Of a DNA stretch of 59,157 nt, positions 1 through 59,157 are shown in pieces (the first letter of the stretch is position 1; every line of letters starts with the position of its first letter). The notes beneath the pieces were generated by a model. That model was not told the origin of the DNA and searched no databases. It saw only the letters and a list, made by a program, of their open reading frames with translations. Location of the stretch: positions 1 through 59,157 of IMG/VR virus record IMGVR_UViG_3300036782_000077; one strand, given 5' to 3'. A program made the translations under genes and the position numbers. This stretch comes from a virus (lineage: Duplodnaviria; Caudoviricetes).

Positions 1-44
1 CGGAAGTGTTATCCACAGGCTCCAAATCGGTGGATCAAGGCTAA

Positions 45-888
45 GGCCGTGTCCTACATGGTGAGCTTGAGTAGTCGCTTGTAGCAGCAGAGGGCGGCTG
101 CCAGTCCGAGAAAGGCCAGGTAGTTGCCTGGTCTCCGTTCGTAGCGGTGGTTGAGGCGCCGGTATCCGGTCAGCCACGACATGGTGCGTTCGATGACCCA
201 CCGGCAGCGGCCGAGTCGTTCGCTGGAGTCGATGCCTTTGCGGGCGACGCGGACTCCGATGTGTTTTCCCCATAACCATTTCCGCAGGTGAGGTACGTCG
301 TATGCCTTGTCCGCGTGAAGTCGCACGGGCTTGGAATCGGTCGCGTGGGATTCGTGGCCCATGGGGAAGTGGGACAGCATCGGCTTCAGGGCGAGGCTGT
401 CGTGAGTGTTCGCCGCGGAGAGTCCGTTCGCGTCGGACAGGACGTGCATCGTGGAACCCGGCTTGCCTCGGTCCACGGGGCTCGGACCTGTGTGTTCGCC
501 CCTTTTTTAGCGCGGACATGGGCGGAGTCGAGAACCGCGCGCGACAGATCGACCAGGTTCTGGCCGTCCAGGAGCTGGAGCACCTTCTGGTGCAGTCGTC
601 CCCACACACCAGCCCGGGACCAGATAAGGAACCGGCGGTGCACAGTCGACTTCGAGGCCCCGAAGCAGGGCGGCAAGGCCCGCCAGGCGCAGCCGCTCAC
701 CAGTACATAGATGACCGCGGCGAACACCGCCTCATCGTCGATGTTCGCGACTCCGCCGCCCTGCGGGCGAACCCTCGCCGACGGCAACAAGGGCCTGGCA
801 ATCTCCCACAGCCCATCCGGCACGATCCACCTCCACCGCCACTCCCCATAGCCAACCCAACGACCAACTGACGATGTAGGCCACGACC
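45..888 (-). mobile_element. IS5-family insertion sequence
   Basis: TIRs GGCCGTGTCCTACAT (45-59) and ATGTAGGCCACGACC (874-888), 13/15 match; TAA duplicated at 42-44 and 889-891; encloses a two-ORF IS5 transposase. Confidence 0.9.
54..823 (-). pseudogene. IS5-family transposase (orfA 386-823, orfB 54-476, joined by frameshift), probably degenerate
   Basis: Motifs SGCAWRALP, LDSAHVRAKKG, LHADKAYD, RWVIERT..WL; slippery AAAAAAGGGG on minus strand at 499-508; apparent short deletion at DANGL|SAAN; upstream ATG (849) out of frame. Confidence 0.8.
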
Positions 889-1051
889 TAAGGGAGCCCC
901 GGCTATGTTGTTGGCCCCGTCGTGCTATGGCTCATCGCGTCGGTACCCTTCGGCCTGGCTTATGTGGTGATGATGCACTTCGGCCCTCTCGTAGCGGGCT
1001 TCCTCGCATTTCGCGGCCGATAACCAGGACCGCTGGCTGACGTGGCTACGG

Positions 1052-1642
1052 GTGCTCTTGCGTACCGCTACAACCTCACCGTCGTTGCTGCAGAGGCGGT
1101 CGTGGCCTGTGGTGAGGCCCATGGGGCAGGGAACGGGGGCCGTGGAGCCCAACGTAGGCGCGGCGTTGCGCGACGCCGAGGCTGCCATATGGGCAGCCCG
1201 CCGGACCAGAGGTGTTACGCCCGGCCGTCGATGGCACCGCCGTATGGCGTTACATCGGCATGCAGGGCAGGTCGTCGCGCGTCTTCGCGTGGCGGAGGAG
1301 AGTCTCGACGTAGATTCTGCTTAAGCATTGTGCGAACTTGGCGGCCTGCTGCTCACTGTGGCTGAGCGCTACAGCGAGGGGCGCGTCGGAGCGCTGCTTG
1401 ATGAGGCCGAGCTTGCCGATGTCACCCCGGCCCGTGACCGTGAAGTACTGCGGCTCGTGGCTGTCGCGGGACTCACTGCTGTGGGCGCTGCTCTCCTGTC
1501 AATGACCGGATTGCCGGATGGGGCAATGGGGCCGGCCCTCGCGGCGGTGGCACTGTGCTCCGTGGCACTGGTCTACCGGCGACGCGCTCTGAGGATGCTT
1601 GAGATCCTCCCTGTTCCGTTCGGCATTGGTGGGCAGCAATGA
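1052..1642 (+). pseudogene. hypothetical membrane protein interrupted by an in-frame TAA (1322-1324)
   Basis: ORFs 1052-1324 and 1328-1642 share one frame and read as one protein ending in two hydrophobic helices. Confidence 0.5.
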
Positions 1643-1694
1643 CCCTTGTGCAGAAGCGATGTCGCTGAGACCGCGCACTGCACGGTGCATGCGG

Positions 1695-2513
<819 letters not shown>

Positions 2514-2615
2514 TCAGTGAGTGCTGGTGGGTGCGGTTGTGTGGCCACTTGCATACCCCCGTGACCTGCGAAAAGTGATCCAGCGCGTGTCGGCGTGTGG
2601 GGGTGGTAGTGGGTT

Positions 2616-2637
2616 TTGTGGATTCCATGTGGACTCT
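2616..2637 (+). repeat. integrase arm-type sites, left (TTGTGGATTCC ATGTGGACTCT)
   Basis: Tandem 11-mers; the second is identical to the tandem pair at 59095-59116. Confidence 0.75.
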
Positions 2638-3920
2638 CACCCCGCTACGGCCCGCAGCGTTCGAACGGGCTCCTCCTTCTCCTTCGGTGCCATCACCGCC
2701 AGGGCTCGGGACGCCACATCCTCCGGAGCGTGCTGATAGATCCACGTCACCTTCGACCCGCGGTCGTGCCCCATGATCGCCTGGACATCCTTCTCCGGGA
2801 TGCCCAAGTCCTTGAGCCACGTCGCGAACGTGTGCCTCAGATCATGCACCCGAGGCCACCACTCCGTCCGCTTCGTCTCCCGGTTCACCACTTCACGGGC
2901 AATGCCTGCGGCCTGGATCGCCGGGATCCACGTACGCCGGAAATTGTGCCGCGTGAGCACCCCGCCCTGCGGCCCGCGAAACACCAGCTCGCCTGGCACC
3001 AAGTCCCGCCCGTCGTCCTTGATGGCGGACACGGTCCGCTCCGGGTGCCACTGCGTGACCATCGTGCGGACGGCCTCCTGCGCGGCCGGCGTCAGCGGGA
3101 CGGTCCGGAATCCAGCCGCCGTCTTCGGCGCCTCCTGCCGGAACAAGGTGCCCTTGTCCTCACTGAGCACTTCCTTTACCTTCACGTGCTCAGCTTCCAG
3201 GTCCACGTGCCCCCACCGCAGGCCGGTTGCTTCGCCCCACCGCATGCCGGTCTCCTCCAGGAATACGAGCAGTGGCCGGTAGTACATGGCGCAGTGCTCG
3301 CGGATGAGGGTGCACTGCTCTTTGGTTGGCGGCCGGAGGTCGTCGGCGTGCTTCTTTGGGGGCGCCTCCAACTCGATGTCAGCGGCCGGGTTCACGGGGA
3401 TCCGCTGTCCGTCGAGCACTGCGCTGCGCAGCATCGCCCGCAACAGCTCCAGTACCTTGCGACGCGTGTGGTGGCCCTTCACTTCCTTCGTGATCCACTT
3501 CTGGAGTTGGATGTACTCCAGATCGCACAGTCGGTATTGGCCCCACTTCGGTTCGATGTGGTGCCGCCAGTTCGACAGCTTCCGGTTCACGGTGGTTGTG
3601 CGCCGTTCCGGCTGCGCTGGCCACCAGATGTCCCACCACTTGGCCAGCGTGATCTCGCCGCGTTTCGGATCGTTGTATGTGCGTCTGCGGACGCGGGTGC
3701 GGACGTCGTCGAGGAAGTCGTCGGCGCCCTTCTTCTTCTCGAAGTTCTTTGCTTTTTGGTTTCCGGCGGGGTCGCGGTACCGGGCTTGCCACGCGCCGAT
3801 GCAGTCGCGCCTGCGCTTGCGCTCGCCGTTTTCGGCGGGTGGGTAATGCTCCAAGCAGAGGCTGCATCCGCAACTCTTGCTGCGCATCTGTCGGGGATTG
3901 TTCGCTGCCCTACGCGCCAT
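2637..3920 (-). CDS. int: tyrosine integrase
   Basis: TGMRWGE (R), PKT (K), HDLRH, MGH and IYQH (Y) motifs; N-terminal WQARYRDP arm-binding domain; start placed at MARRAANN. Confidence 0.95.
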   Translation of the reverse strand: MARRAANNPRQMRSKSCGCSLCLEHYPPAENGERKRRRDCIGAWQARYRDPAGNQKAKNFEKKKGADDFLDDVRTRVRRRTYNDPKRGEITLAKWWDIWWPAQPERRTTTVNRKLSNWRHHIEPKWGQYRLCDLEYIQLQKWITKEVKGHHTRRKVLELLRAMLRSAVLDGQRIPVNPAADIELEAPPKKHADDLRPPTKEQCTLIREHCAMYYRPLLVFLEETGMRWGEATGLRWGHVDLEAEHVKVKEVLSEDKGTLFRQEAPKTAAGFRTVPLTPAAQEAVRTMVTQWHPERTVSAIKDDGRDLVPGELVFRGPQGGVLTRHNFRRTWIPAIQAAGIAREVVNRETKRTEWWPRVHDLRHTFATWLKDLGIPEKDVQAIMGHDRGSKVTWIYQHAPEDVASRALAVMAPKEKEEPVRTLRAVAG

Positions 3921-4155
3921 GCTGTACCACCTCTCTGCGTCGCTGCTGAGGCACTTGCGCGAGGAGGGTGATGGGTTCCCCGCAGAAACAGCGTGCACCG
4001 AAGACCGGCTGTGGTATGGCAAGTTCAGCGAGAATCGCCCGCACCACTTGAAGGGAAGACGCCTCGGTCAGGTGACGAGGCAGTGTGATCACCTTCTGCT
4101 GGTGATCCCACGGGACAGCAGGCAGGAACGGCGCGTACTGGACGCGGATGCACAT
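3910..4155 (-). CDS. small hypothetical protein coupled to int (CxCG motif)
   Basis: ATG preceded by GGGGGG; stop overlaps int start; ARCFCGEP motif. Confidence 0.6.
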   Translation of the reverse strand: MCIRVQYAPFLPAVPWDHQQKVITLPRHLTEASSLQVVRAILAELAIPQPVFGARCFCGEPITLLAQVPQQRRREVVQHGA

Positions 4156-4336
4156 AGAGACCCCCCGGATGCAGACTGCGCAGGCGTTGACTGGCCGAGG
4201 GGGAGGGCATCGGCCTGAGTGAGGCTCGAAGCTATCGTGATTTAGTTCGTTCTGCGACCACTCTGCGGAGAGTTGCTCGCACAGAGTAATGTAAGCCGGT
4301 TGGTGTGGCGGTGAGCGGTATGCGCGCCGAACGGAC

Positions 4337-4711
4337 TTACGAGGGCGAGTAGTTGCTGTCCCGCCATGCCCGAATCGTAGTTTCCGCCAGCTTCTGCTGC
4401 TCCTCGGTCAAGCCGCGGAACATCTCCAGGATGCGCTCCTCGGCATCGGGGCTCAGGGGGCCGGGCGTCTTGCGGCCGGCCGCCTCGAAGATCTCCTGCT
4501 CGGTGAACTTGGGGAAGGCGGCGGCGAGGGCGCGGAGCTTGTCGGGGTGGGGGCCGCGGCCGGTGCCGCGCTTGCGGTTCACCCAGGCGTTGACGGTGGC
4601 CGGAGCGGCGCCGATGGCGCGCGCGATCTCGCTCTCGTTGACACCGTAGGTCGACTTCAGCCGAGCGAGGAGCTGCGCGAAATCCTCGGGGCGGCGCTTC
4701 TCGGTGGTCAC
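4337..4711 (-). CDS. XRE-family HTH immunity repressor
   Basis: HTH ESEIARAIGAAPATVNAW; divergent from Cro-like gene; probable GTG start at 4711. Confidence 0.85.
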   Translation of the reverse strand: MTTEKRRPEDFAQLLARLKSTYGVNESEIARAIGAAPATVNAWVNRKRGTGRGPHPDKLRALAAAFPKFTEQEIFEAAGRKTPGPLSPDAEERILEMFRGLTEEQQKLAETTIRAWRDSNYSPS

Positions 4712-4724
4712 GGTGCAAGAGTGC

Positions 4725-4768
4725 ACGCCACGCTTCTACTTTCGCAAGTGAAAGTAGAAGCGTGGCGT
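4725..4768. promoter_or_regulatory. perfect 19-bp inverted repeat upstream of the repressor
   Basis: ACGCCACGCTTCTACTTTC-GCAAGT-GAAAGTAGAAGCGTGGCGT. Confidence 0.7.
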
Positions 4769-4832
4769 AGACCTATATGCGCTCCTGCGGCCTCCCCGCC
4801 GCGGGCTGGAGCGGTGGCATTTGCCACGTAAT

Positions 4833-4848
4833 TAGAACATCCGTTCCA
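4833..4848. promoter_or_regulatory. SOS (LexA) box-like site
   Basis: TAGAACATCCGTTCCA has the GAAC-N4-GTTC core of the actinobacterial LexA box and lies in the repressor/Cro intergenic region. Confidence 0.55.
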
Positions 4849-4895
4849 TTGCGGCCTCCCCGTTGATCGTGCCCCTGAAACCCACACCCTCACAC

Positions 4896-4925
4896 TTGAC
4901 CACACTAACACTGACACAGTAGAAA
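4896..4925 (+). promoter_or_regulatory. early lytic promoter overlapped by a putative operator
   Basis: TTGACC-N18-TAGAAA(T); ACTGACACAGTAGAAA (4910-4925) repeated exactly at 5240-5255. Confidence 0.6.
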
Positions 4926-4981
4926 TGTATCAAGCGGCCGAGGGGTCGCCTCCAGTCGCCACCCGGTGCGAGGTACCACGC

Positions 4982-5284
4982 ATGCCCACCCTGATCCGCA
5001 AGAGCGAAGGCCAGCCACTCCGAGCCGCCATGAAGGCGGCTGGCATGTCCGGCCCCAAGCTCGCCGCCGCCACGAAGGTCATCGACCCGGGCGGCAAGGG
5101 CATCAGCCCGGCGATAGTCGGCCGACTGGCTGGCCGAGGGAAGACAGCCCGCGAGCACTGCCGGCCGCGCACGGCGCGCCTGATCGCCGAGGTGCTGCAC
5201 CAGCCCCTCAATTCCCTCTTCGTCATGCCCGCATCTTCAACTGACACAGTAGAAAGGTCCACTCCTCATGGCGACGACCACTGA
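4982..5284 (+). CDS. Cro-like HTH regulator
   Basis: LRAAMKAAGMSGPKLAAAT...ISPAIVGRL..A.LIAEVL XRE pattern; first rightward gene. Confidence 0.75.
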   Translation: MPTLIRKSEGQPLRAAMKAAGMSGPKLAAATKVIDPGGKGISPAIVGRLAGRGKTAREHCRPRTARLIAEVLHQPLNSLFVMPASSTDTVERSTPHGDDH

Positions 5285-5489
5285 GCGAGCCAAGGCGCTC
5301 TCGTCCACGGGCCTGACGCCTCTCCTGACTACCGACCAGCTCGCCGCGTACTACGGCGTTACCCGCTGGCTCATCAACGAGTGGGTCAAGCGGGGCTGCC
5401 CCGTCGAGCCCACTGCGTTTCGCGGCAGGCGCTTCGACCTCGCCCGCGTCAAGACGTGGACGAGCAGCGCTCAGCGCGACGCGGCCTGA
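5268..5489 (+). CDS. excisionase / AlpA-like HTH protein
   Basis: LLTTDQLAAYYGVTRWLINEW...RRFDLARVKTW. Confidence 0.75.
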   Translation: MATTTERAKALSSTGLTPLLTTDQLAAYYGVTRWLINEWVKRGCPVEPTAFRGRRFDLARVKTWTSSAQRDAA

Positions 5490-5576
5490 CTCGTCCACGG
5501 AATCGGGGCCGCGGCCGGACGACACCCGGCGCGACCCCTTCGGCTCACCTCACCACACAGAGAAATGAGGATCACC

Positions 5577-5897
5577 GTGAGCAACATCATCTCATCCGAG
5601 ACTCTGCGCGAGCAGCGCCCCGCGCTGCGCGCACTGTCCCGCCTGGCGGAGCTGCACCCGGAGTTGCCCAGCGTGTACATCGCCGGGATCCGTGAACTCG
5701 ACGTCCAGGTGCAGTCCGCCGCCGCCTTCGAGGTGTGGCGGGAGGCGTTGTCTGTCGGGCCCGACGCCGTCGATATCCACGCGTGGAAGACGGGCGAGAC
5801 TCTGCTGGAGTTTGTGACGCAGGAGGCCGGGGCGCCGGTCCGTGTGTACGTGGTGCTGCCCGCTCTGCCGACCGCGTCCGTGGCGGTGGCCGCATGA
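5577..5897 (+). CDS. hypothetical phage protein
   Basis: GAGGA RBS, GTG start, ATGA overlap with next gene. Confidence 0.65.
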   Translation: MSNIISSETLREQRPALRALSRLAELHPELPSVYIAGIRELDVQVQSAAAFEVWREALSVGPDAVDIHAWKTGETLLEFVTQEAGAPVRVYVVLPALPTASVAVAA

Positions 5898-6400
5898 ACA
5901 CGCAGGGCATCAACACAGCGGCGGATGTAATTGCCCGCGCGATGCAGACCCGGCAGACAGCGGCGGGGATCGCTGTGGCGCTGGCCGCCGCAGGGATGCT
6001 CCAGTCGCCGGAGACCGCTGCCGAGGTAGAGCGCCTGCGGTCGCAGGCCGCGCTCCCCGACACCATCCGTACCATCGCCGCAGAGCTGGCCCGCCGGACC
6101 CTGCTGGCTGACAACTGCACGTGCAGCGACGTCCTGTCGGCCATGGCGCAAGATGCGGCCACCGAGTCGTGCCTCTGGCAGCACCTGGCTAACGCGCTCA
6201 ATGCGATCGAGTGCCTGCGCATCGAGCCGGACGGCCACATCTCGAATCCCTGCGGCGACGAGCACATCGAGTGGGACCGCGGTGCGGAGCGCTGGCGGCT
6301 TGTCCACGACGACGAGACCTTGCTTACGGCCGAGCAGGCTGAGACCCGCCGTCTCGACTACCGCGCTCGCATGCGCGCCGCTGGGGGCGATCTCCCGTGA
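5894..6400 (+). CDS. hypothetical phage protein
   Basis: Translationally coupled at both ends (ATGA / GTGA); MNTQGINTAADVI... Confidence 0.65.
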   Translation: MNTQGINTAADVIARAMQTRQTAAGIAVALAAAGMLQSPETAAEVERLRSQAALPDTIRTIAAELARRTLLADNCTCSDVLSAMAQDAATESCLWQHLANALNAIECLRIEPDGHISNPCGDEHIEWDRGAERWRLVHDDETLLTAEQAETRRLDYRARMRAAGGDLP

Positions 6401-6741
6401 CTGACCGTACGCCTATGGCTGGCCCGTTCCGGGTCAGTGTCGACCGGACCCCCAGTGGGGTGGCCCTCGACGTTTCGCACTTCGTGGAGCGGCTGGTCCT
6501 GGACCTCGTCACCGAGCACGCTGACGCTCTCGCCGAGATCCTCGCCGAGCAGGCGGAGGATCGTCCGTACGACGGGACCCGGCCGGAGTCCCTGCTGGTG
6601 GAGCAGCTCGTGGATGCGCTGGACACGCGGATCCCGGTGTACGGCGGTCAGTGCCTCGCGCTGGCCGACCGGATCCGGGCGGTGGCCGTCACCAAGGCCC
6701 TGCCGGGGCAGCAACGCGCCGAGGGTGGTGCCGCCGCATGA
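6397..6741 (+). CDS. hypothetical phage protein
   Basis: 4-nt overlaps at both ends; GC3-biased frame. Confidence 0.65.
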   Translation: MTDRTPMAGPFRVSVDRTPSGVALDVSHFVERLVLDLVTEHADALAEILAEQAEDRPYDGTRPESLLVEQLVDALDTRIPVYGGQCLALADRIRAVAVTKALPGQQRAEGGAAA

Positions 6742-7277
6742 ACGCCCGTACCGAGATCCTCGCCGCGCTCCAGCGCGCCGGCTACGACCAGCAGGGCTCC
6801 GAGTCCTTGCTCGGTCGAGCCGAGGTCGAGAGGCTGCGGGAGGCTCAGCGTGAGGTCGTCGCGTGGCTGGTCAAGAAGGCCGGCGAGTACCGGTCGACCG
6901 GCCGCCAGCAGCACCGGTTGCAGGCGGACGCCATTGGGACTCTCGCTTCGAAGGTGGACCGGGGCGCCGTCCGCCTCCTCGGCATGGGCCACTACCGGGA
7001 CGCCATGGATGAGCACCGCGCCGAGGTGCTGCGCGAGGCATCCGAGGTCTGCGTCCAGTGGGATTCCGACTGCACCCAGTGCGCGGTAGAGCTGGAGGTG
7101 GCGGGAGAACTGCGGCGCATGGCCGACGCCGCCGTGAAGGACACCCCCGCCGGGGGCGCGTCCACCCACGCCGCCGACCCGGCGTCGTACGGCCCGGACC
7201 GTTGCATGCACGGCGCCTCCATCACCGTCGAGTGCGGCGACTGCGACGCCCTCGGCCAGATCGGCGGCCCCGCATGA
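6738..7277 (+). CDS. hypothetical phage protein with Cys motifs
   Basis: ATGA overlaps; CxxC pairs in the C-terminal half. Confidence 0.6.
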   Translation: MNARTEILAALQRAGYDQQGSESLLGRAEVERLREAQREVVAWLVKKAGEYRSTGRQQHRLQADAIGTLASKVDRGAVRLLGMGHYRDAMDEHRAEVLREASEVCVQWDSDCTQCAVELEVAGELRRMADAAVKDTPAGGASTHAADPASYGPDRCMHGASITVECGDCDALGQIGGPA

Positions 7278-7468
7278 GCGACACGTTCGGCGACCGCTAC
7301 CACCGCCGTCGCACCGACGACGGCCGCGCCCGCACCCGCCGCGAGGCCCTCGACCGCGCGGCTTACGACCACAACACCGACCAGGCCCGCGACGGCGGCG
7401 GCTGCGCCGCTCCGCTCATGGTCCTCGCCACCACCATCGCCGCCATCTTGGGGGTGCTGCTCGGATGA
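7274..7468 (+). CDS. small protein with C-terminal TM helix
   Basis: MSDTFGDR...LMVLATTIAAILGVLLG; coupled overlaps. Confidence 0.6.
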   Translation: MSDTFGDRYHRRRTDDGRARTRREALDRAAYDHNTDQARDGGGCAAPLMVLATTIAAILGVLLG

Positions 7469-8382
7469 CGAACACCGTGCTGGCCGGAGCTCAGGCCCCG
7501 GCCGCCGGGCCGGTCACCCTCGGGTGGTTCGAGCCCGGTTCGGACGAGTGGCACGCGGCGCGGAAGGGCGGTATCGGCGGCTCGGAGATCGCCGCCGTCC
7601 TCGGCCTCTCCCCATTCGAGTCTCGCTTCTCCCTCTGGCACCGCAAGAAGGGGCTCGTCGCGCCGGTCGACGAGACCGACGCCATGTACTGGGGCACCGC
7701 CCTGGAGCCCGTCATCTGCGCCGAGTTCGCCCGCCGGCACCCCGAGTGGGACGTCCAGCCCGCGCCGACCTACGCGGCGGCCGACCGGGCGTGGCAGATC
7801 GCCAACCCGGACCGGCTCCTCCTCTCTGATGGTGGCCCCGGTGCGCTCCTGGAGGCGAAGACATCGAGGGACGACGTCGGCTGGGGCGAGGAGGGCAACG
7901 GCGAGATCCCGGTGTACTACCGGGCCCAGTGTCTGCACTACCTCGACGTCCTCGGCCTCGATCGGTGCCATGTCGCCGTGCTGATCGCCGGGTCGACCTA
8001 CCGGGAATACGTCGTCGAGTACGACCCCGTTGACGCGCTCCAGATGCGGGCGGCCGGCGCCGAGTTCATGCGCTCCCTCGCCGCTCGTGAACGGCCAGAG
8101 ATCGACGGGCACAGCGCCACCTACCAGACCGTCCGCGAGCTGCCCGAGGGCCTGGACGACGTCGACGTCGAGACCCCGACCCGGCTCCGCGACCGGTGGC
8201 ACGCCGCGCAGGACGCCTTCTGGGCCGCCGAGGACGAGCTGACCGCCTGCAAGGGCGAGTTGCTCGACGCGATCGGCGCCGGACGCCGCGCGGTCTGTGA
8301 GCGCGAGCGTGTCGCCACCCGCACCGTCCGCAACGGACGCACCTTTCAGCTTCTCCCCGCCCGTACTCGGAGGACCCGATGA
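7465..8382 (+). CDS. YqaJ-like (lambda Exo family) exonuclease
   Basis: WHAARKGGIGGSEIAAVLG, ANPDR, LEAKT, YYRAQC motifs. Confidence 0.92.
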   Translation: MTNTVLAGAQAPAAGPVTLGWFEPGSDEWHAARKGGIGGSEIAAVLGLSPFESRFSLWHRKKGLVAPVDETDAMYWGTALEPVICAEFARRHPEWDVQPAPTYAAADRAWQIANPDRLLLSDGGPGALLEAKTSRDDVGWGEEGNGEIPVYYRAQCLHYLDVLGLDRCHVAVLIAGSTYREYVVEYDPVDALQMRAAGAEFMRSLAARERPEIDGHSATYQTVRELPEGLDDVDVETPTRLRDRWHAAQDAFWAAEDELTACKGELLDAIGAGRRAVCERERVATRTVRNGRTFQLLPARTRRTR

Positions 8383-9191
8383 CCGAGACCATCACCAACG
8401 CCGTCGCCGTTCGCGACTCCGGGCCCGGCGCCATGGTCGAGCAGTACAGGAACGACCTCGCGATGGTTATGCCGTCGCACGTCAAGCCGGACACCTTCGT
8501 CCGGCTGGCCGTCGGCGTCCTGCGGCGGGACCGCAACCTGGCGCAGGCGGCGCAGAACAACCCCGCGGCGCTGATGGGCGCATTGATGGACGCCGCGCAG
8601 CTCGGACTCCAGCCTGGCACCGAGCAGTTCTACCTGGTCCCCAGGAAGCAGAAGGGCCGCCTGGAGGTCCAGGGAATCCGCGGCTACCAAGGCGAGATCG
8701 AGCTGATCTACCGGGCTGGCGCTGTCTCCTCCGTGATCGTGGAGGTCGTTCGCGAGCGGGATACGTTCCGGTACTCGCCTGGCCGCGACGAGCGCCCGCA
8801 CCACGACGTCGACTGGGACGCCGACGACCGCGGGGACCTGCGGCTGGTCTACGCGTACGCCGTCATGAAGGACGGCGCGACTAGCAAGGTCGTCGTCCTC
8901 AACCGTCGGGACATTGCCAAGGCGCGCGCCATGTCGCAGGGCTCGGACTCTCCGTACTCCCCGTGGCAGAAGCACGAGGAGGCGATGTGGATGAAGACCG
9001 GGGCGCACCGGCTGACGAAGTGGGTCCCGACCAGCGCCGAGTACATGCGGGAGCAGCTGCGCGCCGCCGCCGAAGTCGCCGCCGAGCGGCAGCCGGCCGT
9101 GACGCCCACCGCCCCGTTGCCGCAGCCCGCGCACGACGACGCGGCGCCGATCGAGGCGGAGTTCGTCGACGACGCGGACGAGGTGGCGTGA
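8379..9191 (+). CDS. recT: RecT-family ssDNA annealing protein
   Basis: AAQLGLQP, YLVP, GYQGEIELIYR, PW..H.EAMW.KT motifs; follows YqaJ. Confidence 0.92.
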   Translation: MTETITNAVAVRDSGPGAMVEQYRNDLAMVMPSHVKPDTFVRLAVGVLRRDRNLAQAAQNNPAALMGALMDAAQLGLQPGTEQFYLVPRKQKGRLEVQGIRGYQGEIELIYRAGAVSSVIVEVVRERDTFRYSPGRDERPHHDVDWDADDRGDLRLVYAYAVMKDGATSKVVVLNRRDIAKARAMSQGSDSPYSPWQKHEEAMWMKTGAHRLTKWVPTSAEYMREQLRAAAEVAAERQPAVTPTAPLPQPAHDDAAPIEAEFVDDADEVA

Positions 9192-9859
9192 TGACTCGCC
9201 CCAAGTTGCTCGACCTGTGCTGTGGCGCCGGCGGCGCCAGCCGCGGATACACGGACGCCGGGTTCGACGTGACCGGCGTCGACATCGTCGCACGGCCCTC
9301 CTACCCATTCCGATTCGTCCAGGCCGATGCGGTCGATTACGCCCTCGATCACGGACACGAGTACGACCTGATCCACGCATCGTGGCCATGCCAGTACGAC
9401 GCCGCGATCACCAAGGGCACCAACCACCACCTACGCGACACCTATCCCGACCTGCTCCCGGCTGGACGCGCCGCGATGCTCGCCGCGGGGCGGCCATACG
9501 TCATCGAGAATCCCCAGGCCCGGCCCGACGTGGTGCTCTGCGGAACGCAGTTCAGTCTGCCGATCCTGCGGCACCGTCGCTTCGAGGTCCACGGGTGGAC
9601 GCCGATGGCTCTCCCGCACACCCCGCACCGCGGGCGCGTGCGCGGCTGGCGACACGGCAGGCACTACGACGGCGAGTACCTCGCCGTGTACGGCAAGGGC
9701 GGCGGGAAGGCAACCGTCCCCGAGATGCAGGCCGCGCTCGGTATCAACTGGACAGATGCTCACGAGGAACTAACGGAGGCCATCCCGCCCGCGTACACGC
9801 AGTTCCTCGGCCAGCAAGCCGCCGCGCAGCTCCGCGCAGCAATCGGAGCGACGGAATGA
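9191..9859 (+). CDS. short C5-type DNA methyltransferase
   Basis: LLDLCCGAGG (motif I), ASWPCQ (catalytic PC), VIEN, EAIPPAY. Confidence 0.8.
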   Translation: MTRPKLLDLCCGAGGASRGYTDAGFDVTGVDIVARPSYPFRFVQADAVDYALDHGHEYDLIHASWPCQYDAAITKGTNHHLRDTYPDLLPAGRAAMLAAGRPYVIENPQARPDVVLCGTQFSLPILRHRRFEVHGWTPMALPHTPHRGRVRGWRHGRHYDGEYLAVYGKGGGKATVPEMQAALGINWTDAHEELTEAIPPAYTQFLGQQAAAQLRAAIGATE

Positions 9860-10146
9860 CGGCCACCCACCGGCAGTGCCGCATGGCCGGCCCGCACGAG
9901 GGCCGAGTGCGTCCGAACGCCTGCGGCTACCGATGCAGCGCCCACTCCCCGTGGGCGCTCGCCGGGCGCCCGGAACCGCGGCCCGGTCCCGGCTGGCCAG
10001 CGGCTGCGTGGGACACGCCGTCTCCGCAGGCCGCGTCCCGCGTCCACGACGCCCGTGCCGTCGTCTCCGGCAAGCGCCGTTCCTCCCCGCACATCTACCG
10101 CGCCGCGCAGATCGCCGTCGGCGCCGCCAGGAAGGACCACCCATGA
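9856..10146 (+). CDS. hypothetical phage protein (Cys/His motif)
   Basis: ATGA overlaps at both ends; C..H..CGYRC..HSPW. Confidence 0.6.
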   Translation: MTATHRQCRMAGPHEGRVRPNACGYRCSAHSPWALAGRPEPRPGPGWPAAAWDTPSPQAASRVHDARAVVSGKRRSSPHIYRAAQIAVGAARKDHP

Positions 10147-10865
10147 CCATGCACTGGCACACCGGCCGCCTGTGCGGCTTCGACCTCGAAACCACCGGCC
10201 CCGACCCCCTCACCGCCCGCATCGTCACCGCCTGCATCGTCCAGTGCGGCGGCGGGCAGCCGACACAGTGCGCCACCCGGCTCACCGACGTCGACGGCGA
10301 GGAAATCCCCGCCGAGGCCGCCGCGATCCACGGCGTCACCACCGAGCAGGCCCGCGCCGAGGGCATGCCCCTGCGAGAGGCCGTCGGCCAGATCATCGGC
10401 GCCCTCGTACAGGTGGCCCTCGCAGGCATCCCGATCGTGGCGATGAACGCCAGGTACGACCTGACCGTCCTGGACCGCGAGGCCCGCCGATACGGCGTGC
10501 CTCCTCTCGGCGACCTTGTGCCGGACCTGCGCGTCATCGACCCGTACGTCATCGACAAGGAGGTCGACCGCTACCGCCGCGGCTCCCGCAAACTCACGGC
10601 CCTGTGCGAGCACTACGAAGTGCCAATCGGCGCCGCGCACCAGGCTGACGCTGACGCCATCGCCGCATGCCGAGTCGCATGGCGGCAGGGCACCCGGTAC
10701 CCGCAGGTCGCGGAGCTGTCCCTCGACCAACTGCACGCGGCCCAGACCGAGTGGGCCGCCGAGCAGGCCGCCAGCCTCCAGGAGTACTTCCGCAGGAAGG
10801 ACCCGACCGCGGTAGTCGAGGGCACATGGCCGGTCATCCCGCACCAGCGGGAGGCCACCCAGTGA
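10143..10865 (+). CDS. DnaQ-like DEDDh 3'-5' exonuclease
   Basis: GFDLETTG, NARYD, AHQADAD motifs. Confidence 0.92.
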   Translation: MTMHWHTGRLCGFDLETTGPDPLTARIVTACIVQCGGGQPTQCATRLTDVDGEEIPAEAAAIHGVTTEQARAEGMPLREAVGQIIGALVQVALAGIPIVAMNARYDLTVLDREARRYGVPPLGDLVPDLRVIDPYVIDKEVDRYRRGSRKLTALCEHYEVPIGAAHQADADAIAACRVAWRQGTRYPQVAELSLDQLHAAQTEWAAEQAASLQEYFRRKDPTAVVEGTWPVIPHQREATQ

Positions 10866-11473
10866 CCACCCCCCTGTTCGAGGCCGTCCCGGCCGCCACC
10901 ACGGCGGCCGGGCCCCGGCCCCGCCTCTACCGCGTCGCCGGGCTCGACATCAGCCTCACCGGCACCGGCATCGCCACCGCAGGTGGCACCACCCGCGTAC
11001 CCACCAAGGGCCGCCGCGCCGCCTCCATCGCGGACCGGCACGCCCGCCTCCGCTACATCACCGGACGCGTCCTCGACGAGGTCGGCACCGTCGACCTCGC
11101 ATGCGTCGAGGGGCCGTCCCACGCCTCCATGGGACAGGCTGGACACCACGACCTCTCCGGCCTCTGGTGGCGGATCGTCGGCGCCCTGGCCGACCGGGAC
11201 ATCCCCGTCGCCGTCATCCCGCCCATGAGCCGGGCTAAGTACGCGACAGGACGCGGCAATTCACGGAAGACGGTCGTCCTCGACGCCGCCCGCACGCGGT
11301 ACGGCGCGATCCTCCCGAGCGACGACGAGGCCGACGCCCTCATCCTCCGGGCGATGGGACTGCACCACCTCGGCCAACCGCTCGCCGAGGTTCCCGACGG
11401 CCACTGTGCGGCCCTCGCCGGCTGCCAGTGGCCGCCCTTCCCCAGCCCGTCCGCCGCAAGGAGCACCACGTGA
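10862..11473 (+). CDS. RuvC-like Holliday junction resolvase
   Basis: GLDISLTGTG, VEGP, KYATGRGN, DDEADAL motifs. Confidence 0.85.
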   Translation: MTTPLFEAVPAATTAAGPRPRLYRVAGLDISLTGTGIATAGGTTRVPTKGRRAASIADRHARLRYITGRVLDEVGTVDLACVEGPSHASMGQAGHHDLSGLWWRIVGALADRDIPVAVIPPMSRAKYATGRGNSRKTVVLDAARTRYGAILPSDDEADALILRAMGLHHLGQPLAEVPDGHCAALAGCQWPPFPSPSAARSTT

Positions 11474-11787
11474 TCGTCACGCTTTCGACCTCTACCGGGC
11501 CCGTCTCCGTGTCTGCCTCCGAGCCCGCTCAGGGCCTGCGCGTCTTCGAGATCCCCACTGACATCAGCCCGTTCTCGACGTACCGCTGGATCCTCGCGCA
11601 CCACGAAGGCGTCGCCCTGGCGGCGTTCAAGACCGAGGAGGCCGCAGCAGCGGCTGCCAAGAAGGTGGCCCCGCTCGCTGACTGGACCCGCAACGCGATC
11701 ACGGCCGCCAACGAGATCGGTCCCGCCGGCATGGAAGACCTGATGGCTCTTTTGCGGCTCTCCGGCGGCCGCCATCCCAACGCCTGA
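11470..11787 (+). CDS. hypothetical phage protein
   Basis: AAGGAG RBS, GTGA overlap. Confidence 0.6.
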   Translation: MIVTLSTSTGPVSVSASEPAQGLRVFEIPTDISPFSTYRWILAHHEGVALAAFKTEEAAAAAAKKVAPLADWTRNAITAANEIGPAGMEDLMALLRLSGGRHPNA

Positions 11788-11803
11788 CCCACATCCGCAC
11801 GGC

Positions 11804-11838
11804 CCCGGGGCGGGACAACCCACAGATCCCGCCCCGGG
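11804..11838 (+). terminator. GC-rich intergenic hairpin
   Basis: CCCGGGGCGGGA-N11-TCCCGCCCCGGG before the replication gene. Confidence 0.5.
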
Positions 11839-11862
11839 CGCACCAGCAGAGAGAAGCCTCAG

Positions 11863-12903
11863 ATGCCCTGGGTACGACTCGACGACCGGTTCCCCTCGCA
11901 CCGGAAGGTCGCGCTGCTCAACGACCGGGCGTTTCGGCTGTATGTCTCCGGGTTGTGCTGGGTCTCCGAGAACTTGACCGAGGGGAAGATCCTCGATCGC
12001 GAGCTGACGGTCATCTCCCGCATCCGCGGGCCGAAGGCCGCCGCCGCCGAGCTGGTCGACGCCGGCCTCTGGGAGCGTGTGGCGGACGGGTACGTGATCC
12101 ACGACTACCTGGAGTACAACCCCGACCGGGCTCGGGTGAAGGCCGACCGGGAGGCGAACGCGGCGCGGCAGAAGGCGTTCCGGGAGAGGAAGCGCGCCGA
12201 GCGCGAAGCAGCGAAGAAGGGCGCCGAGGGATCGGCCCGTAACTCCGACCGTAACGCTGACCGTAACGGCGTTACGCGTGACGCCGACGACGCTCCGAAT
12301 GACACGAAGTCGACAGCACAACGACACGACGGCGACACGAACGCGGAAGAAAGCACCCCCGAAAAAAACGGACAACCGCAGGTCAAGCCAATCCGTAACG
12401 CCGTGAGTAACGCCACCCCGTCCCGTCCCGTCCTTCCTTCTCCTTCAGAGAAGGAGAAGGAAGAAGGACAGCTAGCTACGCGCGCGGGTACCTGCGACAT
12501 CCCCTACATCGGCGACCGCCCCCGAATCCCCGCCGCCAGCCAGCCCCTCATCGACGCCCTCCAAACCGCCCGCCTCCACGTCGGCTGGGACCTCCGCCCC
12601 GAAGAGTGGCTCCTCATCGAGGCCCTCATCCGCCGATGCGGCATCCCCGCCCTCGTCGCCTCCGCCACCGCCAGCTGGCAAGGCGCCCGCAGCCAACCCC
12701 GCAGCAGCCGGTACTTCCTCCCCGCCTGGCGCGCCCTCCCAGACGCTCCAGCGGCCCCGGCCAACCTGCCGGCGGCCGTAGGAGGCGGCTCCGTCGTCCC
12801 CTTCGGCCCCACCCCCCGCCCCTCAACCACAGACCAGCGCGTCCAGCAGGCCCTCAACATCGGCCGCGCCATGCAGGCCCGCTACGACCAGGAGCACCAG
12901 TGA
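11863..12903 (+). CDS. phage replication initiator
   Basis: MPWVRLDDRF..HRKV, LV.AGLW, Y.IHDYLEYN N-terminus typical of actinophage initiators; internal iterons. Confidence 0.8.
   Translation: MPWVRLDDRFPSHRKVALLNDRAFRLYVSGLCWVSENLTEGKILDRELTVISRIRGPKAAAAELVDAGLWERVADGYVIHDYLEYNPDRARVKADREANAARQKAFRERKRAEREAAKKGAEGSARNSDRNADRNGVTRDADDAPNDTKSTAQRHDGDTNAEESTPEKNGQPQVKPIRNAVSNATPSRPVLPSPSEKEKEEGQLATRAGTCDIPYIGDRPRIPAASQPLIDALQTARLHVGWDLRPEEWLLIEALIRRCGIPALVASATASWQGARSQPRSSRYFLPAWRALPDAPAAPANLPAAVGGGSVVPFGPTPRPSTTDQRVQQALNIGRAMQARYDQEHQ
12237..12415. repeat. iteron-like origin inside the initiator gene
   Basis: CCGTAAC at 12237, 12249 and 12261 (12-bp period); palindrome CGTAACGGCGTTACG; A-tract at 12362; further GTAACG near 12395 and 12407. 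Confidence 0.65.
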
Positions 12904-13580
12904 TCGACTACGAACAGGCCGGTGAACTCCTCGGCCTCGCCGCCGCCCGCGACCAACGCACCGTCGGCGAGGCGGACGTGCACGCCTGGTACGACGACCT
13001 CAACGCCGCCGGCATCACCTACGACGACGCCCGCGCCGCCCTCACCCGCTTCTACGTCGCCCAGGGCGACCTGCGCCCCGAGGACCGCTTCCGCGCCACC
13101 ACCCCAGATGTCATCCACCACGCCCGCGCCGTCCGCTGCGAGCGCCTGGCCAACTTCGCCTACGAACCGCCCCCCGGCGACGCCGACCCGCACTACCTCG
13201 CCCGGCTCCGCGGCCAACTCGCCGCCATCGCCGGCGGCTACGTCCCGGCGCCCCCGGATGCCCCCGCCCTCGAAGGTGGCCCGCACCCGCGGGTAGTCGC
13301 CGAACTCGCCGGCATCGGCCGGGCGATACCGGAGCCAGACCGGGAACAGGCCGCCGCCATCAACCAGATCCGCCGCCCCGGCCCCCTCGGCATCGACTGC
13401 CCCACCTGCCACGCCCCTATCGGCCGACCCTGCAAGACCCGGCTGCGGAAGAACACCCCGCGACCACACGGTGCCCGCCGCCGCATCGCCGCCGGCCAGC
13501 CCGCGGCAACCGAGACCCCCGCCGAGATCGAGCAGCGCCGCGCCGCCGCCCTCGCCTATCTCGCCCGGGAGGGCGCATGA
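12900..13580 (+). CDS. helicase loader/inhibitor-like protein with C-terminal zinc finger
   Basis: LLGLAAARDQRTV..ADV.AW (G39P-like, by recall); CPTC.A..G..C..H; follows the initiator. Confidence 0.6.
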   Translation: MIDYEQAGELLGLAAARDQRTVGEADVHAWYDDLNAAGITYDDARAALTRFYVAQGDLRPEDRFRATTPDVIHHARAVRCERLANFAYEPPPGDADPHYLARLRGQLAAIAGGYVPAPPDAPALEGGPHPRVVAELAGIGRAIPEPDREQAAAINQIRRPGPLGIDCPTCHAPIGRPCKTRLRKNTPRPHGARRRIAAGQPAATETPAEIEQRRAAALAYLAREGA

Positions 13581-13756
13581 CCGGCGCGCCCATGCCACCC
13601 GAACTCCGCCGCCTCCGCCCGCCCGCGCTCACCGTGCCGTGCCCGTACTGCCAAGCCGTCCCTGGCGCCCGCTGCACCACCCCCAGCCGTCGCCGGTACA
13701 CCACCCCGCACCCCTCCCGAACTGCCCTCACCAGCAGAACGGCCCCCAACCCATGA
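13577..13756 (+). CDS. 59-aa zinc-finger protein (below ORF track cutoff)
   Basis: MTGAPMPPELRRLRPPALTVPCPYCQAVPGARC...PHPSR; ATGA overlaps at both ends. Confidence 0.65.
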   Translation: MTGAPMPPELRRLRPPALTVPCPYCQAVPGARCTTPSRRRYTTPHPSRTALTSRTAPNP

Positions 13757-13980
13757 GCCACCAATGCCCGCCCACCTGCCACCGCTGCCCCGACCTCGAC
13801 GACGACGTCATGCCCGGCTGCATGGGCACCGCCTCCAACCAAAGCGCGCGAGAAGAAACTCGCCGACTCCTCACCTGGTGCACCTGCTCAGCGAACCTGG
13901 CCCTGCCCGCCGAAGACAGTGCCGCCGCCCGAATCGCCCTGCTCGAAGCCCGCGTCGCAGACCTGGAGGCCCGTCTGTGA
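13753..13980 (+). CDS. Cys-rich hypothetical protein
   Basis: CHRC..MPGCMG..WCTC then coiled tail; coupled overlaps. Confidence 0.55.
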   Translation: MSHQCPPTCHRCPDLDDDVMPGCMGTASNQSAREETRRLLTWCTCSANLALPAEDSAAARIALLEARVADLEARL

Positions 13981-14192
13981 CAGTCCCGCCAGCCGCTCTC
14001 GCGATCATCCGCGCCGCCCTCGATGACTACCTGCTCACCACCCGGCCATCGCACGCCACCTCAGACGGCCAGACCGCCCAGATAGCCCAATACCTCACCA
14101 GCAACGGCTACACCATCACGCCCAACAACCCCGAGAACGGCCACAAACGCACCCCAGAGCACCGAATGGGCCCCGCAAAGCCCCTCCCGTAA
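13977..14192 (+). CDS. hypothetical phage protein
   Basis: GGAGG RBS, GTGA overlap. Confidence 0.55.
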   Translation: MTVPPAALAIIRAALDDYLLTTRPSHATSDGQTAQIAQYLTSNGYTITPNNPENGHKRTPEHRMGPAKPLP

Positions 14193-14263
14193 ATCGTCAC
14201 CCGAACGACCGTCAAAGCGCCACACAGAGCCCTCGCTCAAACGACACACAGAACGGACACCCC

Positions 14264-14500
14264 ATGACCGACCACCACACCCGCGCGGGCCAGACCTACC
14301 GCAGCTGCGACCCCCGCGAGTCCATCCGCATCCGCATCCTCATCGAGGCGTACCGGCCGGGCGACGCCCGCGCGCACATCGTCGACGCCGTCACCGGCAA
14401 GCGGCCTCGGCAGATCCTCGTCAGCTCGCTGCACACCAGTCCGACCACTGCCACCGGGGCACCCCGCCGCACCGGGTACGCCCTGGAGACCGACGAGTGA
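14264..14500 (+). CDS. hypothetical phage protein
   Basis: AGQTYRSCDPR...RRTGYALE; coupled to next gene. Confidence 0.6.
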   Translation: MTDHHTRAGQTYRSCDPRESIRIRILIEAYRPGDARAHIVDAVTGKRPRQILVSSLHTSPTTATGAPRRTGYALETDE

Positions 14501-14688
14501 CCAGCTGCGCGCTATGCGGCCGGCGCCTCCGCCGACCCGCCGCCGACGGCCTCGGCCCCGTCTGCCGCCGAGCACTCCAACTCCGCCCGCTGCGGACGCC
14601 GGTGGCCGTCCCGGAAACCCCCGTCCCCACAGTCCCCGGCCAGCTTCCGCTCCCTATCCCGATCACCACCACGAGGTACCACCGATGA
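14497..14688 (+). CDS. small zinc-ribbon protein (DUF6011-like)
   Basis: CALCGRRL...GLGPVC motif. Confidence 0.6.
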   Translation: MTSCALCGRRLRRPAADGLGPVCRRALQLRPLRTPVAVPETPVPTVPGQLPLPIPITTTRYHR

Positions 14689-14918
14689 GCCACCAGACCC
14701 TCACAGCAGCAGAGGCTGAGCGCCGGATGGCCGACGCCGCACACGCCGAGGCGCAGGGCCGGTACCGCGAGGCGGCCCACCTCTACGACCGGCTCGGCAA
14801 GGAAATCCAGGCCCAGTTCGGGCGCTTCGACTCCCGTGTGCTGGACGCCTTCGAGGGAGTAGCCCGCGCGGTCCGCAGGGGCACGAAGGACGGAGGGTCA
14901 TGGTTCGCCCGGCCGTAG
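14685..14918 (+). CDS. small helical (TPR-like) protein
   Basis: GAGG RBS; AQGRYREAAHLY pattern. Confidence 0.55.
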   Translation: MSHQTLTAAEAERRMADAAHAEAQGRYREAAHLYDRLGKEIQAQFGRFDSRVLDAFEGVARAVRRGTKDGGSWFARP

Positions 14919-15039
14919 CCGCCGCCCCGGATGCAGCGTCCGAACGCGCCTCTCACCTGGACGGACGGTGTCCGGATATCCCGCCGGACGCGCCCGGACA
15001 ACTCCCTCTCCTCATCCCGACCACCACCACGAGGACACC

Positions 15040-15378
15040 GTGAGCCAGCCACCCGCCGAACTGATAGCCAACGTCAAACAGGTCGAGGCCGAGCGCGACG
15101 CCGTGTACCGCGAACGCGCGCACCTCCTCGCCTGGCTCGCCACCACCGTGCCCGCGGCCATCACCCCGGCCGCCGACACAGACGAGCCCGGCTGGAACCT
15201 CCTCTACCTGACCACCCCCGCCGGTCAGCTCTCCTGGCACATCGCCCCACGGGATGCCGGCCTCTTCGGCCACGTCGAGCACGTGGCCGCCAGCGACCCA
15301 CGCGCCCAGTGGGACGGCCACTCCACCGACGAGAAGTACAAGCGCATCCGTGCCCATATCCGCTGGGAGCAGCGATGA
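15040..15378 (+). CDS. hypothetical phage protein (GQLSWH / WDGH motifs)
   Basis: GAGGA RBS; YRER..L, GQLSWH, WDGHSTDEKY. Confidence 0.7.
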   Translation: MSQPPAELIANVKQVEAERDAVYRERAHLLAWLATTVPAAITPAADTDEPGWNLLYLTTPAGQLSWHIAPRDAGLFGHVEHVAASDPRAQWDGHSTDEKYKRIRAHIRWEQR

Positions 15379-15644
15379 CCTACCGCCCGTCTACCCCCGC
15401 CCTGCGCCGTCAACTCCGGACCGAACAGGGCCGCGCCAGCGCCGCAGGCTCCGGCTGCCGCGAGGTTGAGCGTGAACGCGACGCGCTTGCAGCTGCCATC
15501 GCCCGCGTGCGCGCCGTATGCGACGCGATCGAGTCCGAACTGGTCAGCAAGGACGACGGAGAACGCACGGTCATCGCTCGTATCCGCAGTGCACTCGGCG
15601 GGGAGCAGCGACCGGGGCAACTCCATGAAGGGACCGACCGATGA
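15375..15644 (+). CDS. hypothetical phage protein
   Basis: ATGA overlaps at both ends. Confidence 0.5.
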   Translation: MTYRPSTPALRRQLRTEQGRASAAGSGCREVERERDALAAAIARVRAVCDAIESELVSKDDGERTVIARIRSALGGEQRPGQLHEGTDR

Positions 15645-15973
15645 CCATCCGCCATTTCACCCGCGAGCAGCTCGAAGACCTCGGCATCCCGCCGACCGAC
15701 CCCGACGAAGTCGACTTCGAGGAGCACCTCCTCGCTGACGAGCACGTGACCACCCTGAAGTACACCGCTCTGCGGCGCTGCATCTTCCGCGCCGACGATG
15801 ACGGACTCACCTACGCGGTGGAGTACGAAGCGCCAACCGACGTGGGCGACTTCGAGGTCGGTGACGGTCCAGACGATCACGGCTGGTACGGCGGCACCGT
15901 GAAGGCCGTCCGGGTTGAACCGCGCGAGGTCACCGTCATCCGCTGGGAGCCCGTCTCCGAGGAGGGATTCTGA
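15641..15973 (+). CDS. acidic hypothetical phage protein
   Basis: Coupled ORF, strong GC3 bias. Confidence 0.65.
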   Translation: MTIRHFTREQLEDLGIPPTDPDEVDFEEHLLADEHVTTLKYTALRRCIFRADDDGLTYAVEYEAPTDVGDFEVGDGPDDHGWYGGTVKAVRVEPREVTVIRWEPVSEEGF

Positions 15974-16446
15974 TGACCATTCACCAGCTCGCAACCCTCG
16001 CGACGCTCGGTGCCCTCGGGGCCGTGCTCTCGGCTGGCCACGCCCTCGCCGACCACGTCCTCGGCCAGACCGACCACCAGTCGGAACGGAAGGCAGCGCC
16101 GTCCCGAGAGGAGATCGAGAGCGGCGCGAACCCCCACCGCGGGTGGGGTGCGTGCCTCACGCACGTCGCCCAGTACCACCTCGTCCTCGGCACCCTCATC
16201 GCCATCGCGTGGGCCGTGCTGCCGCTCCAGATGACGTGGGTCGGCCTCGCGGCCGGGCTCGTCGTCTCAGCGAGCACGCACGCACTCCTGGACCGCCGCT
16301 GGCCGGTGCGCTGGCTCCTGGAGCACACCGGCTCGCCGGGCTTCGCGACGCTGGAGAAGGGCGGGGTGTCCGGCCCTTACCTCGCTGACCAAGCCCTCCA
16401 CAAGACGGCGCTCCTCGTGACCGCCGCGCTGATGGCCCTGCTGTAA
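15973..16446 (+). CDS. DUF3307-family membrane protein
   Basis: H.LADH..QT, H...Y, HALLDR, DQALH motifs with TM helices. Confidence 0.8.
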   Translation: MTIHQLATLATLGALGAVLSAGHALADHVLGQTDHQSERKAAPSREEIESGANPHRGWGACLTHVAQYHLVLGTLIAIAWAVLPLQMTWVGLAAGLVVSASTHALLDRRWPVRWLLEHTGSPGFATLEKGGVSGPYLADQALHKTALLVTAALMALL

Positions 16447-16608
16447 CCCGCGCCCGGACAACGTCCGCGACCACCGGACAACTCCCGGGCAAGGCGCCCG
16501 GACACGCCCCTCACCTGCACGGACATCGTCCGGACACCACAACGGGCGCGCCGACCACACCGGTCGGCGCGCCCACCCCGAACAGATCACCGCACGCAAG
16601 GACGCCCC

Positions 16609-17169
16609 ATGGAAGCTGCTTCCTTTCCGATCTTTCTGAACGGCCTCGCCCCCGGCGAGCACACCCCCTGCTACGGCAGCGCCTCTCTCTTCGTCGCCAA
16701 GGACGGCGACTTCGGCCGCCTCCGCGCCACCTCCGCCAAGGCACTCTGCGCGCAGTGTCCCGTCCGTGAAGGCTGCGCTGACTGGGCTCTTGAAAACGAC
16801 GAGCGGGACGGCATCTGGGGCGGCCTCACCCCCAAAGAGCGCACCAAGATCCGGGAGCACGACACCAAGTCGTCCCCGCGCGCCGAGTGCGGCACCGCGA
16901 CTGCATGGCGCGCCCACGTCAGCCGCGGCGAGACCTGCCACGCCTGCCAGATCGAGCAGGAGGAGCGGATCCGAGGCGACCGTCTCGCTCGCCTCGACGC
17001 CGAGCACCAGAAAGGCGGCAGCCTGGCCGGGTACCGCCTGGAACTGCTGCTCGGCCTCCCGACGTGCCCCGCCTGCCGAGCCGCACGGAACGCCTACTAC
17101 AAGGGCCGCCCGCGCACCCCCAAGTGGTACCGCCGCAGCGGCGGCGCCGCCTCCAGGACAGCCGCCTGA
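16609..17169 (+). CDS. WhiB-family regulator with two C-terminal Zn-binding repeats
   Basis: C...AKALCAQCPVREGC...GIWGGLTPKER; CGT..AWRAH..RGE.C.AC and C.ACRAA. Confidence 0.9.
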   Translation: MEAASFPIFLNGLAPGEHTPCYGSASLFVAKDGDFGRLRATSAKALCAQCPVREGCADWALENDERDGIWGGLTPKERTKIREHDTKSSPRAECGTATAWRAHVSRGETCHACQIEQEERIRGDRLARLDAEHQKGGSLAGYRLELLLGLPTCPACRAARNAYYKGRPRTPKWYRRSGGAASRTAA

Positions 17170-17297
17170 ACTGCCCGGACAGCTACCCCGGACACGCCCG
17201 TACATCCTCACCGGACATCCGGACACAACCCATCTGGCCAGCACGGACACTCGTCCGGATGCCCCGTCCGGACACCATCCGCACCCGAACGGACACC

Positions 17298-17969
17298 ATG
17301 ACCGCCATCATCGTCATCGCCGCCATCGCAGCCTGGCTCCTCTACCGCCACCAACGCCCCCAGACCGGCGCCGGTGCCTCCGCCGAAGCCCGCGCACGCC
17401 AACTCCGCAGCCCGCTCATCCGGTTAGCCGACGCGGTCGGCATCCAGACCCGACGTGGTCGGCAGGCCGCCCGCTACCGCGCCGGCGCCGAGGGGGAGCG
17501 CCGGACCGCCGCCCGCCTCGCCCCGCTCCGGAACGAGGGCTGGACGATCCTCCACGACCGCGCACTGCCCGCCGGCCGAGCCAACGTCGACCACCTCGCG
17601 ATCAGCCCCCTCGGCACCGTCATCCTGCCGGACACCAAGCGCTGGTCCGCCCGCTACCGCCTCCGCGTCGTCGACGGCCGACTCCTCCACGGCAACCTCG
17701 ACGTCACCGACCGCCTCCGCGGCCTTCGCCACGAAACAGCCGTCGTTTCCAACGCCCTCGGCGTCCCTGTCACCCCGCTCGTCATCATGGACGGCGCCCC
17801 GATCGACGGCGGTGAGCTGACGCTGGGCGGTATCCGGATCGTGCCCGCGGACCGGGCCTGCGCGGTCCTGCGCATTCTGGGGCGCATCTCAGGGCAGCGC
17901 CATGCTGGGGAGATCAGCAATGCGGCGGAGCGCCTGTTCCCGCCGCATACGAAGGTGCATCGCGGGTAG
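17298..17969 (+). CDS. membrane-anchored NERD-domain nuclease
   Basis: GAEGERRTA, WTILHDR, NVDHL.I.P.G, DTKRW; hydrophobic N-terminus; TTA at 17424. Confidence 0.8.
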   Translation: MTAIIVIAAIAAWLLYRHQRPQTGAGASAEARARQLRSPLIRLADAVGIQTRRGRQAARYRAGAEGERRTAARLAPLRNEGWTILHDRALPAGRANVDHLAISPLGTVILPDTKRWSARYRLRVVDGRLLHGNLDVTDRLRGLRHETAVVSNALGVPVTPLVIMDGAPIDGGELTLGGIRIVPADRACAVLRILGRISGQRHAGEISNAAERLFPPHTKVHRG

Positions 17970-18073
17970 GGGCCAGCACCCCTTGGTGAACGAGCAGGTA
18001 CGGGCAACCTGCCATCTATTCTGGACCTGGCGCGCTGCCAGTTGCCTCTCGGCCGCAGCGATTTGGGAAGGGC

Positions 18074-19072
18074 CTATGAGGTCTCTCCCTCATCCTGGCT
18101 GGGAGGCTCCGGTATTCCCAGCAGGAAATACAACGAGTCTCCCCACTCCGACCAAGCCCGCAAGGTCTCTCGACTGATCATGTGGATATTCTGAGATCGA
18201 GCAAATTTACTTGCAGGCTCGGAGAACTGCCCGCTCGCTACCATGACCACGATGTCAGCCTTATGCACTGGCCGCGCCGTCCCGTTCAGGCGCTGAACAG
18301 CCCCAGAATCAACCGAGCGATTCCCTTTATTGTGTTTGCATTGAAACACTATCCGCCGCCCATCGGGCGTATCCGCAATAACGTCTGCCCCTAGGTCCCC
18401 CGACCCTCCAGTCCGCCAAGCCTTCATTCCGTCGCGGTCAGCTAGCCATCGCACAAGAATTTCAAAATTCTTGTGGTCGAAGTTATCGATTTCATCGAGG
18501 GTGAATTTTGTTTCATTTTCGTAGAAGCGTGCGCGCCTGCTGTTCAGCGCGCGAACATCTGCGAGATCGGCATCCAGCCCTTGCTGGACTTTCTCGGCTT
18601 CGCGCTTCGCGGCCAGGGATTCATCCCATGAGATACCTATCTCCTCTAGGGGGGTTTTCCAATCACTTCCTCGCTCCCACTGGGCAACGAACGAACCGAA
18701 GCCGAACTGGTTGCGCATTTCTACAAAAAGGTCGGATGCTCGTTGCCAGGCTTGCGATACCTTCCAGATCAAGTTACTCATCTTCGCCGTGGCCCGATTG
18801 ACGGCTTCTCGGTATTCCGCCTGGGCGAACGGAATATTTTGGAGATCTGAATATTTCGAGGCGCGCATAGTGTCGCGCCGCTCCCTCAGGTGATCACGAA
18901 TTTCTTTCATTGCCGTGCAGCCCCGAGAAGCAATGCGCCCCTCCTGTTCCCAGAGAAAGCATGCCAGGAGGTCGTCGGAGCTGGCCTTGCCGATGAGATC
19001 CCCCATCAACTGGCGCAACTCCTTGTCGGTGTACCGCTTAGGGGCAACTCGGGCCGTGGCGTCAATGATCAC
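18074..19072 (-). CDS. Mrr-like restriction endonuclease with helical N-terminal region (low-GC moron)
   Basis: FEILV..L, GGSGDLGADVIA, VFQCK, AVQRL.G, FS..A..FA motifs; opposite strand; TACGCT-N6-GTG start. Confidence 0.85.
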   Translation of the reverse strand: MIIDATARVAPKRYTDKELRQLMGDLIGKASSDDLLACFLWEQEGRIASRGCTAMKEIRDHLRERRDTMRASKYSDLQNIPFAQAEYREAVNRATAKMSNLIWKVSQAWQRASDLFVEMRNQFGFGSFVAQWERGSDWKTPLEEIGISWDESLAAKREAEKVQQGLDADLADVRALNSRRARFYENETKFTLDEIDNFDHKNFEILVRWLADRDGMKAWRTGGSGDLGADVIADTPDGRRIVFQCKHNKGNRSVDSGAVQRLNGTARPVHKADIVVMVASGQFSEPASKFARSQNIHMISRETLRAWSEWGDSLYFLLGIPEPPSQDEGETS

Positions 19073-19359
19073 GGCGGGAGCGTACCGAACTCGTCACGCG
19101 TCCCCAAACTCGAACTTCGAGGGCGTCCCCCTTTTTCAAGATCGTTTTCTTTGGTTCTGCATCCGCAGGTTAACTATTTCCCAGTCAAATTTCGTGTGAG
19201 GTCGGCCAGTTGACATATGTGCGGCGATATTTGATCTTGAATTCTGCAAGTGGCGGCGAGATAGGGAAACGCAGGAGGTGAGCCGGAAACTCAACGCCAC
19301 AGCAGTTGCGCGAGCGAGCGGTAGAGTCCTACGAAAGCGGGTGGAACCTCTGCCCAACG

Positions 19360-19569
19360 TCACCCCCAGACGTCAGGGCCACCGCCCTGCCACTCGATGA
19401 GTCGCGGGTCATTCAGGCTGATCGAGCACTCCTCCAGCCCGGCGGGCCGCAGGAACTCGACGACATCGCGTGGACCATAAGCCAGCCCCAGAATCGTCGC
19501 GGCGACCGTTACTCGCCGACCGCCCGTCGGCGATGCTGGTTGCACCACAACAGGTGGACGCTCGTTCGT
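19360..19569 (-). pseudogene. small hypothetical protein with ACG in place of the start codon
   Basis: PPVVV.P.S.TGGRRV...LGLAY...FL..AGL...WQGGGPDVW; CACGGT-N6-ACG suggests a mutated leaderless ATG. Confidence 0.5.
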
Positions 19570-19739
19570 GCATCCACCGTGACACCGCACGGCTGGAGCT
19601 GCACCCGCAGGCGTCCGCTCGGCATCGACTGCGAGGGCCCATCGAGGGCATCGAGGCGTTCGGGACCTGCCGGCCCAACACGGAGCTCAGACTCCCTGGC
19701 TGGCCGATCCTTTTCAGCCGTTGCGCCTACAATCAGCCA

Positions 19740-20009
19740 GTGGCTGACCTACCTGACGAACTGGTGTCCCTCGAACGTGCTGCCGTGACTGCATACGAAA
19801 AGGTGCGCACCTTCCGGCAGGAGTACGGGCCACCCGACACCGACGGCATCTGGACCGAGGCGCAGCACGCCGCCCGGCAAGAGGCATGGGACCAGTGGCG
19901 GGAGGCCGCTGGCGCCGTGCAGGCCGCGATCACCGCGCACGCAGAGGCCGCGGGGGAGAACCGGCCCGCGATCGAGATGGCTGTGAAGAAGGCCGCGCGC
20001 GCGGCGTGA
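19740..20009 (+). CDS. small helical hypothetical protein
   Basis: TACAAT-N6-GTG leaderless start; WREAA..VQAAITAHA...EMAVKKA. Confidence 0.65.
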   Translation: MADLPDELVSLERAAVTAYEKVRTFRQEYGPPDTDGIWTEAQHAARQEAWDQWREAAGAVQAAITAHAEAAGENRPAIEMAVKKAARAA

Positions 20010-20245
20010 GCATCTTCCGTGTCATCCTCCACTTCGACCCCGAGGGGCCGAAGGTTACGGGTGAGTGGGCGGTCGAAGAGACCGCCCTGCGCTGCTTCCG
20101 CTCGTGGGTGGGGCTGTACGGAAGTGCCGCCGGCGTGCGCATCACCCTGGTGGAAGAGCCCGCCGAAGCCGGGGGTGGGACGGTGTTGCGGACGTGGCCT
20201 GCTCCCGAGCTGCCGGCGGCTGCTGCTCTCAGGCGAGAGGGATGA
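20006..20245 (+). CDS. hypothetical protein
   Basis: GTGA overlap; G.W..EETA...F.SWVG.YG...RITLVE. Confidence 0.6.
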   Translation: MSIFRVILHFDPEGPKVTGEWAVEETALRCFRSWVGLYGSAAGVRITLVEEPAEAGGGTVLRTWPAPELPAAAALRREG

Positions 20246-20471
20246 CGTCCAGGACCGCGATGGTCTTGTGGGTATGACTGATGAAGACCAAGGCGAGCGC
20301 GCCGTCAGTGAGCACCGTGCGATTCCACTCGTCAGCTTCGCCGCGGGGGCGAGTCTGACCGATCGGATCCCAGCAGGCGGCTTCCAAGGACAGGGTGAGC
20401 GCTTCGCTCGCGGCTGGCGGGAGGGCGTCGTGGGCAGCCTCGGTGCCGGGGTCGTAGATGAGCCGGTACAA
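20229..20471 (-). CDS. RelE/ParE-like toxin candidate
   Basis: MYRLIYDP..EAAHDALP..A, C-terminal beta strands ending IAVLDV; GGGAGG RBS before TTG. Confidence 0.55.
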   Translation of the reverse strand: MYRLIYDPGTEAAHDALPPAASEALTLSLEAACWDPIGQTRPRGEADEWNRTVLTDGALALVFISHTHKTIAVLDVIPLA

Positions 20472-20568
20472 CGTGCTGACCTCCCGGTCTGCCTGGATCA
20501 CACGGTCGCCGGTGAGGTCGACGTGCGGGCAGAGTATCGGATCAACAACAGTGAGTTACCCGATTCAG

Positions 20569-20856
20569 TCAGGCGGCACCGCGGGCGCGGATGCGACCGG
20601 CGGCCTCGACCAGGTGGTCGGTGCGGTCGATCCATTCTCCCGGCATCGTCTCGCCGCGGGTCTCGCTTGCAGCGAGTACGTGGCCGTGGTCGGTGGCAGC
20701 CAGGACGCGCCGGGCAACACCTTCCCACTTCTCGAAGATGGAGACGAGTTGGTCCACCGGGGCCCGGTTGATCTCGCCCAGGAACCGCTGAGAGAGGTGA
20801 GGGTCGCCGAGCGCGTTGCAGATGGTCTCGATGGTCCACGCCTCGCTGCCGCTCAT
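20569..20856 (-). CDS. antitoxin candidate (DUF6247-like)
   Basis: WTIETICNAL..P...QRFL.EI..AP...F.KW; upstream of the toxin-like gene; GGAGG RBS. Confidence 0.5.
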   Translation of the reverse strand: MSGSEAWTIETICNALGDPHLSQRFLGEINRAPVDQLVSIFEKWEGVARRVLAATDHGHVLAASETRGETMPGEWIDRTDHLVEAAGRIRARGAA

Positions 20857-21070
20857 GCCGCTGCCGCCTCCCTGGGCTCGCCATTCGTGATGCACGATAG
20901 CGCACAGCCCGCCATTACGTGACGGAATATGCCACTGGAAAATGCCATATTCGCAGGTCAGGAAGCCGCCCTCCCCGCGCACGCGGAATGGCGAGCCATC
21001 ACCGGCGCCGAGTCGAGGCGGTTACCGAAACCCGGCTACAGGCAGCTCACCGGACCGCTACTGTCGCCGC

Positions 21071-21400
21071 GTGCGATACGCCCACTACTGCGAGTCATGC
21101 GACGCCCGGTCACCCCACCGGCACGACGACTACGAAGCCCGCCGCGACCGCGACCTCCACCGCCGCATCGCCCACCACCGCCTCGAACCACGCGACCGCA
21201 TCGAGGAGATCCCCGGCCCCATCCACACGACGGCAAGCGCACTCCTCTCCGGCGCGGCGGCCGGCGCGCGGAGAGCGGCCCGATCCCATGGAATGCAGCA
21301 GATGCGCCAGACCACCTACTGGAAGCAGGCCGTGCGGCTGCTGTGGATCGGCGGGGGCGCGCTCTTCTTGCTGTCCCTGCTCCTGCGGCGGCACCCATGA
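21071..21400 (+). CDS. zinc-binding protein with C-terminal TM helix
   Basis: TACTGT-N6-GTG; CESC...H...H; LLWIGGGALFLLSLLL. Confidence 0.55.
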   Translation: MRYAHYCESCDARSPHRHDDYEARRDRDLHRRIAHHRLEPRDRIEEIPGPIHTTASALLSGAAAGARRAARSHGMQQMRQTTYWKQAVRLLWIGGGALFLLSLLLRRHP

Positions 21401-21452
21401 GACAGCGGAGCCCCCACCGCAGCGGAGGCTCGACGCCTGCTCCTACCGGCAG

Positions 21453-21914
21453 TCAGGTCCGGTCGACCTGCGAGACCCGCACGCTCTTGATGTCCGCGAT
21501 CTTCCCGTTCTCGATCTCGGCGTCCACTGGGGCGATGTCCCCCCTCTTCGCCTTGCCCACGCCGAGTTTGTCGGCGGTCACGCCCGTCTTCCCGAGCACA
21601 TCGCCGTCCCGGTCGAGGAATTCGAGCTGCGCGAAGTAGTCCGCGGCCTTCGGCCCGGAGTTATGGATCTCGTAGTGGACCACGTATGCCTTCGGCCCCC
21701 ACACCGCGTGGTTCTCGACACCGCACTTGAGGATCTTCACGTCCTTGACCGCAGACGGCTTTTCGCCGCCGTCGGCCGCGACGGGATCCGGCTTCGATGA
21801 AGTCGTCGACCCTGCTGAGGATTCACTCTTCCCGGCTTGACCGGTCCCCGAGCATCCAGCAAGTAACCCGGCAGCGACGCCGGTTGCGGCCAGCGTGAGC
21901 GCGATCCTGCGCAT
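21453..21914 (-). CDS. secreted lipoprotein (FxLYD-like fold), candidate exclusion protein
   Basis: Signal peptide with LAGC lipobox; I.N.G.K.ADY....EFLD.DG..LG; TTA at 21866. Confidence 0.75.
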   Translation of the reverse strand: MRRIALTLAATGVAAGLLAGCSGTGQAGKSESSAGSTTSSKPDPVAADGGEKPSAVKDVKILKCGVENHAVWGPKAYVVHYEIHNSGPKAADYFAQLEFLDRDGDVLGKTGVTADKLGVGKAKRGDIAPVDAEIENGKIADIKSVRVSQVDRT

Positions 21915-22057
21915 GATCCCCTCCTGTGCCACGCGGCGATGCCCCCGGCACCTGCGACCGCGATGGCTCGTGCAGGACCGTACAGCCCACAGCGCCCGCC
22001 TTGAGGGGATTCGCGCAACTCCGCCCCCACCACCTCCCGGCGGAGGCGGAGCCGCAC

Positions 22058-22852
22058 CTACTCGCCCCGAGACTCCCGAGGCCAGTACGCACTCTCATCA
22101 CGCGCGATTGCATACGACACGGCGAACCGGTCCGCTGGCATCCTCGTTTGATTCACCTCGACCACCTGGTCGCCCACACGAGACACCCGAGTCACCACCA
22201 GGACGGGCAGGCCAGCTCCTATCCGCAGCTGCTCCTGCTCAACGTCACGCGCCGGCCGAGCGGAGACGGTCTCCTCCCACTCGATCACGGCGTCGAAATG
22301 CTCCTCGATCCGGTCGTAGATGCCGCCGGGCCCGGTCTTGACGGCGCCGAGCACCGGCAGCTGGCCGACCAGCGACATCGGCAGGTAGGACGTGGCGAGT
22401 TGCAACGGGCGCGCGGCGTCCGGGGGGCCGACAGCGCGGTCCCGGATCATGACGTGTTCGCCATGCGCTACACCGAGCAGATCAGCCACGTCGGTTGGAG
22501 GCACCCCCACTTCCTGGGTCGGCGTGCCGATGCCACGCCAGTCCTGGGCTCCCAAGTCGAAGAAGTAGCCAAGTTGGTCGCGGTAGGCGTGCCGATCCCT
22601 GGCGACGATGGGCGCTGGGGCGGCTGGGCGGATAAAGGTCCCGCGTCTCCCCTCGCTGAACAGGAGCCCTTCTGCGACCAGGTGCTTTACCGCGCGGTGG
22701 GCTGTCTCGCGCGCCACGCCATATCGCACGCGCAGGCGTTCGATCCCCGGGATCGGCTTCTCAGCCGGCCATAGGCCAGCTTCCACATCGCGCCGGATTC
22801 GCGCCGCGACGTCTCGATAGCTGGCCACTTCGTCATCACCCCTTTGGCTCAT
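22058..22852 (-). CDS. GntR-family (HutC/UTRA, KorSA-like) repressor
   Basis: YRDVAARIR...YGVARETAHRAV..L..EGL....RRGTF wHTH plus UTRA domain. Confidence 0.9.
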   Translation of the reverse strand: MSQRGDDEVASYRDVAARIRRDVEAGLWPAEKPIPGIERLRVRYGVARETAHRAVKHLVAEGLLFSEGRRGTFIRPAAPAPIVARDRHAYRDQLGYFFDLGAQDWRGIGTPTQEVGVPPTDVADLLGVAHGEHVMIRDRAVGPPDAARPLQLATSYLPMSLVGQLPVLGAVKTGPGGIYDRIEEHFDAVIEWEETVSARPARDVEQEQLRIGAGLPVLVVTRVSRVGDQVVEVNQTRMPADRFAVSYAIARDESAYWPRESRGE

Positions 22853-22919
22853 CGTTCACCTCCTATCCTATACAGGCCCCATCTATGTGGGGTAGTGTTC
22901 CCAGTGTCAGAACGCAAGC

Positions 22920-22954
22920 GGCCCTGACCTGGTCTTGCACACCAGGTCAGGGCC
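22920..22954. promoter_or_regulatory. perfect 14-bp inverted repeat in the leader of the GntR-divergent operon
   Basis: GGCCCTGACCTGGT-CTTGCAC-ACCAGGTCAGGGCC; -10-like TAGTGT at 22893. Confidence 0.55.
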
Positions 22955-22992
22955 TATGCGACTCCCTGCCTGAGCAACCAGGAGGAACCCGC

Positions 22993-23736
22993 ATGGCAAC
23001 GAAGCCTATCCTGGGTAGTCCATCCCTGTCGGTTTTGACTATCCGGCCGCGACGCCGCATCGCCCAGCGCCACCTCAACGCCGCCGCCCACGTCAACCAC
23101 GACGTCCTGTACACCACCATCAGCGCCGGAATGATCCTCATCCGCCGCTACCTCGTCGACCACGGCGCCACCCCTGAGTTCGCGGACCGCTACGGCTCCG
23201 CCTTCGGCCGCGTCGCCGCCAAGACCTACCGGACCACGCGCGACACCGAACCCCGCAAGGCGTGGTCCAACAGCACCGGCCGATGGCGCCGCGTCATGGG
23301 CTACCTGCCCGACGACACCGACATCCTCAACACCGCGCTCGCCGCCTACCCCCGCACCGCCCGCCTCACCCCGAAAGCCGCGGACCACACACAGCCCCGC
23401 GTGGAGGCGGACCGCACGACGAACGAGCACACCGTGCACGCCCCCAACGGCGCTGAATTCGTCGTCATGGACGCCGGCCGCTACGAGACCCGAATGGCTC
23501 GCGACGTCCGCCCGCTCGTCATGACCGACGGCCGCACCTGGACGGTCGGCGCCGCCCATCTCGGAGGACACTCCAGCGCGCCCATCGCGTGGCTCCCGGA
23601 CGTCCCCGCCTCGACGCTCGCTCCGCCCCCGGAAAGTAGCGGCGTGAACCCCGAGTACTACTGCGACTCCTGCCACGGCTGGCACGCCGGACCTTGCTGC
23701 GCCATCGCCAGGGACCAGAACGGCGGTGAGCGGTGA
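22993..23736 (+). CDS. hypothetical protein, possible DNA-binding N-domain
   Basis: GGAGG RBS; FGRVAAKTYR....EP motif; C-terminal CDSCH..H..CC. Confidence 0.6.
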   Translation: MATKPILGSPSLSVLTIRPRRRIAQRHLNAAAHVNHDVLYTTISAGMILIRRYLVDHGATPEFADRYGSAFGRVAAKTYRTTRDTEPRKAWSNSTGRWRRVMGYLPDDTDILNTALAAYPRTARLTPKAADHTQPRVEADRTTNEHTVHAPNGAEFVVMDAGRYETRMARDVRPLVMTDGRTWTVGAAHLGGHSSAPIAWLPDVPASTLAPPPESSGVNPEYYCDSCHGWHAGPCCAIARDQNGGER

Positions 23737-23897
23737 TGATCTGCTGTGGCAAGCCAATGCAGTACCAGGGTGAGGGCTACTGGGTCTGCACCGTCTGCCA
23801 GGCCAGCTACCAGGGCTCCGGCAGTGTCTACCCCGCGCCGACCAGTGCCCTGCTGGCTGTGCTCGCACTGGCGGCTGTGAGCAGTAATGGCGCCTGA
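23736..23897 (+). CDS. 53-aa zinc-ribbon micro-protein
   Basis: MICCGKPMQYQGEGYWVCTVCQASY...ALLAVLALAAV; coupled to upstream stop. Confidence 0.55.
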   Translation: MICCGKPMQYQGEGYWVCTVCQASYQGSGSVYPAPTSALLAVLALAAVSSNGA

Positions 23898-23979
23898 CCT
23901 CGACGGCCCTACGGCCAATGAAGACGACGTCGACGGTGCCCTCTTTGGGCCATATGACGACAGCGACGAAGACGAGTGA
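23887..23979 (+). CDS. 30-aa acidic micro-peptide
   Basis: MAPDLDGPTANEDDVDGALFGPYDDSDEDE; overlaps the previous ORF end. Confidence 0.35.
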   Translation: MAPDLDGPTANEDDVDGALFGPYDDSDEDE

Positions 23980-24218
23980 GCCTCACCTGACCGTGCTCCC
24001 TTCCCTGCTGGGCCCGCGCCGCCTGCGGGCCCAGCCCTCCGTCCCATACGTGCGAGGGCGACCTCCCAGCTGATACCGAGTCGCCCCACCAGCCTTTGCG
24101 GTCCCCGGCATCACCCCCAGAAGGCGGCGATGCCGGGGCCGTGGCCGCTCGCATGGAGACGCCAGACCAGACAGGCGAAACCCTGGGGTGCAGCCCGGGG
24201 CCTCCGGGAGAACCGCAT

Positions 24219-24428
24219 ATGTTCCGCCGCAACCGCAGCACTGCCCTCGACGTCGGCGCCATCCGCGAGGCCACCTCCCTCCTCTGGGAGTCCACTGCCC
24301 TCAGCGCGAGGTCCATCGCTGCCAACGCGCGAGGTGACTCGGCTACCGCGATGCGCGCCGCCGGTGCAGCAGACCGCCCTGCCGAGGAGGCCGTCCGCAA
24401 GACCCGCAACGCCGGATGGACGGGCTGA
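24219..24428 (+). CDS. small hypothetical protein
   Basis: GGGAG RBS; MFRRNRSTALD... Confidence 0.55.
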   Translation: MFRRNRSTALDVGAIREATSLLWESTALSARSIAANARGDSATAMRAAGAADRPAEEAVRKTRNAGWTG

Positions 24429-24494
24429 CCGCCCACCGCGCCCCGGCCGGCATCGCCCAGCCAACTCCCTTACCGCCGTACCAAGGAGAACCGG

Positions 24495-24617
24495 ATGTCC
24501 GACACCGAGGTCGCCAAGGCTGCTGAGATCGCCGTGGGCGCCCTGACCGGCCCCTGGGTCGCGCGGGCCGCCGCTGGTGCGGGCCAGATCTTCGACTGGT
24601 TCATCTCGGCCCGCTGA
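24495..24617 (+). CDS. 40-aa amphipathic peptide
   Basis: AAGGAG RBS; MSDTEVAKAAEIAVGALTGPWVARAAAGAGQIFDWFISAR. Confidence 0.6.
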   Translation: MSDTEVAKAAEIAVGALTGPWVARAAAGAGQIFDWFISAR

Positions 24618-24729
24618 GGCTGGCGGCCACCCGGGCCGTCCCCGTCCCCGCCCGGTGCCGGGTGCGGTCCGAGGAGCCGCCAACCCGACTCTCGTCCCTC
24701 TTCCCACCAACACCGCACCGGAGACCGCC

Positions 24730-24900
24730 ATGCTCCCTTGCCGTCTCAAGGCCCGGATCATCGCCGCCGAGGCCCGCCGGATCGACCGCGCCGCCGTCTA
24801 CCTCGCTCTCCAGGCCACGAACCCCGCCTACGCCGAGGTCTACGCCGGCCGCGAGCCCCGACGCATGGACCGCCGCGGACGCCTCCTCAAGCGCCTGTAG
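24730..24900 (+). CDS. small basic hypothetical protein
   Basis: GGAG RBS; MLPCRLKARIIAAE... Confidence 0.5.
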   Translation: MLPCRLKARIIAAEARRIDRAAVYLALQATNPAYAEVYAGREPRRMDRRGRLLKRL

Positions 24901-24942
24901 CGCCGCCCCGCAGACACCCCGACGACCCCCGAGGACACCCCC

Positions 24943-26037
24943 ATGACCCCGTCCGGACACCCGGACACCACATCCGGACAGCCCCGCATTCCCGGCGTCC
25001 GGTACCGCAAAACTAGGCGGCACCGGACCGAGACCACCACCATCGGAGGCATCAGCGAGACCCGCGAGGTCCCCTACGAGGTCTACGAGCCGATCCCCCC
25101 GCGCGACCCGGACGACATCATCCTGCGCGGCGTCACCGGCGTCGCCGTCGGCGTGACCGCCCTGTCGGTCGCCGGGACCACCGCGAGCGTCGGCGGTCTC
25201 CTTGGCCACCTCATCCCCGCGCCCGTCGCGTACGGCGTCGCGCTCGTCTTCGACTCGGTATGGCTGGCTTGCCTCGGGGTTGAGTGGCTGGAGCGTCTGG
25301 ACCCCCAGCGCGCCTGGCCCGCCAGAATCGCCGGATGGGCCGCCCTCCTCATCGGCATGGGCGCCATCGCCGCGTACGGCACCACCCTGGGCCAGCCCGT
25401 CGCGGGCGTGGCCGGCGCCGCCGTCGGTCTCCTCGCCAAAGGACTGTGGTGGCTGGTCCTGAGGCACTACGCCGTGCCGCTGAGCGAGGGCGTCGCGCAC
25501 TGGCTGCGGCGCCGCCGGGAGAAGACAGCCGCTAGGACACTGCTGTCGAGTCAACTGCGGCGCCTGGACAAGCGCGAGGCGTACATGCAGGCGGCTTACG
25601 GGCCAGCGGCCGTGACAGCTGCTGAGGTCGTGGAGATCGAGGACCCCCAGCCCGTGCAGGCCGTCGCCGCGCCTCCCGCCCCTGCGCAGGGGTGGGAGGC
25701 CGCCCCGGCAGTTCCCGCGGCCCAGCACGCCCCGGCCCCGATCCCGACGAACACCGCCACCCCCAGCACGCAGATCACGCCCCCTGCGCCCTCCATCAAC
25801 ACCGCCCCCGCCTCGGCAGGCGCCCCCGGGTCTGCGGCGGGCGGCGCGCCGAACCCCAACACGGTCTCCCCGATAGGGCAGTCCATTGCCGCGACCATCC
25901 GCGCCGCCCTCGTGGACACATCCGGCATCACCGACGAAGACCTCCTCGACCACGTCCGAAGCGTCCACGGCGATCGGCCCCGCCTCGCCGACACCGTGAC
26001 CCGCACCCGTCGCCGCATCGAGAGGAGGGCATCGTGA
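24943..26037 (+). CDS. multi-TM membrane protein with Pro/Ala linker and C-terminal HTH-like domain (Spd/DUF2637-like)
   Basis: About four hydrophobic segments, PA-rich linker, C-terminal IAATIRAAL...DEDLL..V...DTV.R.RRR. Confidence 0.7.
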   Translation: MTPSGHPDTTSGQPRIPGVRYRKTRRHRTETTTIGGISETREVPYEVYEPIPPRDPDDIILRGVTGVAVGVTALSVAGTTASVGGLLGHLIPAPVAYGVALVFDSVWLACLGVEWLERLDPQRAWPARIAGWAALLIGMGAIAAYGTTLGQPVAGVAGAAVGLLAKGLWWLVLRHYAVPLSEGVAHWLRRRREKTAARTLLSSQLRRLDKREAYMQAAYGPAAVTAAEVVEIEDPQPVQAVAAPPAPAQGWEAAPAVPAAQHAPAPIPTNTATPSTQITPPAPSINTAPASAGAPGSAAGGAPNPNTVSPIGQSIAATIRAALVDTSGITDEDLLDHVRSVHGDRPRLADTVTRTRRRIERRAS

Positions 26038-26207
26038 CCGCCCTCGTCACGGCCGGCGCCTGGTGGTCGGTCAGCGTCCTCGCGCTGGCCGGCCTCGCCG
26101 CCGCCTCTCCCCGCGCGGTGCGCCCTGCCCTGCGAACCACTGCGGTCCTGCTGCCGGTCGCTGCCGCTCTCGCTCTGCTCTGCGCCCTCGGAGGCCACCA
26201 TGCCTGA
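26034..26207 (+). CDS. small two-TM membrane protein
   Basis: GAGGAGG RBS; two hydrophobic helices. Confidence 0.6.
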   Translation: MTALVTAGAWWSVSVLALAGLAAASPRAVRPALRTTAVLLPVAAALALLCALGGHHA

Positions 26208-27096
26208 CCAGCAGCAGGAAGCCCTGATGCTTGAGCGTCTCGCGGTCATCGACGACCCGATCTTCTTCACCTCACCAGGCGAACTGCTGGCGCAGGCCGC
26301 AGAAGAGGAGCGGCGTCGGGCAGCGGGGCCGAAGATCCGGATGGTCAAGGCACCTCGGCCAGCTCCCGAGCCACAGGTCGAGCTGGAGTCGAAGCCCGCG
26401 ATCACCGGTGAGGCCACGGCCACCCCGAAGCCCGCCGCCCCGCTGGCTGGCGGGGCCCGCCTCCCCGGCCCTGGGCAAACCGTCGACCTGGACAAGGACT
26501 GGTGGCCCCGGCCGGCCCCGACCGACGTCCAGACCGTTCCCCCCGAACCGGCTACCGAGCCGGAAGCGGCACCGGCTGCGACGCAAGACCAGCCCGCCTC
26601 CGCCGATCCCGTAGACGTCGCGGGCTACATCGTCCGAGCCCACCTAGCCGGGAAGGACGACGGGGGAGGCGCGTACGACCGGATGGCCGAAGCTCTCGAA
26701 GCCCTCGGCGACCGCCTCACCCCGCCCCCCGAGCCCTTAGCGAACCAGTGGGAGACCCCGCTGGGCCGCATCGCCTGGTGGGGCATCTACAACGGCGGAG
26801 CAGCCGCCGCGGCCCACTGGGGCCCCGCCATCGCCGGGTATCCCACGTGGTCACTACCCCGACTCGTGCACGACCTCATCGCGTCCACCACCGTCCCGTC
26901 CTTCCATTGGTCCACCAGCCTGATTGTCTCGGGCATCATCGCCGCGCTGGTCCGGTGGCAATGGGACAAGCGCACCCGCAAATTGCCGTTCGGGCTGGAC
27001 TGGGCTGCGCGTATCCCCCTCGCCTCCGTCATCGCAGGCAGCTTCACCGCCACCTGGGCCGTCATCGTCCATCTCGTTACCGGAGCTTCGGCGTGA
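26200..27096 (+). CDS. membrane protein with Pro-rich N-terminus
   Basis: GGAGG RBS; C-terminal TM segments; TTA at 26737. Confidence 0.65.
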   Translation: MPDQQQEALMLERLAVIDDPIFFTSPGELLAQAAEEERRRAAGPKIRMVKAPRPAPEPQVELESKPAITGEATATPKPAAPLAGGARLPGPGQTVDLDKDWWPRPAPTDVQTVPPEPATEPEAAPAATQDQPASADPVDVAGYIVRAHLAGKDDGGGAYDRMAEALEALGDRLTPPPEPLANQWETPLGRIAWWGIYNGGAAAAAHWGPAIAGYPTWSLPRLVHDLIASTTVPSFHWSTSLIVSGIIAALVRWQWDKRTRKLPFGLDWAARIPLASVIAGSFTATWAVIVHLVTGASA

Positions 27097-27596
27097 AGAT
27101 CGCTACCTCAATTTCCGTTGCCACACTGTCGATTGCAGTGGTCCTCATCGGGCTGAACCTCCGGTCATTTTGGAAAGGCAAGAAGGACCCCAAAATCCTC
27201 TTCCCCGGATCCGGAGGAATGGTGTTCGGCTCCACCCTGGCCGCATGCGTCGGCGGCGCCCTCGGAACGTCAGCAGGGGCCGTTGCCGGAGCTGGCAACG
27301 GTGTTTCCGGGATCGTTCCGTGGGCCACTGGAGCCGGTGACCGAGGCGTTGCCGTCGGGCACGCCACGGGCCTGACCGTAGAAGGCGGAGTCATCGCAGT
27401 CCTCGTCGCCGTCCTCGGGTTCCTGGCTGCCCGCGAGGGCGCCAAAACTTCTAAGAAGCGCGTTCTCGGAGGTGCCTTCTGCGGCATCGTCCTCACCTAC
27501 ACCGCTGGAATTGCCGCCCTCGTCGCCGCCTACCTCATCCCCGCCTATAACGAAGTCGGGCGACAGCTAGTAGCGGCGGTTGAGGGGGCACTGTGA
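27093..27596 (+). CDS. Gly/Ala-rich multi-TM membrane protein
   Basis: GTGA overlaps; four hydrophobic segments. Confidence 0.65.
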   Translation: MKIATSISVATLSIAVVLIGLNLRSFWKGKKDPKILFPGSGGMVFGSTLAACVGGALGTSAGAVAGAGNGVSGIVPWATGAGDRGVAVGHATGLTVEGGVIAVLVAVLGFLAAREGAKTSKKRVLGGAFCGIVLTYTAGIAALVAAYLIPAYNEVGRQLVAAVEGAL

Positions 27597-28504
27597 GTAG
27601 CCGAGTTCGCCGCATTGGGGGACGGTTTGCGGAGGGTCACGCCGCGCTTTCTGAAACGGTCACTCAGGGCCTGATCCAGGGCGGGAAATCAGGGCGATCC
27701 CGCGCCAGGAAAGCTGCCCGGTCCCTCGGGAAATGGGTTACTACAGGGGAAGGCGCCACGGACGTCCTCGTACGAATCGGGCTCATCCTCGCCGTCGTAG
27801 GACTCGGCGTGTATTTCATGCCTCTCCCCTCCCTCTACGCGCCCGTCGCGGCCGGGGGGCTAGCCGTATGCGTAGCTTTCGCCGCGTGGCGGTCTCCTCT
27901 CATCGGTGCCGCACTCGCTGTCGTGTTGATCGCCGCATTCGTCCACCCCGTGATCATGTGGCCGATCGCGGGAGGCTGGTGCGTCCTGGCATGGCGGGCT
28001 GCCTCCCGAGGAAAGGAGAGTGAGGAGAATGCCGACTCCCCGGAGAAGGACGCCGAAGGGGCCGCTGAAGAGGGGAGCGAGGAGGCTGTCTCGGAGCGGG
28101 TGCCCGACCCTCTCCTGATGCTCACCGCCAACCTCATCGGCAATGCCCGCGGCGTCCACCTGAAAGACATTGTGCAAGCCCTCAACCAGGCCGCCCCCAA
28201 CCGGCAGAGGACCACCGCGGAAGTGCGCGCCGCGCTGGCGCAAAAGGGGGTGTTCACGAGGGCCAGCGTGAGGGCCCCCAAGGGGGCCATTCCGGGGGCC
28301 GAGGAGGGGGTCACCCAAGGCATTCATCGGGACGACTTGGAGGCCGCCATCGGCTCCTTCCCTGTCCCTACCCCCAAGGCCCTCTCTGCTGAAGCTACTA
28401 CGCCCGCTACAGAGCCTGTGACCTGCGATGTAGCAACATCCGCTACGACTGTAGGACTCGCTGTAGCGCCCCCGCGCTCCAACGTTGCTCGGGCAGCAGT
28501 CTGA
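27593..28504 (+). CDS. membrane-anchored wHTH protein resembling the C-terminal DNA-binding region of TraB, without ATPase
   Basis: TM helices, acidic linker, RGVHLKDIV...EVRAAL...GV...VR....GIHRDDL; no Walker A motif. Confidence 0.55.
   Translation: MSSRVRRIGGRFAEGHAALSETVTQGLIQGGKSGRSRARKAARSLGKWVTTGEGATDVLVRIGLILAVVGLGVYFMPLPSLYAPVAAGGLAVCVAFAAWRSPLIGAALAVVLIAAFVHPVIMWPIAGGWCVLAWRAASRGKESEENADSPEKDAEGAAEEGSEEAVSERVPDPLLMLTANLIGNARGVHLKDIVQALNQAAPNRQRTTAEVRAALAQKGVFTRASVRAPKGAIPGAEEGVTQGIHRDDLEAAIGSFPVPTPKALSAEATTPATEPVTCDVATSATTVGLAVAPPRSNVARAAV
28394..28467. repeat. GCTAC/GTAGC repeat cluster (clt-like)
   Basis: GCTAC at 28394, 28406, 28442; GTAGC at 28430, 28463; central TGACCTGC. Confidence 0.55.
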
Positions 28505-28889
28505 TCTGGCCGGTCTCGCTGGCTACCCTGCGTCGCAGGATGCTTGGCGAGACCGGCCGGCACCCGCCGACTGGCATACCACTGAGGAGGATTCGCAATA
28601 AACCGATCTGATTTCATGACCGGCGATGACAGTAAAGCCGAAGCCGGACCGCTCGCAGACGAGGTCAATGAGGGAACTCCTCAAAACGTTGCCGATGTCG
28701 TCCACGAAGCAATCGACGTTGGACGTTTTGGAAAAGCGCGGCGACCTCTAGCTGTGCTGTCTCGGGAGATTGGTTACAACTCATGTCCAGAGGCTGACGC
28801 AGCCGAGAGCGTCAGTGGCTGCCTTGTCAACCCACCATCATTAGCCGGACGTTAAGGGCCCTCCCAGTTGCCTCCGTAGGCTTCTGTTC

Positions 28890-29621
28890 ATGACGACCGA
28901 CCGCACGAGCGTCACCATGGGCCTTTCGACACGACCGGGTACGACTGCCCTCAGCGGCGATGCTGCCGTGGTGCACACCCTGGCCGACCAGACCACGGCG
29001 GTCGCCGTCGTGGACGGCATTGGTCACTCCGAACGCGTGTCCTCCGTGGCCACGCTGCTCGCCGAGGTAGCCGCCCGCGTCGCCGCCCGGCGTGGCGCCC
29101 TGGCCGGACTACTCAGCGCCGGCGAGCTGGTGGCCGACCCCGGCGCTGAGGAGGAACCAGAGCCGGACGGCGTCGCCGTGGTGGCGGTCACCGCACCTGC
29201 GGACGACACCACCCGGATCGCCTGGGTAGGTGATGCCCGCGCCTGGGGCTGGGACGGCACACGGCTCCGCCAGTACTCCACCGACCAGACCATGGGCCAG
29301 TTCCTACGCGTCTACGGCGGGCCAGCAGCAGAGCTCGCCGACCATCACGACGTATGGGTCCGCGCATCCCTCGCCACAGCCGTCGTTGCCACCGTCCGCG
29401 AAGCCGAGATCCCCGACCGGCTCGTGCTGCTCACCACCGACGGCATCCACGACACCCTTGGCCACGACGAGGTCGAGGCACTGGTACGCGCACATGAGGG
29501 CCACCCGCAGGCCCTCACTGATGCCCTGGCCGCGGCCGCCCGCGAAGGCCGCACCGGGGACCGAGACGACGCCACTGCCGTGGCACTCCTCCATCTGCCC
29601 ACCTGTTGGTACCCCTCGTAG
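28890..29621 (+). CDS. PP2C/SpoIIE-family phosphatase
   Basis: GDA, VVDGIGH, AWVGDARAW, TDQT, LTTDGIHD, DDATAV motifs. Confidence 0.85.
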   Translation: MTTDRTSVTMGLSTRPGTTALSGDAAVVHTLADQTTAVAVVDGIGHSERVSSVATLLAEVAARVAARRGALAGLLSAGELVADPGAEEEPEPDGVAVVAVTAPADDTTRIAWVGDARAWGWDGTRLRQYSTDQTMGQFLRVYGGPAAELADHHDVWVRASLATAVVATVREAEIPDRLVLLTTDGIHDTLGHDEVEALVRAHEGHPQALTDALAAAAREGRTGDRDDATAVALLHLPTCWYPS

Positions 29622-29704
29622 GAGCGATGACGACCGGTCCCTCCACGCGCAACTCGCCCCGTTGTAGCCGTAGCACAGGTGTGCCAGCACGCCGCCCGTC
29701 TGAT

Positions 29705-30619
29705 TTAGACACCAAATGTGCGTGACACATATTCAGTCCAGGACAATTCTCGCCCGCCGCCGGAATGGCTGACGGTGCCGTCATCCAAACGATCCTGCCT
29801 CCCAATGGGGCTCTCGTGGTAAAAAACCTTTGCAATGATTCCGTACTTCCCTTCCATGATTCCCTCTTCTTGCGCGATGATACTATCGGGACCGGTTGCT
29901 TTATATCCCGAAAGATCCACGTGGGCGCCGTACCCCCCGTGCTCGTTGTACCATTCGAGATCGCGAATGATGTCGCCAATATCCACAAACCACATCCGAT
30001 GGTGAGGATCACTCTTCACCAATGGGACCTCTTGGTCGAATTGTACGACGGCGGCACCCTTTAGTTTGACAGTGGCAGTAAATGGGATCTTGAGTGACTG
30101 CTCTTTGAGGCGCTGAGTAGCAGTTACTTTCCTCCCCGCGGGGACTATTACGGGGGTGGAGAAACCCCAATCACGATCTTTCGTCCTGGTTGAAACGTGC
30201 TCGACGTTGAAATTGATTTCGCCATACCACTTCGCCGACCCGCCGGCTACCAGGGGAAGGCTCACGTTTCCTGACACCTCGACGCCGATCTTAAATCCGC
30301 CACCCAGCTTCCATGAATAGGTGTCCGTCGTTTTGGACTTAAGGTCGGCGGTTTGCGTTTGATCCCTAGATGAATCATTGACAAGTTCTCGGGATACCAA
30401 AAACGTCCATGAGTCAATTACGTTTTGGCTGTGGTGGTAATCAATCGCCAATTTCTCGACTACCTTGAGTTCGCTGGCGGAATTCTTGCGTAATTCGCTG
30501 CTCTTGGAGTAATCCCAATTGGTTGCATATGACCAACTGTAGCTCCCCCTGCCGTTGTTGTAGTACGCGATCGTCCTGTCGGCCCACTTCTGCACGATTT
30601 CGTCAATAGAGAGGGACAT
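29705..30619 (-). CDS. ETX/MTX2 (aerolysin-like) beta-pore-forming toxin, low-GC moron
   Basis: L.N.S.RDQT, Ser/Thr-rich strands, amphipathic hairpin GFKIGVEVSGNVSLPLV, V.VPAG.KV.A, IPFTATV; GGAGG RBS; no signal peptide; TTA codon. Confidence 0.8.
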   Translation of the reverse strand: MSLSIDEIVQKWADRTIAYYNNGRGSYSWSYATNWDYSKSSELRKNSASELKVVEKLAIDYHHSQNVIDSWTFLVSRELVNDSSRDQTQTADLKSKTTDTYSWKLGGGFKIGVEVSGNVSLPLVAGGSAKWYGEINFNVEHVSTRTKDRDWGFSTPVIVPAGRKVTATQRLKEQSLKIPFTATVKLKGAAVVQFDQEVPLVKSDPHHRMWFVDIGDIIRDLEWYNEHGGYGAHVDLSGYKATGPDSIIAQEEGIMEGKYGIIAKVFYHESPIGRQDRLDDGTVSHSGGGRELSWTEYVSRTFGV

Positions 30620-30962
30620 TGTTAGCCTCCAGAATTTGTGTGGCACGTCAGACTTCCGGCTTGCTGCCACTCCCCGAGCCGATGGGCCTTAAAGCCTTCA
30701 ATTTGAAGATCATCTCGTAGCGGCTGGTCATGGCTGAGGATCTCGGTGTGGCTGATGTGATCACGGCGTCGGTGCTCTAGCAGACCTAAGAGCCCCCTCA
30801 GACCCGCAGCTTCTGCCCTGTCATGCGTTACGGGAAAGCCTTTAGGTGACCAAGGGATTTCTCTACTGAAGTACCGTAGGAGGGGAATGCGATATTCCGG
30901 AGACAGGAACAAGACAGTTATTCCCGGTGCGATCCTCCAGCTTGCGCACCTCTCTTAGGCAC

Positions 30963-30982
30963 CGGGTACGCGCCCTTACCCT
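30963..30982 (+). promoter_or_regulatory. late promoter motif copy 1
   Basis: CGGGTACGCGCCCTTACCCT; fits consensus CGSGTAYGCRCCCNTAYYYT seen four times. Confidence 0.7.
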
Positions 30983-31004
30983 CGGCCGGGGAAGGAGGGG
31001 CCGC

Positions 31005-31487
31005 ATGGGGAAGAGCATGGTCAGGCGGGACGGCGCCCGCGCCCGCGAGTTGGAGATCGTCCGCCTACGTGTCCAGGGCCTGTCGTTCGACGGGATTGCC
31101 GAGCGCCTCGGCTACTACGATCGATCCGGTGTGAAGCGGGCGTGGGACCGGGTCATGGCCGCGCAGCTCGCCGATCAGGTGCAGGACCGGGCCGCCGCTG
31201 CTCAGGAAGAGCTGGCCCGCACCGACTGGATCATCAGCAGCATGGCGCCGCGCGTCGAGGACGGCGACTCCCGGGCCGCGCAGGTGGCCCTGAACGCCAT
31301 CGAGCGCAGGTGCAAACTCCTCGGCCTGGACGCGGCGCAGGCCGCCGACGTGACCATCCGACAGATCACCGTTCCCGCGGACGAGGCCGACCGAAAGCAG
31401 CAACTCGCCGCCGTCGCCGCCGAAATCACCCGCCGCACCGCGTCCGGACAGAGCCCGGACGCCGAGGCCCTGTTGTCCGGACTGTGA
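31005..31487 (+). CDS. terminase small subunit-like HTH protein
   Basis: LR.QGLSF..IAERLGY HTH; IERR.KLLGLDA; directly upstream of TerL. Confidence 0.8.
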   Translation: MGKSMVRRDGARARELEIVRLRVQGLSFDGIAERLGYYDRSGVKRAWDRVMAAQLADQVQDRAAAAQEELARTDWIISSMAPRVEDGDSRAAQVALNAIERRCKLLGLDAAQAADVTIRQITVPADEADRKQQLAAVAAEITRRTASGQSPDAEALLSGL

Positions 31488-33022
31488 CCGAATACGCCGG
31501 ATACAGCGACGCCGCGCTCCATGCCGAAGCACGCCGCCTGGCCGCGCTTCAAGATCCGGCGATGATGGGCCTGTACCTCCATCCCGGCGGCGCGTACCGC
31601 GTACGGGCACACACCAGGCTGATCGCCTCCGCCCTCGCCCAGTTGGGGCCGGACGCGGACCGACTGCTGGTCACCACTCCGCCGCAGGTCGGTAAGTCAG
31701 TGCTCGTCTCCGAGCTGTTGCCGGTGTGGTGGCTCGCCCGGCGCCCCGAGGACCGCATCGCGATCGCGTCGTACGCCGGCAGCCTCGCCACGAAGAAGGC
31801 CCGCGCCGTACGTCGCCTGATCGCCAGCCACGGCGCCGAGTTCGGGCTCCATCTCCAGCACGGCGAGCAGACCGCCTACGACTGGTCCCTCACGGCCGGC
31901 GGCGGGGTACGCGCCGTCGGAGTCGGCGGCGGTCTGACTGGCCACCCGATCACCGGTGTCGGGATCGTGGACGACCCGCACAAGGACCGGAGGGAAGCGG
32001 ACAGCGCGCTGATGCGCGAACACGTCTGGGACTGGTGGTCCAGCGTCTTCCTGTCCAGGCTCCGGCCCGGCGTCCCCGTCGTCCTCGTCCAGACCCGCTG
32101 GCACCCCGATGACCTCGCTGGCCGCGTCCTCAACCATGAGGGCACCGCGACCGAGGGCGGCCGATGGCACGTGGTCCATCTCCCCGCGCTCGCCACTCAG
32201 GAGGACGACCCGCTCGGCCGGGCCCCCGGGGAGCCGCTGACACACCCGGCGCTCACCGACGACGAGCGCGAGCAGCTGCTGGCGCACTGGCACGACAAGC
32301 GCCGCACTTCGACGCCGCGGGACTGGGGCGCGCTGTACCAGGGGGATCCGCAACCCGCCGAGGGCGCACTCCTCACCCATGCGGAGATGGCCGCGGCGTA
32401 CTGCCCGACTCCGGCCGCCCCGGCGCGACGGGCGGTCGCGGTGGACCCGTCGGGGGGCGGCCGGGACACCGCCGGGGTCGTCGCGGGGTACCTCGGCACG
32501 GACCAACGGTTGTACCTGACGCACGATCGGACACGGCGGATGTCGTCGCACCAGTGGGCGCGGACGGCGTGCACGTTGGCGTACGAGACGGACGCGGCGC
32601 TCGTGCTGGTGGAGCGCAACTATGGCGGCGACATGACGACGCTCGCAGTCCGCACGGCGTGGGACGCGCTCCAGCGCGAGGGCACGATCCCCGCTGATGC
32701 GCTACCGCCGTACGTACAGCCGGTCACCGCGCGGACCGGGAAACTCCTGCGGGCCGAGCCGGTGGCCCAGCAGTGGCGCGAGGGCCGCGTGCGTCTCGCC
32801 GCGCACCTGCCGGAGCTGGTGACCGAGTGGGTGTCCTGGCAGCCCGGCTCTGATTCGCCCGGTCGGATCGACGCGAGTGTGTACCTCGCCTACGGGCTGT
32901 TGCGGGCGCCGAGCGCGCGGGAGGCGATCAGCTCGCCCGCTGGCGTCTCCCTCTCATCGGTCAGCGCGGGCCGGGGCGGGATCGGCGCCGCCAGCATCGG
33001 CCGATCCGGATACGTCCGTTGA
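31484..33022 (+). CDS. terL: terminase large subunit
   Basis: PPQVGKS Walker A, IVDDPHK, QTRWHPDDL, LYQG.P, AVDPS, SPGRIDA. Confidence 0.93.
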   Translation: MTEYAGYSDAALHAEARRLAALQDPAMMGLYLHPGGAYRVRAHTRLIASALAQLGPDADRLLVTTPPQVGKSVLVSELLPVWWLARRPEDRIAIASYAGSLATKKARAVRRLIASHGAEFGLHLQHGEQTAYDWSLTAGGGVRAVGVGGGLTGHPITGVGIVDDPHKDRREADSALMREHVWDWWSSVFLSRLRPGVPVVLVQTRWHPDDLAGRVLNHEGTATEGGRWHVVHLPALATQEDDPLGRAPGEPLTHPALTDDEREQLLAHWHDKRRTSTPRDWGALYQGDPQPAEGALLTHAEMAAAYCPTPAAPARRAVAVDPSGGGRDTAGVVAGYLGTDQRLYLTHDRTRRMSSHQWARTACTLAYETDAALVLVERNYGGDMTTLAVRTAWDALQREGTIPADALPPYVQPVTARTGKLLRAEPVAQQWREGRVRLAAHLPELVTEWVSWQPGSDSPGRIDASVYLAYGLLRAPSAREAISSPAGVSLSSVSAGRGGIGAASIGRSGYVR

Positions 33023-33132
33023 CGTGTCCGCGCGGTGTCCGTGCTGGTCACCGGGGTGGCCCCCGCGTCGGGCCGGACACGTCCGGGATCGGTCCGGACG
33101 CCCCGCCGGGACATGTCCGGACGGCGAGGCGT

Positions 33133-33152
33133 CGCGTATGCGCCCATACCTT
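33133..33152 (+). promoter_or_regulatory. late promoter motif copy 2 (leaderless)
   Basis: CGCGTATGCGCCCATACCTT followed after 6 nt by GTG at 33159. Confidence 0.7.
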
Positions 33153-33158
33153 CCCCCC

Positions 33159-33530
33159 GTGGTTACCCAGATCATCCTCGCGCTCCTGACCCTCGGCGCC
33201 ATCGCCCGCGTCACGCGGTTCATCGTCGACGACACCCTGTTCCAACCCGTCCGCACGGCAGTCGGCCGGCGCGCTGACCGGCGGCTCTTCGCGTGGCTCG
33301 CCGACCTGATCGGCTGTTCTTGGTGCACCAGCATCTCGGCATCAGCCGCCGCCGCGGTCGCGCACTGGATGTGGCACGACACCACCGCGTACCTGTACGT
33401 CGTCGCCGCGCTGACCGCCTCGCACGTTGTGTCGCTCGCCGCGTCCTGGCTGGACTCTCCGTCCCCGCCGCGGCACATCGTGCTGGACCCGCTCACCGTC
33501 GACATGGCCGTCCGCGACCAGCGGCGCTGA
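33159..33530 (+). CDS. DUF1360-like membrane protein
   Basis: A.ARVTRFIVDD.LF.PVR, LI.C.WC.S motifs. Confidence 0.75.
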   Translation: MVTQIILALLTLGAIARVTRFIVDDTLFQPVRTAVGRRADRRLFAWLADLIGCSWCTSISASAAAAVAHWMWHDTTAYLYVVAALTASHVVSLAASWLDSPSPPRHIVLDPLTVDMAVRDQRR

Positions 33531-33545
33531 CGAGGAGGGGCAGTG

Positions 33546-35405
33546 ATGGCGTGGTGGAAGCTCCACAAGCGTGACAACGGCCGGGCCCCCGACGGCGCCG
33601 TCCTGGCCTCCGCCGCGCTCATCTCCAAAGACCAAGTCCGCACCGTCGTAGGAAAACGCGAGGACTGGCAGGCCGAGGGCTGGGACTTCTACCGCGCCGT
33701 GCCCGAACTGCGCGCCGGGGTCACGTGGGCCGCAAGCGGCTGCTCCCGCGCCCGCCTCTACGTCGGCCGCATCGACCCCGACGGCTCCAGCGCCCCCATC
33801 CCGGTCAACTCCGACGGCGACGACAACGCCACCCCCGAGCAGGCCGCCACGCTCCTCGCCCCACTGGAGGAACTGGCCGGCGGACAACTCGGACAGTCGG
33901 AGATGCTGCGCCGCCTCTCCGTCCTCCTCGACGTGCCTGGGGAGTCGTACCTCCTCGGCTACGACGACCCGGCATCTGGCGCGCGCCGGTGGCTGGTGTG
34001 CTCCCCAACGGAGATCACCAGCGCCGCCGGTGGCAGTGCGATCCGCGTGCAGCTCCCAGAGTCGCCGACAGCGCGGGTCGAGCTGGCACTGGAGGCGTGC
34101 ACGCTGCTGCGGCTGTGGCGGCCGGACGCCGAGGTTGCCCACCGCGCGGATTCGCCGATCCAGGCGCTGCGAGACCCACTTCGGGAGCTTCAGGGGCTGT
34201 CCGCTCACGTTCTGGCGACGGTCGAATCACGGCTGGCCGGGGCCGGGTTGATGCTGCTGTCCGATGACGTAGCCCCGGCGACGCCACAGCAGTCCGACGG
34301 CGTCAATCCGCTGCATGCGAACCCCGTAGCATCGGCGCTGCTGGAGTCGATGGCGACGCCGCTGAAGAACCGCGACTCGGCCGCCGCGATCGTCCCGCTG
34401 CTGCTCACCACCCCGGGTTCGCCGAAGGACAAGTTGGTCTATGAGACGTTCGCGACTGACCTCGACGCGAACGTCCTGCCGCTGCGCGAAGCCGCGATCA
34501 AGCGGGTCGCCACCGGGCTGGACATGCCGCCGGAGGTGCTGACCGGCTACGCGGACGCGAACCACTGGAACGCCTGGCTGAGCGACGAAACCGGCATCAA
34601 GCTCCACCTGGAGCCCAAGCTGGGGCTCATCGCCGAAGCCCTGACGGAAAGGTACTTCCGCCCGGCCTGGGCAGCTTTGGGTGTGCCCAACCCTGAGGCG
34701 TGGGCGTGCTGGTACGACACCAGCGACCTCCGCCAGCGGCCGAACCGGGCACCGGAGGCTGCCGAGGCGCACTCGCGCGGCGTGCTGAGCGATGCGGCGT
34801 ACCTGCGCGAGCTCGGCTTCTCCGGCGAGGACATGCCGGACGACGAGGAGCAGCAGCGCCGTCTCCTCTTCCAACTCGCCACCACCAACATGCAACTCGC
34901 GCCGGCAGCACTGGAGGCGCTTGGCGTGCGGCTCCCGGACAACATCCGGACGGCGACGGACACCGTCCGGACACCGCCCACGGTCTCCCGGGTGCCCGCC
35001 GAGCCAGAGATGCCCCGCAACGCTCCGCCGGAGCTGCCCGGCGTCACCGCGTCGGCCGCGGCTGCTGAGGAGTGGCGGATCTCCTGCCTCGACATGGCCG
35101 TCCGGCGCGCCCTGGAGCGGGCTGGACAGTGGCTCCTCAACCGCGGAGGGCGCAGCCTTCGCGGGCAGTTGCGCGAGGTTCCGCTCCACCAGATCCACGT
35201 CCGCCTCGGCGCCGAGCAGCAGCACCTGGATCAGATGCTCTCCGGCGCGTACCAACTGCTGCACGATGCCGTGCCCGACGAGCCGTGCCTCCATCGGGCG
35301 GTCGACCACTATGTCCGCGCGCTCCTCCTCGCGCGGGAGAAACACCACCGCGACTACCTCGCGCGTGCCCTCGCGCAGGCCGGCTGTAACGGACATGCCG
35401 CCTGA
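33546..35405 (+). CDS. portal protein
   Basis: WQAEGWDFY..VPELR, VPGESY, SRLAGAG, LDMPPEVL.G..ANHW; position after TerL. Confidence 0.85.
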   Translation: MAWWKLHKRDNGRAPDGAVLASAALISKDQVRTVVGKREDWQAEGWDFYRAVPELRAGVTWAASGCSRARLYVGRIDPDGSSAPIPVNSDGDDNATPEQAATLLAPLEELAGGQLGQSEMLRRLSVLLDVPGESYLLGYDDPASGARRWLVCSPTEITSAAGGSAIRVQLPESPTARVELALEACTLLRLWRPDAEVAHRADSPIQALRDPLRELQGLSAHVLATVESRLAGAGLMLLSDDVAPATPQQSDGVNPLHANPVASALLESMATPLKNRDSAAAIVPLLLTTPGSPKDKLVYETFATDLDANVLPLREAAIKRVATGLDMPPEVLTGYADANHWNAWLSDETGIKLHLEPKLGLIAEALTERYFRPAWAALGVPNPEAWACWYDTSDLRQRPNRAPEAAEAHSRGVLSDAAYLRELGFSGEDMPDDEEQQRRLLFQLATTNMQLAPAALEALGVRLPDNIRTATDTVRTPPTVSRVPAEPEMPRNAPPELPGVTASAAAAEEWRISCLDMAVRRALERAGQWLLNRGGRSLRGQLREVPLHQIHVRLGAEQQHLDQMLSGAYQLLHDAVPDEPCLHRAVDHYVRALLLAREKHHRDYLARALAQAGCNGHAA

Positions 35406-36184
35406 TGGCCGCGCCGGACCCGGGGCTGGCCGCGCGGATGCACGACCGCGCTCGCATCGCTGGAGCGGAGCAACTGCTCGGCCCAGCCGTGCGCGCTGCG
35501 GTGGACGGATTCCTCACCGAGGTGCGCGCCGAGCTCGGGCTCGGCCGCGCGGTGACGGCTGCGGCGATGCCATCCGGCGAGGAGCCGGACTGGGCTGGCT
35601 TCCCCGGCGCTGGGCTATGGCGGCGCCTGGTGCAGCAGCACATCGTGCCGGCCTGGCGGCGGATCTGGCAGGGCGCCTACGGCCGGACCGCTCCGCAGGC
35701 ACCGCCCGGGGCCGGGGAGACCCGTGCGGACGACGAGGCCGAGGCCCTGGTGGACCGGTTGCGCGGCTGGCCGCGGCGGGTATGGGAACGGATGCGACGT
35801 GCGTGGCGTGATGGTCTCGCACGCGGGGAGTCGCCGGCATGGCTTCGCCAGCGCGTCGCCGATCTGGCGACGTTGGAAGGCTGGACCGGCGACGCGGCTG
35901 GCATGACACGCACCGAGGTGATTGGCGCCCTGAACGCGGGCGCCCTCGGGGGCGCGCTGGACGAGCAGTCCCGGACTGGGCGCCGGTGGGCGAAGCGCTG
36001 GCTCGCGACGAGCGACGACCGAACCCGGGCGACGCACCGAGCAGCGGACGGGCAAACCGCGCTGCTGGCCGAGCGGTTCACCGTGGGTCACGCTCGCATC
36101 CAGTTTCCCGGCGACCCGCGTGGCCCTGCGGGCGAGGTCATCAACTGCCGTTGCTCCCTGCAACTCCGCCCCGCCTCCGAGTAG
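35405..36184 (+). CDS. MuF-like minor head protein
   Basis: RTEV..A.N, KRWLAT.D.RTR.TH..ADGQ, FPGDP..P..EVINCRC. Confidence 0.88.
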   Translation: MAAPDPGLAARMHDRARIAGAEQLLGPAVRAAVDGFLTEVRAELGLGRAVTAAAMPSGEEPDWAGFPGAGLWRRLVQQHIVPAWRRIWQGAYGRTAPQAPPGAGETRADDEAEALVDRLRGWPRRVWERMRRAWRDGLARGESPAWLRQRVADLATLEGWTGDAAGMTRTEVIGALNAGALGGALDEQSRTGRRWAKRWLATSDDRTRATHRAADGQTALLAERFTVGHARIQFPGDPRGPAGEVINCRCSLQLRPASE

Positions 36185-36193
36185 GAGAACACC

Positions 36194-37789
36194 GTGCTCA
36201 TCCCCTGGACATCAGCCCTCGTCGCCGCCGCGTCCCCGACTCCGACCGTGGAGGTCGCCGACGACGGCACCTGGACCGGCACCATCGCGCTCGTGAACGA
36301 GTGGAGCGCCGACAACAGGATGCTCGAACTCGTGGGGGGCGATGAGATCGATGTGCGCCCGCTGCCACTTCCGGTGACTGTGCAGTACGTCACCGGCCGG
36401 GGGCACGACGGCGCCACGGTCGGGCTGATGACGCTGGACAAGGTCTGGCGGGCTGGCGCGCGGCTGATGGGGATGGGCCGGATCGACATGGAGGACCCGG
36501 AGGGTGCTGCGCTCGCCCGCAAGATCCGGGGCGGCTTCTTTCGTTTCGTCAGCGCCGACATCGACCGCGCGGACGGCCGCCTGGTGTGCATCGGTGAGGA
36601 CGGCGCCCCGGTGGATGACTGCGAGCCGGGTGACGGCGCGGAGACCGGGGAGCTGTACACGCAGTGGCGCATCATGGGCGCGAGCTTGCTGGCGCATCCG
36701 GCGTTCCCCGAGGCGCAGATCGGCATGGCCAGCCAACTCGGCGACGTCGCTGAGGCCGAGGAGAGCGACGATGCGGTGACGGCCGCCGCGTTCCGGCACG
36801 ACGGCTGGGAGCCGCCCACCGAGTGGTTCCGAGCGCCCGACCTGGCCGACCTCCAGCCCGTCGCGGTGGACGACGACGGGCGCGTCCGCGGCTACCTCGC
36901 GGCGTGGGGAGTCGAGCACCGCTCATACCCCGGCCGCGCTGTCACGCCGCCCCGGAGTGCAAGCGGGTACGCCCTCTTCAACAGCCGCCCCATCGCCACC
37001 AGCGAGGGGCTGGTGGACGTCGGCTTGATCACCATGGGCACCGGGCACGCCGCCCTCGGGCTCGACCGGCCGTCCGCCGCGGCGCACTACGACAACACCG
37101 GCACCATGGCGGCTGTCGTCCGAGCCGGAGAGGACTCGCGCGGCATCTGGCTCGCCGGTGCGGTGCTGCCGGATCTCGCGGACGAGCAGCGCCTCCGGCT
37201 CAGCCTGAGCCGGTACTCGGGCGACTGGCGGCAGGAGGGCAACGGCCTGGAGTTGGTGGCCGCGCTCGCTGTACCTACAGAGGGCTTCCCTGTGCCCACG
37301 CGCCGGCGGACCGAGCAGGGCGATTACGCGCTCATCGCCGCCGGAGCACTCCCAGCCTCCGCCGAGGAGACGGACGCCCGGGATATCGCCGCACTCACGG
37401 ACGCCGTGCTCGCTGAGCAGGGCCGCCGGGCCCGCGCCGCTGCTGCTACCGACCGCATCCGTACCGCCCGCGTGGCGATGGCCGCCCGACGCCTGCGCTC
37501 CCCGCGGGTGACGCAGCTCGCCGCTGCGGCACCGGACGCCGAGCTGGCGAACTGGGTGAAGCAAGCGGGCGGGTTGCCGAAGTACATCAAGAGGATCGCC
37601 AAGCACCTCCAGGAGAAGGGCATGGACGAGTCCCGCGCCATCGCGACGGCCGTCAACGCCGCCAAAAAGATGTGCGCCACCGGCGACTTGAACTTCCCGG
37701 GGAAGCAGTCGGTTAACACCGGGTCCCGCGCGGAGGCGTGCGCGGCCGTCGCCGAATGGGAAGCGAAGAAGGCCAAATCACACGCCTGA
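36194..37789 (+). CDS. capsid maturation protease-like protein with C-terminal extra domain
   Basis: GHDGA, VSADID, GASLL..PAF; GRV.GYLA.W, SGDWR; position before capsid. Confidence 0.7.
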   Translation: MLIPWTSALVAAASPTPTVEVADDGTWTGTIALVNEWSADNRMLELVGGDEIDVRPLPLPVTVQYVTGRGHDGATVGLMTLDKVWRAGARLMGMGRIDMEDPEGAALARKIRGGFFRFVSADIDRADGRLVCIGEDGAPVDDCEPGDGAETGELYTQWRIMGASLLAHPAFPEAQIGMASQLGDVAEAEESDDAVTAAAFRHDGWEPPTEWFRAPDLADLQPVAVDDDGRVRGYLAAWGVEHRSYPGRAVTPPRSASGYALFNSRPIATSEGLVDVGLITMGTGHAALGLDRPSAAAHYDNTGTMAAVVRAGEDSRGIWLAGAVLPDLADEQRLRLSLSRYSGDWRQEGNGLELVAALAVPTEGFPVPTRRRTEQGDYALIAAGALPASAEETDARDIAALTDAVLAEQGRRARAAAATDRIRTARVAMAARRLRSPRVTQLAAAAPDAELANWVKQAGGLPKYIKRIAKHLQEKGMDESRAIATAVNAAKKMCATGDLNFPGKQSVNTGSRAEACAAVAEWEAKKAKSHA

Positions 37790-37823
37790 CCAGCGAAATA
37801 TGACCACCCGGAGAGGACCGATC

Positions 37824-38015
37824 ATGGGATGCAACTGCGGCGGACGCGCCACCAGCGCCAACACCGGTATCCACAGCGTGTGGAGACATACCGACCCACA
37901 TGGCGGCCAGGTCTCCTACGCCAGCAAACAAGGAGCCGAAATCGCTCTCCGGGCGCGTGGCGGGAAGATCGAACAGGTCGACCCCCGCACCGGGGAGATC
38001 ATCACCACGCCGTAG
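37824..38015 (+). CDS. small MGCNCG protein
   Basis: GAGAGGA RBS; MGCNCGG start typical of actinophage head regions. Confidence 0.65.
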   Translation: MGCNCGGRATSANTGIHSVWRHTDPHGGQVSYASKQGAEIALRARGGKIEQVDPRTGEIITTP

Positions 38016-38020
38016 GGCAG

Positions 38021-38070
38021 CGCGTACGCACCCCTACTCTCTGCACGACTCCGCTGGCTGGTGGGCCGGG
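38021..38070 (+). promoter_or_regulatory. late promoter motif copy 3 plus 20-nt leader element
   Basis: CGCGTACGCACCCCTACTCT (38021-38040) then CCGCTGGCTGGTGGGCCGGG (38051-38070). Confidence 0.75.
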
Positions 38071-38106
38071 AGCTGACGACCAACCCCCGCGAAAGGGGCC
38101 GAAGCC

Positions 38107-39882
38107 GTGAGCTTCCTTGATGACGTCCTCGCCAAGCTCGGCGAGGCCCCGGCCGACCAGCACGCGGACATCGTCCGCCAAGCCGTCACCGATGCCCGCC
38201 CCGACGCCGATGCCGCGGCCATCACTGCGGAAATCCTTCAGCGATTCGACGCGGCGGCGGACGGCGATGACCCGGCCGACGATTCGACTGTGGCTGTGCT
38301 GGAGCGGCTGGCAACCGTCGCCGACGTCGTCATCGAGCACCAGGCCGCCGTTGACGAACGCGCCCAGCGCGCCACCGCGGCCAGCGACCGCCTGCGCAGT
38401 CTCCAGACCCCGGCTGCCGAGGAGCCCGCCACCGCCCCTGAGCCCGAGGCACCGGCCGAGGCACCAGAGCCCACCGCCGAGCGCCCAGCCGCGCCGGAGC
38501 CGGTGGCCGCGTCCGCCCGTCCGCGCGTCCCACTCGGTCTGCACAGCACCACCCCTCCGACCCCGGCGGCTGACGCGGGCGGTCGTACGACCCACACCCT
38601 CGTCGCCGCCGCCGACGTGCCCGGCTACAGCACCGGCCAGCAGCTCGACGGGCTCGGCGACTTCGGCCGGGCGTGGGAGCAGCGGATGATGCCGCTGATC
38701 TCCTCCGGCGGCCGGGGTGGCGGCCGGCAGCGCGTCGGCGTTGCTCGGATTAAGCGCGACATCCCGCAGGAGTTCACCATCCGGGACGACCGCGAGGCCG
38801 ACGAGGTCATCAAGCGCGCGACGGACGAGACTCAGCTCTCTGGCGGCAGCCTCGTCGCGGCCGGCGGCTGGTGCGCCCCGTCGGAGACGCTGTACGACCT
38901 GTGCGACCTACGGATCACGCAGGACGGCATGGTCAACCTCCCTTCCGTCACGGCCAGGCGCGGCGGTGTCCGATACCCGGCCGACTTCGACTGGGCCAGC
39001 ATCTTCGGCGCCTGGGAGAACGTCGGCTTCCACCAGACCGAGGCCGACGCTATCGCGGGCAAGGAAAAGCCTTGCCAGGAAGTTCCCTGTCCGGACGACT
39101 TCATCGAGTGCCGCATGGACGTCGACGGCGTCTGTCTGCGAACTCCGATCCTGACCGAGCGCGGGTGGCCGGAGCGAGTAGCCCAGTTCACGGAGGGCGT
39201 CCTCGCGATCCACGCGCACAAGCTCAACGCGTGGAAGATCAAGAAGATGGAGTCGCTGTCGACTCCGGTCACGATGCCCGAGCCGGGCTCCCCGAACCCG
39301 CAGGCTACGGTCACCGACCCTCACGGGCCCGGCATGGTCGAGTCAGTGCTGTCGATGCTCGAACTCCAGGTGCAGTACCAGCGGTACCGCGAGCGGCTGT
39401 CGCAGAACGCAACGCTGGAGATGATCGCGCCATTCTGGCTGCGCGGCATCCTGAAAAGCGACCTCCGGAAGAAGCAGGCGATCGAGAGGCGCTGGTCGGT
39501 CCCGGACGGCGACATCGACACCTACCTCCGATCGGTCGGCGTCAACCCGCAGTGGGTCTACGACTGGCAGGACGCCTACGCGTCGCAGGATCCGGCGGGC
39601 TTCGGCGGTGCCACGGTCCCGACCGTGTGGCCGGGCGAGGTCAAGGTCCTGCTGTACCGGGCTGGTTCGTTCTTCCAGCTCCAGGCCGACGTGATCAGCC
39701 TCGATGGCGTCTACGACCACGCGAGCCTCACGCAGAACATGTACACGAGCCTCTTCACGGAGGAGGGCATCCAGGTGTGCATGCGCTGCGGCGCCTCCTA
39801 CGTAGTCACCATCCCGCTGTGCCCCAACGGCCTGAGCGGCGGATTCCAGGCAACGACCTGCGCCGCTCCCCCCGCTGGCTGA
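38107..39882 (+). CDS. major capsid (hexamer-type) protein with N-terminal scaffold-like region
   Basis: SLVAAGGWCAPSETLYD, RGGVRY, K.C.EVPCP, LFTEEG motifs. Confidence 0.88.
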   Translation: MSFLDDVLAKLGEAPADQHADIVRQAVTDARPDADAAAITAEILQRFDAAADGDDPADDSTVAVLERLATVADVVIEHQAAVDERAQRATAASDRLRSLQTPAAEEPATAPEPEAPAEAPEPTAERPAAPEPVAASARPRVPLGLHSTTPPTPAADAGGRTTHTLVAAADVPGYSTGQQLDGLGDFGRAWEQRMMPLISSGGRGGGRQRVGVARIKRDIPQEFTIRDDREADEVIKRATDETQLSGGSLVAAGGWCAPSETLYDLCDLRITQDGMVNLPSVTARRGGVRYPADFDWASIFGAWENVGFHQTEADAIAGKEKPCQEVPCPDDFIECRMDVDGVCLRTPILTERGWPERVAQFTEGVLAIHAHKLNAWKIKKMESLSTPVTMPEPGSPNPQATVTDPHGPGMVESVLSMLELQVQYQRYRERLSQNATLEMIAPFWLRGILKSDLRKKQAIERRWSVPDGDIDTYLRSVGVNPQWVYDWQDAYASQDPAGFGGATVPTVWPGEVKVLLYRAGSFFQLQADVISLDGVYDHASLTQNMYTSLFTEEGIQVCMRCGASYVVTIPLCPNGLSGGFQATTCAAPPAG

Positions 39883-39893
39883 CCCCATAGACA

Positions 39894-39962
39894 GGGCGGC
39901 TCGCCCGGCCCCGCTGCATTCGCCCGCCCGGAGCCTCCCCCGAGGCGAGCCGCCCACCTTTT
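39894..39962 (+). terminator. large stem-loop between the two capsid genes
   Basis: GGGCGGCTCGCC (39894-39905) pairs with GGCGAGCCGCCC (39944-39955), followed by ACCTTTT. Confidence 0.55.
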
Positions 39963-39979
39963 GACAGCGCGGAGGCGCC

Positions 39980-40819
39980 ATGACTACCCCAATCCCTCCT
40001 CGCGGGGCGCGATCGGAGGTCGATCCGCCCGCGATCGAGCCGTACGCCTTCGGCCTGCTGTCCGCTGCGCAGGTTGTGACCGGTGATGGTCGGTGGCAGG
40101 CCGGCGGCGTCGAGTATCCGACGGATGCGTGTGCGCAGGGCGGGTACGTCCTCGGCGCGTGCCCGGTGCCCGGGGAGGACGGTACAACCAGCCACGACAA
40201 GCCGATCACCGGTGCTCCGGAGTGGCTGGACGGCTCCGGCCCGTTCACGGTGTACTCCCGCACCGAGTGCTCGTCCGTCGGGTTCACCACGGCGTCCGCG
40301 ACGGCATTGGCCCGGCTGCGGTACGTGGAGCCGCGCGAGGTCGAGCGGGCGTTCTCCGAGCAGGTCCTTGGTGTGAGCGTCCCGCGACTGCCGGTCGGCT
40401 CGGAGCCCGTGCCGCTGCTGGTGGCGCTGGGGGCCCTGGAGCAGGACGCCGCTCTGCACTACGCCGGACAGTCGGTGCTGCATGCTCCTCGGTGGACTCA
40501 GCCGTGGTGGACGCGGGATCGGCTCGTCTCCCAGCAGGGGCCGGTGCTCCGTACGGAGTTGGAGTCCGTCGTCGTGCCTGGCGGCGGGTACTACGACGTG
40601 CCGTCGGCTCCGGCCGATCCGGCCCCAGCGAGCGGGCGCTTCTGGCTGTACGCCACGGGCTCCGTACGGGCGTTCAGGAGCGAGCCGTTCGTCCACGAGG
40701 CGTTCGACCCGCCGACCAACACCCGGATCGCCATCGCGGAGCGGACGTACGCGCTGGATCACGACTGTTACGTGGCCGCCGTCCTGGTGTCCCTGAACGG
40801 TGCCGGGGGTGCCGCCTGA
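39980..40819 (+). CDS. second capsid (pentamer-type / minor) protein
   Basis: P..FGLLSAA, W..G, PF.VY...C, V.PGGGY, AER.Y; follows the hexamer-type gene. Confidence 0.65.
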   Translation: MTTPIPPRGARSEVDPPAIEPYAFGLLSAAQVVTGDGRWQAGGVEYPTDACAQGGYVLGACPVPGEDGTTSHDKPITGAPEWLDGSGPFTVYSRTECSSVGFTTASATALARLRYVEPREVERAFSEQVLGVSVPRLPVGSEPVPLLVALGALEQDAALHYAGQSVLHAPRWTQPWWTRDRLVSQQGPVLRTELESVVVPGGGYYDVPSAPADPAPASGRFWLYATGSVRAFRSEPFVHEAFDPPTNTRIAIAERTYALDHDCYVAAVLVSLNGAGGAA

Positions 40820-41094
40820 TGGCGACCTACTACCCCGAGGCAGAAGAGACGCTGCACGCCCTCGTGCGGCGCATCCTGCCCGGTCTGACCCCCGAGGTGA
40901 GGGCTCGGGTGCGGGTGGTGACGGGCGGTGAGCGTGCTGGGCTGGTGGTCCCCGGGCACGCCACCCCCGTCGCCGTGACGCCCGCCGTTCGACCGCCCCG
41001 CAGCGAACCGCCGGCCCCCGCGCCGGAACCCGACGAACCTCAGCTCGCCGCTCGCCGCCCGCGGCGTCGCACCACCACGAAGGAGACGACCTGA
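40819..41094 (+). CDS. hypothetical protein
   Basis: TGATG coupling at both ends. Confidence 0.6.
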   Translation: MATYYPEAEETLHALVRRILPGLTPEVRARVRVVTGGERAGLVVPGHATPVAVTPAVRPPRSEPPAPAPEPDEPQLAARRPRRRTTTKETT

Positions 41095-42497
41095 TGGCCT
41101 GCCCCTCCCTACTGCGCGGCGTGGTGCTGCGCGCGACCCGACTGGACGCCTGTGGGCGGCCGATGTACGGCGACTGCAACCAGGTCGTCAGCGACGGTTT
41201 CGTCACCGTAAAAATGAGCGCGGAGACCGAGAAGGGCGAGGACATCTCGGTCACCAAGGCAAACGGGCAGACGTGCGTCGCTGAGTCCGGCTGCGAGCAA
41301 CTGAGCCACTACACGACCGAGATCGAGTTCTGCGAGGTCGACCCCGACCTCGTGCAGATCATGAACCCCAGCTTCGAGATCTACCGTGACCCCGACGGGA
41401 ATCCGATCGGCTGGGACGACTCAGTCGAGCTGCGCTGTGACACCGGCTACGCGCTGGAGGTCTGGAGCAACGTCTATGCCGGAGCGTCCGACGCGTGCTC
41501 CGGGGCCGGGTCGCAGGGGCAGTGGGGGTATCTGCTGCTGCCGTGGGTGGTCGGCGGCGCGCCGGGTGACCTGGAGATCGGCAACGACGCCGTGAGCTTC
41601 ACCTTCAACGGGCGCACCAAGGTGGGGAGCGGCTGGCGGAAGGGCCCGTACAACGTCCAGGCCGGGCCAGGCGGCATCCCGGCGCCGATGCTCAAGCCGA
41701 TCGGGCCGAAGACCCCGCGCAGGTTCTTCGTGACAACGATCCGGCCGCCAGAGGCGGAGTGCGGCTGCCAGCCGGTGGACCGGCCGACGCCGGACCCGGC
41801 GGACCTGTACATCACAGGCATCGCCAACGAGTCGCCTCGCAGGACCACGCGCTTCCGGGCGGACAACCACGGATTCGGTCCCGTCACGGTCGACTTCGGC
41901 GACAGCTCGCAGCCGCAGGAGGTCGCCGACGGTGCGTGGGTCACCCACGTCTACACCGGCGACGGCGAGCACACGATCAAGGCGTGCGACAAGGGGACAC
42001 CGGTCATCTGCGCCGAGCGGCCGGTGATGATCCCGCTGCCGGCCGACGAGCCGATCCTTGAGCTGGCGACGAAGAACCCGGCTAGCCCCTACGAGGTGAC
42101 GGCCGTCGTTGGCCTGCCGTCGCAGTCCGACGGCACCGCCACGATCGACTGGGGCGACGGAACGGCTCTGGAGCAGATCACCGTCGGCGCGGACGGCACG
42201 GTGTCCGTCCTCCACGTCTACAGCGTCCCGTCCGTCTACACGGTGATGGTGCGCCGCGGCGACATCGACACGTACCGCACCCGTGAGGCCATCCTCGTGC
42301 CCGGCCAGGGCGAGGGCGGTACACCGCCGCAGGTAGCCGCCGCTCCGGACCCGTCGGACGCTTCCGGCCGTACGGCGCTCCTGCACATCGACAACGCGGC
42401 CATGCCCGCTGACGCCCCTGAGGCGACTGCCGCCCCGGACCCGGCTGACCCGTCCGGCAAGACGGTGCAACTCGCTGTCGACAACACCACGGACTGA
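41094..42497 (+). CDS. major tail protein with C-terminal PKD-like domains
   Basis: RG...RATRLDACG, V..ANG..C, FC.VDP, W.KGPYNV; VDFGD and IDWGDG PKD motifs. Confidence 0.8.
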   Translation: MACPSLLRGVVLRATRLDACGRPMYGDCNQVVSDGFVTVKMSAETEKGEDISVTKANGQTCVAESGCEQLSHYTTEIEFCEVDPDLVQIMNPSFEIYRDPDGNPIGWDDSVELRCDTGYALEVWSNVYAGASDACSGAGSQGQWGYLLLPWVVGGAPGDLEIGNDAVSFTFNGRTKVGSGWRKGPYNVQAGPGGIPAPMLKPIGPKTPRRFFVTTIRPPEAECGCQPVDRPTPDPADLYITGIANESPRRTTRFRADNHGFGPVTVDFGDSSQPQEVADGAWVTHVYTGDGEHTIKACDKGTPVICAERPVMIPLPADEPILELATKNPASPYEVTAVVGLPSQSDGTATIDWGDGTALEQITVGADGTVSVLHVYSVPSVYTVMVRRGDIDTYRTREAILVPGQGEGGTPPQVAAAPDPSDASGRTALLHIDNAAMPADAPEATAAPDPADPSGKTVQLAVDNTTD

Positions 42498-42506
42498 GAG
42501 AGGACC

Positions 42507-43772
42507 ATGACCATGGCAGGACCCACCACGATCGACTGGGGCGACGGCTCGGCGCCGGAGGACGGGCCCGAGAAGGGCGATGTGTCCCACAAGTACACGA
42601 GCGACGGTCCGAAGACGATCGTCGTCACGGACACCGCTGACCCGAGCAAGAAGACCGAGATCGAGGTCACGATCCCCCTCGGCGGGACCCCGAAGGCTAC
42701 TGCGGTAGCCGACCCGGCCGACGCCGCCGGTCGAACGGCGAAGGTGACGTGGTCGGGGTTCCCGGCCGGTACCGTCTCGGTCGGCTGGGGCGATGGCACC
42801 CCGCCGCAGACTGGCCAGCCCGCGGCGGGGACGCTTTCTCATGCCTATGCGGCTGAGGTCGCGGACGAGCAGACCATCACCGTCACCAGCGAGGCCAACG
42901 GTACGAAGAAGGCCACCGCGGTGTTCACGCCGGCCGATCCGGTCCCGGATCCGAGCGTGACTGTGGAGGCGGACCCCGGCGACGCGACTGGGCGAACAGC
43001 GGCCATCACCCTGGCCAACTTCCCCGCTGACAGCGCGGTCTCCGTGAACTGGGGCGACAGCTCCGCAGCGGAGACTGTCCCGGCCGGGACGACGGCCGCG
43101 AAGCATGCCTACGCGGCGGGAGTTGAAGGCGAGCAGACCATCACCGCCACCTCGGCGACGGACGCCTCGCAGGCTGCGACCGCGAAGTTCACGCCGACGC
43201 CGGGCGCGCCTGCTCCGGAGCCGTCCCTCACCGCCACCGCGGACGAGGGCGACGCTGCTGGCCGCACGGTCGCCATTACGCTCGCCGGCTTCCCTGCCGA
43301 CGGCGCGGTGAACGTCGCTTGGGGCGACGGCTCCGCGGCCGAGGAGGTCCCCGCGGGGACGGCCACGGCCAGCCACGCGTACGTGGCTGGTGTGGAGGGT
43401 GAGCAGACGATCACGGCGACATCGGCGACAGACGAGACCAAGAAGGCAACGGCGAAGTTCACCCCGAAGCCGGCCGCTGAGCCGTCGGTGACTGCCGAGC
43501 CTGACGCCTCCGACACAACCGGGCACACCGCCACGATCGCGCTGGCCGGGTTCCCGGCCGACTCGGCGGTGTCGGTGAACTGGGGCGACGGTACGGCCGC
43601 CGAGGAGATCGCGGCGGGGACGACCACCGGCAAGCACGCGTACGCCGCCGAGGTGACCACGGAGCAGACCATCACCGCGGCCTCGGCGGGGGACGCGGCG
43701 AAGACCGCCAGCGCAAAGTTCACCCCGGGCGCCGCCGCGGCACCGGCCACGGTGGCGCGCAAGAAGAAGTAG
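42507..43772 (+). CDS. PKD/Ig-like repeat protein (five WGD repeats, first truncated)
   Basis: Tandem repeats of about 85 aa: P.VT..D..D..GRT...FP...V.WGD...H.Y....TIT. Confidence 0.8.
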   Translation: MTMAGPTTIDWGDGSAPEDGPEKGDVSHKYTSDGPKTIVVTDTADPSKKTEIEVTIPLGGTPKATAVADPADAAGRTAKVTWSGFPAGTVSVGWGDGTPPQTGQPAAGTLSHAYAAEVADEQTITVTSEANGTKKATAVFTPADPVPDPSVTVEADPGDATGRTAAITLANFPADSAVSVNWGDSSAAETVPAGTTAAKHAYAAGVEGEQTITATSATDASQAATAKFTPTPGAPAPEPSLTATADEGDAAGRTVAITLAGFPADGAVNVAWGDGSAAEEVPAGTATASHAYVAGVEGEQTITATSATDETKKATAKFTPKPAAEPSVTAEPDASDTTGHTATIALAGFPADSAVSVNWGDGTAAEEIAAGTTTGKHAYAAEVTTEQTITAASAGDAAKTASAKFTPGAAAAPATVARKKK

Positions 43773-43785
43773 CGGGCCGCAGACC

Positions 43786-43821
43786 GGGGGCCGCCGCGGC
43801 TGGGCGGCCCCCTATCTTCTT
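43786..43821 (+). terminator. intrinsic terminator-like hairpin inside the structural operon
   Basis: GGGGGCCGCC-N7-GGCGGCCCCC-TATCTTCTT. Confidence 0.6.
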
Positions 43822-43830
43822 GGAGGTGTC

Positions 43831-44664
43831 GTGCCGGACGAGGTGCTGGACGGGCCGTGCGGCCCGTGGCCGCTCGATGCGTCGTGCTGCCCCGGGTGGC
43901 CAGAGGACCCAGCCGAGTGGTCCCCGGGGCAGCGGGCAGCGGCGGAGATCGCGACGGACGTGCTGTGGCGGCTGACGGCCGGGCAGTACGGGCCGTGCGA
44001 GGAGGTGATCCGGCCGTGCCGACAGGGGTGTGACGAGTCGTCGCCGACGGCTGGCACGGGGTCTCCTCTCCGGCCAGTGCTCGACGGCGGGCGCTGGTAC
44101 AACCGCCCGTGCGGCTGCGGCCCTGCGGGTTGCTCGTGCGTGCCGCTGTGCGTAATCGACCTGCCGGGCCCGGTGCACGAGGTCCTGGAGGTGAAGCAGG
44201 ACGGACAGGTCGTGGACGCGTCCGGATACGTCCTGCACCGGACGTCGTCCGGCGGCCGTCTCATCCGGACAGATGGGGAGTGCTGGCCCGACTGCCAGCG
44301 GCTGGACCGTCCGGACAGCGAGCCGGACACCCTGTCCGTCCGGTATCTCCGCGGCCTGGACGTGCCCGCCGCCGGCCGCCGCGCCGCCGGGCAACTCGCC
44401 TGCGAGATCGACAAGCTGTGCACCGGCGCGCCGGGCGGCTGCGCCCTGCCGACGGGCACGAAGAGCGTGACCCGCGAGGGAGTGACGTACGAGGTCGTGC
44501 CGCCCGGGTCGTGGCCGGAGACGCTGGAGGCGCACCTCCCGCAGGCGTGGGCGTGGGTGCAGCTCGTCAACCCGGCCCGCGTCCGGCAGTTCGGCGCTGT
44601 CTTCAGCCTCGACCTGCCGCCCGCGCCGCCCGCGGTTCGCTACCGGCCGGGGGTGGCGCCGTGA
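43831..44664 (+). CDS. head-to-tail adaptor
   Basis: AT.VLW.LT..QYG.C...RP, WP.CQ, LACEI.K.C, C.LP, VTREGV. Confidence 0.7.
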   Translation: MPDEVLDGPCGPWPLDASCCPGWPEDPAEWSPGQRAAAEIATDVLWRLTAGQYGPCEEVIRPCRQGCDESSPTAGTGSPLRPVLDGGRWYNRPCGCGPAGCSCVPLCVIDLPGPVHEVLEVKQDGQVVDASGYVLHRTSSGGRLIRTDGECWPDCQRLDRPDSEPDTLSVRYLRGLDVPAAGRRAAGQLACEIDKLCTGAPGGCALPTGTKSVTREGVTYEVVPPGSWPETLEAHLPQAWAWVQLVNPARVRQFGAVFSLDLPPAPPAVRYRPGVAP

Positions 44665-45185
44665 CGACGCCGCCGGATGTGCTGCTGCCGCCGGAGGCGA
44701 ATCCGCGCCTCGGGCCGGTGCTCTCCGGGCTGACGGCCTGTCTGTGTGCCGTATTGGCCGACGGCGGCCGACCTGCCTGCGCCTGCTGCCTGGTTTGGGG
44801 TAGCTCGCCGCCGGCGCAGGACTTCTGCGCGTGCGACTGCGACGGCGGTCATGGCCAGGCGTGGGTGCGGGTCGTCAGGCAGGAGCCGGTGGCGGTGGAT
44901 CAGCAGCGCCGCCGCCGCTGCCAGACGTGGCGGATGCAGACGACGATCGAGCTGGGCGTGGCCCGGTGCGTCGCTGTGGTGGCGTCGGATGGGCAGTCTG
45001 CTCCGACGTGCGAGCAGCGCGAGGCGGATGCCTGGGGGCTGGTGCTCGACCAGCGACTGCTGCTGGAGGCGGCGGCGTGCTGCGACGCGCTGTCGGAAGT
45101 ACAGGTGTGGCCAGGGCCGGTGACTCCGATGGGGCCGCAGGGCGGGTGTGCGGGTGTGACGGTGCAGATCACGGTGGAGGTGTAG
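44661..45185 (+). CDS. Cys-rich tail completion/terminator-like protein
   Basis: GQAWVR, ELGVARC, P.GPQGGCAG; position in the tail operon. Confidence 0.6.
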   Translation: MTTPPDVLLPPEANPRLGPVLSGLTACLCAVLADGGRPACACCLVWGSSPPAQDFCACDCDGGHGQAWVRVVRQEPVAVDQQRRRRCQTWRMQTTIELGVARCVAVVASDGQSAPTCEQREADAWGLVLDQRLLLEAAACCDALSEVQVWPGPVTPMGPQGGCAGVTVQITVEV

Positions 45186-45187
45186 CG

Positions 45188-45316
45188 GTGGCAGGGACGA
45201 CGGCGATCGTGTGTGTGCTGCTGGGAGTCGCGGTGGTGGCGCTCGTGGCGGTGGTGTCTCGGGCCCGGGTGGAGATGGCCCGGATCCAGGCGCAGGTGGA
45301 AAGGCGGAAGCGGTGA
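45188..45316 (+). CDS. small TM protein
   Basis: AIVCVLLGVAVVALVAVV; GTGA overlap with next gene. Confidence 0.5.
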   Translation: MAGTTAIVCVLLGVAVVALVAVVSRARVEMARIQAQVERRKR

Positions 45317-45726
45317 GCGTCCGCGTCACGACGGATCTGGACGAGGCCGCGCTGGCACGGGTGCTCGCGGAGGTCGTGGACGACGTGACCACGGAGGTGG
45401 CCAACGCCGCGCGCCGCCGATGTCCTGTGGACAACGGCCCGCTGCGGGCGTCGATCCGATCGGAGACCCGGCAGCGTGGCTCCGAGGTGGTCGGCGAGGT
45501 CTGGTCGGCCCTGGAGTACGCGGCGTACGTCCATGAGGGCACCGGCATCTACGGGCCGACCGGCCGCCCGATCCGCCCGGTGCGGGCCCGGGTGCTGTCC
45601 TGGCAACCTCGCGGCGGCGGGCGCGTGTTCGCGCGGGAGGTACGAGGGCAGCGTCCCCAGCCGTTCCTCGGGGACGCGCTCGCCGAGGTATCGCCGTGGC
45701 TGGTCGACCGGACCGTCCGGTATTGA
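45313..45726 (+). CDS. HK97 gp10-like protein
   Basis: ARRRCPVDNG.LR.SI, YAAYVHEGT, PQPFL. Confidence 0.85.
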   Translation: MSVRVTTDLDEAALARVLAEVVDDVTTEVANAARRRCPVDNGPLRASIRSETRQRGSEVVGEVWSALEYAAYVHEGTGIYGPTGRPIRPVRARVLSWQPRGGGRVFAREVRGQRPQPFLGDALAEVSPWLVDRTVRY

Positions 45727-45767
45727 CCCTTACGGTGCCAGGACGACTACCGACGGAAGGACCCTTC

Positions 45768-46190
45768 ATGGCCACCGAGTTCGTCATCGACGGCGACGCC
45801 GGGCACGACCCCGATGCCCTCCCGGCCGTCGCTGTCCGCATCGACGGCGCGGTCTACGAGGCCCACTGCCCGAAGGACTCGGTCGGGCTGCTGTTCGCTG
45901 ACCTCGCGGAGCGTGCCGAGGATCCGGCGGAGCAGCGGCGGATCGTGGAGCAGATGCTCCGCATGGTTCTCGCGCCCGGTGACGCCGTGACGGTGATGGA
46001 CAAGGTGCTCGACATGGGCAACCGCCGGGTGGGGATCGGGTACGTCACCGACCTCGTGCAGAAGATCGCGACGCACTACGAGCCGCTGTTGCGGGCCCAG
46101 CGGGAGGAGATGGGGCTCGCGGAGCCGTCAAACCGCCCGCAGCGCCGGGCCGCGGCGAAGATGACCACGGCGAAGAAGCCGCGGGCGTGA
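45768..46190 (+). CDS. tail assembly chaperone (putative)
   Basis: Position before tape measure; NR.QRRA motif. Confidence 0.6.
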   Translation: MATEFVIDGDAGHDPDALPAVAVRIDGAVYEAHCPKDSVGLLFADLAERAEDPAEQRRIVEQMLRMVLAPGDAVTVMDKVLDMGNRRVGIGYVTDLVQKIATHYEPLLRAQREEMGLAEPSNRPQRRAAAKMTTAKKPRA

Positions 46191-46750
46191 GGTTCGGCCC
46201 CGCCGCGCCGGGGCCGCTACCTGTCCTGGTCGACGGCCGCTCCTACGCGTTCGTCGTCCCCGACGGCCGCACCCTCGCCGGCATCGCGGCGGCCGGCCAG
46301 TGGCCGAAGCTTGTCCCTGGCCTCTTCTCCGATGTCGACCGTGCAGAGGTTGAGGCACGACTCCGCGCCCCTGACGACCGGCTCGGCCTGTATGCGTGCT
46401 GGCGCATCGTGCTCGGCCTGGCGCCGGAGGTGTACGGGGTGGAGTGGTGGGCCGCTCAGCGGCTGTGTGCGCTGGCTCAGGAGCGGTGGAGGGACTGGTC
46501 CGCGTGGTGCGTCCGCCGCAGCCTCGACATCGACGCGGCGTCCGGGCATCGGATCGTGTCGTCGGTGTGGGCGTGGGTCACCGACAGCATTCAGGAAGAG
46601 ACGGACCTCGTCCGCGCCGAGCGGGAGATCTTCGATCCGCCACTGGAGCTGCGCCGCACCCGCGCCGCGGTCCCCCGCGGGTTCTCCGAAGCAGAGCTGG
46701 CGGAGCAGGCTCGGCAGCTCGCCGCGTACGCCGATGCCCCTCTCCAGTAG
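46187..46750 (+). CDS. second tail assembly chaperone-like protein
   Basis: GTGA overlap; G..WW.A.RL motif. Confidence 0.55.
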   Translation: MRFGPAAPGPLPVLVDGRSYAFVVPDGRTLAGIAAAGQWPKLVPGLFSDVDRAEVEARLRAPDDRLGLYACWRIVLGLAPEVYGVEWWAAQRLCALAQERWRDWSAWCVRRSLDIDAASGHRIVSSVWAWVTDSIQEETDLVRAEREIFDPPLELRRTRAAVPRGFSEAELAEQARQLAAYADAPLQ

Positions 46751-46802
46751 GTGTTGTCCCAAAGGCGCCGGTAGCCACCTCCGCGGCCGCTACGGTCACC
46801 GC

Positions 46803-47075
46803 ATGGGTTGCGAGCACGTCACCCCGCGCGTCTACGGCTGCTACCCCGACGACCCGCAACCCGGGCCGGAGCCCGGCCACGTATACCGGGAGTTGCTCGG
46901 TGGCCCGCTCGACGGGCTGCTCCTGGACGTGACGGGGTTGACGAACGGGGAAATCACCGAAGGCGCCTACCTGATCGTCGAGACCGGAGCGCACGGGCCC
47001 GGCGGCCGGGCCGCGTACGGGCCGCGCGATGGCGATCCGGTGGCGCCGTGGGTCTGGGAGGGTGACATCCCCTGA
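46803..47075 (+). CDS. small hypothetical protein inserted in the tail operon
   Basis: TACGGT-N6-ATG; Y.ELLGGPLDGLLLDV...W.WEGD. Confidence 0.6.
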   Translation: MGCEHVTPRVYGCYPDDPQPGPEPGHVYRELLGGPLDGLLLDVTGLTNGEITEGAYLIVETGAHGPGGRAAYGPRDGDPVAPWVWEGDIP

Positions 47076-47107
47076 CCCTGAGGGCATGACGGCGACCGGG
47101 CGACCTC

Positions 47108-47156
47108 CGCGTACGCGCCCGTATCTTGACGCATAGCCGCTGGCTGGTGGGCCGGG
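47108..47156 (+). promoter_or_regulatory. late promoter motif copy 4 plus 20-nt leader element
   Basis: CGCGTACGCGCCCGTATCTT (47108-47127) then CCGCTGGCTGGTGGGCCGGG (47137-47156). Confidence 0.75.
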
Positions 47157-47206
47157 CACGCACCCCGCGAAGAGCGGGCTCTGTGCATGCCCGGAGGTGA
47201 CCGCGG

Positions 47207-50200
47207 ATGCCGCAGGTCGGCCGTACCTCCGTCCAGATCACGTCGGACACCGCCGCATACGCCGCCCAGCTCCGCGCCGAGCTTGCTCGCGCCGGCCGCG
47301 ACGCCGGGCAGACCCTCGACGACGCTGTCCAGCGGGCTGTCCGTGCCACCGGAGACCGCGCCAGCCGCCAGATCGGCCGCGACATCCAACGAGCCCTGCG
47401 GACCGTGCGCGCACAGGTCCGCGTCGAGCCGGACCTATCTCGGTTCGAGGCGCAGGTCCGTCGGCAGCTCCGTAGCCTGACCGCCAGCGTGCGGGTCGTG
47501 GCGGACGTCGCCGGGTTCCGGCAGTCTCTTGCTGGTGAGCTGCGCGGCCTGCCACCGGTACAGGTTCGGGTCACTCCAGACATGGCTCGGTTCCGGGCCG
47601 AGATCGCTCGCGAACTCCGGGCTCTGCCCTCGGTGGCTGTCGCGGTTCGCCCGGACTCCAGCCAATTCCGCCGCTTGCTCCAAGTCGAGTTGCGGAATCT
47701 GGATGCCGTGCGAGTGCCGGTCGCCCCGGACACGGCACGGCTCCGTGCCGACCTCCGGCGGGCTGCACGCGACGTTGCAGCGACCGTCCGCGTGGAGCCG
47801 GACGTTCAGCGGCTCCGGCGCGAGCTGGCGCAAGCCACGCGCGGCATCACGGTTGCTGTACACCTCCGGCCTGACGCGGTTCGGCTGCGGGCGGAGCTGG
47901 CCCGGCTGCGGCTGTCGGCGATCACTGTGCCGATCCACGCGGATCCTGCTGGGATGAGTCGTCTCGGTTCCATGAGTGGCCAGGCCGCAGGCGGACTGGA
48001 TCGGCTGGGGTCCAGCGCGGCCTCGGCGGAGGGCGGCCTCCTGTCTCTGGGGCGAGTGCTGGTTGCCCTCGGGCCGAGCGTTGCAGCATTCGCCAGCCAA
48101 CTCGTTCCGGCCGTCGGCATCATCGCGGCTACGCCCACTACGGTCCTCGGCCTCGTGGCCGCTTTCGGCACGCTCAAGGTCGCCCTCAGCGGCGTCGGCG
48201 AAGCGTTCGGCGCGGCCCTCGGTCCCGACACGAAGAAGTTCAACGAGGCCCTGGAGGAGCTTTCTCCCAAGGCACGTTCAGTTGCCCGCGAGCTGCATGT
48301 TCTTCAGCCCGCCTTCGACCGGTTAAAGAGCAGCGTTCAGGATGCCTTCTTCGGGCAGCTCGCCGGTGACATCACCAAGACGGCCTCCGCGCTGAGTCCG
48401 CTGCGGTCGGCGATGGCTGGGGTTGCTGCGGGGTGGGGACGGATCGCCTCGGCGTCGCTCACCGCCGTACGGGCGCAGTCGTCGCTGGCTGGGCTCGGGA
48501 ACGTATTCGCCGCAGTGCGGAGCATGCTCAACGCGCTCGCCCCGGCGGTGCAGCGGCTCCTCCAAGGCTTCATCGCGATGGGCGGGGCCGTCGCGCAGGC
48601 TTTCGGCGGCCGGGCGGCGACGGCGATGGCCAACCTCACGGCCCGCTTCGGTGACTTCATGGCGCGGGCGGCGCAGTCGGGGCAGGCGGTGGCCTGGGTG
48701 CAGGGTGCTGTCACGGTGTTCCGCCAGCTCGGCGCGGTTCTCGCCCCGCTCGGCGGCATCATCGGCGACGTCTTCGGTGCCCTGGCCGCCGGCGGTGGCG
48801 GCGTTCTGGGGGCGCTCGGGCCGGCGCTTCAGAGTCTGCGGACGCTGATCCAGCCGCTCCTGCCGGACATCACGCAGCTCGCAGCACTGATCCAGACGGT
48901 GCTGGGCACGGCTATCCAGGTGTTCGCGGCGGCGCTTCAGCCGCTGATCGAGGCCCTGTCGGGCGGCCTCCAGCAGGTCTTGCCGGCCATCTCGCAGGCG
49001 TTCACGCAGCTGGGGGCGGCACTCCAGCCGGTAGCTCGGCAGCTTGGGCAGACCCTGGGCACAGCCGTCCGAGCGCTGGTACCGGTGATGACGGCGCTGG
49101 CCCCCGTGCTGGCCACCGTGGGGCGGCTTTTCGGCGCGGTGCTCGGCGCGGCCCTCCGGATCGTGACGCCGCTGCTCCGGCCTCTCGGACAGATCATCTC
49201 CAGCGTCCTGGACGCGATCAACCCGCTTATCCCTGTATTGACCCAATTCGCCATGATGCTGGGCACGCAGCTCGGCAGCATGGTCAGTGGGCTCGTCCCG
49301 GTCTTCCGGGCACTGGCCGGCGTGGTCGTGCAGGTGATGAATGCACTGGTGCCGCTGGTGAATCAGGCATTGGCGGCACTCATGCCGGTACTGCCGCCCA
49401 TCGTCAGCGGCTTCAATCAGATGGTGGCCGCGATCGTGCCGGTCATCCCGCCGCTCGGCGACATGCTGGTCAGCATTACGCCGCTGCTGTCGACTCTCAT
49501 TCAGCTCGTCGCGCCGGTCCTCAGGGTCGCCGCGGCGTTCGCTGGATGGGCGCAGATCAATCTGGTCGTGCCGGTTGTCACGAAGATCGCGAGCGTCATC
49601 GCATCCGTGATCGGCTGGATTGCGAAATTCCAAGCGGCTGTGGCCTCGATGCCAGGAAAGGTCGTTTCCGCCGTCTCGTCGTTGGGGCCCAGGGTCGGCG
49701 GCTTCTTCACGTCGCTTTGGCAAAGCATCACATCAGGCGTCTCGTCGGCGGTCTCCTCGGTTGTCGGTTTCTTCACTGCTCTACCTGGACGGATCGTCGC
49801 AGCGCTCCAGGCACTGCCGAGGATGCTGTATGACGCATTCACCTCGGCGGTCGCTGGCCTCGGGATCGTCGTCTTGAGCGCGCTGGCGGGCGTCATCTAC
49901 GTATTCACGGAACTGCCGGGGAAGATCGTCTCTGCGCTGGGGAGTCTGGGCAGCACGATCGGTTCGTTCTTCAGCAGCGCGTTCCGGTCGGCGCTGTCCG
50001 CCGTCTCGTCGTTCATTTCCTCTGTCGGCTCCTTCTTCGCCTCACTCCCCGGCCGTATCGGCTCCGCGCTGGCCGCGTTGCCCGGCCGGGTTTCTGCCCT
50101 ATTCCGCTCGGCCGGCTCCGCTGCCCTGAGCGCGGCTCAGTCGCTGGGGTCGTCGGTTGTCGGCTTCTTCGCTTCCCTGCCAGGCCGGATTGGCTCTGCG

Positions 50201-50671
50201 CTCGCCTCGGTTGGGTCCCGGATCGCCGGCGCCTTCAGTCGAGCGTGGGGCGCTGCCCGGTCGGCGGTCGGTTCGTTGATCTCGAACGTGGTGAGCCTTT
50301 TCTCGTCGCTCCCGGGCCGGATCGCGTCGGCCTTGGGCTCCATCGGTTCGACGATCGTCAGCAAGATCAAGAGTGGCCTCCCGTCGGCTGTGCGCGATCT
50401 GCTCCCCTTCGCCGACGGCGGCGTCGTCCGTGTGGCGACTCCCGCTCTCATCGGCGAGGCTGGGCCCGAGGTCGTCATCCCGCTGACGCGTCCGCGGCGC
50501 GCTGCCGAGCTGGCGCAGCAGTCTGGGCTGCTGGATCTGCTCGCGCGGCAGGGCGCCGGCGGCGGGGGCACGCACATCACGAACAACTGGACCATCCAGT
50601 CGCGCATGTCGGATCCCATGGTGCTTGCGCAGCACCTCCAGGGACAGATCGCCCGAGCGGCGGGGGTGTAG
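47207..50671 (+). CDS. tape measure protein
   Basis: 1154 aa Ala/Leu-rich with LPGRI repeats; FADGG...GEAGPEVVIPL; TTA at 48323. Confidence 0.93.
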   Translation: MPQVGRTSVQITSDTAAYAAQLRAELARAGRDAGQTLDDAVQRAVRATGDRASRQIGRDIQRALRTVRAQVRVEPDLSRFEAQVRRQLRSLTASVRVVADVAGFRQSLAGELRGLPPVQVRVTPDMARFRAEIARELRALPSVAVAVRPDSSQFRRLLQVELRNLDAVRVPVAPDTARLRADLRRAARDVAATVRVEPDVQRLRRELAQATRGITVAVHLRPDAVRLRAELARLRLSAITVPIHADPAGMSRLGSMSGQAAGGLDRLGSSAASAEGGLLSLGRVLVALGPSVAAFASQLVPAVGIIAATPTTVLGLVAAFGTLKVALSGVGEAFGAALGPDTKKFNEALEELSPKARSVARELHVLQPAFDRLKSSVQDAFFGQLAGDITKTASALSPLRSAMAGVAAGWGRIASASLTAVRAQSSLAGLGNVFAAVRSMLNALAPAVQRLLQGFIAMGGAVAQAFGGRAATAMANLTARFGDFMARAAQSGQAVAWVQGAVTVFRQLGAVLAPLGGIIGDVFGALAAGGGGVLGALGPALQSLRTLIQPLLPDITQLAALIQTVLGTAIQVFAAALQPLIEALSGGLQQVLPAISQAFTQLGAALQPVARQLGQTLGTAVRALVPVMTALAPVLATVGRLFGAVLGAALRIVTPLLRPLGQIISSVLDAINPLIPVLTQFAMMLGTQLGSMVSGLVPVFRALAGVVVQVMNALVPLVNQALAALMPVLPPIVSGFNQMVAAIVPVIPPLGDMLVSITPLLSTLIQLVAPVLRVAAAFAGWAQINLVVPVVTKIASVIASVIGWIAKFQAAVASMPGKVVSAVSSLGPRVGGFFTSLWQSITSGVSSAVSSVVGFFTALPGRIVAALQALPRMLYDAFTSAVAGLGIVVLSALAGVIYVFTELPGKIVSALGSLGSTIGSFFSSAFRSALSAVSSFISSVGSFFASLPGRIGSALAALPGRVSALFRSAGSAALSAAQSLGSSVVGFFASLPGRIGSALASVGSRIAGAFSRAWGAARSAVGSLISNVVSLFSSLPGRIASALGSIGSTIVSKIKSGLPSAVRDLLPFADGGVVRVATPALIGEAGPEVVIPLTRPRRAAELAQQSGLLDLLARQGAGGGGTHITNNWTIQSRMSDPMVLAQHLQGQIARAAGV

Positions 50672-50674
50672 CCG

Positions 50675-51925
50675 ATGCTCGCGGACTACATGGACCTGGC
50701 CGGCAGCGAGATCGTCAACTCGGCTCGCGCGGCCGTGTATGCGCGGGCCCGCGGGGTGCCTGTGCAGTGCGATCCCTGCCCGGAGCTGCCGGCCGCGCTG
50801 GGCGATATGCCGTACGTGGATCCGGCGACTGACGGGGCTCCCTGGTACGACCGGGCGGTCCCGGAGTCCGCAGGCGTCCTTGGGCTGCTCGGTCTGTCAG
50901 TGGCGGGCTTCGACTCGGCCCCGGTCTCCCGCGAGCCTACGCAGCTCATTGGCGAGGGCGCGGCGCTCGGGCCGGTGCGGCGCAAGCACCGGGAAATCGC
51001 GTACACGGCGCTGCTCATCGCCGTGGATGAGGGCAGCCTGTCGTACGGGCTGGAGTGGCTGTCCAGCACGCTCCAGGGCAGCGCCTGCGGTCCCGCGACG
51101 TGTGGCGGCGACGAGATGTGCACGTTCTCGTGCTGCCCGGTGGACGGCGAGCGCGAGCTGCGCCACCTGTACGACGTGGGTCTGCTCGACGGGCCGCAGG
51201 TCACCGACACGCAATACCTCGCGGGCGGCGCCGTCCTGGCCAAGGTGACCTTCTCTCTGGCTGCGGGCACGCCATGGATCTATCGCGAGCCGCTGGCCAC
51301 CCGGTCTGAGGGATGGGTGCCGCTGGGTGACGGTGAGATCGTCCCTTTCACCGACCCCGATCAGGTCTACGACCAGTGTCTGACACCGCGGCCATGCCTG
51401 GACGACCCGCTGTGCCCGTCACCGGCTCTGCCGCCGCGGCCGCCGGTGCCGGTGAGCCCGTGCTATCCGACGGGGTTGGGAGATTTCCGGCGGATGCGGA
51501 TTCAGGTGTCGCCGTTGGAACAGCCGTCGTGGCTGGAGACGGTGCCGGTGCTGGAGGTGGAGACTGGCGAGCACGAGATGCGGCGGCTGATCGTGCGGTT
51601 CTGGGCGAACCCTCAGGGCAACCCCTGCGGCGAGTACAACGACCCGTGCAACGCCTGCGCGGACATGGTGGTCAGCTACCTGCCGGGCGGCTCCACGCTG
51701 ACCGTGGACGGCCGTGTGCAGCGGAGCGTGGTGGAGTGCCCGCAGGAGCCGATCGGTACAGCAACGTCCGCGCCGACCCTCTTCGGGGCGCAAGGGCGGT
51801 CTTTCCAGTTCCCGATCTTCAACTGCCCCACGGGGCTGTGCGTGGAGATCTGGTCGCGGCTGGACGCCACCGCGCCTGACGCGCGGGCTCGTGTGCTGCT
51901 GGTGCCTCGATCGGACGTGGGGTGA
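50675..51925 (+). CDS. minor tail protein (distal tail-like)
   Basis: Follows tape measure; EIVN.AR, D.APWYD...PES. Confidence 0.7.
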   Translation: MLADYMDLAGSEIVNSARAAVYARARGVPVQCDPCPELPAALGDMPYVDPATDGAPWYDRAVPESAGVLGLLGLSVAGFDSAPVSREPTQLIGEGAALGPVRRKHREIAYTALLIAVDEGSLSYGLEWLSSTLQGSACGPATCGGDEMCTFSCCPVDGERELRHLYDVGLLDGPQVTDTQYLAGGAVLAKVTFSLAAGTPWIYREPLATRSEGWVPLGDGEIVPFTDPDQVYDQCLTPRPCLDDPLCPSPALPPRPPVPVSPCYPTGLGDFRRMRIQVSPLEQPSWLETVPVLEVETGEHEMRRLIVRFWANPQGNPCGEYNDPCNACADMVVSYLPGGSTLTVDGRVQRSVVECPQEPIGTATSAPTLFGAQGRSFQFPIFNCPTGLCVEIWSRLDATAPDARARVLLVPRSDVG

Positions 51926-53073
51926 TGCAGGTGCTGGGGTGCGCAGAGGGATACACCGCGGCGATCCATTGGCGTGGCGGCGCGCGGGCGTTCGTGGCGG
52001 AGTCGGCGATGGCGGGCCTCACCTCGTGCTCGTGGAGCCGGACGCTCAACGACGTCTCCGAAGCACAGGCCGTCGTGGCCAAGGGCGGGGCGGGGCCGGG
52101 GTGCTGCTCGGCTCTCGGGCAGGTGGAGCCGTGGGTGCATGAGCTGACGATCTGCCGGGATGGCGATCTGGTGTGGCAGGGGCCGGTCACCAAGGTGACG
52201 GAGCGCCGGGACAGCTTGAGGATCGAGGCACAGGACGTCTCCGCGTGGCTGGACCACCTGGTGAACACCACCTTGATCCGCTACGTGGACGCGTCGGGGC
52301 CGGACGGCCGCTACCGGGCGCCAGTCACGCACATCGCGTGGAACATCTTGCGGCTGAACTTGGTCGACGCGCTGTCGCAGCCGCACGACTACCCGCAGGT
52401 CATGGACTACATCGTGCGGCGCGATCCTGCCGAGCAGGTCCGCTTCGAGAAGGATGGCACGCACAACCGGTCTGTCTGGACGGCGTACGTCGGCGACATC
52501 TGGCGTGAGCTGGCGAAGAGGGGCCTGTCCTGGACTGCGGTGGGCCGCTCTCTGCTGCTGCGGGGCCGGCCGACGGATTCGACGGTCGCGCTGGCCCGGC
52601 TGGAGTTGGACCACATCCTCGGGGACGTCGAGGTCATCAAGGACGGCACGAGCGCGGCGACGTACGGGTGGGCCACGACCCAGCAGGAGCAGGACATCGA
52701 GGATGGGCTCACCGTCGGAACGGGGCGGACGGGCACACCGTACGGGCGCCTGGACACGCTGGTGAAGGTCCAGGGGCAGGAGACGAGCGCGGCCGACCTA
52801 CGGCAGGCGGCGCGGGAGGCAGTTGCCGGCCGGTATCCGGTGCCGGTGACGATCAGCGTGCCGGACGGGAGTCAGCTCTCCCCGCTGGCGCCGATACGGG
52901 TCGAGGGGCTCGTGCCAGGCGAGCGAATCGACGTGCTGGCGGCCGATTTCTGCATGCCAGTGGCGCAGGGATTCGCCCTCACAGACGTGGAAGCGGAGTG
53001 GGGCGACGGCGGCGAGAAGATCGGGATCACGCTCGTCCCGCTCGCCGATGTTGACGAGGCGGTGGGGCAATGA
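51922..53073 (+). CDS. minor tail protein (hub-like)
   Basis: W.R.L.D.S.A, RDGDLVWQGPV, LVPG. Confidence 0.7.
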   Translation: MMQVLGCAEGYTAAIHWRGGARAFVAESAMAGLTSCSWSRTLNDVSEAQAVVAKGGAGPGCCSALGQVEPWVHELTICRDGDLVWQGPVTKVTERRDSLRIEAQDVSAWLDHLVNTTLIRYVDASGPDGRYRAPVTHIAWNILRLNLVDALSQPHDYPQVMDYIVRRDPAEQVRFEKDGTHNRSVWTAYVGDIWRELAKRGLSWTAVGRSLLLRGRPTDSTVALARLELDHILGDVEVIKDGTSAATYGWATTQQEQDIEDGLTVGTGRTGTPYGRLDTLVKVQGQETSAADLRQAAREAVAGRYPVPVTISVPDGSQLSPLAPIRVEGLVPGERIDVLAADFCMPVAQGFALTDVEAEWGDGGEKIGITLVPLADVDEAVGQ

Positions 53074-53270
53074 GCGCTCCTGTGGCAGGTCAGCGGGCCG
53101 GTCAGCGGCCGATGCGGGCGGCCGTGGCCGCGCAGCGGGCTCTGGGCCGTATGGCGGCCGACCAGTCAAGCGTCAGCGGCGAGTTGATCGTGAACATCGG
53201 CGGCCGCTGGTTCCGGCAGTACGTAGACGACCACGGGCAGATGCACCGGGACCCGATCCCGGCGCCGTGA
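53070..53270 (+). CDS. small hypothetical tail-region protein
   Basis: ATGA overlap. Confidence 0.55.
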   Translation: MSAPVAGQRAGQRPMRAAVAAQRALGRMAADQSSVSGELIVNIGGRWFRQYVDDHGQMHRDPIPAP

Positions 53271-53282
53271 AAGGAGATGGAC

Positions 53283-55151
53283 ATGGCCAGGTGCGGATGC
53301 TCGGGGAGCTGCTCGTGCGTCGTGCGCGGGGCGGCGCCGGTCACGGTGACGGGCAACGGCAGCGTGCAGCAGCCGTATGTCATCAGCCTCGGGCAGGACG
53401 GGCAGACCGGCTGCGAGGCGATCACCGCGTGCGTCGCGCAGAACTTGGGTCCGGGCCTGGCGTACGACAAGGGCACCGGGAAGATCCAGGCGAAGCTGTC
53501 CAAGGACGCCGGGCAGACGCTCCGATTCGGCTCGGACGGCGGGCTCCTGGACACCACGGGCGGCACCCCGTCACCGGCGACGTGCGGGCGGACGATCGAG
53601 TCCTTGCCGGCCGCGCCGGACGTGGTGGGGGCCTACGCGCTCGCTGGCCTGCACAACGCTTACTCCAGCCCGTACGGAGTCGATTACTGCCTCGCGCACC
53701 AGGTGGACATCATCGGCATGTCCGTGGCGACCACGAGTGATGACGTGGGGGTGCTGTCGGACTACGACGATTGCCGGATCACCGAGGATCGGTCGAGCAT
53801 CTACGTTTCGCAGGACATCCGCCGTATGTCCGCGGACACGGTGGTCAGCACGTACAACTACGCGGGGAACGTGGATGATCCCGTGGCATACCTGCGCCCG
53901 CAAAGCGTCCCGCGGAGTGACCGACGGGGCGGGTGGTATGGGTGGCTCGCGCAGCGGTATCACCAGCCGCTGCTGTCGGACATGCTGACTAAGGTCGGCG
54001 GCAAGGCCGTGGTGATGCTTCAGTGCCACTTGCCAGAGGGCGCTGCCTATCCGACGGAGGCGGAGAACGTCCGCGGGGCGATTCGGTCGGTGCTTCAGTG
54101 CTGTGCGCAGCAGTGGGCGATCGTCGCGGTGCGCGAGCTGGAGACGGCGACGACGATCGTGAACGCGGGCATCACCGCGTGCGTGGTGCCGCCTCGGGCC
54201 AAGGTGTACGGCGACACGACGATGCCGTATGCGCCGGAGGACGTGGTGGCGAGCGGCGCCACGTGGATGGTCTTGGACGACCTCTACCACAACGTGGTCT
54301 TTCAGGCGTACAAGGACGCAGGGTTGCAGGTTCTGATGTGGGGGAACTCCCGGCATTCCTGGAGGGGCCGGGTGCAGACGCTGGGCATCAGGGGCGGCTA
54401 CGTGCTTGACCCGGTGTACTACCGGGGGCCGGAGGAGCACGACTACCGCGGCGAGGTGGACCCGTGGGAGCACCGGCGGCCAGGCGTGGGCCACCTCACC
54501 TACCGGACGGATCACAGGGATGTGACCTCGGCGGGCGGGTACGTGCGTGGCCGGGCGGAGGTTGCGGAGCAAGGGCTGATCATCCCGAGGAACTTCGGGG
54601 ACGGGCAGGGGCGGCCTTCGATCCTGATCGGGTGGCTGTGCCCACTCCAAGACGCGACCGCCTACACGATCACGTGGGCGATGAAGTGGACCGGCATGCC
54701 CAGCCCCACGAGCGGGACCGCGAAAATGGGACTGCTTTTCGGGGCGGCATCGGACAAGGATCCGTACGCATGGGCGCAGAAAGACCCCGCACTGAATCCA
54801 CTGAAGTACCCGCAGGGGCCCCAAATGATGTACCGGGCCTATCAGCGCACGACGGGCGAAATTGGCCTGGCGAAGTGGTCGGATGCTACGGGCCCGATAC
54901 AATACCTGGCCGCGAAGACGACGCCAGCCATCACTGCGAACGTGTGGAACGACTACGAACTGAAGGTTGAGCCGGACAAGATCACGTTCACGCGGATCAG
55001 CGCTGGCGGGACGCGGTACACGGTGGCCGCGGCCGACACCCAGTACCGCGGCGCCTACTTCTTCCTGGAGAAGGAGGAGTCCTTCCAAGGGGAAGCGGCG
55101 CATCAGTTCGAAGGCAAAGTCAAGAACTTGGCATACCGGAGGGCCTCATGA
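53283..55151 (+). CDS. tail / receptor-binding protein with degenerate GDPD-like domain and beta-sandwich C-terminus
   Basis: MARCGC..VTGNGS..PYVI N-terminus; T.D.V.V, P.L.D.L, AGLQV..W GDPD-like pattern. Confidence 0.6.
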
Positions 55152-55879
55152 TCAAAGGTGTCGACGTCAGCTCGTACAACACCTTATATTCCGCCGAGGG
55201 GTTGGACTTCGTGTTCGTTAAGGCCACAGAGGGCCGCTCCTACATCAACCCGCACCAGTCAGCGCAAGCAGCCAAGGCACGCAAGGCAGGAGCGGTGGTC
55301 GGCTTCTACCACTTCTTGTGGCCGGGGAACATAGCCGCGCAGGCCGCGTACTTCGTCGAGAAGTGCGCCTCCGTCGAGGGCGACCTCCTGGCCGCCGACT
55401 GGGAGACCACCGGCTCGGGGACGGCGGCGAGCAGCGCGGAGAAGGACCAGTTCCTCAAGGAGGTCAAGCGGCTGCGCCCCACCCACCGGGTGCTGTTGTA
55501 CTGCAACCGCGACTTCTGGCTCATCCGCGACAGCACGTCCTACGCCGCCGACGGCCTGTGGATCGCCGACTACGTTACCGCCAGCCGCCCCCGGATCAAG
55601 GCTCCGTGGCTGTTCCACCAGCACGCCGACAAGCCGCTCGACACCGATGTCGGGGCCTTCCCCGACCGGGCCGCGCTGCGGAAGTGGGCGACCGGCACCG
55701 CGGCTCCGCCGCACCGCCCCTCGCCCCCGTCGGCCGCCGTGTACACCGTACGGTCCGGCGACACCCTGTCGGGCATCGCAACCCGCTACGGCACGACCGT
55801 CTCCAAGCTCGCCGCGGCGAACGGCATCAAGGACCCGAACCGCATCGCCGCTGGCCAGACCATCAAGATCGTGAAGTGA
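55148..55879 (+). CDS. endolysin (GH25 muramidase plus LysM)
   Basis: GVDVSSY, KATEG, GFYHF, DWE, LWIADY; [12 protein letters not shown] LysM; TTA at codon 13. Confidence 0.93.
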
Positions 55880-55884
55880 GCCCC

Positions 55885-56124
55885 ATGACTGACGCCGCCC
55901 GCCGTACCGTCCGTACCATCGTGCAGACCACGGTCGCTCTCGCCGTGATGCTGCCCGCGATCGTGGATGCCTCCGGCATCCCTGCATCCCTGCCGTGGGT
56001 CGCCGTCGCACTTGCTGTCGCCGGTGGCCTGGCCCGCGTGATGGCACTGCCGGGTTTGCAGGCTCTGCTGCCCGGCTGGCTGCGCACCGCCCCGCCGAAC
56101 CGGACTGAGGGCGGTAGCGCGTGA
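55885..56124 (+). CDS. holin
   Basis: RTVRTIVQT, two TM helices, directly after lysin. Confidence 0.75.
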   Translation: MTDAARRTVRTIVQTTVALAVMLPAIVDASGIPASLPWVAVALAVAGGLARVMALPGLQALLPGWLRTAPPNRTEGGSA

Positions 56125-56375
56125 GCGACCCCGCTGCATCCGACGTGGCCCTCGAACTCGAACGACTGCGAGGAACCGTCGAGGCTGGTTTTGCCCGCAT
56201 CGACGGTTCCCTCGCCCTACTCGTTCAGCGCTCCGATCAGACTGACCGGCAGCTCGCTGACCTCGACGCTCGCCTCGACGCCGTGGAGCGCCGCCGATGG
56301 CCGCTGCCGACCGTCGGCGCGTTGACGGGGCTGGCGGCGCTGGTGGTGGCCGTGGTCGAGGCTGCTGCACGGTGA
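56121..56375 (+). CDS. coiled-coil protein with C-terminal TM (lysis accessory)
   Basis: VALELERLRG...RLDAVERRRWP plus TM. Confidence 0.7.
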   Translation: MSDPAASDVALELERLRGTVEAGFARIDGSLALLVQRSDQTDRQLADLDARLDAVERRRWPLPTVGALTGLAALVVAVVEAAAR

Positions 56376-56449
56376 TCCTCTGCGCCCTGTCACGAGGACT
56401 AGTGCGCGGGCTACGGTGCGGGCATTACCGATCGCTCAATGGAGGCGGC

Positions 56450-57184
56450 GTGTCTCGACGACTGCGCAAGGTCGGCACCAACAGCGGCAACAACGGGTGC
56501 CCCACCCTGTACGAGATTCCTGGTACGGATCGCTACGTAGTGCAAGGCGATCGTGTCACCGATCCTGGTGAGCTGGGGCAGCTTGACAACCTCTCCCCGG
56601 AAGAAGACGCCGTTACGGTACCGCGTGAGCTGCTCGCCAATTTCGGCCCAAAAGAACCAGTGCACGTGCCTCAACTCATCACCTTCGATGAGTTCGACAC
56701 CATGTTCACCACGATGAAGCACTCCGCGTGGCGGCTGGAGACGCGACGCCGGTACGCATGGGATGAGACCCAGGAGTCCTACGCCCAGTTCGCGCGGGGC
56801 GAGGACGTGGTGTGGGACATGGAGGACGCCTGGTGCCAGGAGCGCCGTGTCCACACGGGCCTCGGGAAGCGCTACGAGCGGGTCCGGATCCTGGACTCGC
56901 CACCGACAATGGGGCAGAAGTACCTGTTGGAGAACGCCCGTCGCAACGAGGCAGTCGGCGAGGATATCCGCGTCCTCACCCGCAGCGAGGCAGACGAACT
57001 GAACCTGCCAGCAGAGGACTTCTGGCTCTTCGACTCGCGCGTGGTGGCGCTCCTGCACTTCGATGATGCCGACGAGATGACCGGGGTGGAGCTGATCACC
57101 AATCCCGTCGAGGTCGTCCGCTACTCGCAGGCCCGCGAGGCTGCGTGGCACCACGCTGTGCCCCACGAGCAGGCCAGCAGGTAG
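56450..57184 (+). CDS. DUF6879-like protein with fused N-terminal CPTLY domain
   Basis: GGAGG RBS; S....CPTLY..VVQG; AWRLETR..Y, RVR, GEDIR, DFWLFD. Confidence 0.75.
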   Translation: MSRRLRKVGTNSGNNGCPTLYEIPGTDRYVVQGDRVTDPGELGQLDNLSPEEDAVTVPRELLANFGPKEPVHVPQLITFDEFDTMFTTMKHSAWRLETRRRYAWDETQESYAQFARGEDVVWDMEDAWCQERRVHTGLGKRYERVRILDSPPTMGQKYLLENARRNEAVGEDIRVLTRSEADELNLPAEDFWLFDSRVVALLHFDDADEMTGVELITNPVEVVRYSQAREAAWHHAVPHEQASR

Positions 57185-57193
57185 CTTCGCCGT

Positions 57194-58030
57194 GTGACCA
57201 CGGACTTCCAAAGGGCCCGTCAGGGTCTCGGCGCTCGGCTACGCGAGCTGCGCGCCGGGAGGACCGGACGGGCCCTCGCCGAACAGCTGGGGTGGCCGCA
57301 GTCGAAGGTCTCCAAGTTGGAGACCGGCCGTCAGACTGCCACCGCGGACGACCTCCTGGCGTGGGCGGAGGCCACCGGGCACCCCGAGGTTGCGGACGAA
57401 CTCCTCGCTCGCCTCCAGGGGCTGGAGTCTCGCTCCCGCGCGTGGCGGCGGCAGCTGAAGGCCGGGCATCGCCCGGTGCAGGATGCCCTCACCGTGGAGT
57501 ACGAGCGGTCCTCCGTGCTACGGGCGTGGGAGCCCGCCATGGTCGTGGGGATGCTCCAGACACCGGACTATGCCCGCGCGATCTTCACCCGGTACTCCGC
57601 GCTGCACCAGACCATTCGCGACACGGACGACGCTGTACGTGCTCGCGTCCGCCGCCAGGAGCTGCTGTACCAGCCTGGCCGAACCTGGCACATCCTCATG
57701 TGGGAAGCCGCACTGCACACGCGGGTGTGCGAGCCACCCATCCTCGCCGCGCAGCTTGACCGGCTCTCTGGCGTAGTCGGGCTCGACGCGGTGCACCTCG
57801 GCATCGTGCCTCTCTGTGCCGATCTGTCCGTCCCGCCGGCCAACGGGTTCTGGCTGTACGACTCCAGGCTCGTGATCGTCGAGGACTGGCACGCTGAGCA
57901 CTGGCTGGACGACGCGGAAAGCGTTGCTGTGTACCGGCGCGTGTGGGACACCGTCGCCGAGGCCGCGGTCTACGGGCCCCGCGCCCACCGGCTGATTGCC
58001 CGCGCTCGCGCCCGACTTGAGCTCGGGTAG
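57194..58030 (+). CDS. XRE HTH plus DUF5753-type regulator
   Basis: LGARLRELR..LA..LGW..SKVSKLETG; GMLQTPDYA, R.RRQ, EAAL. Confidence 0.88.
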   Translation: MTTDFQRARQGLGARLRELRAGRTGRALAEQLGWPQSKVSKLETGRQTATADDLLAWAEATGHPEVADELLARLQGLESRSRAWRRQLKAGHRPVQDALTVEYERSSVLRAWEPAMVVGMLQTPDYARAIFTRYSALHQTIRDTDDAVRARVRRQELLYQPGRTWHILMWEAALHTRVCEPPILAAQLDRLSGVVGLDAVHLGIVPLCADLSVPPANGFWLYDSRLVIVEDWHAEHWLDDAESVAVYRRVWDTVAEAAVYGPRAHRLIARARARLELG

Positions 58031-58069
58031 GCATTTCAGGGAATCTGTCGCTTCGGCCGGAGAATATTC

Positions 58070-58095
58070 GAGAATCACGCGGGACAGTGATTCTC
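58070..58095. promoter_or_regulatory. inverted-repeat operator candidate
   Basis: GAGAATCAC-N8-GTGATTCTC upstream of -10 TACGGT (58105); extra GAGAAT at 58060. Confidence 0.55.
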
Positions 58096-58117
58096 TGGCC
58101 TCCCTACGGTGCAGGTC

Positions 58118-58573
58118 ATGGCTACACGGACACCGGCGGGGGCGATTAGACAGGCTGGCGAGCATTGGCTCGCGGGCTGCGCCCCTCATGCGAAGTCAGT
58201 TCACCGGCGCTGGGAAGCGGAGAGGCTGGCAGTCATCCCGGCTGGCCGGCACTGGGATGTGGTGGAGGCACCACTGGTGCGGTCCGTCGAGATCATGCCG
58301 CAGATCCGTGTCGGCGCGCTGGGGCCAGTGCTCGCGTGCACCCGATCAGGGCGGGCATGGTGGCTGGTGCCGCTGGAGACCGGGGAGCAGGTTGACGACA
58401 TCCCGGGGGTGACGGTCCTGCCGAGTGGCACGCCGCTGTTGTGCCCGCCGCCCGTGGATTCGCTGGACGGCCGGACCTGGCTGGTACGCCCGGACGGGTC
58501 CGGGCAACTGACTGACCCTGTCCAGCTCGGTGCGGCCTTCGGGCCGGGTGGTGAACTCGTGGAGGATCGATGA
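58118..58573 (+). CDS. hypothetical protein
   Basis: WLA.C, AG..WDVV, LGPVL, WWLVP, WL..PDGSG.LTDP. Confidence 0.65.
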   Translation: MATRTPAGAIRQAGEHWLAGCAPHAKSVHRRWEAERLAVIPAGRHWDVVEAPLVRSVEIMPQIRVGALGPVLACTRSGRAWWLVPLETGEQVDDIPGVTVLPSGTPLLCPPPVDSLDGRTWLVRPDGSGQLTDPVQLGAAFGPGGELVEDR

Positions 58574-58737
58574 TGACCTGCTGCCGTTGCGATCAGCTGA
58601 TCAGGCGCGATGAGGCGTATACGCAGTACGTCCACGACCGTGCGTCGGGGCCGCCGGTGGTCACTTATTCACACGCGCATCTGTGCAGGAGAGCGTACGT
58701 TCAGTCTGCGCCGGTAAGTCGGCCCCGGTCCCGGTAA
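58570..58737 (+). CDS. 55-aa zinc-binding micro-protein
   Basis: GGAGG RBS, ATGA overlap; MMTCCRCDQLI...SG....H..LC. Confidence 0.6.
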   Translation: MMTCCRCDQLIRRDEAYTQYVHDRASGPPVVTYSHAHLCRRAYVQSAPVSRPRSR

Positions 58738-58852
58738 CGAGGTCCGCGAGAAGGGTTTCCAGCACGTCGGGGATCCAGTTCAGCGGGATGGGCTCAGCGG
58801 TGTTCGCGTATCTGCCGCTGGCCACTCTTGGCTCTGATTCGGTCAGGGCCGT

Positions 58853-58892
58853 CCGCCCCACCCCCGCACCGGGGTGGGGCGGTATGTTTTTT
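58853..58892 (+). terminator. intrinsic terminator
   Basis: CCGCCCCACCCC-N6-GGGGTGGGGCGG-TATGTTTTTT. Confidence 0.8.
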
Positions 58893-59094
58893 GTTGAGCG
58901 GTCCCCGCTGACTGGATCGGCGGGGACCGCTACCTGCGGGCCGGGCCTCCCCGCCCGAGCGTCGCAGGATCGCGACGAGCGCGTATTTGGCGCGTGTGGG
59001 GAGTTACGCCATCCCTCGTCCCGCCGGCAACTGTAGAAGGCATCGGTCTGCTTCGCGCCCCAAATGGTTGATCCACTTCGGCGAGGTCGTGGGG

Positions 59095-59116
59095 ATGTGG
59101 ACTCTATGTGGACTCT
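59095..59116 (+). repeat. integrase arm-type sites, right (ATGTGGACTCT x2)
   Basis: Perfect tandem 11-mer identical to 2627-2637. Confidence 0.75.
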
Positions 59117-59127
59117 GATCATGGAGC

Positions 59128-59157
59128 AGCCCCCTCGTTCGATTGAACGAGGGGGCT
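59128..59157 (-). terminator. 13-bp hairpin, probable phage-supplied terminator for the reconstituted tRNA
   Basis: AGCCCCCTCGTTC-GATT-GAACGAGGGGGCT at the window edge. Confidence 0.65.

Follow-up and report, generated by a model that had tools for sequence, protein, structure and literature searches.

The window analyzed here, a stretch of DNA of 59,157 nt, came from a Streptomyces-type temperate phage. Among phage head, neck and tail genes it carries a gene for a major tail protein (MTP), followed closely by a gene for a protein built of Ig-like units, termed here the Ig-chain protein. The features of the two genes, in window coordinates, are as follows.

41094..42497, + strand: MTP gene (467 aa), with a tube domain, two PKD-like domains and two orphan hairpins
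MTP aa 1 to about 238: N-terminal tube domain, assigned solely from PHROG and GenBank annotation
41808..42299, + strand: two complete PKD-like domains of the MTP, about aa 239-313 and 321-402
42324..42395, + strand: orphan A-B hairpin 1, MTP aa 411-434, ending SGRTALLHIDN
42414..42485, + strand: orphan A-B hairpin 2, MTP aa 441-464, ending SGKTVQLAVDN, with the stop 3 residues later
42495..42506, + strand: stop, Shine-Dalgarno site and spacer, in the would-be B-C loop of the split domain
42507..43772, + strand: Ig-chain protein gene, 421 aa from the ATG at 42507, more likely 419 aa from 42513
42507..42680, + strand: N-terminal half-domain ("catcher"), PKD strands C to G without A-B
42690..43754, + strand: four complete Ig-like units of the GFPADxAVSVxWGD type, beginning near 42690, 42951, 43221 and 43482
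43755..43769, + strand: basic C-terminal tail ARKKK

Two genes and the domain between them

The 467-aa protein is probably a siphophage major tail (tube) protein, as its family profile and the annotation of its relatives agree. The phrog_792 "major tail protein" profile matched aa 1-373 (E 6.2e-97), and a tblastn search matched 861 actinophage records, nearly all of them annotated as major tail protein among the matches listed. PDB sequence and profile searches returned no relevant match to the tube domain, and AF2 modeled aa 1-248 at a pLDDT of about 25-47, too low for fold assignment. Strands of the two PKD-like domains were placed at E239-313 and E321-402, with pLDDT block means of 60-80 for the first and 83-91 for the second. 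The MTP scored just below the gathering thresholds of both Pfam PKD models used (PF18911 / PF00801), at 22.3 bits against a cut-off of 23.5 for PKD and 20.1 against 27 for PKD_4, and the homologous units of the relative L004, which align with those of the window, scored well above them (PKD_4 73.5, PKD 67.5). An NCBIfam search returned PamR matches alone, all far under the cut-off.

The first-pass annotation had claimed that the MTP ends in two orphan copies of the opening segment of a PKD domain, and both were confirmed in place. No C-G strands follow either copy, the core-facing hydrophobic positions of strand B are preserved in both, and both bear the "DN" ending typical of the "...DN xxx GP x(T/S)IxWGDG" subtype of PKD unit. 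Read in one frame, the two genes encode seven PKD-like units anchored by WGDG or FGDS, two in the MTP, one across the stop and four in the downstream protein. The same annotation had described the first repeat of the Ig-chain protein as lacking the segment with which its later repeats open; the truncation is real, while the truncated unit belongs to the "...DN xxx GP" subtype, unlike the four later units (GFPADxAVSVxWGD). Its subtype is that of the intact third PKD unit of relatives in which the domain is fused. In the database proteins P0007, P0010 and P0108, the match to an 88-position profile of intact units began at profile position 32 and protein residue 2, and Pfam PKD_4 aligned over hairpin 2 and the half-domain in one stretch (profile 2-76 of 85), scoring 17.9 bits for the read-through junction against a cut-off of 27. 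The basic tail was found in every complete Ig-chain protein with GFPAD units that was seen, including P0015, P0019, P0021 and P0115, and P0108 and P0049 were without it.

At the junction, the TGA stop of the MTP (42495-42497) is followed by GAGAGGA at 42498-42504 and by ATG codons at 42507 and 42513. The first ATG begins 12 nt after the T of the stop, so that the second gene lies in frame with the MTP, and the earlier description of in-frame genes with a separate GAGAGGA ribosome site downstream was borne out in the sequence. The ATG at 42513 appeared the likelier start, as the Shine-Dalgarno site lies 8 nt from it and 2 nt from 42507, and as four database relatives (P0002-P0005) begin MAGPTTIDWGDG. 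One of these, P0002, is 419 aa long and 100% identical over the first 62 residues. GC3 was 0.82-0.96 all along the common frame, and therefore both open reading frames are coding. The RNA of the window junction showed no stable structure (z +1.97; 199/200 shuffles folded at least as well), and no tRNA gene, suppressor included, was found in the window.

Split and fused forms among relatives

The same cut was found in five distinct DNA loci: the window, L006, L005, L052 and L053 (L051 is the same DNA as L005 and was counted once; among 29 metagenome loci found, the split was looked for in L051-L056). At each, the MTP ends 0-3 residues past "(I/V)DN" and the downstream gene starts M-x-(x)-GP/GQ-x-(T/S)-I-(D/N)-WGDG, so that both termini are trimmed close to the loop, to 0-3 and 1-4 residues. 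The junctions differed: the frames of the downstream gene relative to the MTP were 0, 0, +1, +1 and +2, the stops were TGA in four loci and TAA in one, and the spacers were 9-86 nt. In every spacer a Shine-Dalgarno-like site precedes the ATG by 6-8 nt. L006 resembles the window in having its second gene in frame, 15 nt past the TGA; in L053 the stop is TAA, and a 17-bp G+C-rich stem-loop (z -3.76) lies in the 86-nt spacer behind it. Fourteen distinct database proteins, pooled from three sets (6/6 matches, 5/6 matches and 6/12 fetched proteins), begin at the same cut point, and one contig carries both P0008, an MTP with two terminal orphans, and P0004, an Ig-chain protein. The cut point is common to MTPs that are just 59-77% identical, and it is kept in the L053 lineage, where the C-terminus of the MTP is different and bears a single orphan hairpin. 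Hairpin 1 is kept in all five two-hairpin MTPs.

The recurrence of the split in four further distinct loci and in the 14 database proteins shows that the pattern did not arise by chance. Together with an independent sequencing run, the recurrence in the four loci excludes a sequencing error or a recent nonsense lesion. The contig from that run has 17 substitutions and no indels over 42200-42800, and none of its 14 listed differences falls inside 42494-42515, the nearest being at 42493. A survey of homologous loci for split and fused arrangements, which had been suggested as a check, thus found both forms and a stop that is not a recent lesion. The Ig-chain protein had no tblastn match in 50,697 phage records and blastn of the locus gave three weak matches only; therefore, no cultured close relative was found. 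A half-domain profile search of genome contigs returned 35 generic PKD matches from unrelated bacteria and archaea. Four further proteins start later in the PKD unit (P0036, P0048, P0058 and P0065), and scans of their genomic context found, where they found anything, only the fused MTPs L080 and L081; the scan for P0019 gave nothing useful.

In fused relatives, the pieces are parts of one chain, which makes a Rosetta-stone argument for the pairing. In L002, L004, L007 and L055 a third PKD unit stands intact at the very place taken up by hairpin, stop and half-domain in the window, and in L003 and L014 the MTP itself continues covalently into units of the same GFPAD type and the basic tail. An alignment across the stop (A7) placed hairpin 2 over strands A-B of the intact units, with an N of "DN" that never varied and a "GP" that hardly did. 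No such hairpins occur in the fused relatives, although these have the tube domain and both PKD domains in common with the split forms. On the MTP tree, fused and split forms were interleaved and the split forms did not group as a clade; the split may have arisen once or more than once. Neither half contained a frameshift or an internal stop at the split loci. By the NG86 method, which is unreliable at the present GC3 bias, dN/dS was 0.19-0.58 in 6/6 pairs for the MTP tail and 0.13-0.76 in 8/10 pairs for the half-domain, the two remaining pairs, both involving L053, giving 0.98 and 1.71. The comparison of sequences indicates that both halves of the split domain are maintained.

The hairpin was also found on proteins other than the MTP. 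An isolated orphan hairpin lies between Gly-rich linkers inside the ORF at 6883-8241 of L005 and inside P0011, and a fibre-like protein of the same family in L056 (phrog_9468/12150 C-terminal domain) ends in one. The next gene in L056 starts with the half-domain, 133 nt past the hairpin-ending gene and in frame +1, so that the cut is kept with a different carrier protein. Wherever DNA context exists, at five MTP loci and L056, the hairpins and a downstream half-domain gene occur together.

Predicted joint and competing explanations

When the two pieces were modeled as one read-through chain with AF2, mean pLDDT was 87.1 and a complete seven-strand sandwich was formed across the junction. Hairpin 1 (strands E11-16 and E26-31) was modeled at pLDDT 83-86, hairpin 2 (E41-46 and E55-61) at 92-94, and the half-domain as five strands at 85-97; the first complete GFPAD-type unit formed a seven-strand sandwich of its own (91-97). 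The read-through model is a single covalent chain, and it was biased toward a complete domain, because in its alignment (A5) MAFFT placed intact PKD domains over hairpin 2; 14 of the 35 genome-contig matches and nine metagenome loci were used as PKD rows in A5. The hairpins reached a pLDDT of 50-60 in a model of the MTP alone, which also differed in using another, shallower alignment. The best Foldseek matches of the read-through model were tandem Ig/PKD/FN3 ectodomains, over about 200 columns. The hairpin and the acceptor are thus predicted to make up a complete Ig-like fold.

Co-folding of the end of the tail protein with the start of the Ig chain, another of the checks suggested at first pass, did predict a complex, with a score in the weak band. 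As separate pieces, the two gave ipSAE values of 0.52, 0.51 and 0.52 with ESMFold2, against 0.00 for the best of three controls. The ipSAE mark was reached by 58/80 solved complexes and 2/110 mismatched pairs, and values of 0.60 or under comprised 7/80 solved complexes and both passing mismatches; these counts are approximate here, as custom alignments were used for the co-fold, and scores in this band are more often wrong than right unless the pairing is likely beforehand. The runs shared at least 86% of contacts, and the pLDDT of the partner was at least 74 with the hairpin chain as opposed to 54 with an unrelated protein as chain 1. The score may also stem from PKD folds or solved hairpin joints that the model had learned in training, and the co-fold lends weak support to pairing as separate chains.

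The best reading of the locus, and one that we consider probable, is a tag-and-catcher joint in which the two proteins dock non-covalently by two-strand fold complementation. The Ig-chain protein would be translated on its own and would then join the tail-tube protein without a covalent bond. The C-terminal A-B hairpin of the MTP (the "tag") would insert into the strand-deficient first PKD domain (the "catcher", strands C-G), and together they would rebuild a complete seven-strand beta-sandwich, one or both hairpins presumably being used for docking. With the Ig chain present in virions, as we infer, the tail tube would bear a coat of chains that are four to seven Ig-like domains long and end in a basic tail, and these chains would most likely provide weak, multivalent adhesion to the host envelope. 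Strand complementation in trans had been proposed in the first-pass annotation; it is the reading best supported by the conserved split, the fused relatives, the composite fold and the co-fold, evidence that is comparative and predictive in kind.

The split could also be bridged by recoding, with UGA readthrough or a frameshift joining the two products so that in some tail subunits the Ig chain would be covalently attached. Recoding is a known means of adding Ig-like extensions, the read-through product would be a complete PKD domain with merely a longer B-C loop, and in the window and L006 the downstream genes are indeed in frame, 12 and 15 nt past the TGA. However, the frame is kept in just two of the five split loci, as by chance, every split locus has its own Shine-Dalgarno site and ATG, and L053 has its TAA, long spacer and stem-loop and L056 its 133-nt spacer and frame of +1, while the window junction folds less stably than its shuffles and the window is without a tRNA gene. 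UGA readthrough, which had been raised as an alternative at first pass, is therefore not supported as a conserved mechanism by frames, stops, spacers, RNA folding or a suppressor tRNA, and we regard recoding as very improbable. A further alternative, that hairpins beta-augment neighboring MTP subunits or the MTP's own PKD domains while the half-domain is completed otherwise, appeared hardly more probable. Strand exchange between subunits is common in tail tubes, and hairpin 1 was modeled confidently (pLDDT 83-86) though the composite needs hairpin 2 only. Against this, the fused relatives dispense with the hairpins while sharing the tube and both PKD domains, the hairpins co-occur with a downstream half-domain gene at the five MTP loci and L056, and they are of low confidence in the model of the MTP alone.

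Unequal recombination among the repeats may instead have left functionless partial units on both sides, the Ig-chain protein folding without A-B or having a disordered first unit, and either reaching virions in some other way or being absent from them. PKD repeats are recombinogenic, some dN/dS values are near or above 1, and the interleaving of split and fused forms on the MTP tree fits such a history. The same cut recurs, however, across MTPs 59-77% identical, in L053 and in the L056 carrier; the termini are trimmed to within a few residues of the loop (0-3 and 1-4); other proteins carry orphans as separate modules flanked by Gly-rich linkers; and hairpin pLDDT rises from 50-60 to 83-94 with the half-domain, that of the partner being about 75 rather than 54. 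A remnant is thus unlikely, though it is the strongest of the alternatives to docking by fold complementation. A covalent isopeptide lock of the joint was also considered and nothing supported it: the Lys of the conserved "PEKG" is Thr in P0004 and Thr or Ala in fused units (A7).

Known joints and meaning of the split

The first-pass annotation held that such a decoration of the virion was undescribed, a claim that fails, as the BppU-BppA joint of the lactococcal phage Tuc2009 baseplate is a solved case of a hairpin completing an Ig fold. In that joint, a 25-residue C-terminal beta-hairpin of BppU completes the beta-sheet of the BppA C-terminal domain, giving a titin-like (Ig) composite; the joint is non-covalent and known from a crystal structure, and BppA has carbohydrate-binding capacity (PMC4742702). 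The arrangement predicted here is alike in that the C-terminal hairpin of a tail protein completes a small beta-sandwich of an accessory protein. The MTP offers, as donor, a free hairpin of about 25 residues outside any complete domain of its own, and the acceptor lacks exactly the strands of the hairpin, as judged by the profile, A7 and the upstream stop. Unlike in Tuc2009, the donor is the major tail (tube) protein, and therefore a coat over the entire tail would result; a multi-Ig chain would serve as acceptor through its N-terminal PKD domain; and the tag is duplicated, present on other proteins, and part of an unsplit domain in close relatives. The likeness drawn here is one of architecture. 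A hairpin-completes-Ig joint is thus not unprecedented in itself. Among the literature listings and abstract openings consulted, none described a split Ig/PKD domain that links an MTP to a separate decoration protein. The Samy prophage was set aside as a related case, being a PhiC31-like phage and irrelevant here.

Tail-tube proteins with covalent Ig-like domains include lambda gpV and T5 pb6, and in SPP1 gp17.1* the Ig-like domain is added by programmed frameshifting. For mycobacteriophage Douge, one report describes Ig-like domains of the TTP that label the host surface and bind host glycans, and cites Fraser et al. 2006 for Ig-like extensions added by recoding (PMC13033339). The tube considered here would resemble those of Douge, lambda and T5 in its outward Ig-like domains, and L003, L014, L002, L004 and L007 have that covalent layout. 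Unlike in the covalent and frameshifted tubes, the Ig chain has a gene and a ribosome-binding site of its own, and unlike for SPP1 gp17.1*, there is no conserved frame relation and no stable RNA structure at the window junction.

In chaperone-usher pili (Fim, Pap, Caf1), an incomplete Ig-like fold is completed by a strand of another polypeptide. The pilins lack the single C-terminal G strand, which an N-terminal extension supplies with the help of chaperone and usher. Completion in trans of an incomplete Ig-like fold is the likeness to the joint predicted here, in which, unlike in pili, two N-terminal strands (A-B) are missing and would be supplied as a hairpin from the C-terminus of the partner, with no chaperone or usher genes and no polymerisation. 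Complementation of the chaperone-usher type proper was therefore rejected: A-B rather than G is missing, and the neighboring genes are head, neck and tail genes.

The occurrence of the hairpin on other carriers raises the possibility, which we hold tentatively and with less confidence than the docking itself, that hairpin and half-PKD domain form a portable natural tag-and-catcher, by which any tagged virion protein could recruit the same Ig-chain protein. The carriers of the 24-residue tag would then be the tube protein, with two tags per subunit, and the fibre-like proteins of phrog_9468/12150, and the split would allow these phages to exchange decorations and to adjust their copy number without regard to the tube gene. 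If the second cut point, in proteins that start after WGDG, is also real, this would point to a general modular building of virion surfaces in actinophages. For annotation, if the joint is real, genes that start in mid-domain after structural genes should not be read as pseudogenes or miscalled starts.

If the joint is real, the fused and split forms of one domain among close relatives provide a clean evolutionary series, and the 24-residue tag and the catcher of about 58 residues form a ready experimental pair for fold complementation, which could supply natural non-covalent tag/catcher parts for protein display on phage particles. A siphophage could then cover its whole tail tube with long chains of Ig-like domains with no increase in the size of the tube gene. 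The sharing of one tag by unrelated carriers would suggest a modular attachment code for virion surfaces, and such a code would bear on the tuning of adsorption by phages of Gram-positive, high-G+C hosts.

The tail gene region and the split domain

The viral contig (59,157 bp, 69% G+C) carries integrase, head, neck and tail genes, and the phage is therefore a temperate siphophage. The closest database proteins to its products came from Streptomyces genomes, and no close cultured relative was found among the 50,697 phage records searched.

Genes and junction features in the window
2637-4022, minus strand: integrase
33543-35405: portal
38107-39882: major head protein, 591 aa (phrog_777)
39980-40819: conserved gene, function unassigned (phrog_779, E 2.5e-61)
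41094-42497: major tail protein (MTP) gene, 467 aa (phrog_792 'major tail protein', E 6.2e-97)
42324-42395: A-B hairpin 1 of the MTP, aa 411-434
42414-42485: A-B hairpin 2 of the MTP, aa 441-464
42495-42497: TGA stop of the MTP gene
42498-42504: GAGAGGA (Shine-Dalgarno)
42507 and 42513: in-frame ATGs of the Ig-chain gene
42507-43772: repeat (Ig-chain) protein
43831-44664: head-tail adaptor
47207-50671: tape measure protein, 1154 aa
No coordinates given: Neck1-type protein; minor tail proteins and endolysin

The putative tube domain of the MTP shared approximately 30-40% identity with the major tail proteins found in phages of Mycobacterium, Gordonia, Microbacterium and Arthrobacter. Within it (41094-41780), C20, C28, C135, C223 and C225 were invariant and C3 nearly invariant across 15 MTPs, including distant tube-only forms, which terminate in PPEAECGCQ; such cysteines are unusual in a tube protein and may form disulfides or a metal site. 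The phrog_779 gene separates the major head gene from that of the major tail protein; the capsid decoration protein proposed in the cluster B phage Rosebush (PMC7150772) is a candidate counterpart.

Read in a single frame, 41094-43772 held seven PKD-like units anchored by WGDG or FGDS, two in the MTP, one across the stop codon and four in the downstream protein. The first-pass annotation had described a first repeat lacking its opening strands, two orphan copies of that segment at the MTP end, and an in-frame second gene with its own ribosome-binding site, all of which was borne out: the MTP ends in two isolated A-B hairpins (tags), the Ig-chain protein opens straight at the 'GP-TTIDWGDG' strand of a half-domain comprising strands C-G (the catcher), and GAGAGGA follows the TGA with the second gene in frame 0. 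The truncation stood, but its equation with the later complete repeats did not, as the truncated unit is of another subtype than the four GFPAD-type units (complete repeats with a GFPADxAVSVxWGD motif) behind it. It is the counterpart of the third PKD unit in fused relatives, in which the A-B part ends 'DN', followed by 'xxxGP'; the orphan hairpins likewise end 'DN'. An ATG is present at 42507, the start given earlier, but ATG 42513 is the favoured candidate because of its Shine-Dalgarno spacing (8 nt, for a 419-aa product) and because of database annotations, in which four relatives (P0002-P0005) open with MAGPTTIDWGDG.

The Ig-chain protein carries a short, strongly basic C-terminal tail (43755-43769). 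Basic tails (variants RKKK, KRKRK, RGARKRR, SRRTRRSR and RKSAK) also occurred at the relative loci L003, L014, L005, L006 and L053 and on the database proteins P0002-P0010, with one on every C-terminally complete GFPAD-type Ig-chain protein seen and on the fused MTPs of L003 and L014; P0108 and P0049 were without one. The tail may touch anionic wall polymers.

Split and fused relatives

Querying viral contigs with the MTP returned 12 loci: six close ones (59-77% identity) and six distant ones, whose MTP consists of the tube part alone (about 227 aa). Among the close loci, L005 and L006 were split as in the window, L002, L004 and L007 held an intact third PKD unit within the MTP, and L003 had a GFPAD-type unit and basic tail fused onto the MTP. 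L014, found using the repeat protein, encodes a 681-aa MTP with three fused GFPAD-type units and a basic tail. Scanning metagenomes by half-domain alignment gave 29 loci, six of which (L051-L056) were inspected for the split: L051 was the same DNA as L005, L052 and L053 were new split loci, L054 and L055 were fused, and in L056 the setting was another one (below). The survey of homologous loci proposed earlier thus found both arrangements, with five distinct split loci, the window included.

Junctions of the five split loci (stop codon; offset of the ATG from the first stop-codon base; reading frame of the second gene)
Window: TGA; 12 nt; 0
L006: TGA; 15 nt; 0
L005: TGA; 19 nt; +1
L052: TGA; 19 nt; +1
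L053: TAA; 89 nt; +2

The first-pass annotation had suggested surveying frame conservation between the two genes, and the frame was not conserved. An assembly error or recent lesion is excluded by these five loci with their differing junctions, together with a contig from an independent run that spans 42200-42800 and differs from the window there by 17 substitutions but by no indels. Fusion by UGA readthrough, the alternative offered earlier, finds frame 0 in two of the five loci, and the L053 stop is TAA; the varied frames, stops and spacers, the Shine-Dalgarno-like sites at all five junctions, an RNA structure at the window junction below that of shuffled sequence, and the lack of any tRNA gene in the window argue against readthrough as a conserved mechanism.

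In L053, the third PKD unit of the MTP is intact and is followed by a single orphan hairpin. Its 86-nt spacer (L053:1639-1724) contains a 17-bp G+C-rich stem-loop without a U-tract (-48.1 kcal/mol over the 101-nt stretch folded, z -3.76), which may be a partial terminator or stabiliser reducing Ig-chain expression relative to the MTP.

Open frames were retained in both halves of the split domain. By NG86, which is rough at the GC3 bias of these genes, dN/dS was 0.19-0.58 for the hairpin tail in 6/6 pairs and 0.13-0.76 for the half-domain in eight of 10 pairs, two L053 pairs giving 0.98 and 1.71. Split and fused forms fell into one unresolved clade when a tree was built on the 345 N-terminal residues that the MTPs share, a placement compatible with one origin of the split or with several; the basal rows (L007 and L004) were fused forms.

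Among database proteins matched by the half-domain, all six of similar length and five of six longer ones begin at the half-domain, the sixth (P0011) being a different protein. The MTP P0008 ends in two orphan hairpins and lies on the same contig as the Ig-chain protein P0004. When 1.84 billion representative proteins were searched with profile A7, built from the intact junction domain, 22,368 matched at E <=0.001, most of them very large multi-PKD proteins; in the top 150, P0007, P0010 and P0108 matched best from residue 2 at profile position 32 of 88, with positions 1-31 (strands A-B) absent. Twelve shorter matches were fetched, of which six open with the half-domain, four later in a unit, one is a fused-MTP fragment and one is unrelated. 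The annotated starts of P0036, P0048, P0058 and P0065 fall after WGDG at the same point (M..D..LPxxGTxxHxYAQxGxYTV), suggesting a second conserved cut point, although the starts may be miscalled.

Predicted pairing of hairpin and half-domain

Docking by strand complementation in trans, the mechanism first proposed, is the most likely reading of the genes and models. The two proteins would be translated separately, an MTP hairpin and the Ig-chain half-domain would reconstitute a single PKD domain by two-strand complementation, and the rebuilt domain would anchor an Ig-like chain with a basic tip to every tube subunit. The conserved split, its fused relatives and the predicted composite fold favour this docking; the tool verdict on the co-fold was 'weak support'.

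The read-through form (P0001, TGA as W), folded by AF2 on a 30-row alignment, gave a mean pLDDT of 87.1 in a model biased by covalent linkage and by its alignment (hairpin 1, 83-86; hairpin 2, 92-94; stop-containing loop, 69; half-domain, 85-97). Combined with the half-domain, hairpin 2 made up a set of seven strands, as many as in the next complete unit. Foldseek neighbours of this model were tandem Ig/PKD/FN3 ectodomains over ~200 columns, SorCS2 being the best, and Pfam PKD_4 spanned the junction unbroken (residues 38-117 against profile 2-76 of 85; 17.9 bits, cut-off 27; 73.5 on the fused relative L004). With the MTP modelled alone on a different, shallower alignment, pLDDT was 50-60 in the hairpin region and 83-91 in the second PKD domain.

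Co-folding the separate pieces (MTP aa 403-467 and Ig-chain aa 1-62, 5-row alignment each) gave ipSAE values of 0.52, 0.51 and 0.52, against 0.00 for the best of three controls. In calibration, with counts only approximate for the custom alignments used, 58 of the 80 solved complexes reached the mark, as did 2 of the 110 mismatched pairs, and scores of <=0.60 came from only seven of the 80 and from both passing mismatches. The runs shared at least 86% of contacts, and partner pLDDT was at least 74, compared with 54 when an unrelated protein replaced the MTP tail. Because hairpin-completed Ig folds have already been solved, the score may partly be memory of the fold.

Tags on other carriers and known joints

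The hairpin was also present outside the MTP; with the MTPs included, 14 orphan hairpins were counted in nine proteins. In L005, an ORF (6883-8241) between the Ig-chain and head-tail adaptor genes, which has no counterpart in the window, combines a weak FN3 match, a phrog_9468/12150 C-terminal domain and, near 7735, an isolated hairpin that is nearly the same as hairpin 1 in the L005 MTP and is bordered by Gly/Asp/Asn-rich linkers. P0011 resembles this ORF by eye in its N-terminal region and FN3-like part, and has two complete Ig units, after which a single isolated hairpin lies flanked by Gly-rich linkers. L056 encodes a fibre-like protein (3-2135, 5' end open, 710 aa or more) with TTDVHGIPDT repeats and the same phrog_9468/12150 C-terminal domain, at the end of which stands an orphan A-B hairpin (stop codon TGA at 2133); after a 133-nt spacer, a gene in frame +1 opens with a PKD half-domain (2269 onward, MTDVTIDWGDG...). 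By its sequence, this is a tag/catcher pair as in the MTP loci, on another carrier protein. A free hairpin with the core-facing pattern of strand B would make sense only if packed into a partner's incomplete sandwich.

The closest solved case to the joint predicted here from genes and models is in phage Tuc2009, where a 25-residue C-terminal hairpin of BppU completes a sheet of the BppA C-terminal domain, the composite being similar to an Ig domain of titin (PMC4742702). The literature searched yielded no account of a joint of this kind on a major tail protein. The earlier suggestion of an undescribed way of decorating a virion is therefore narrowed, as the joint type is known; what is new is that the predicted donor is the tube protein, that the tag is duplicated and portable, and that the relatives form a series with both fused and split members. 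The function of the Ig chain was inferred from Ig domains fused to tube proteins, which in mycobacteriophage Douge label the host surface and bind host glycans (PMC13033339). The split may serve to control copy number, to set the order of assembly, or to let several carriers share one decoration.
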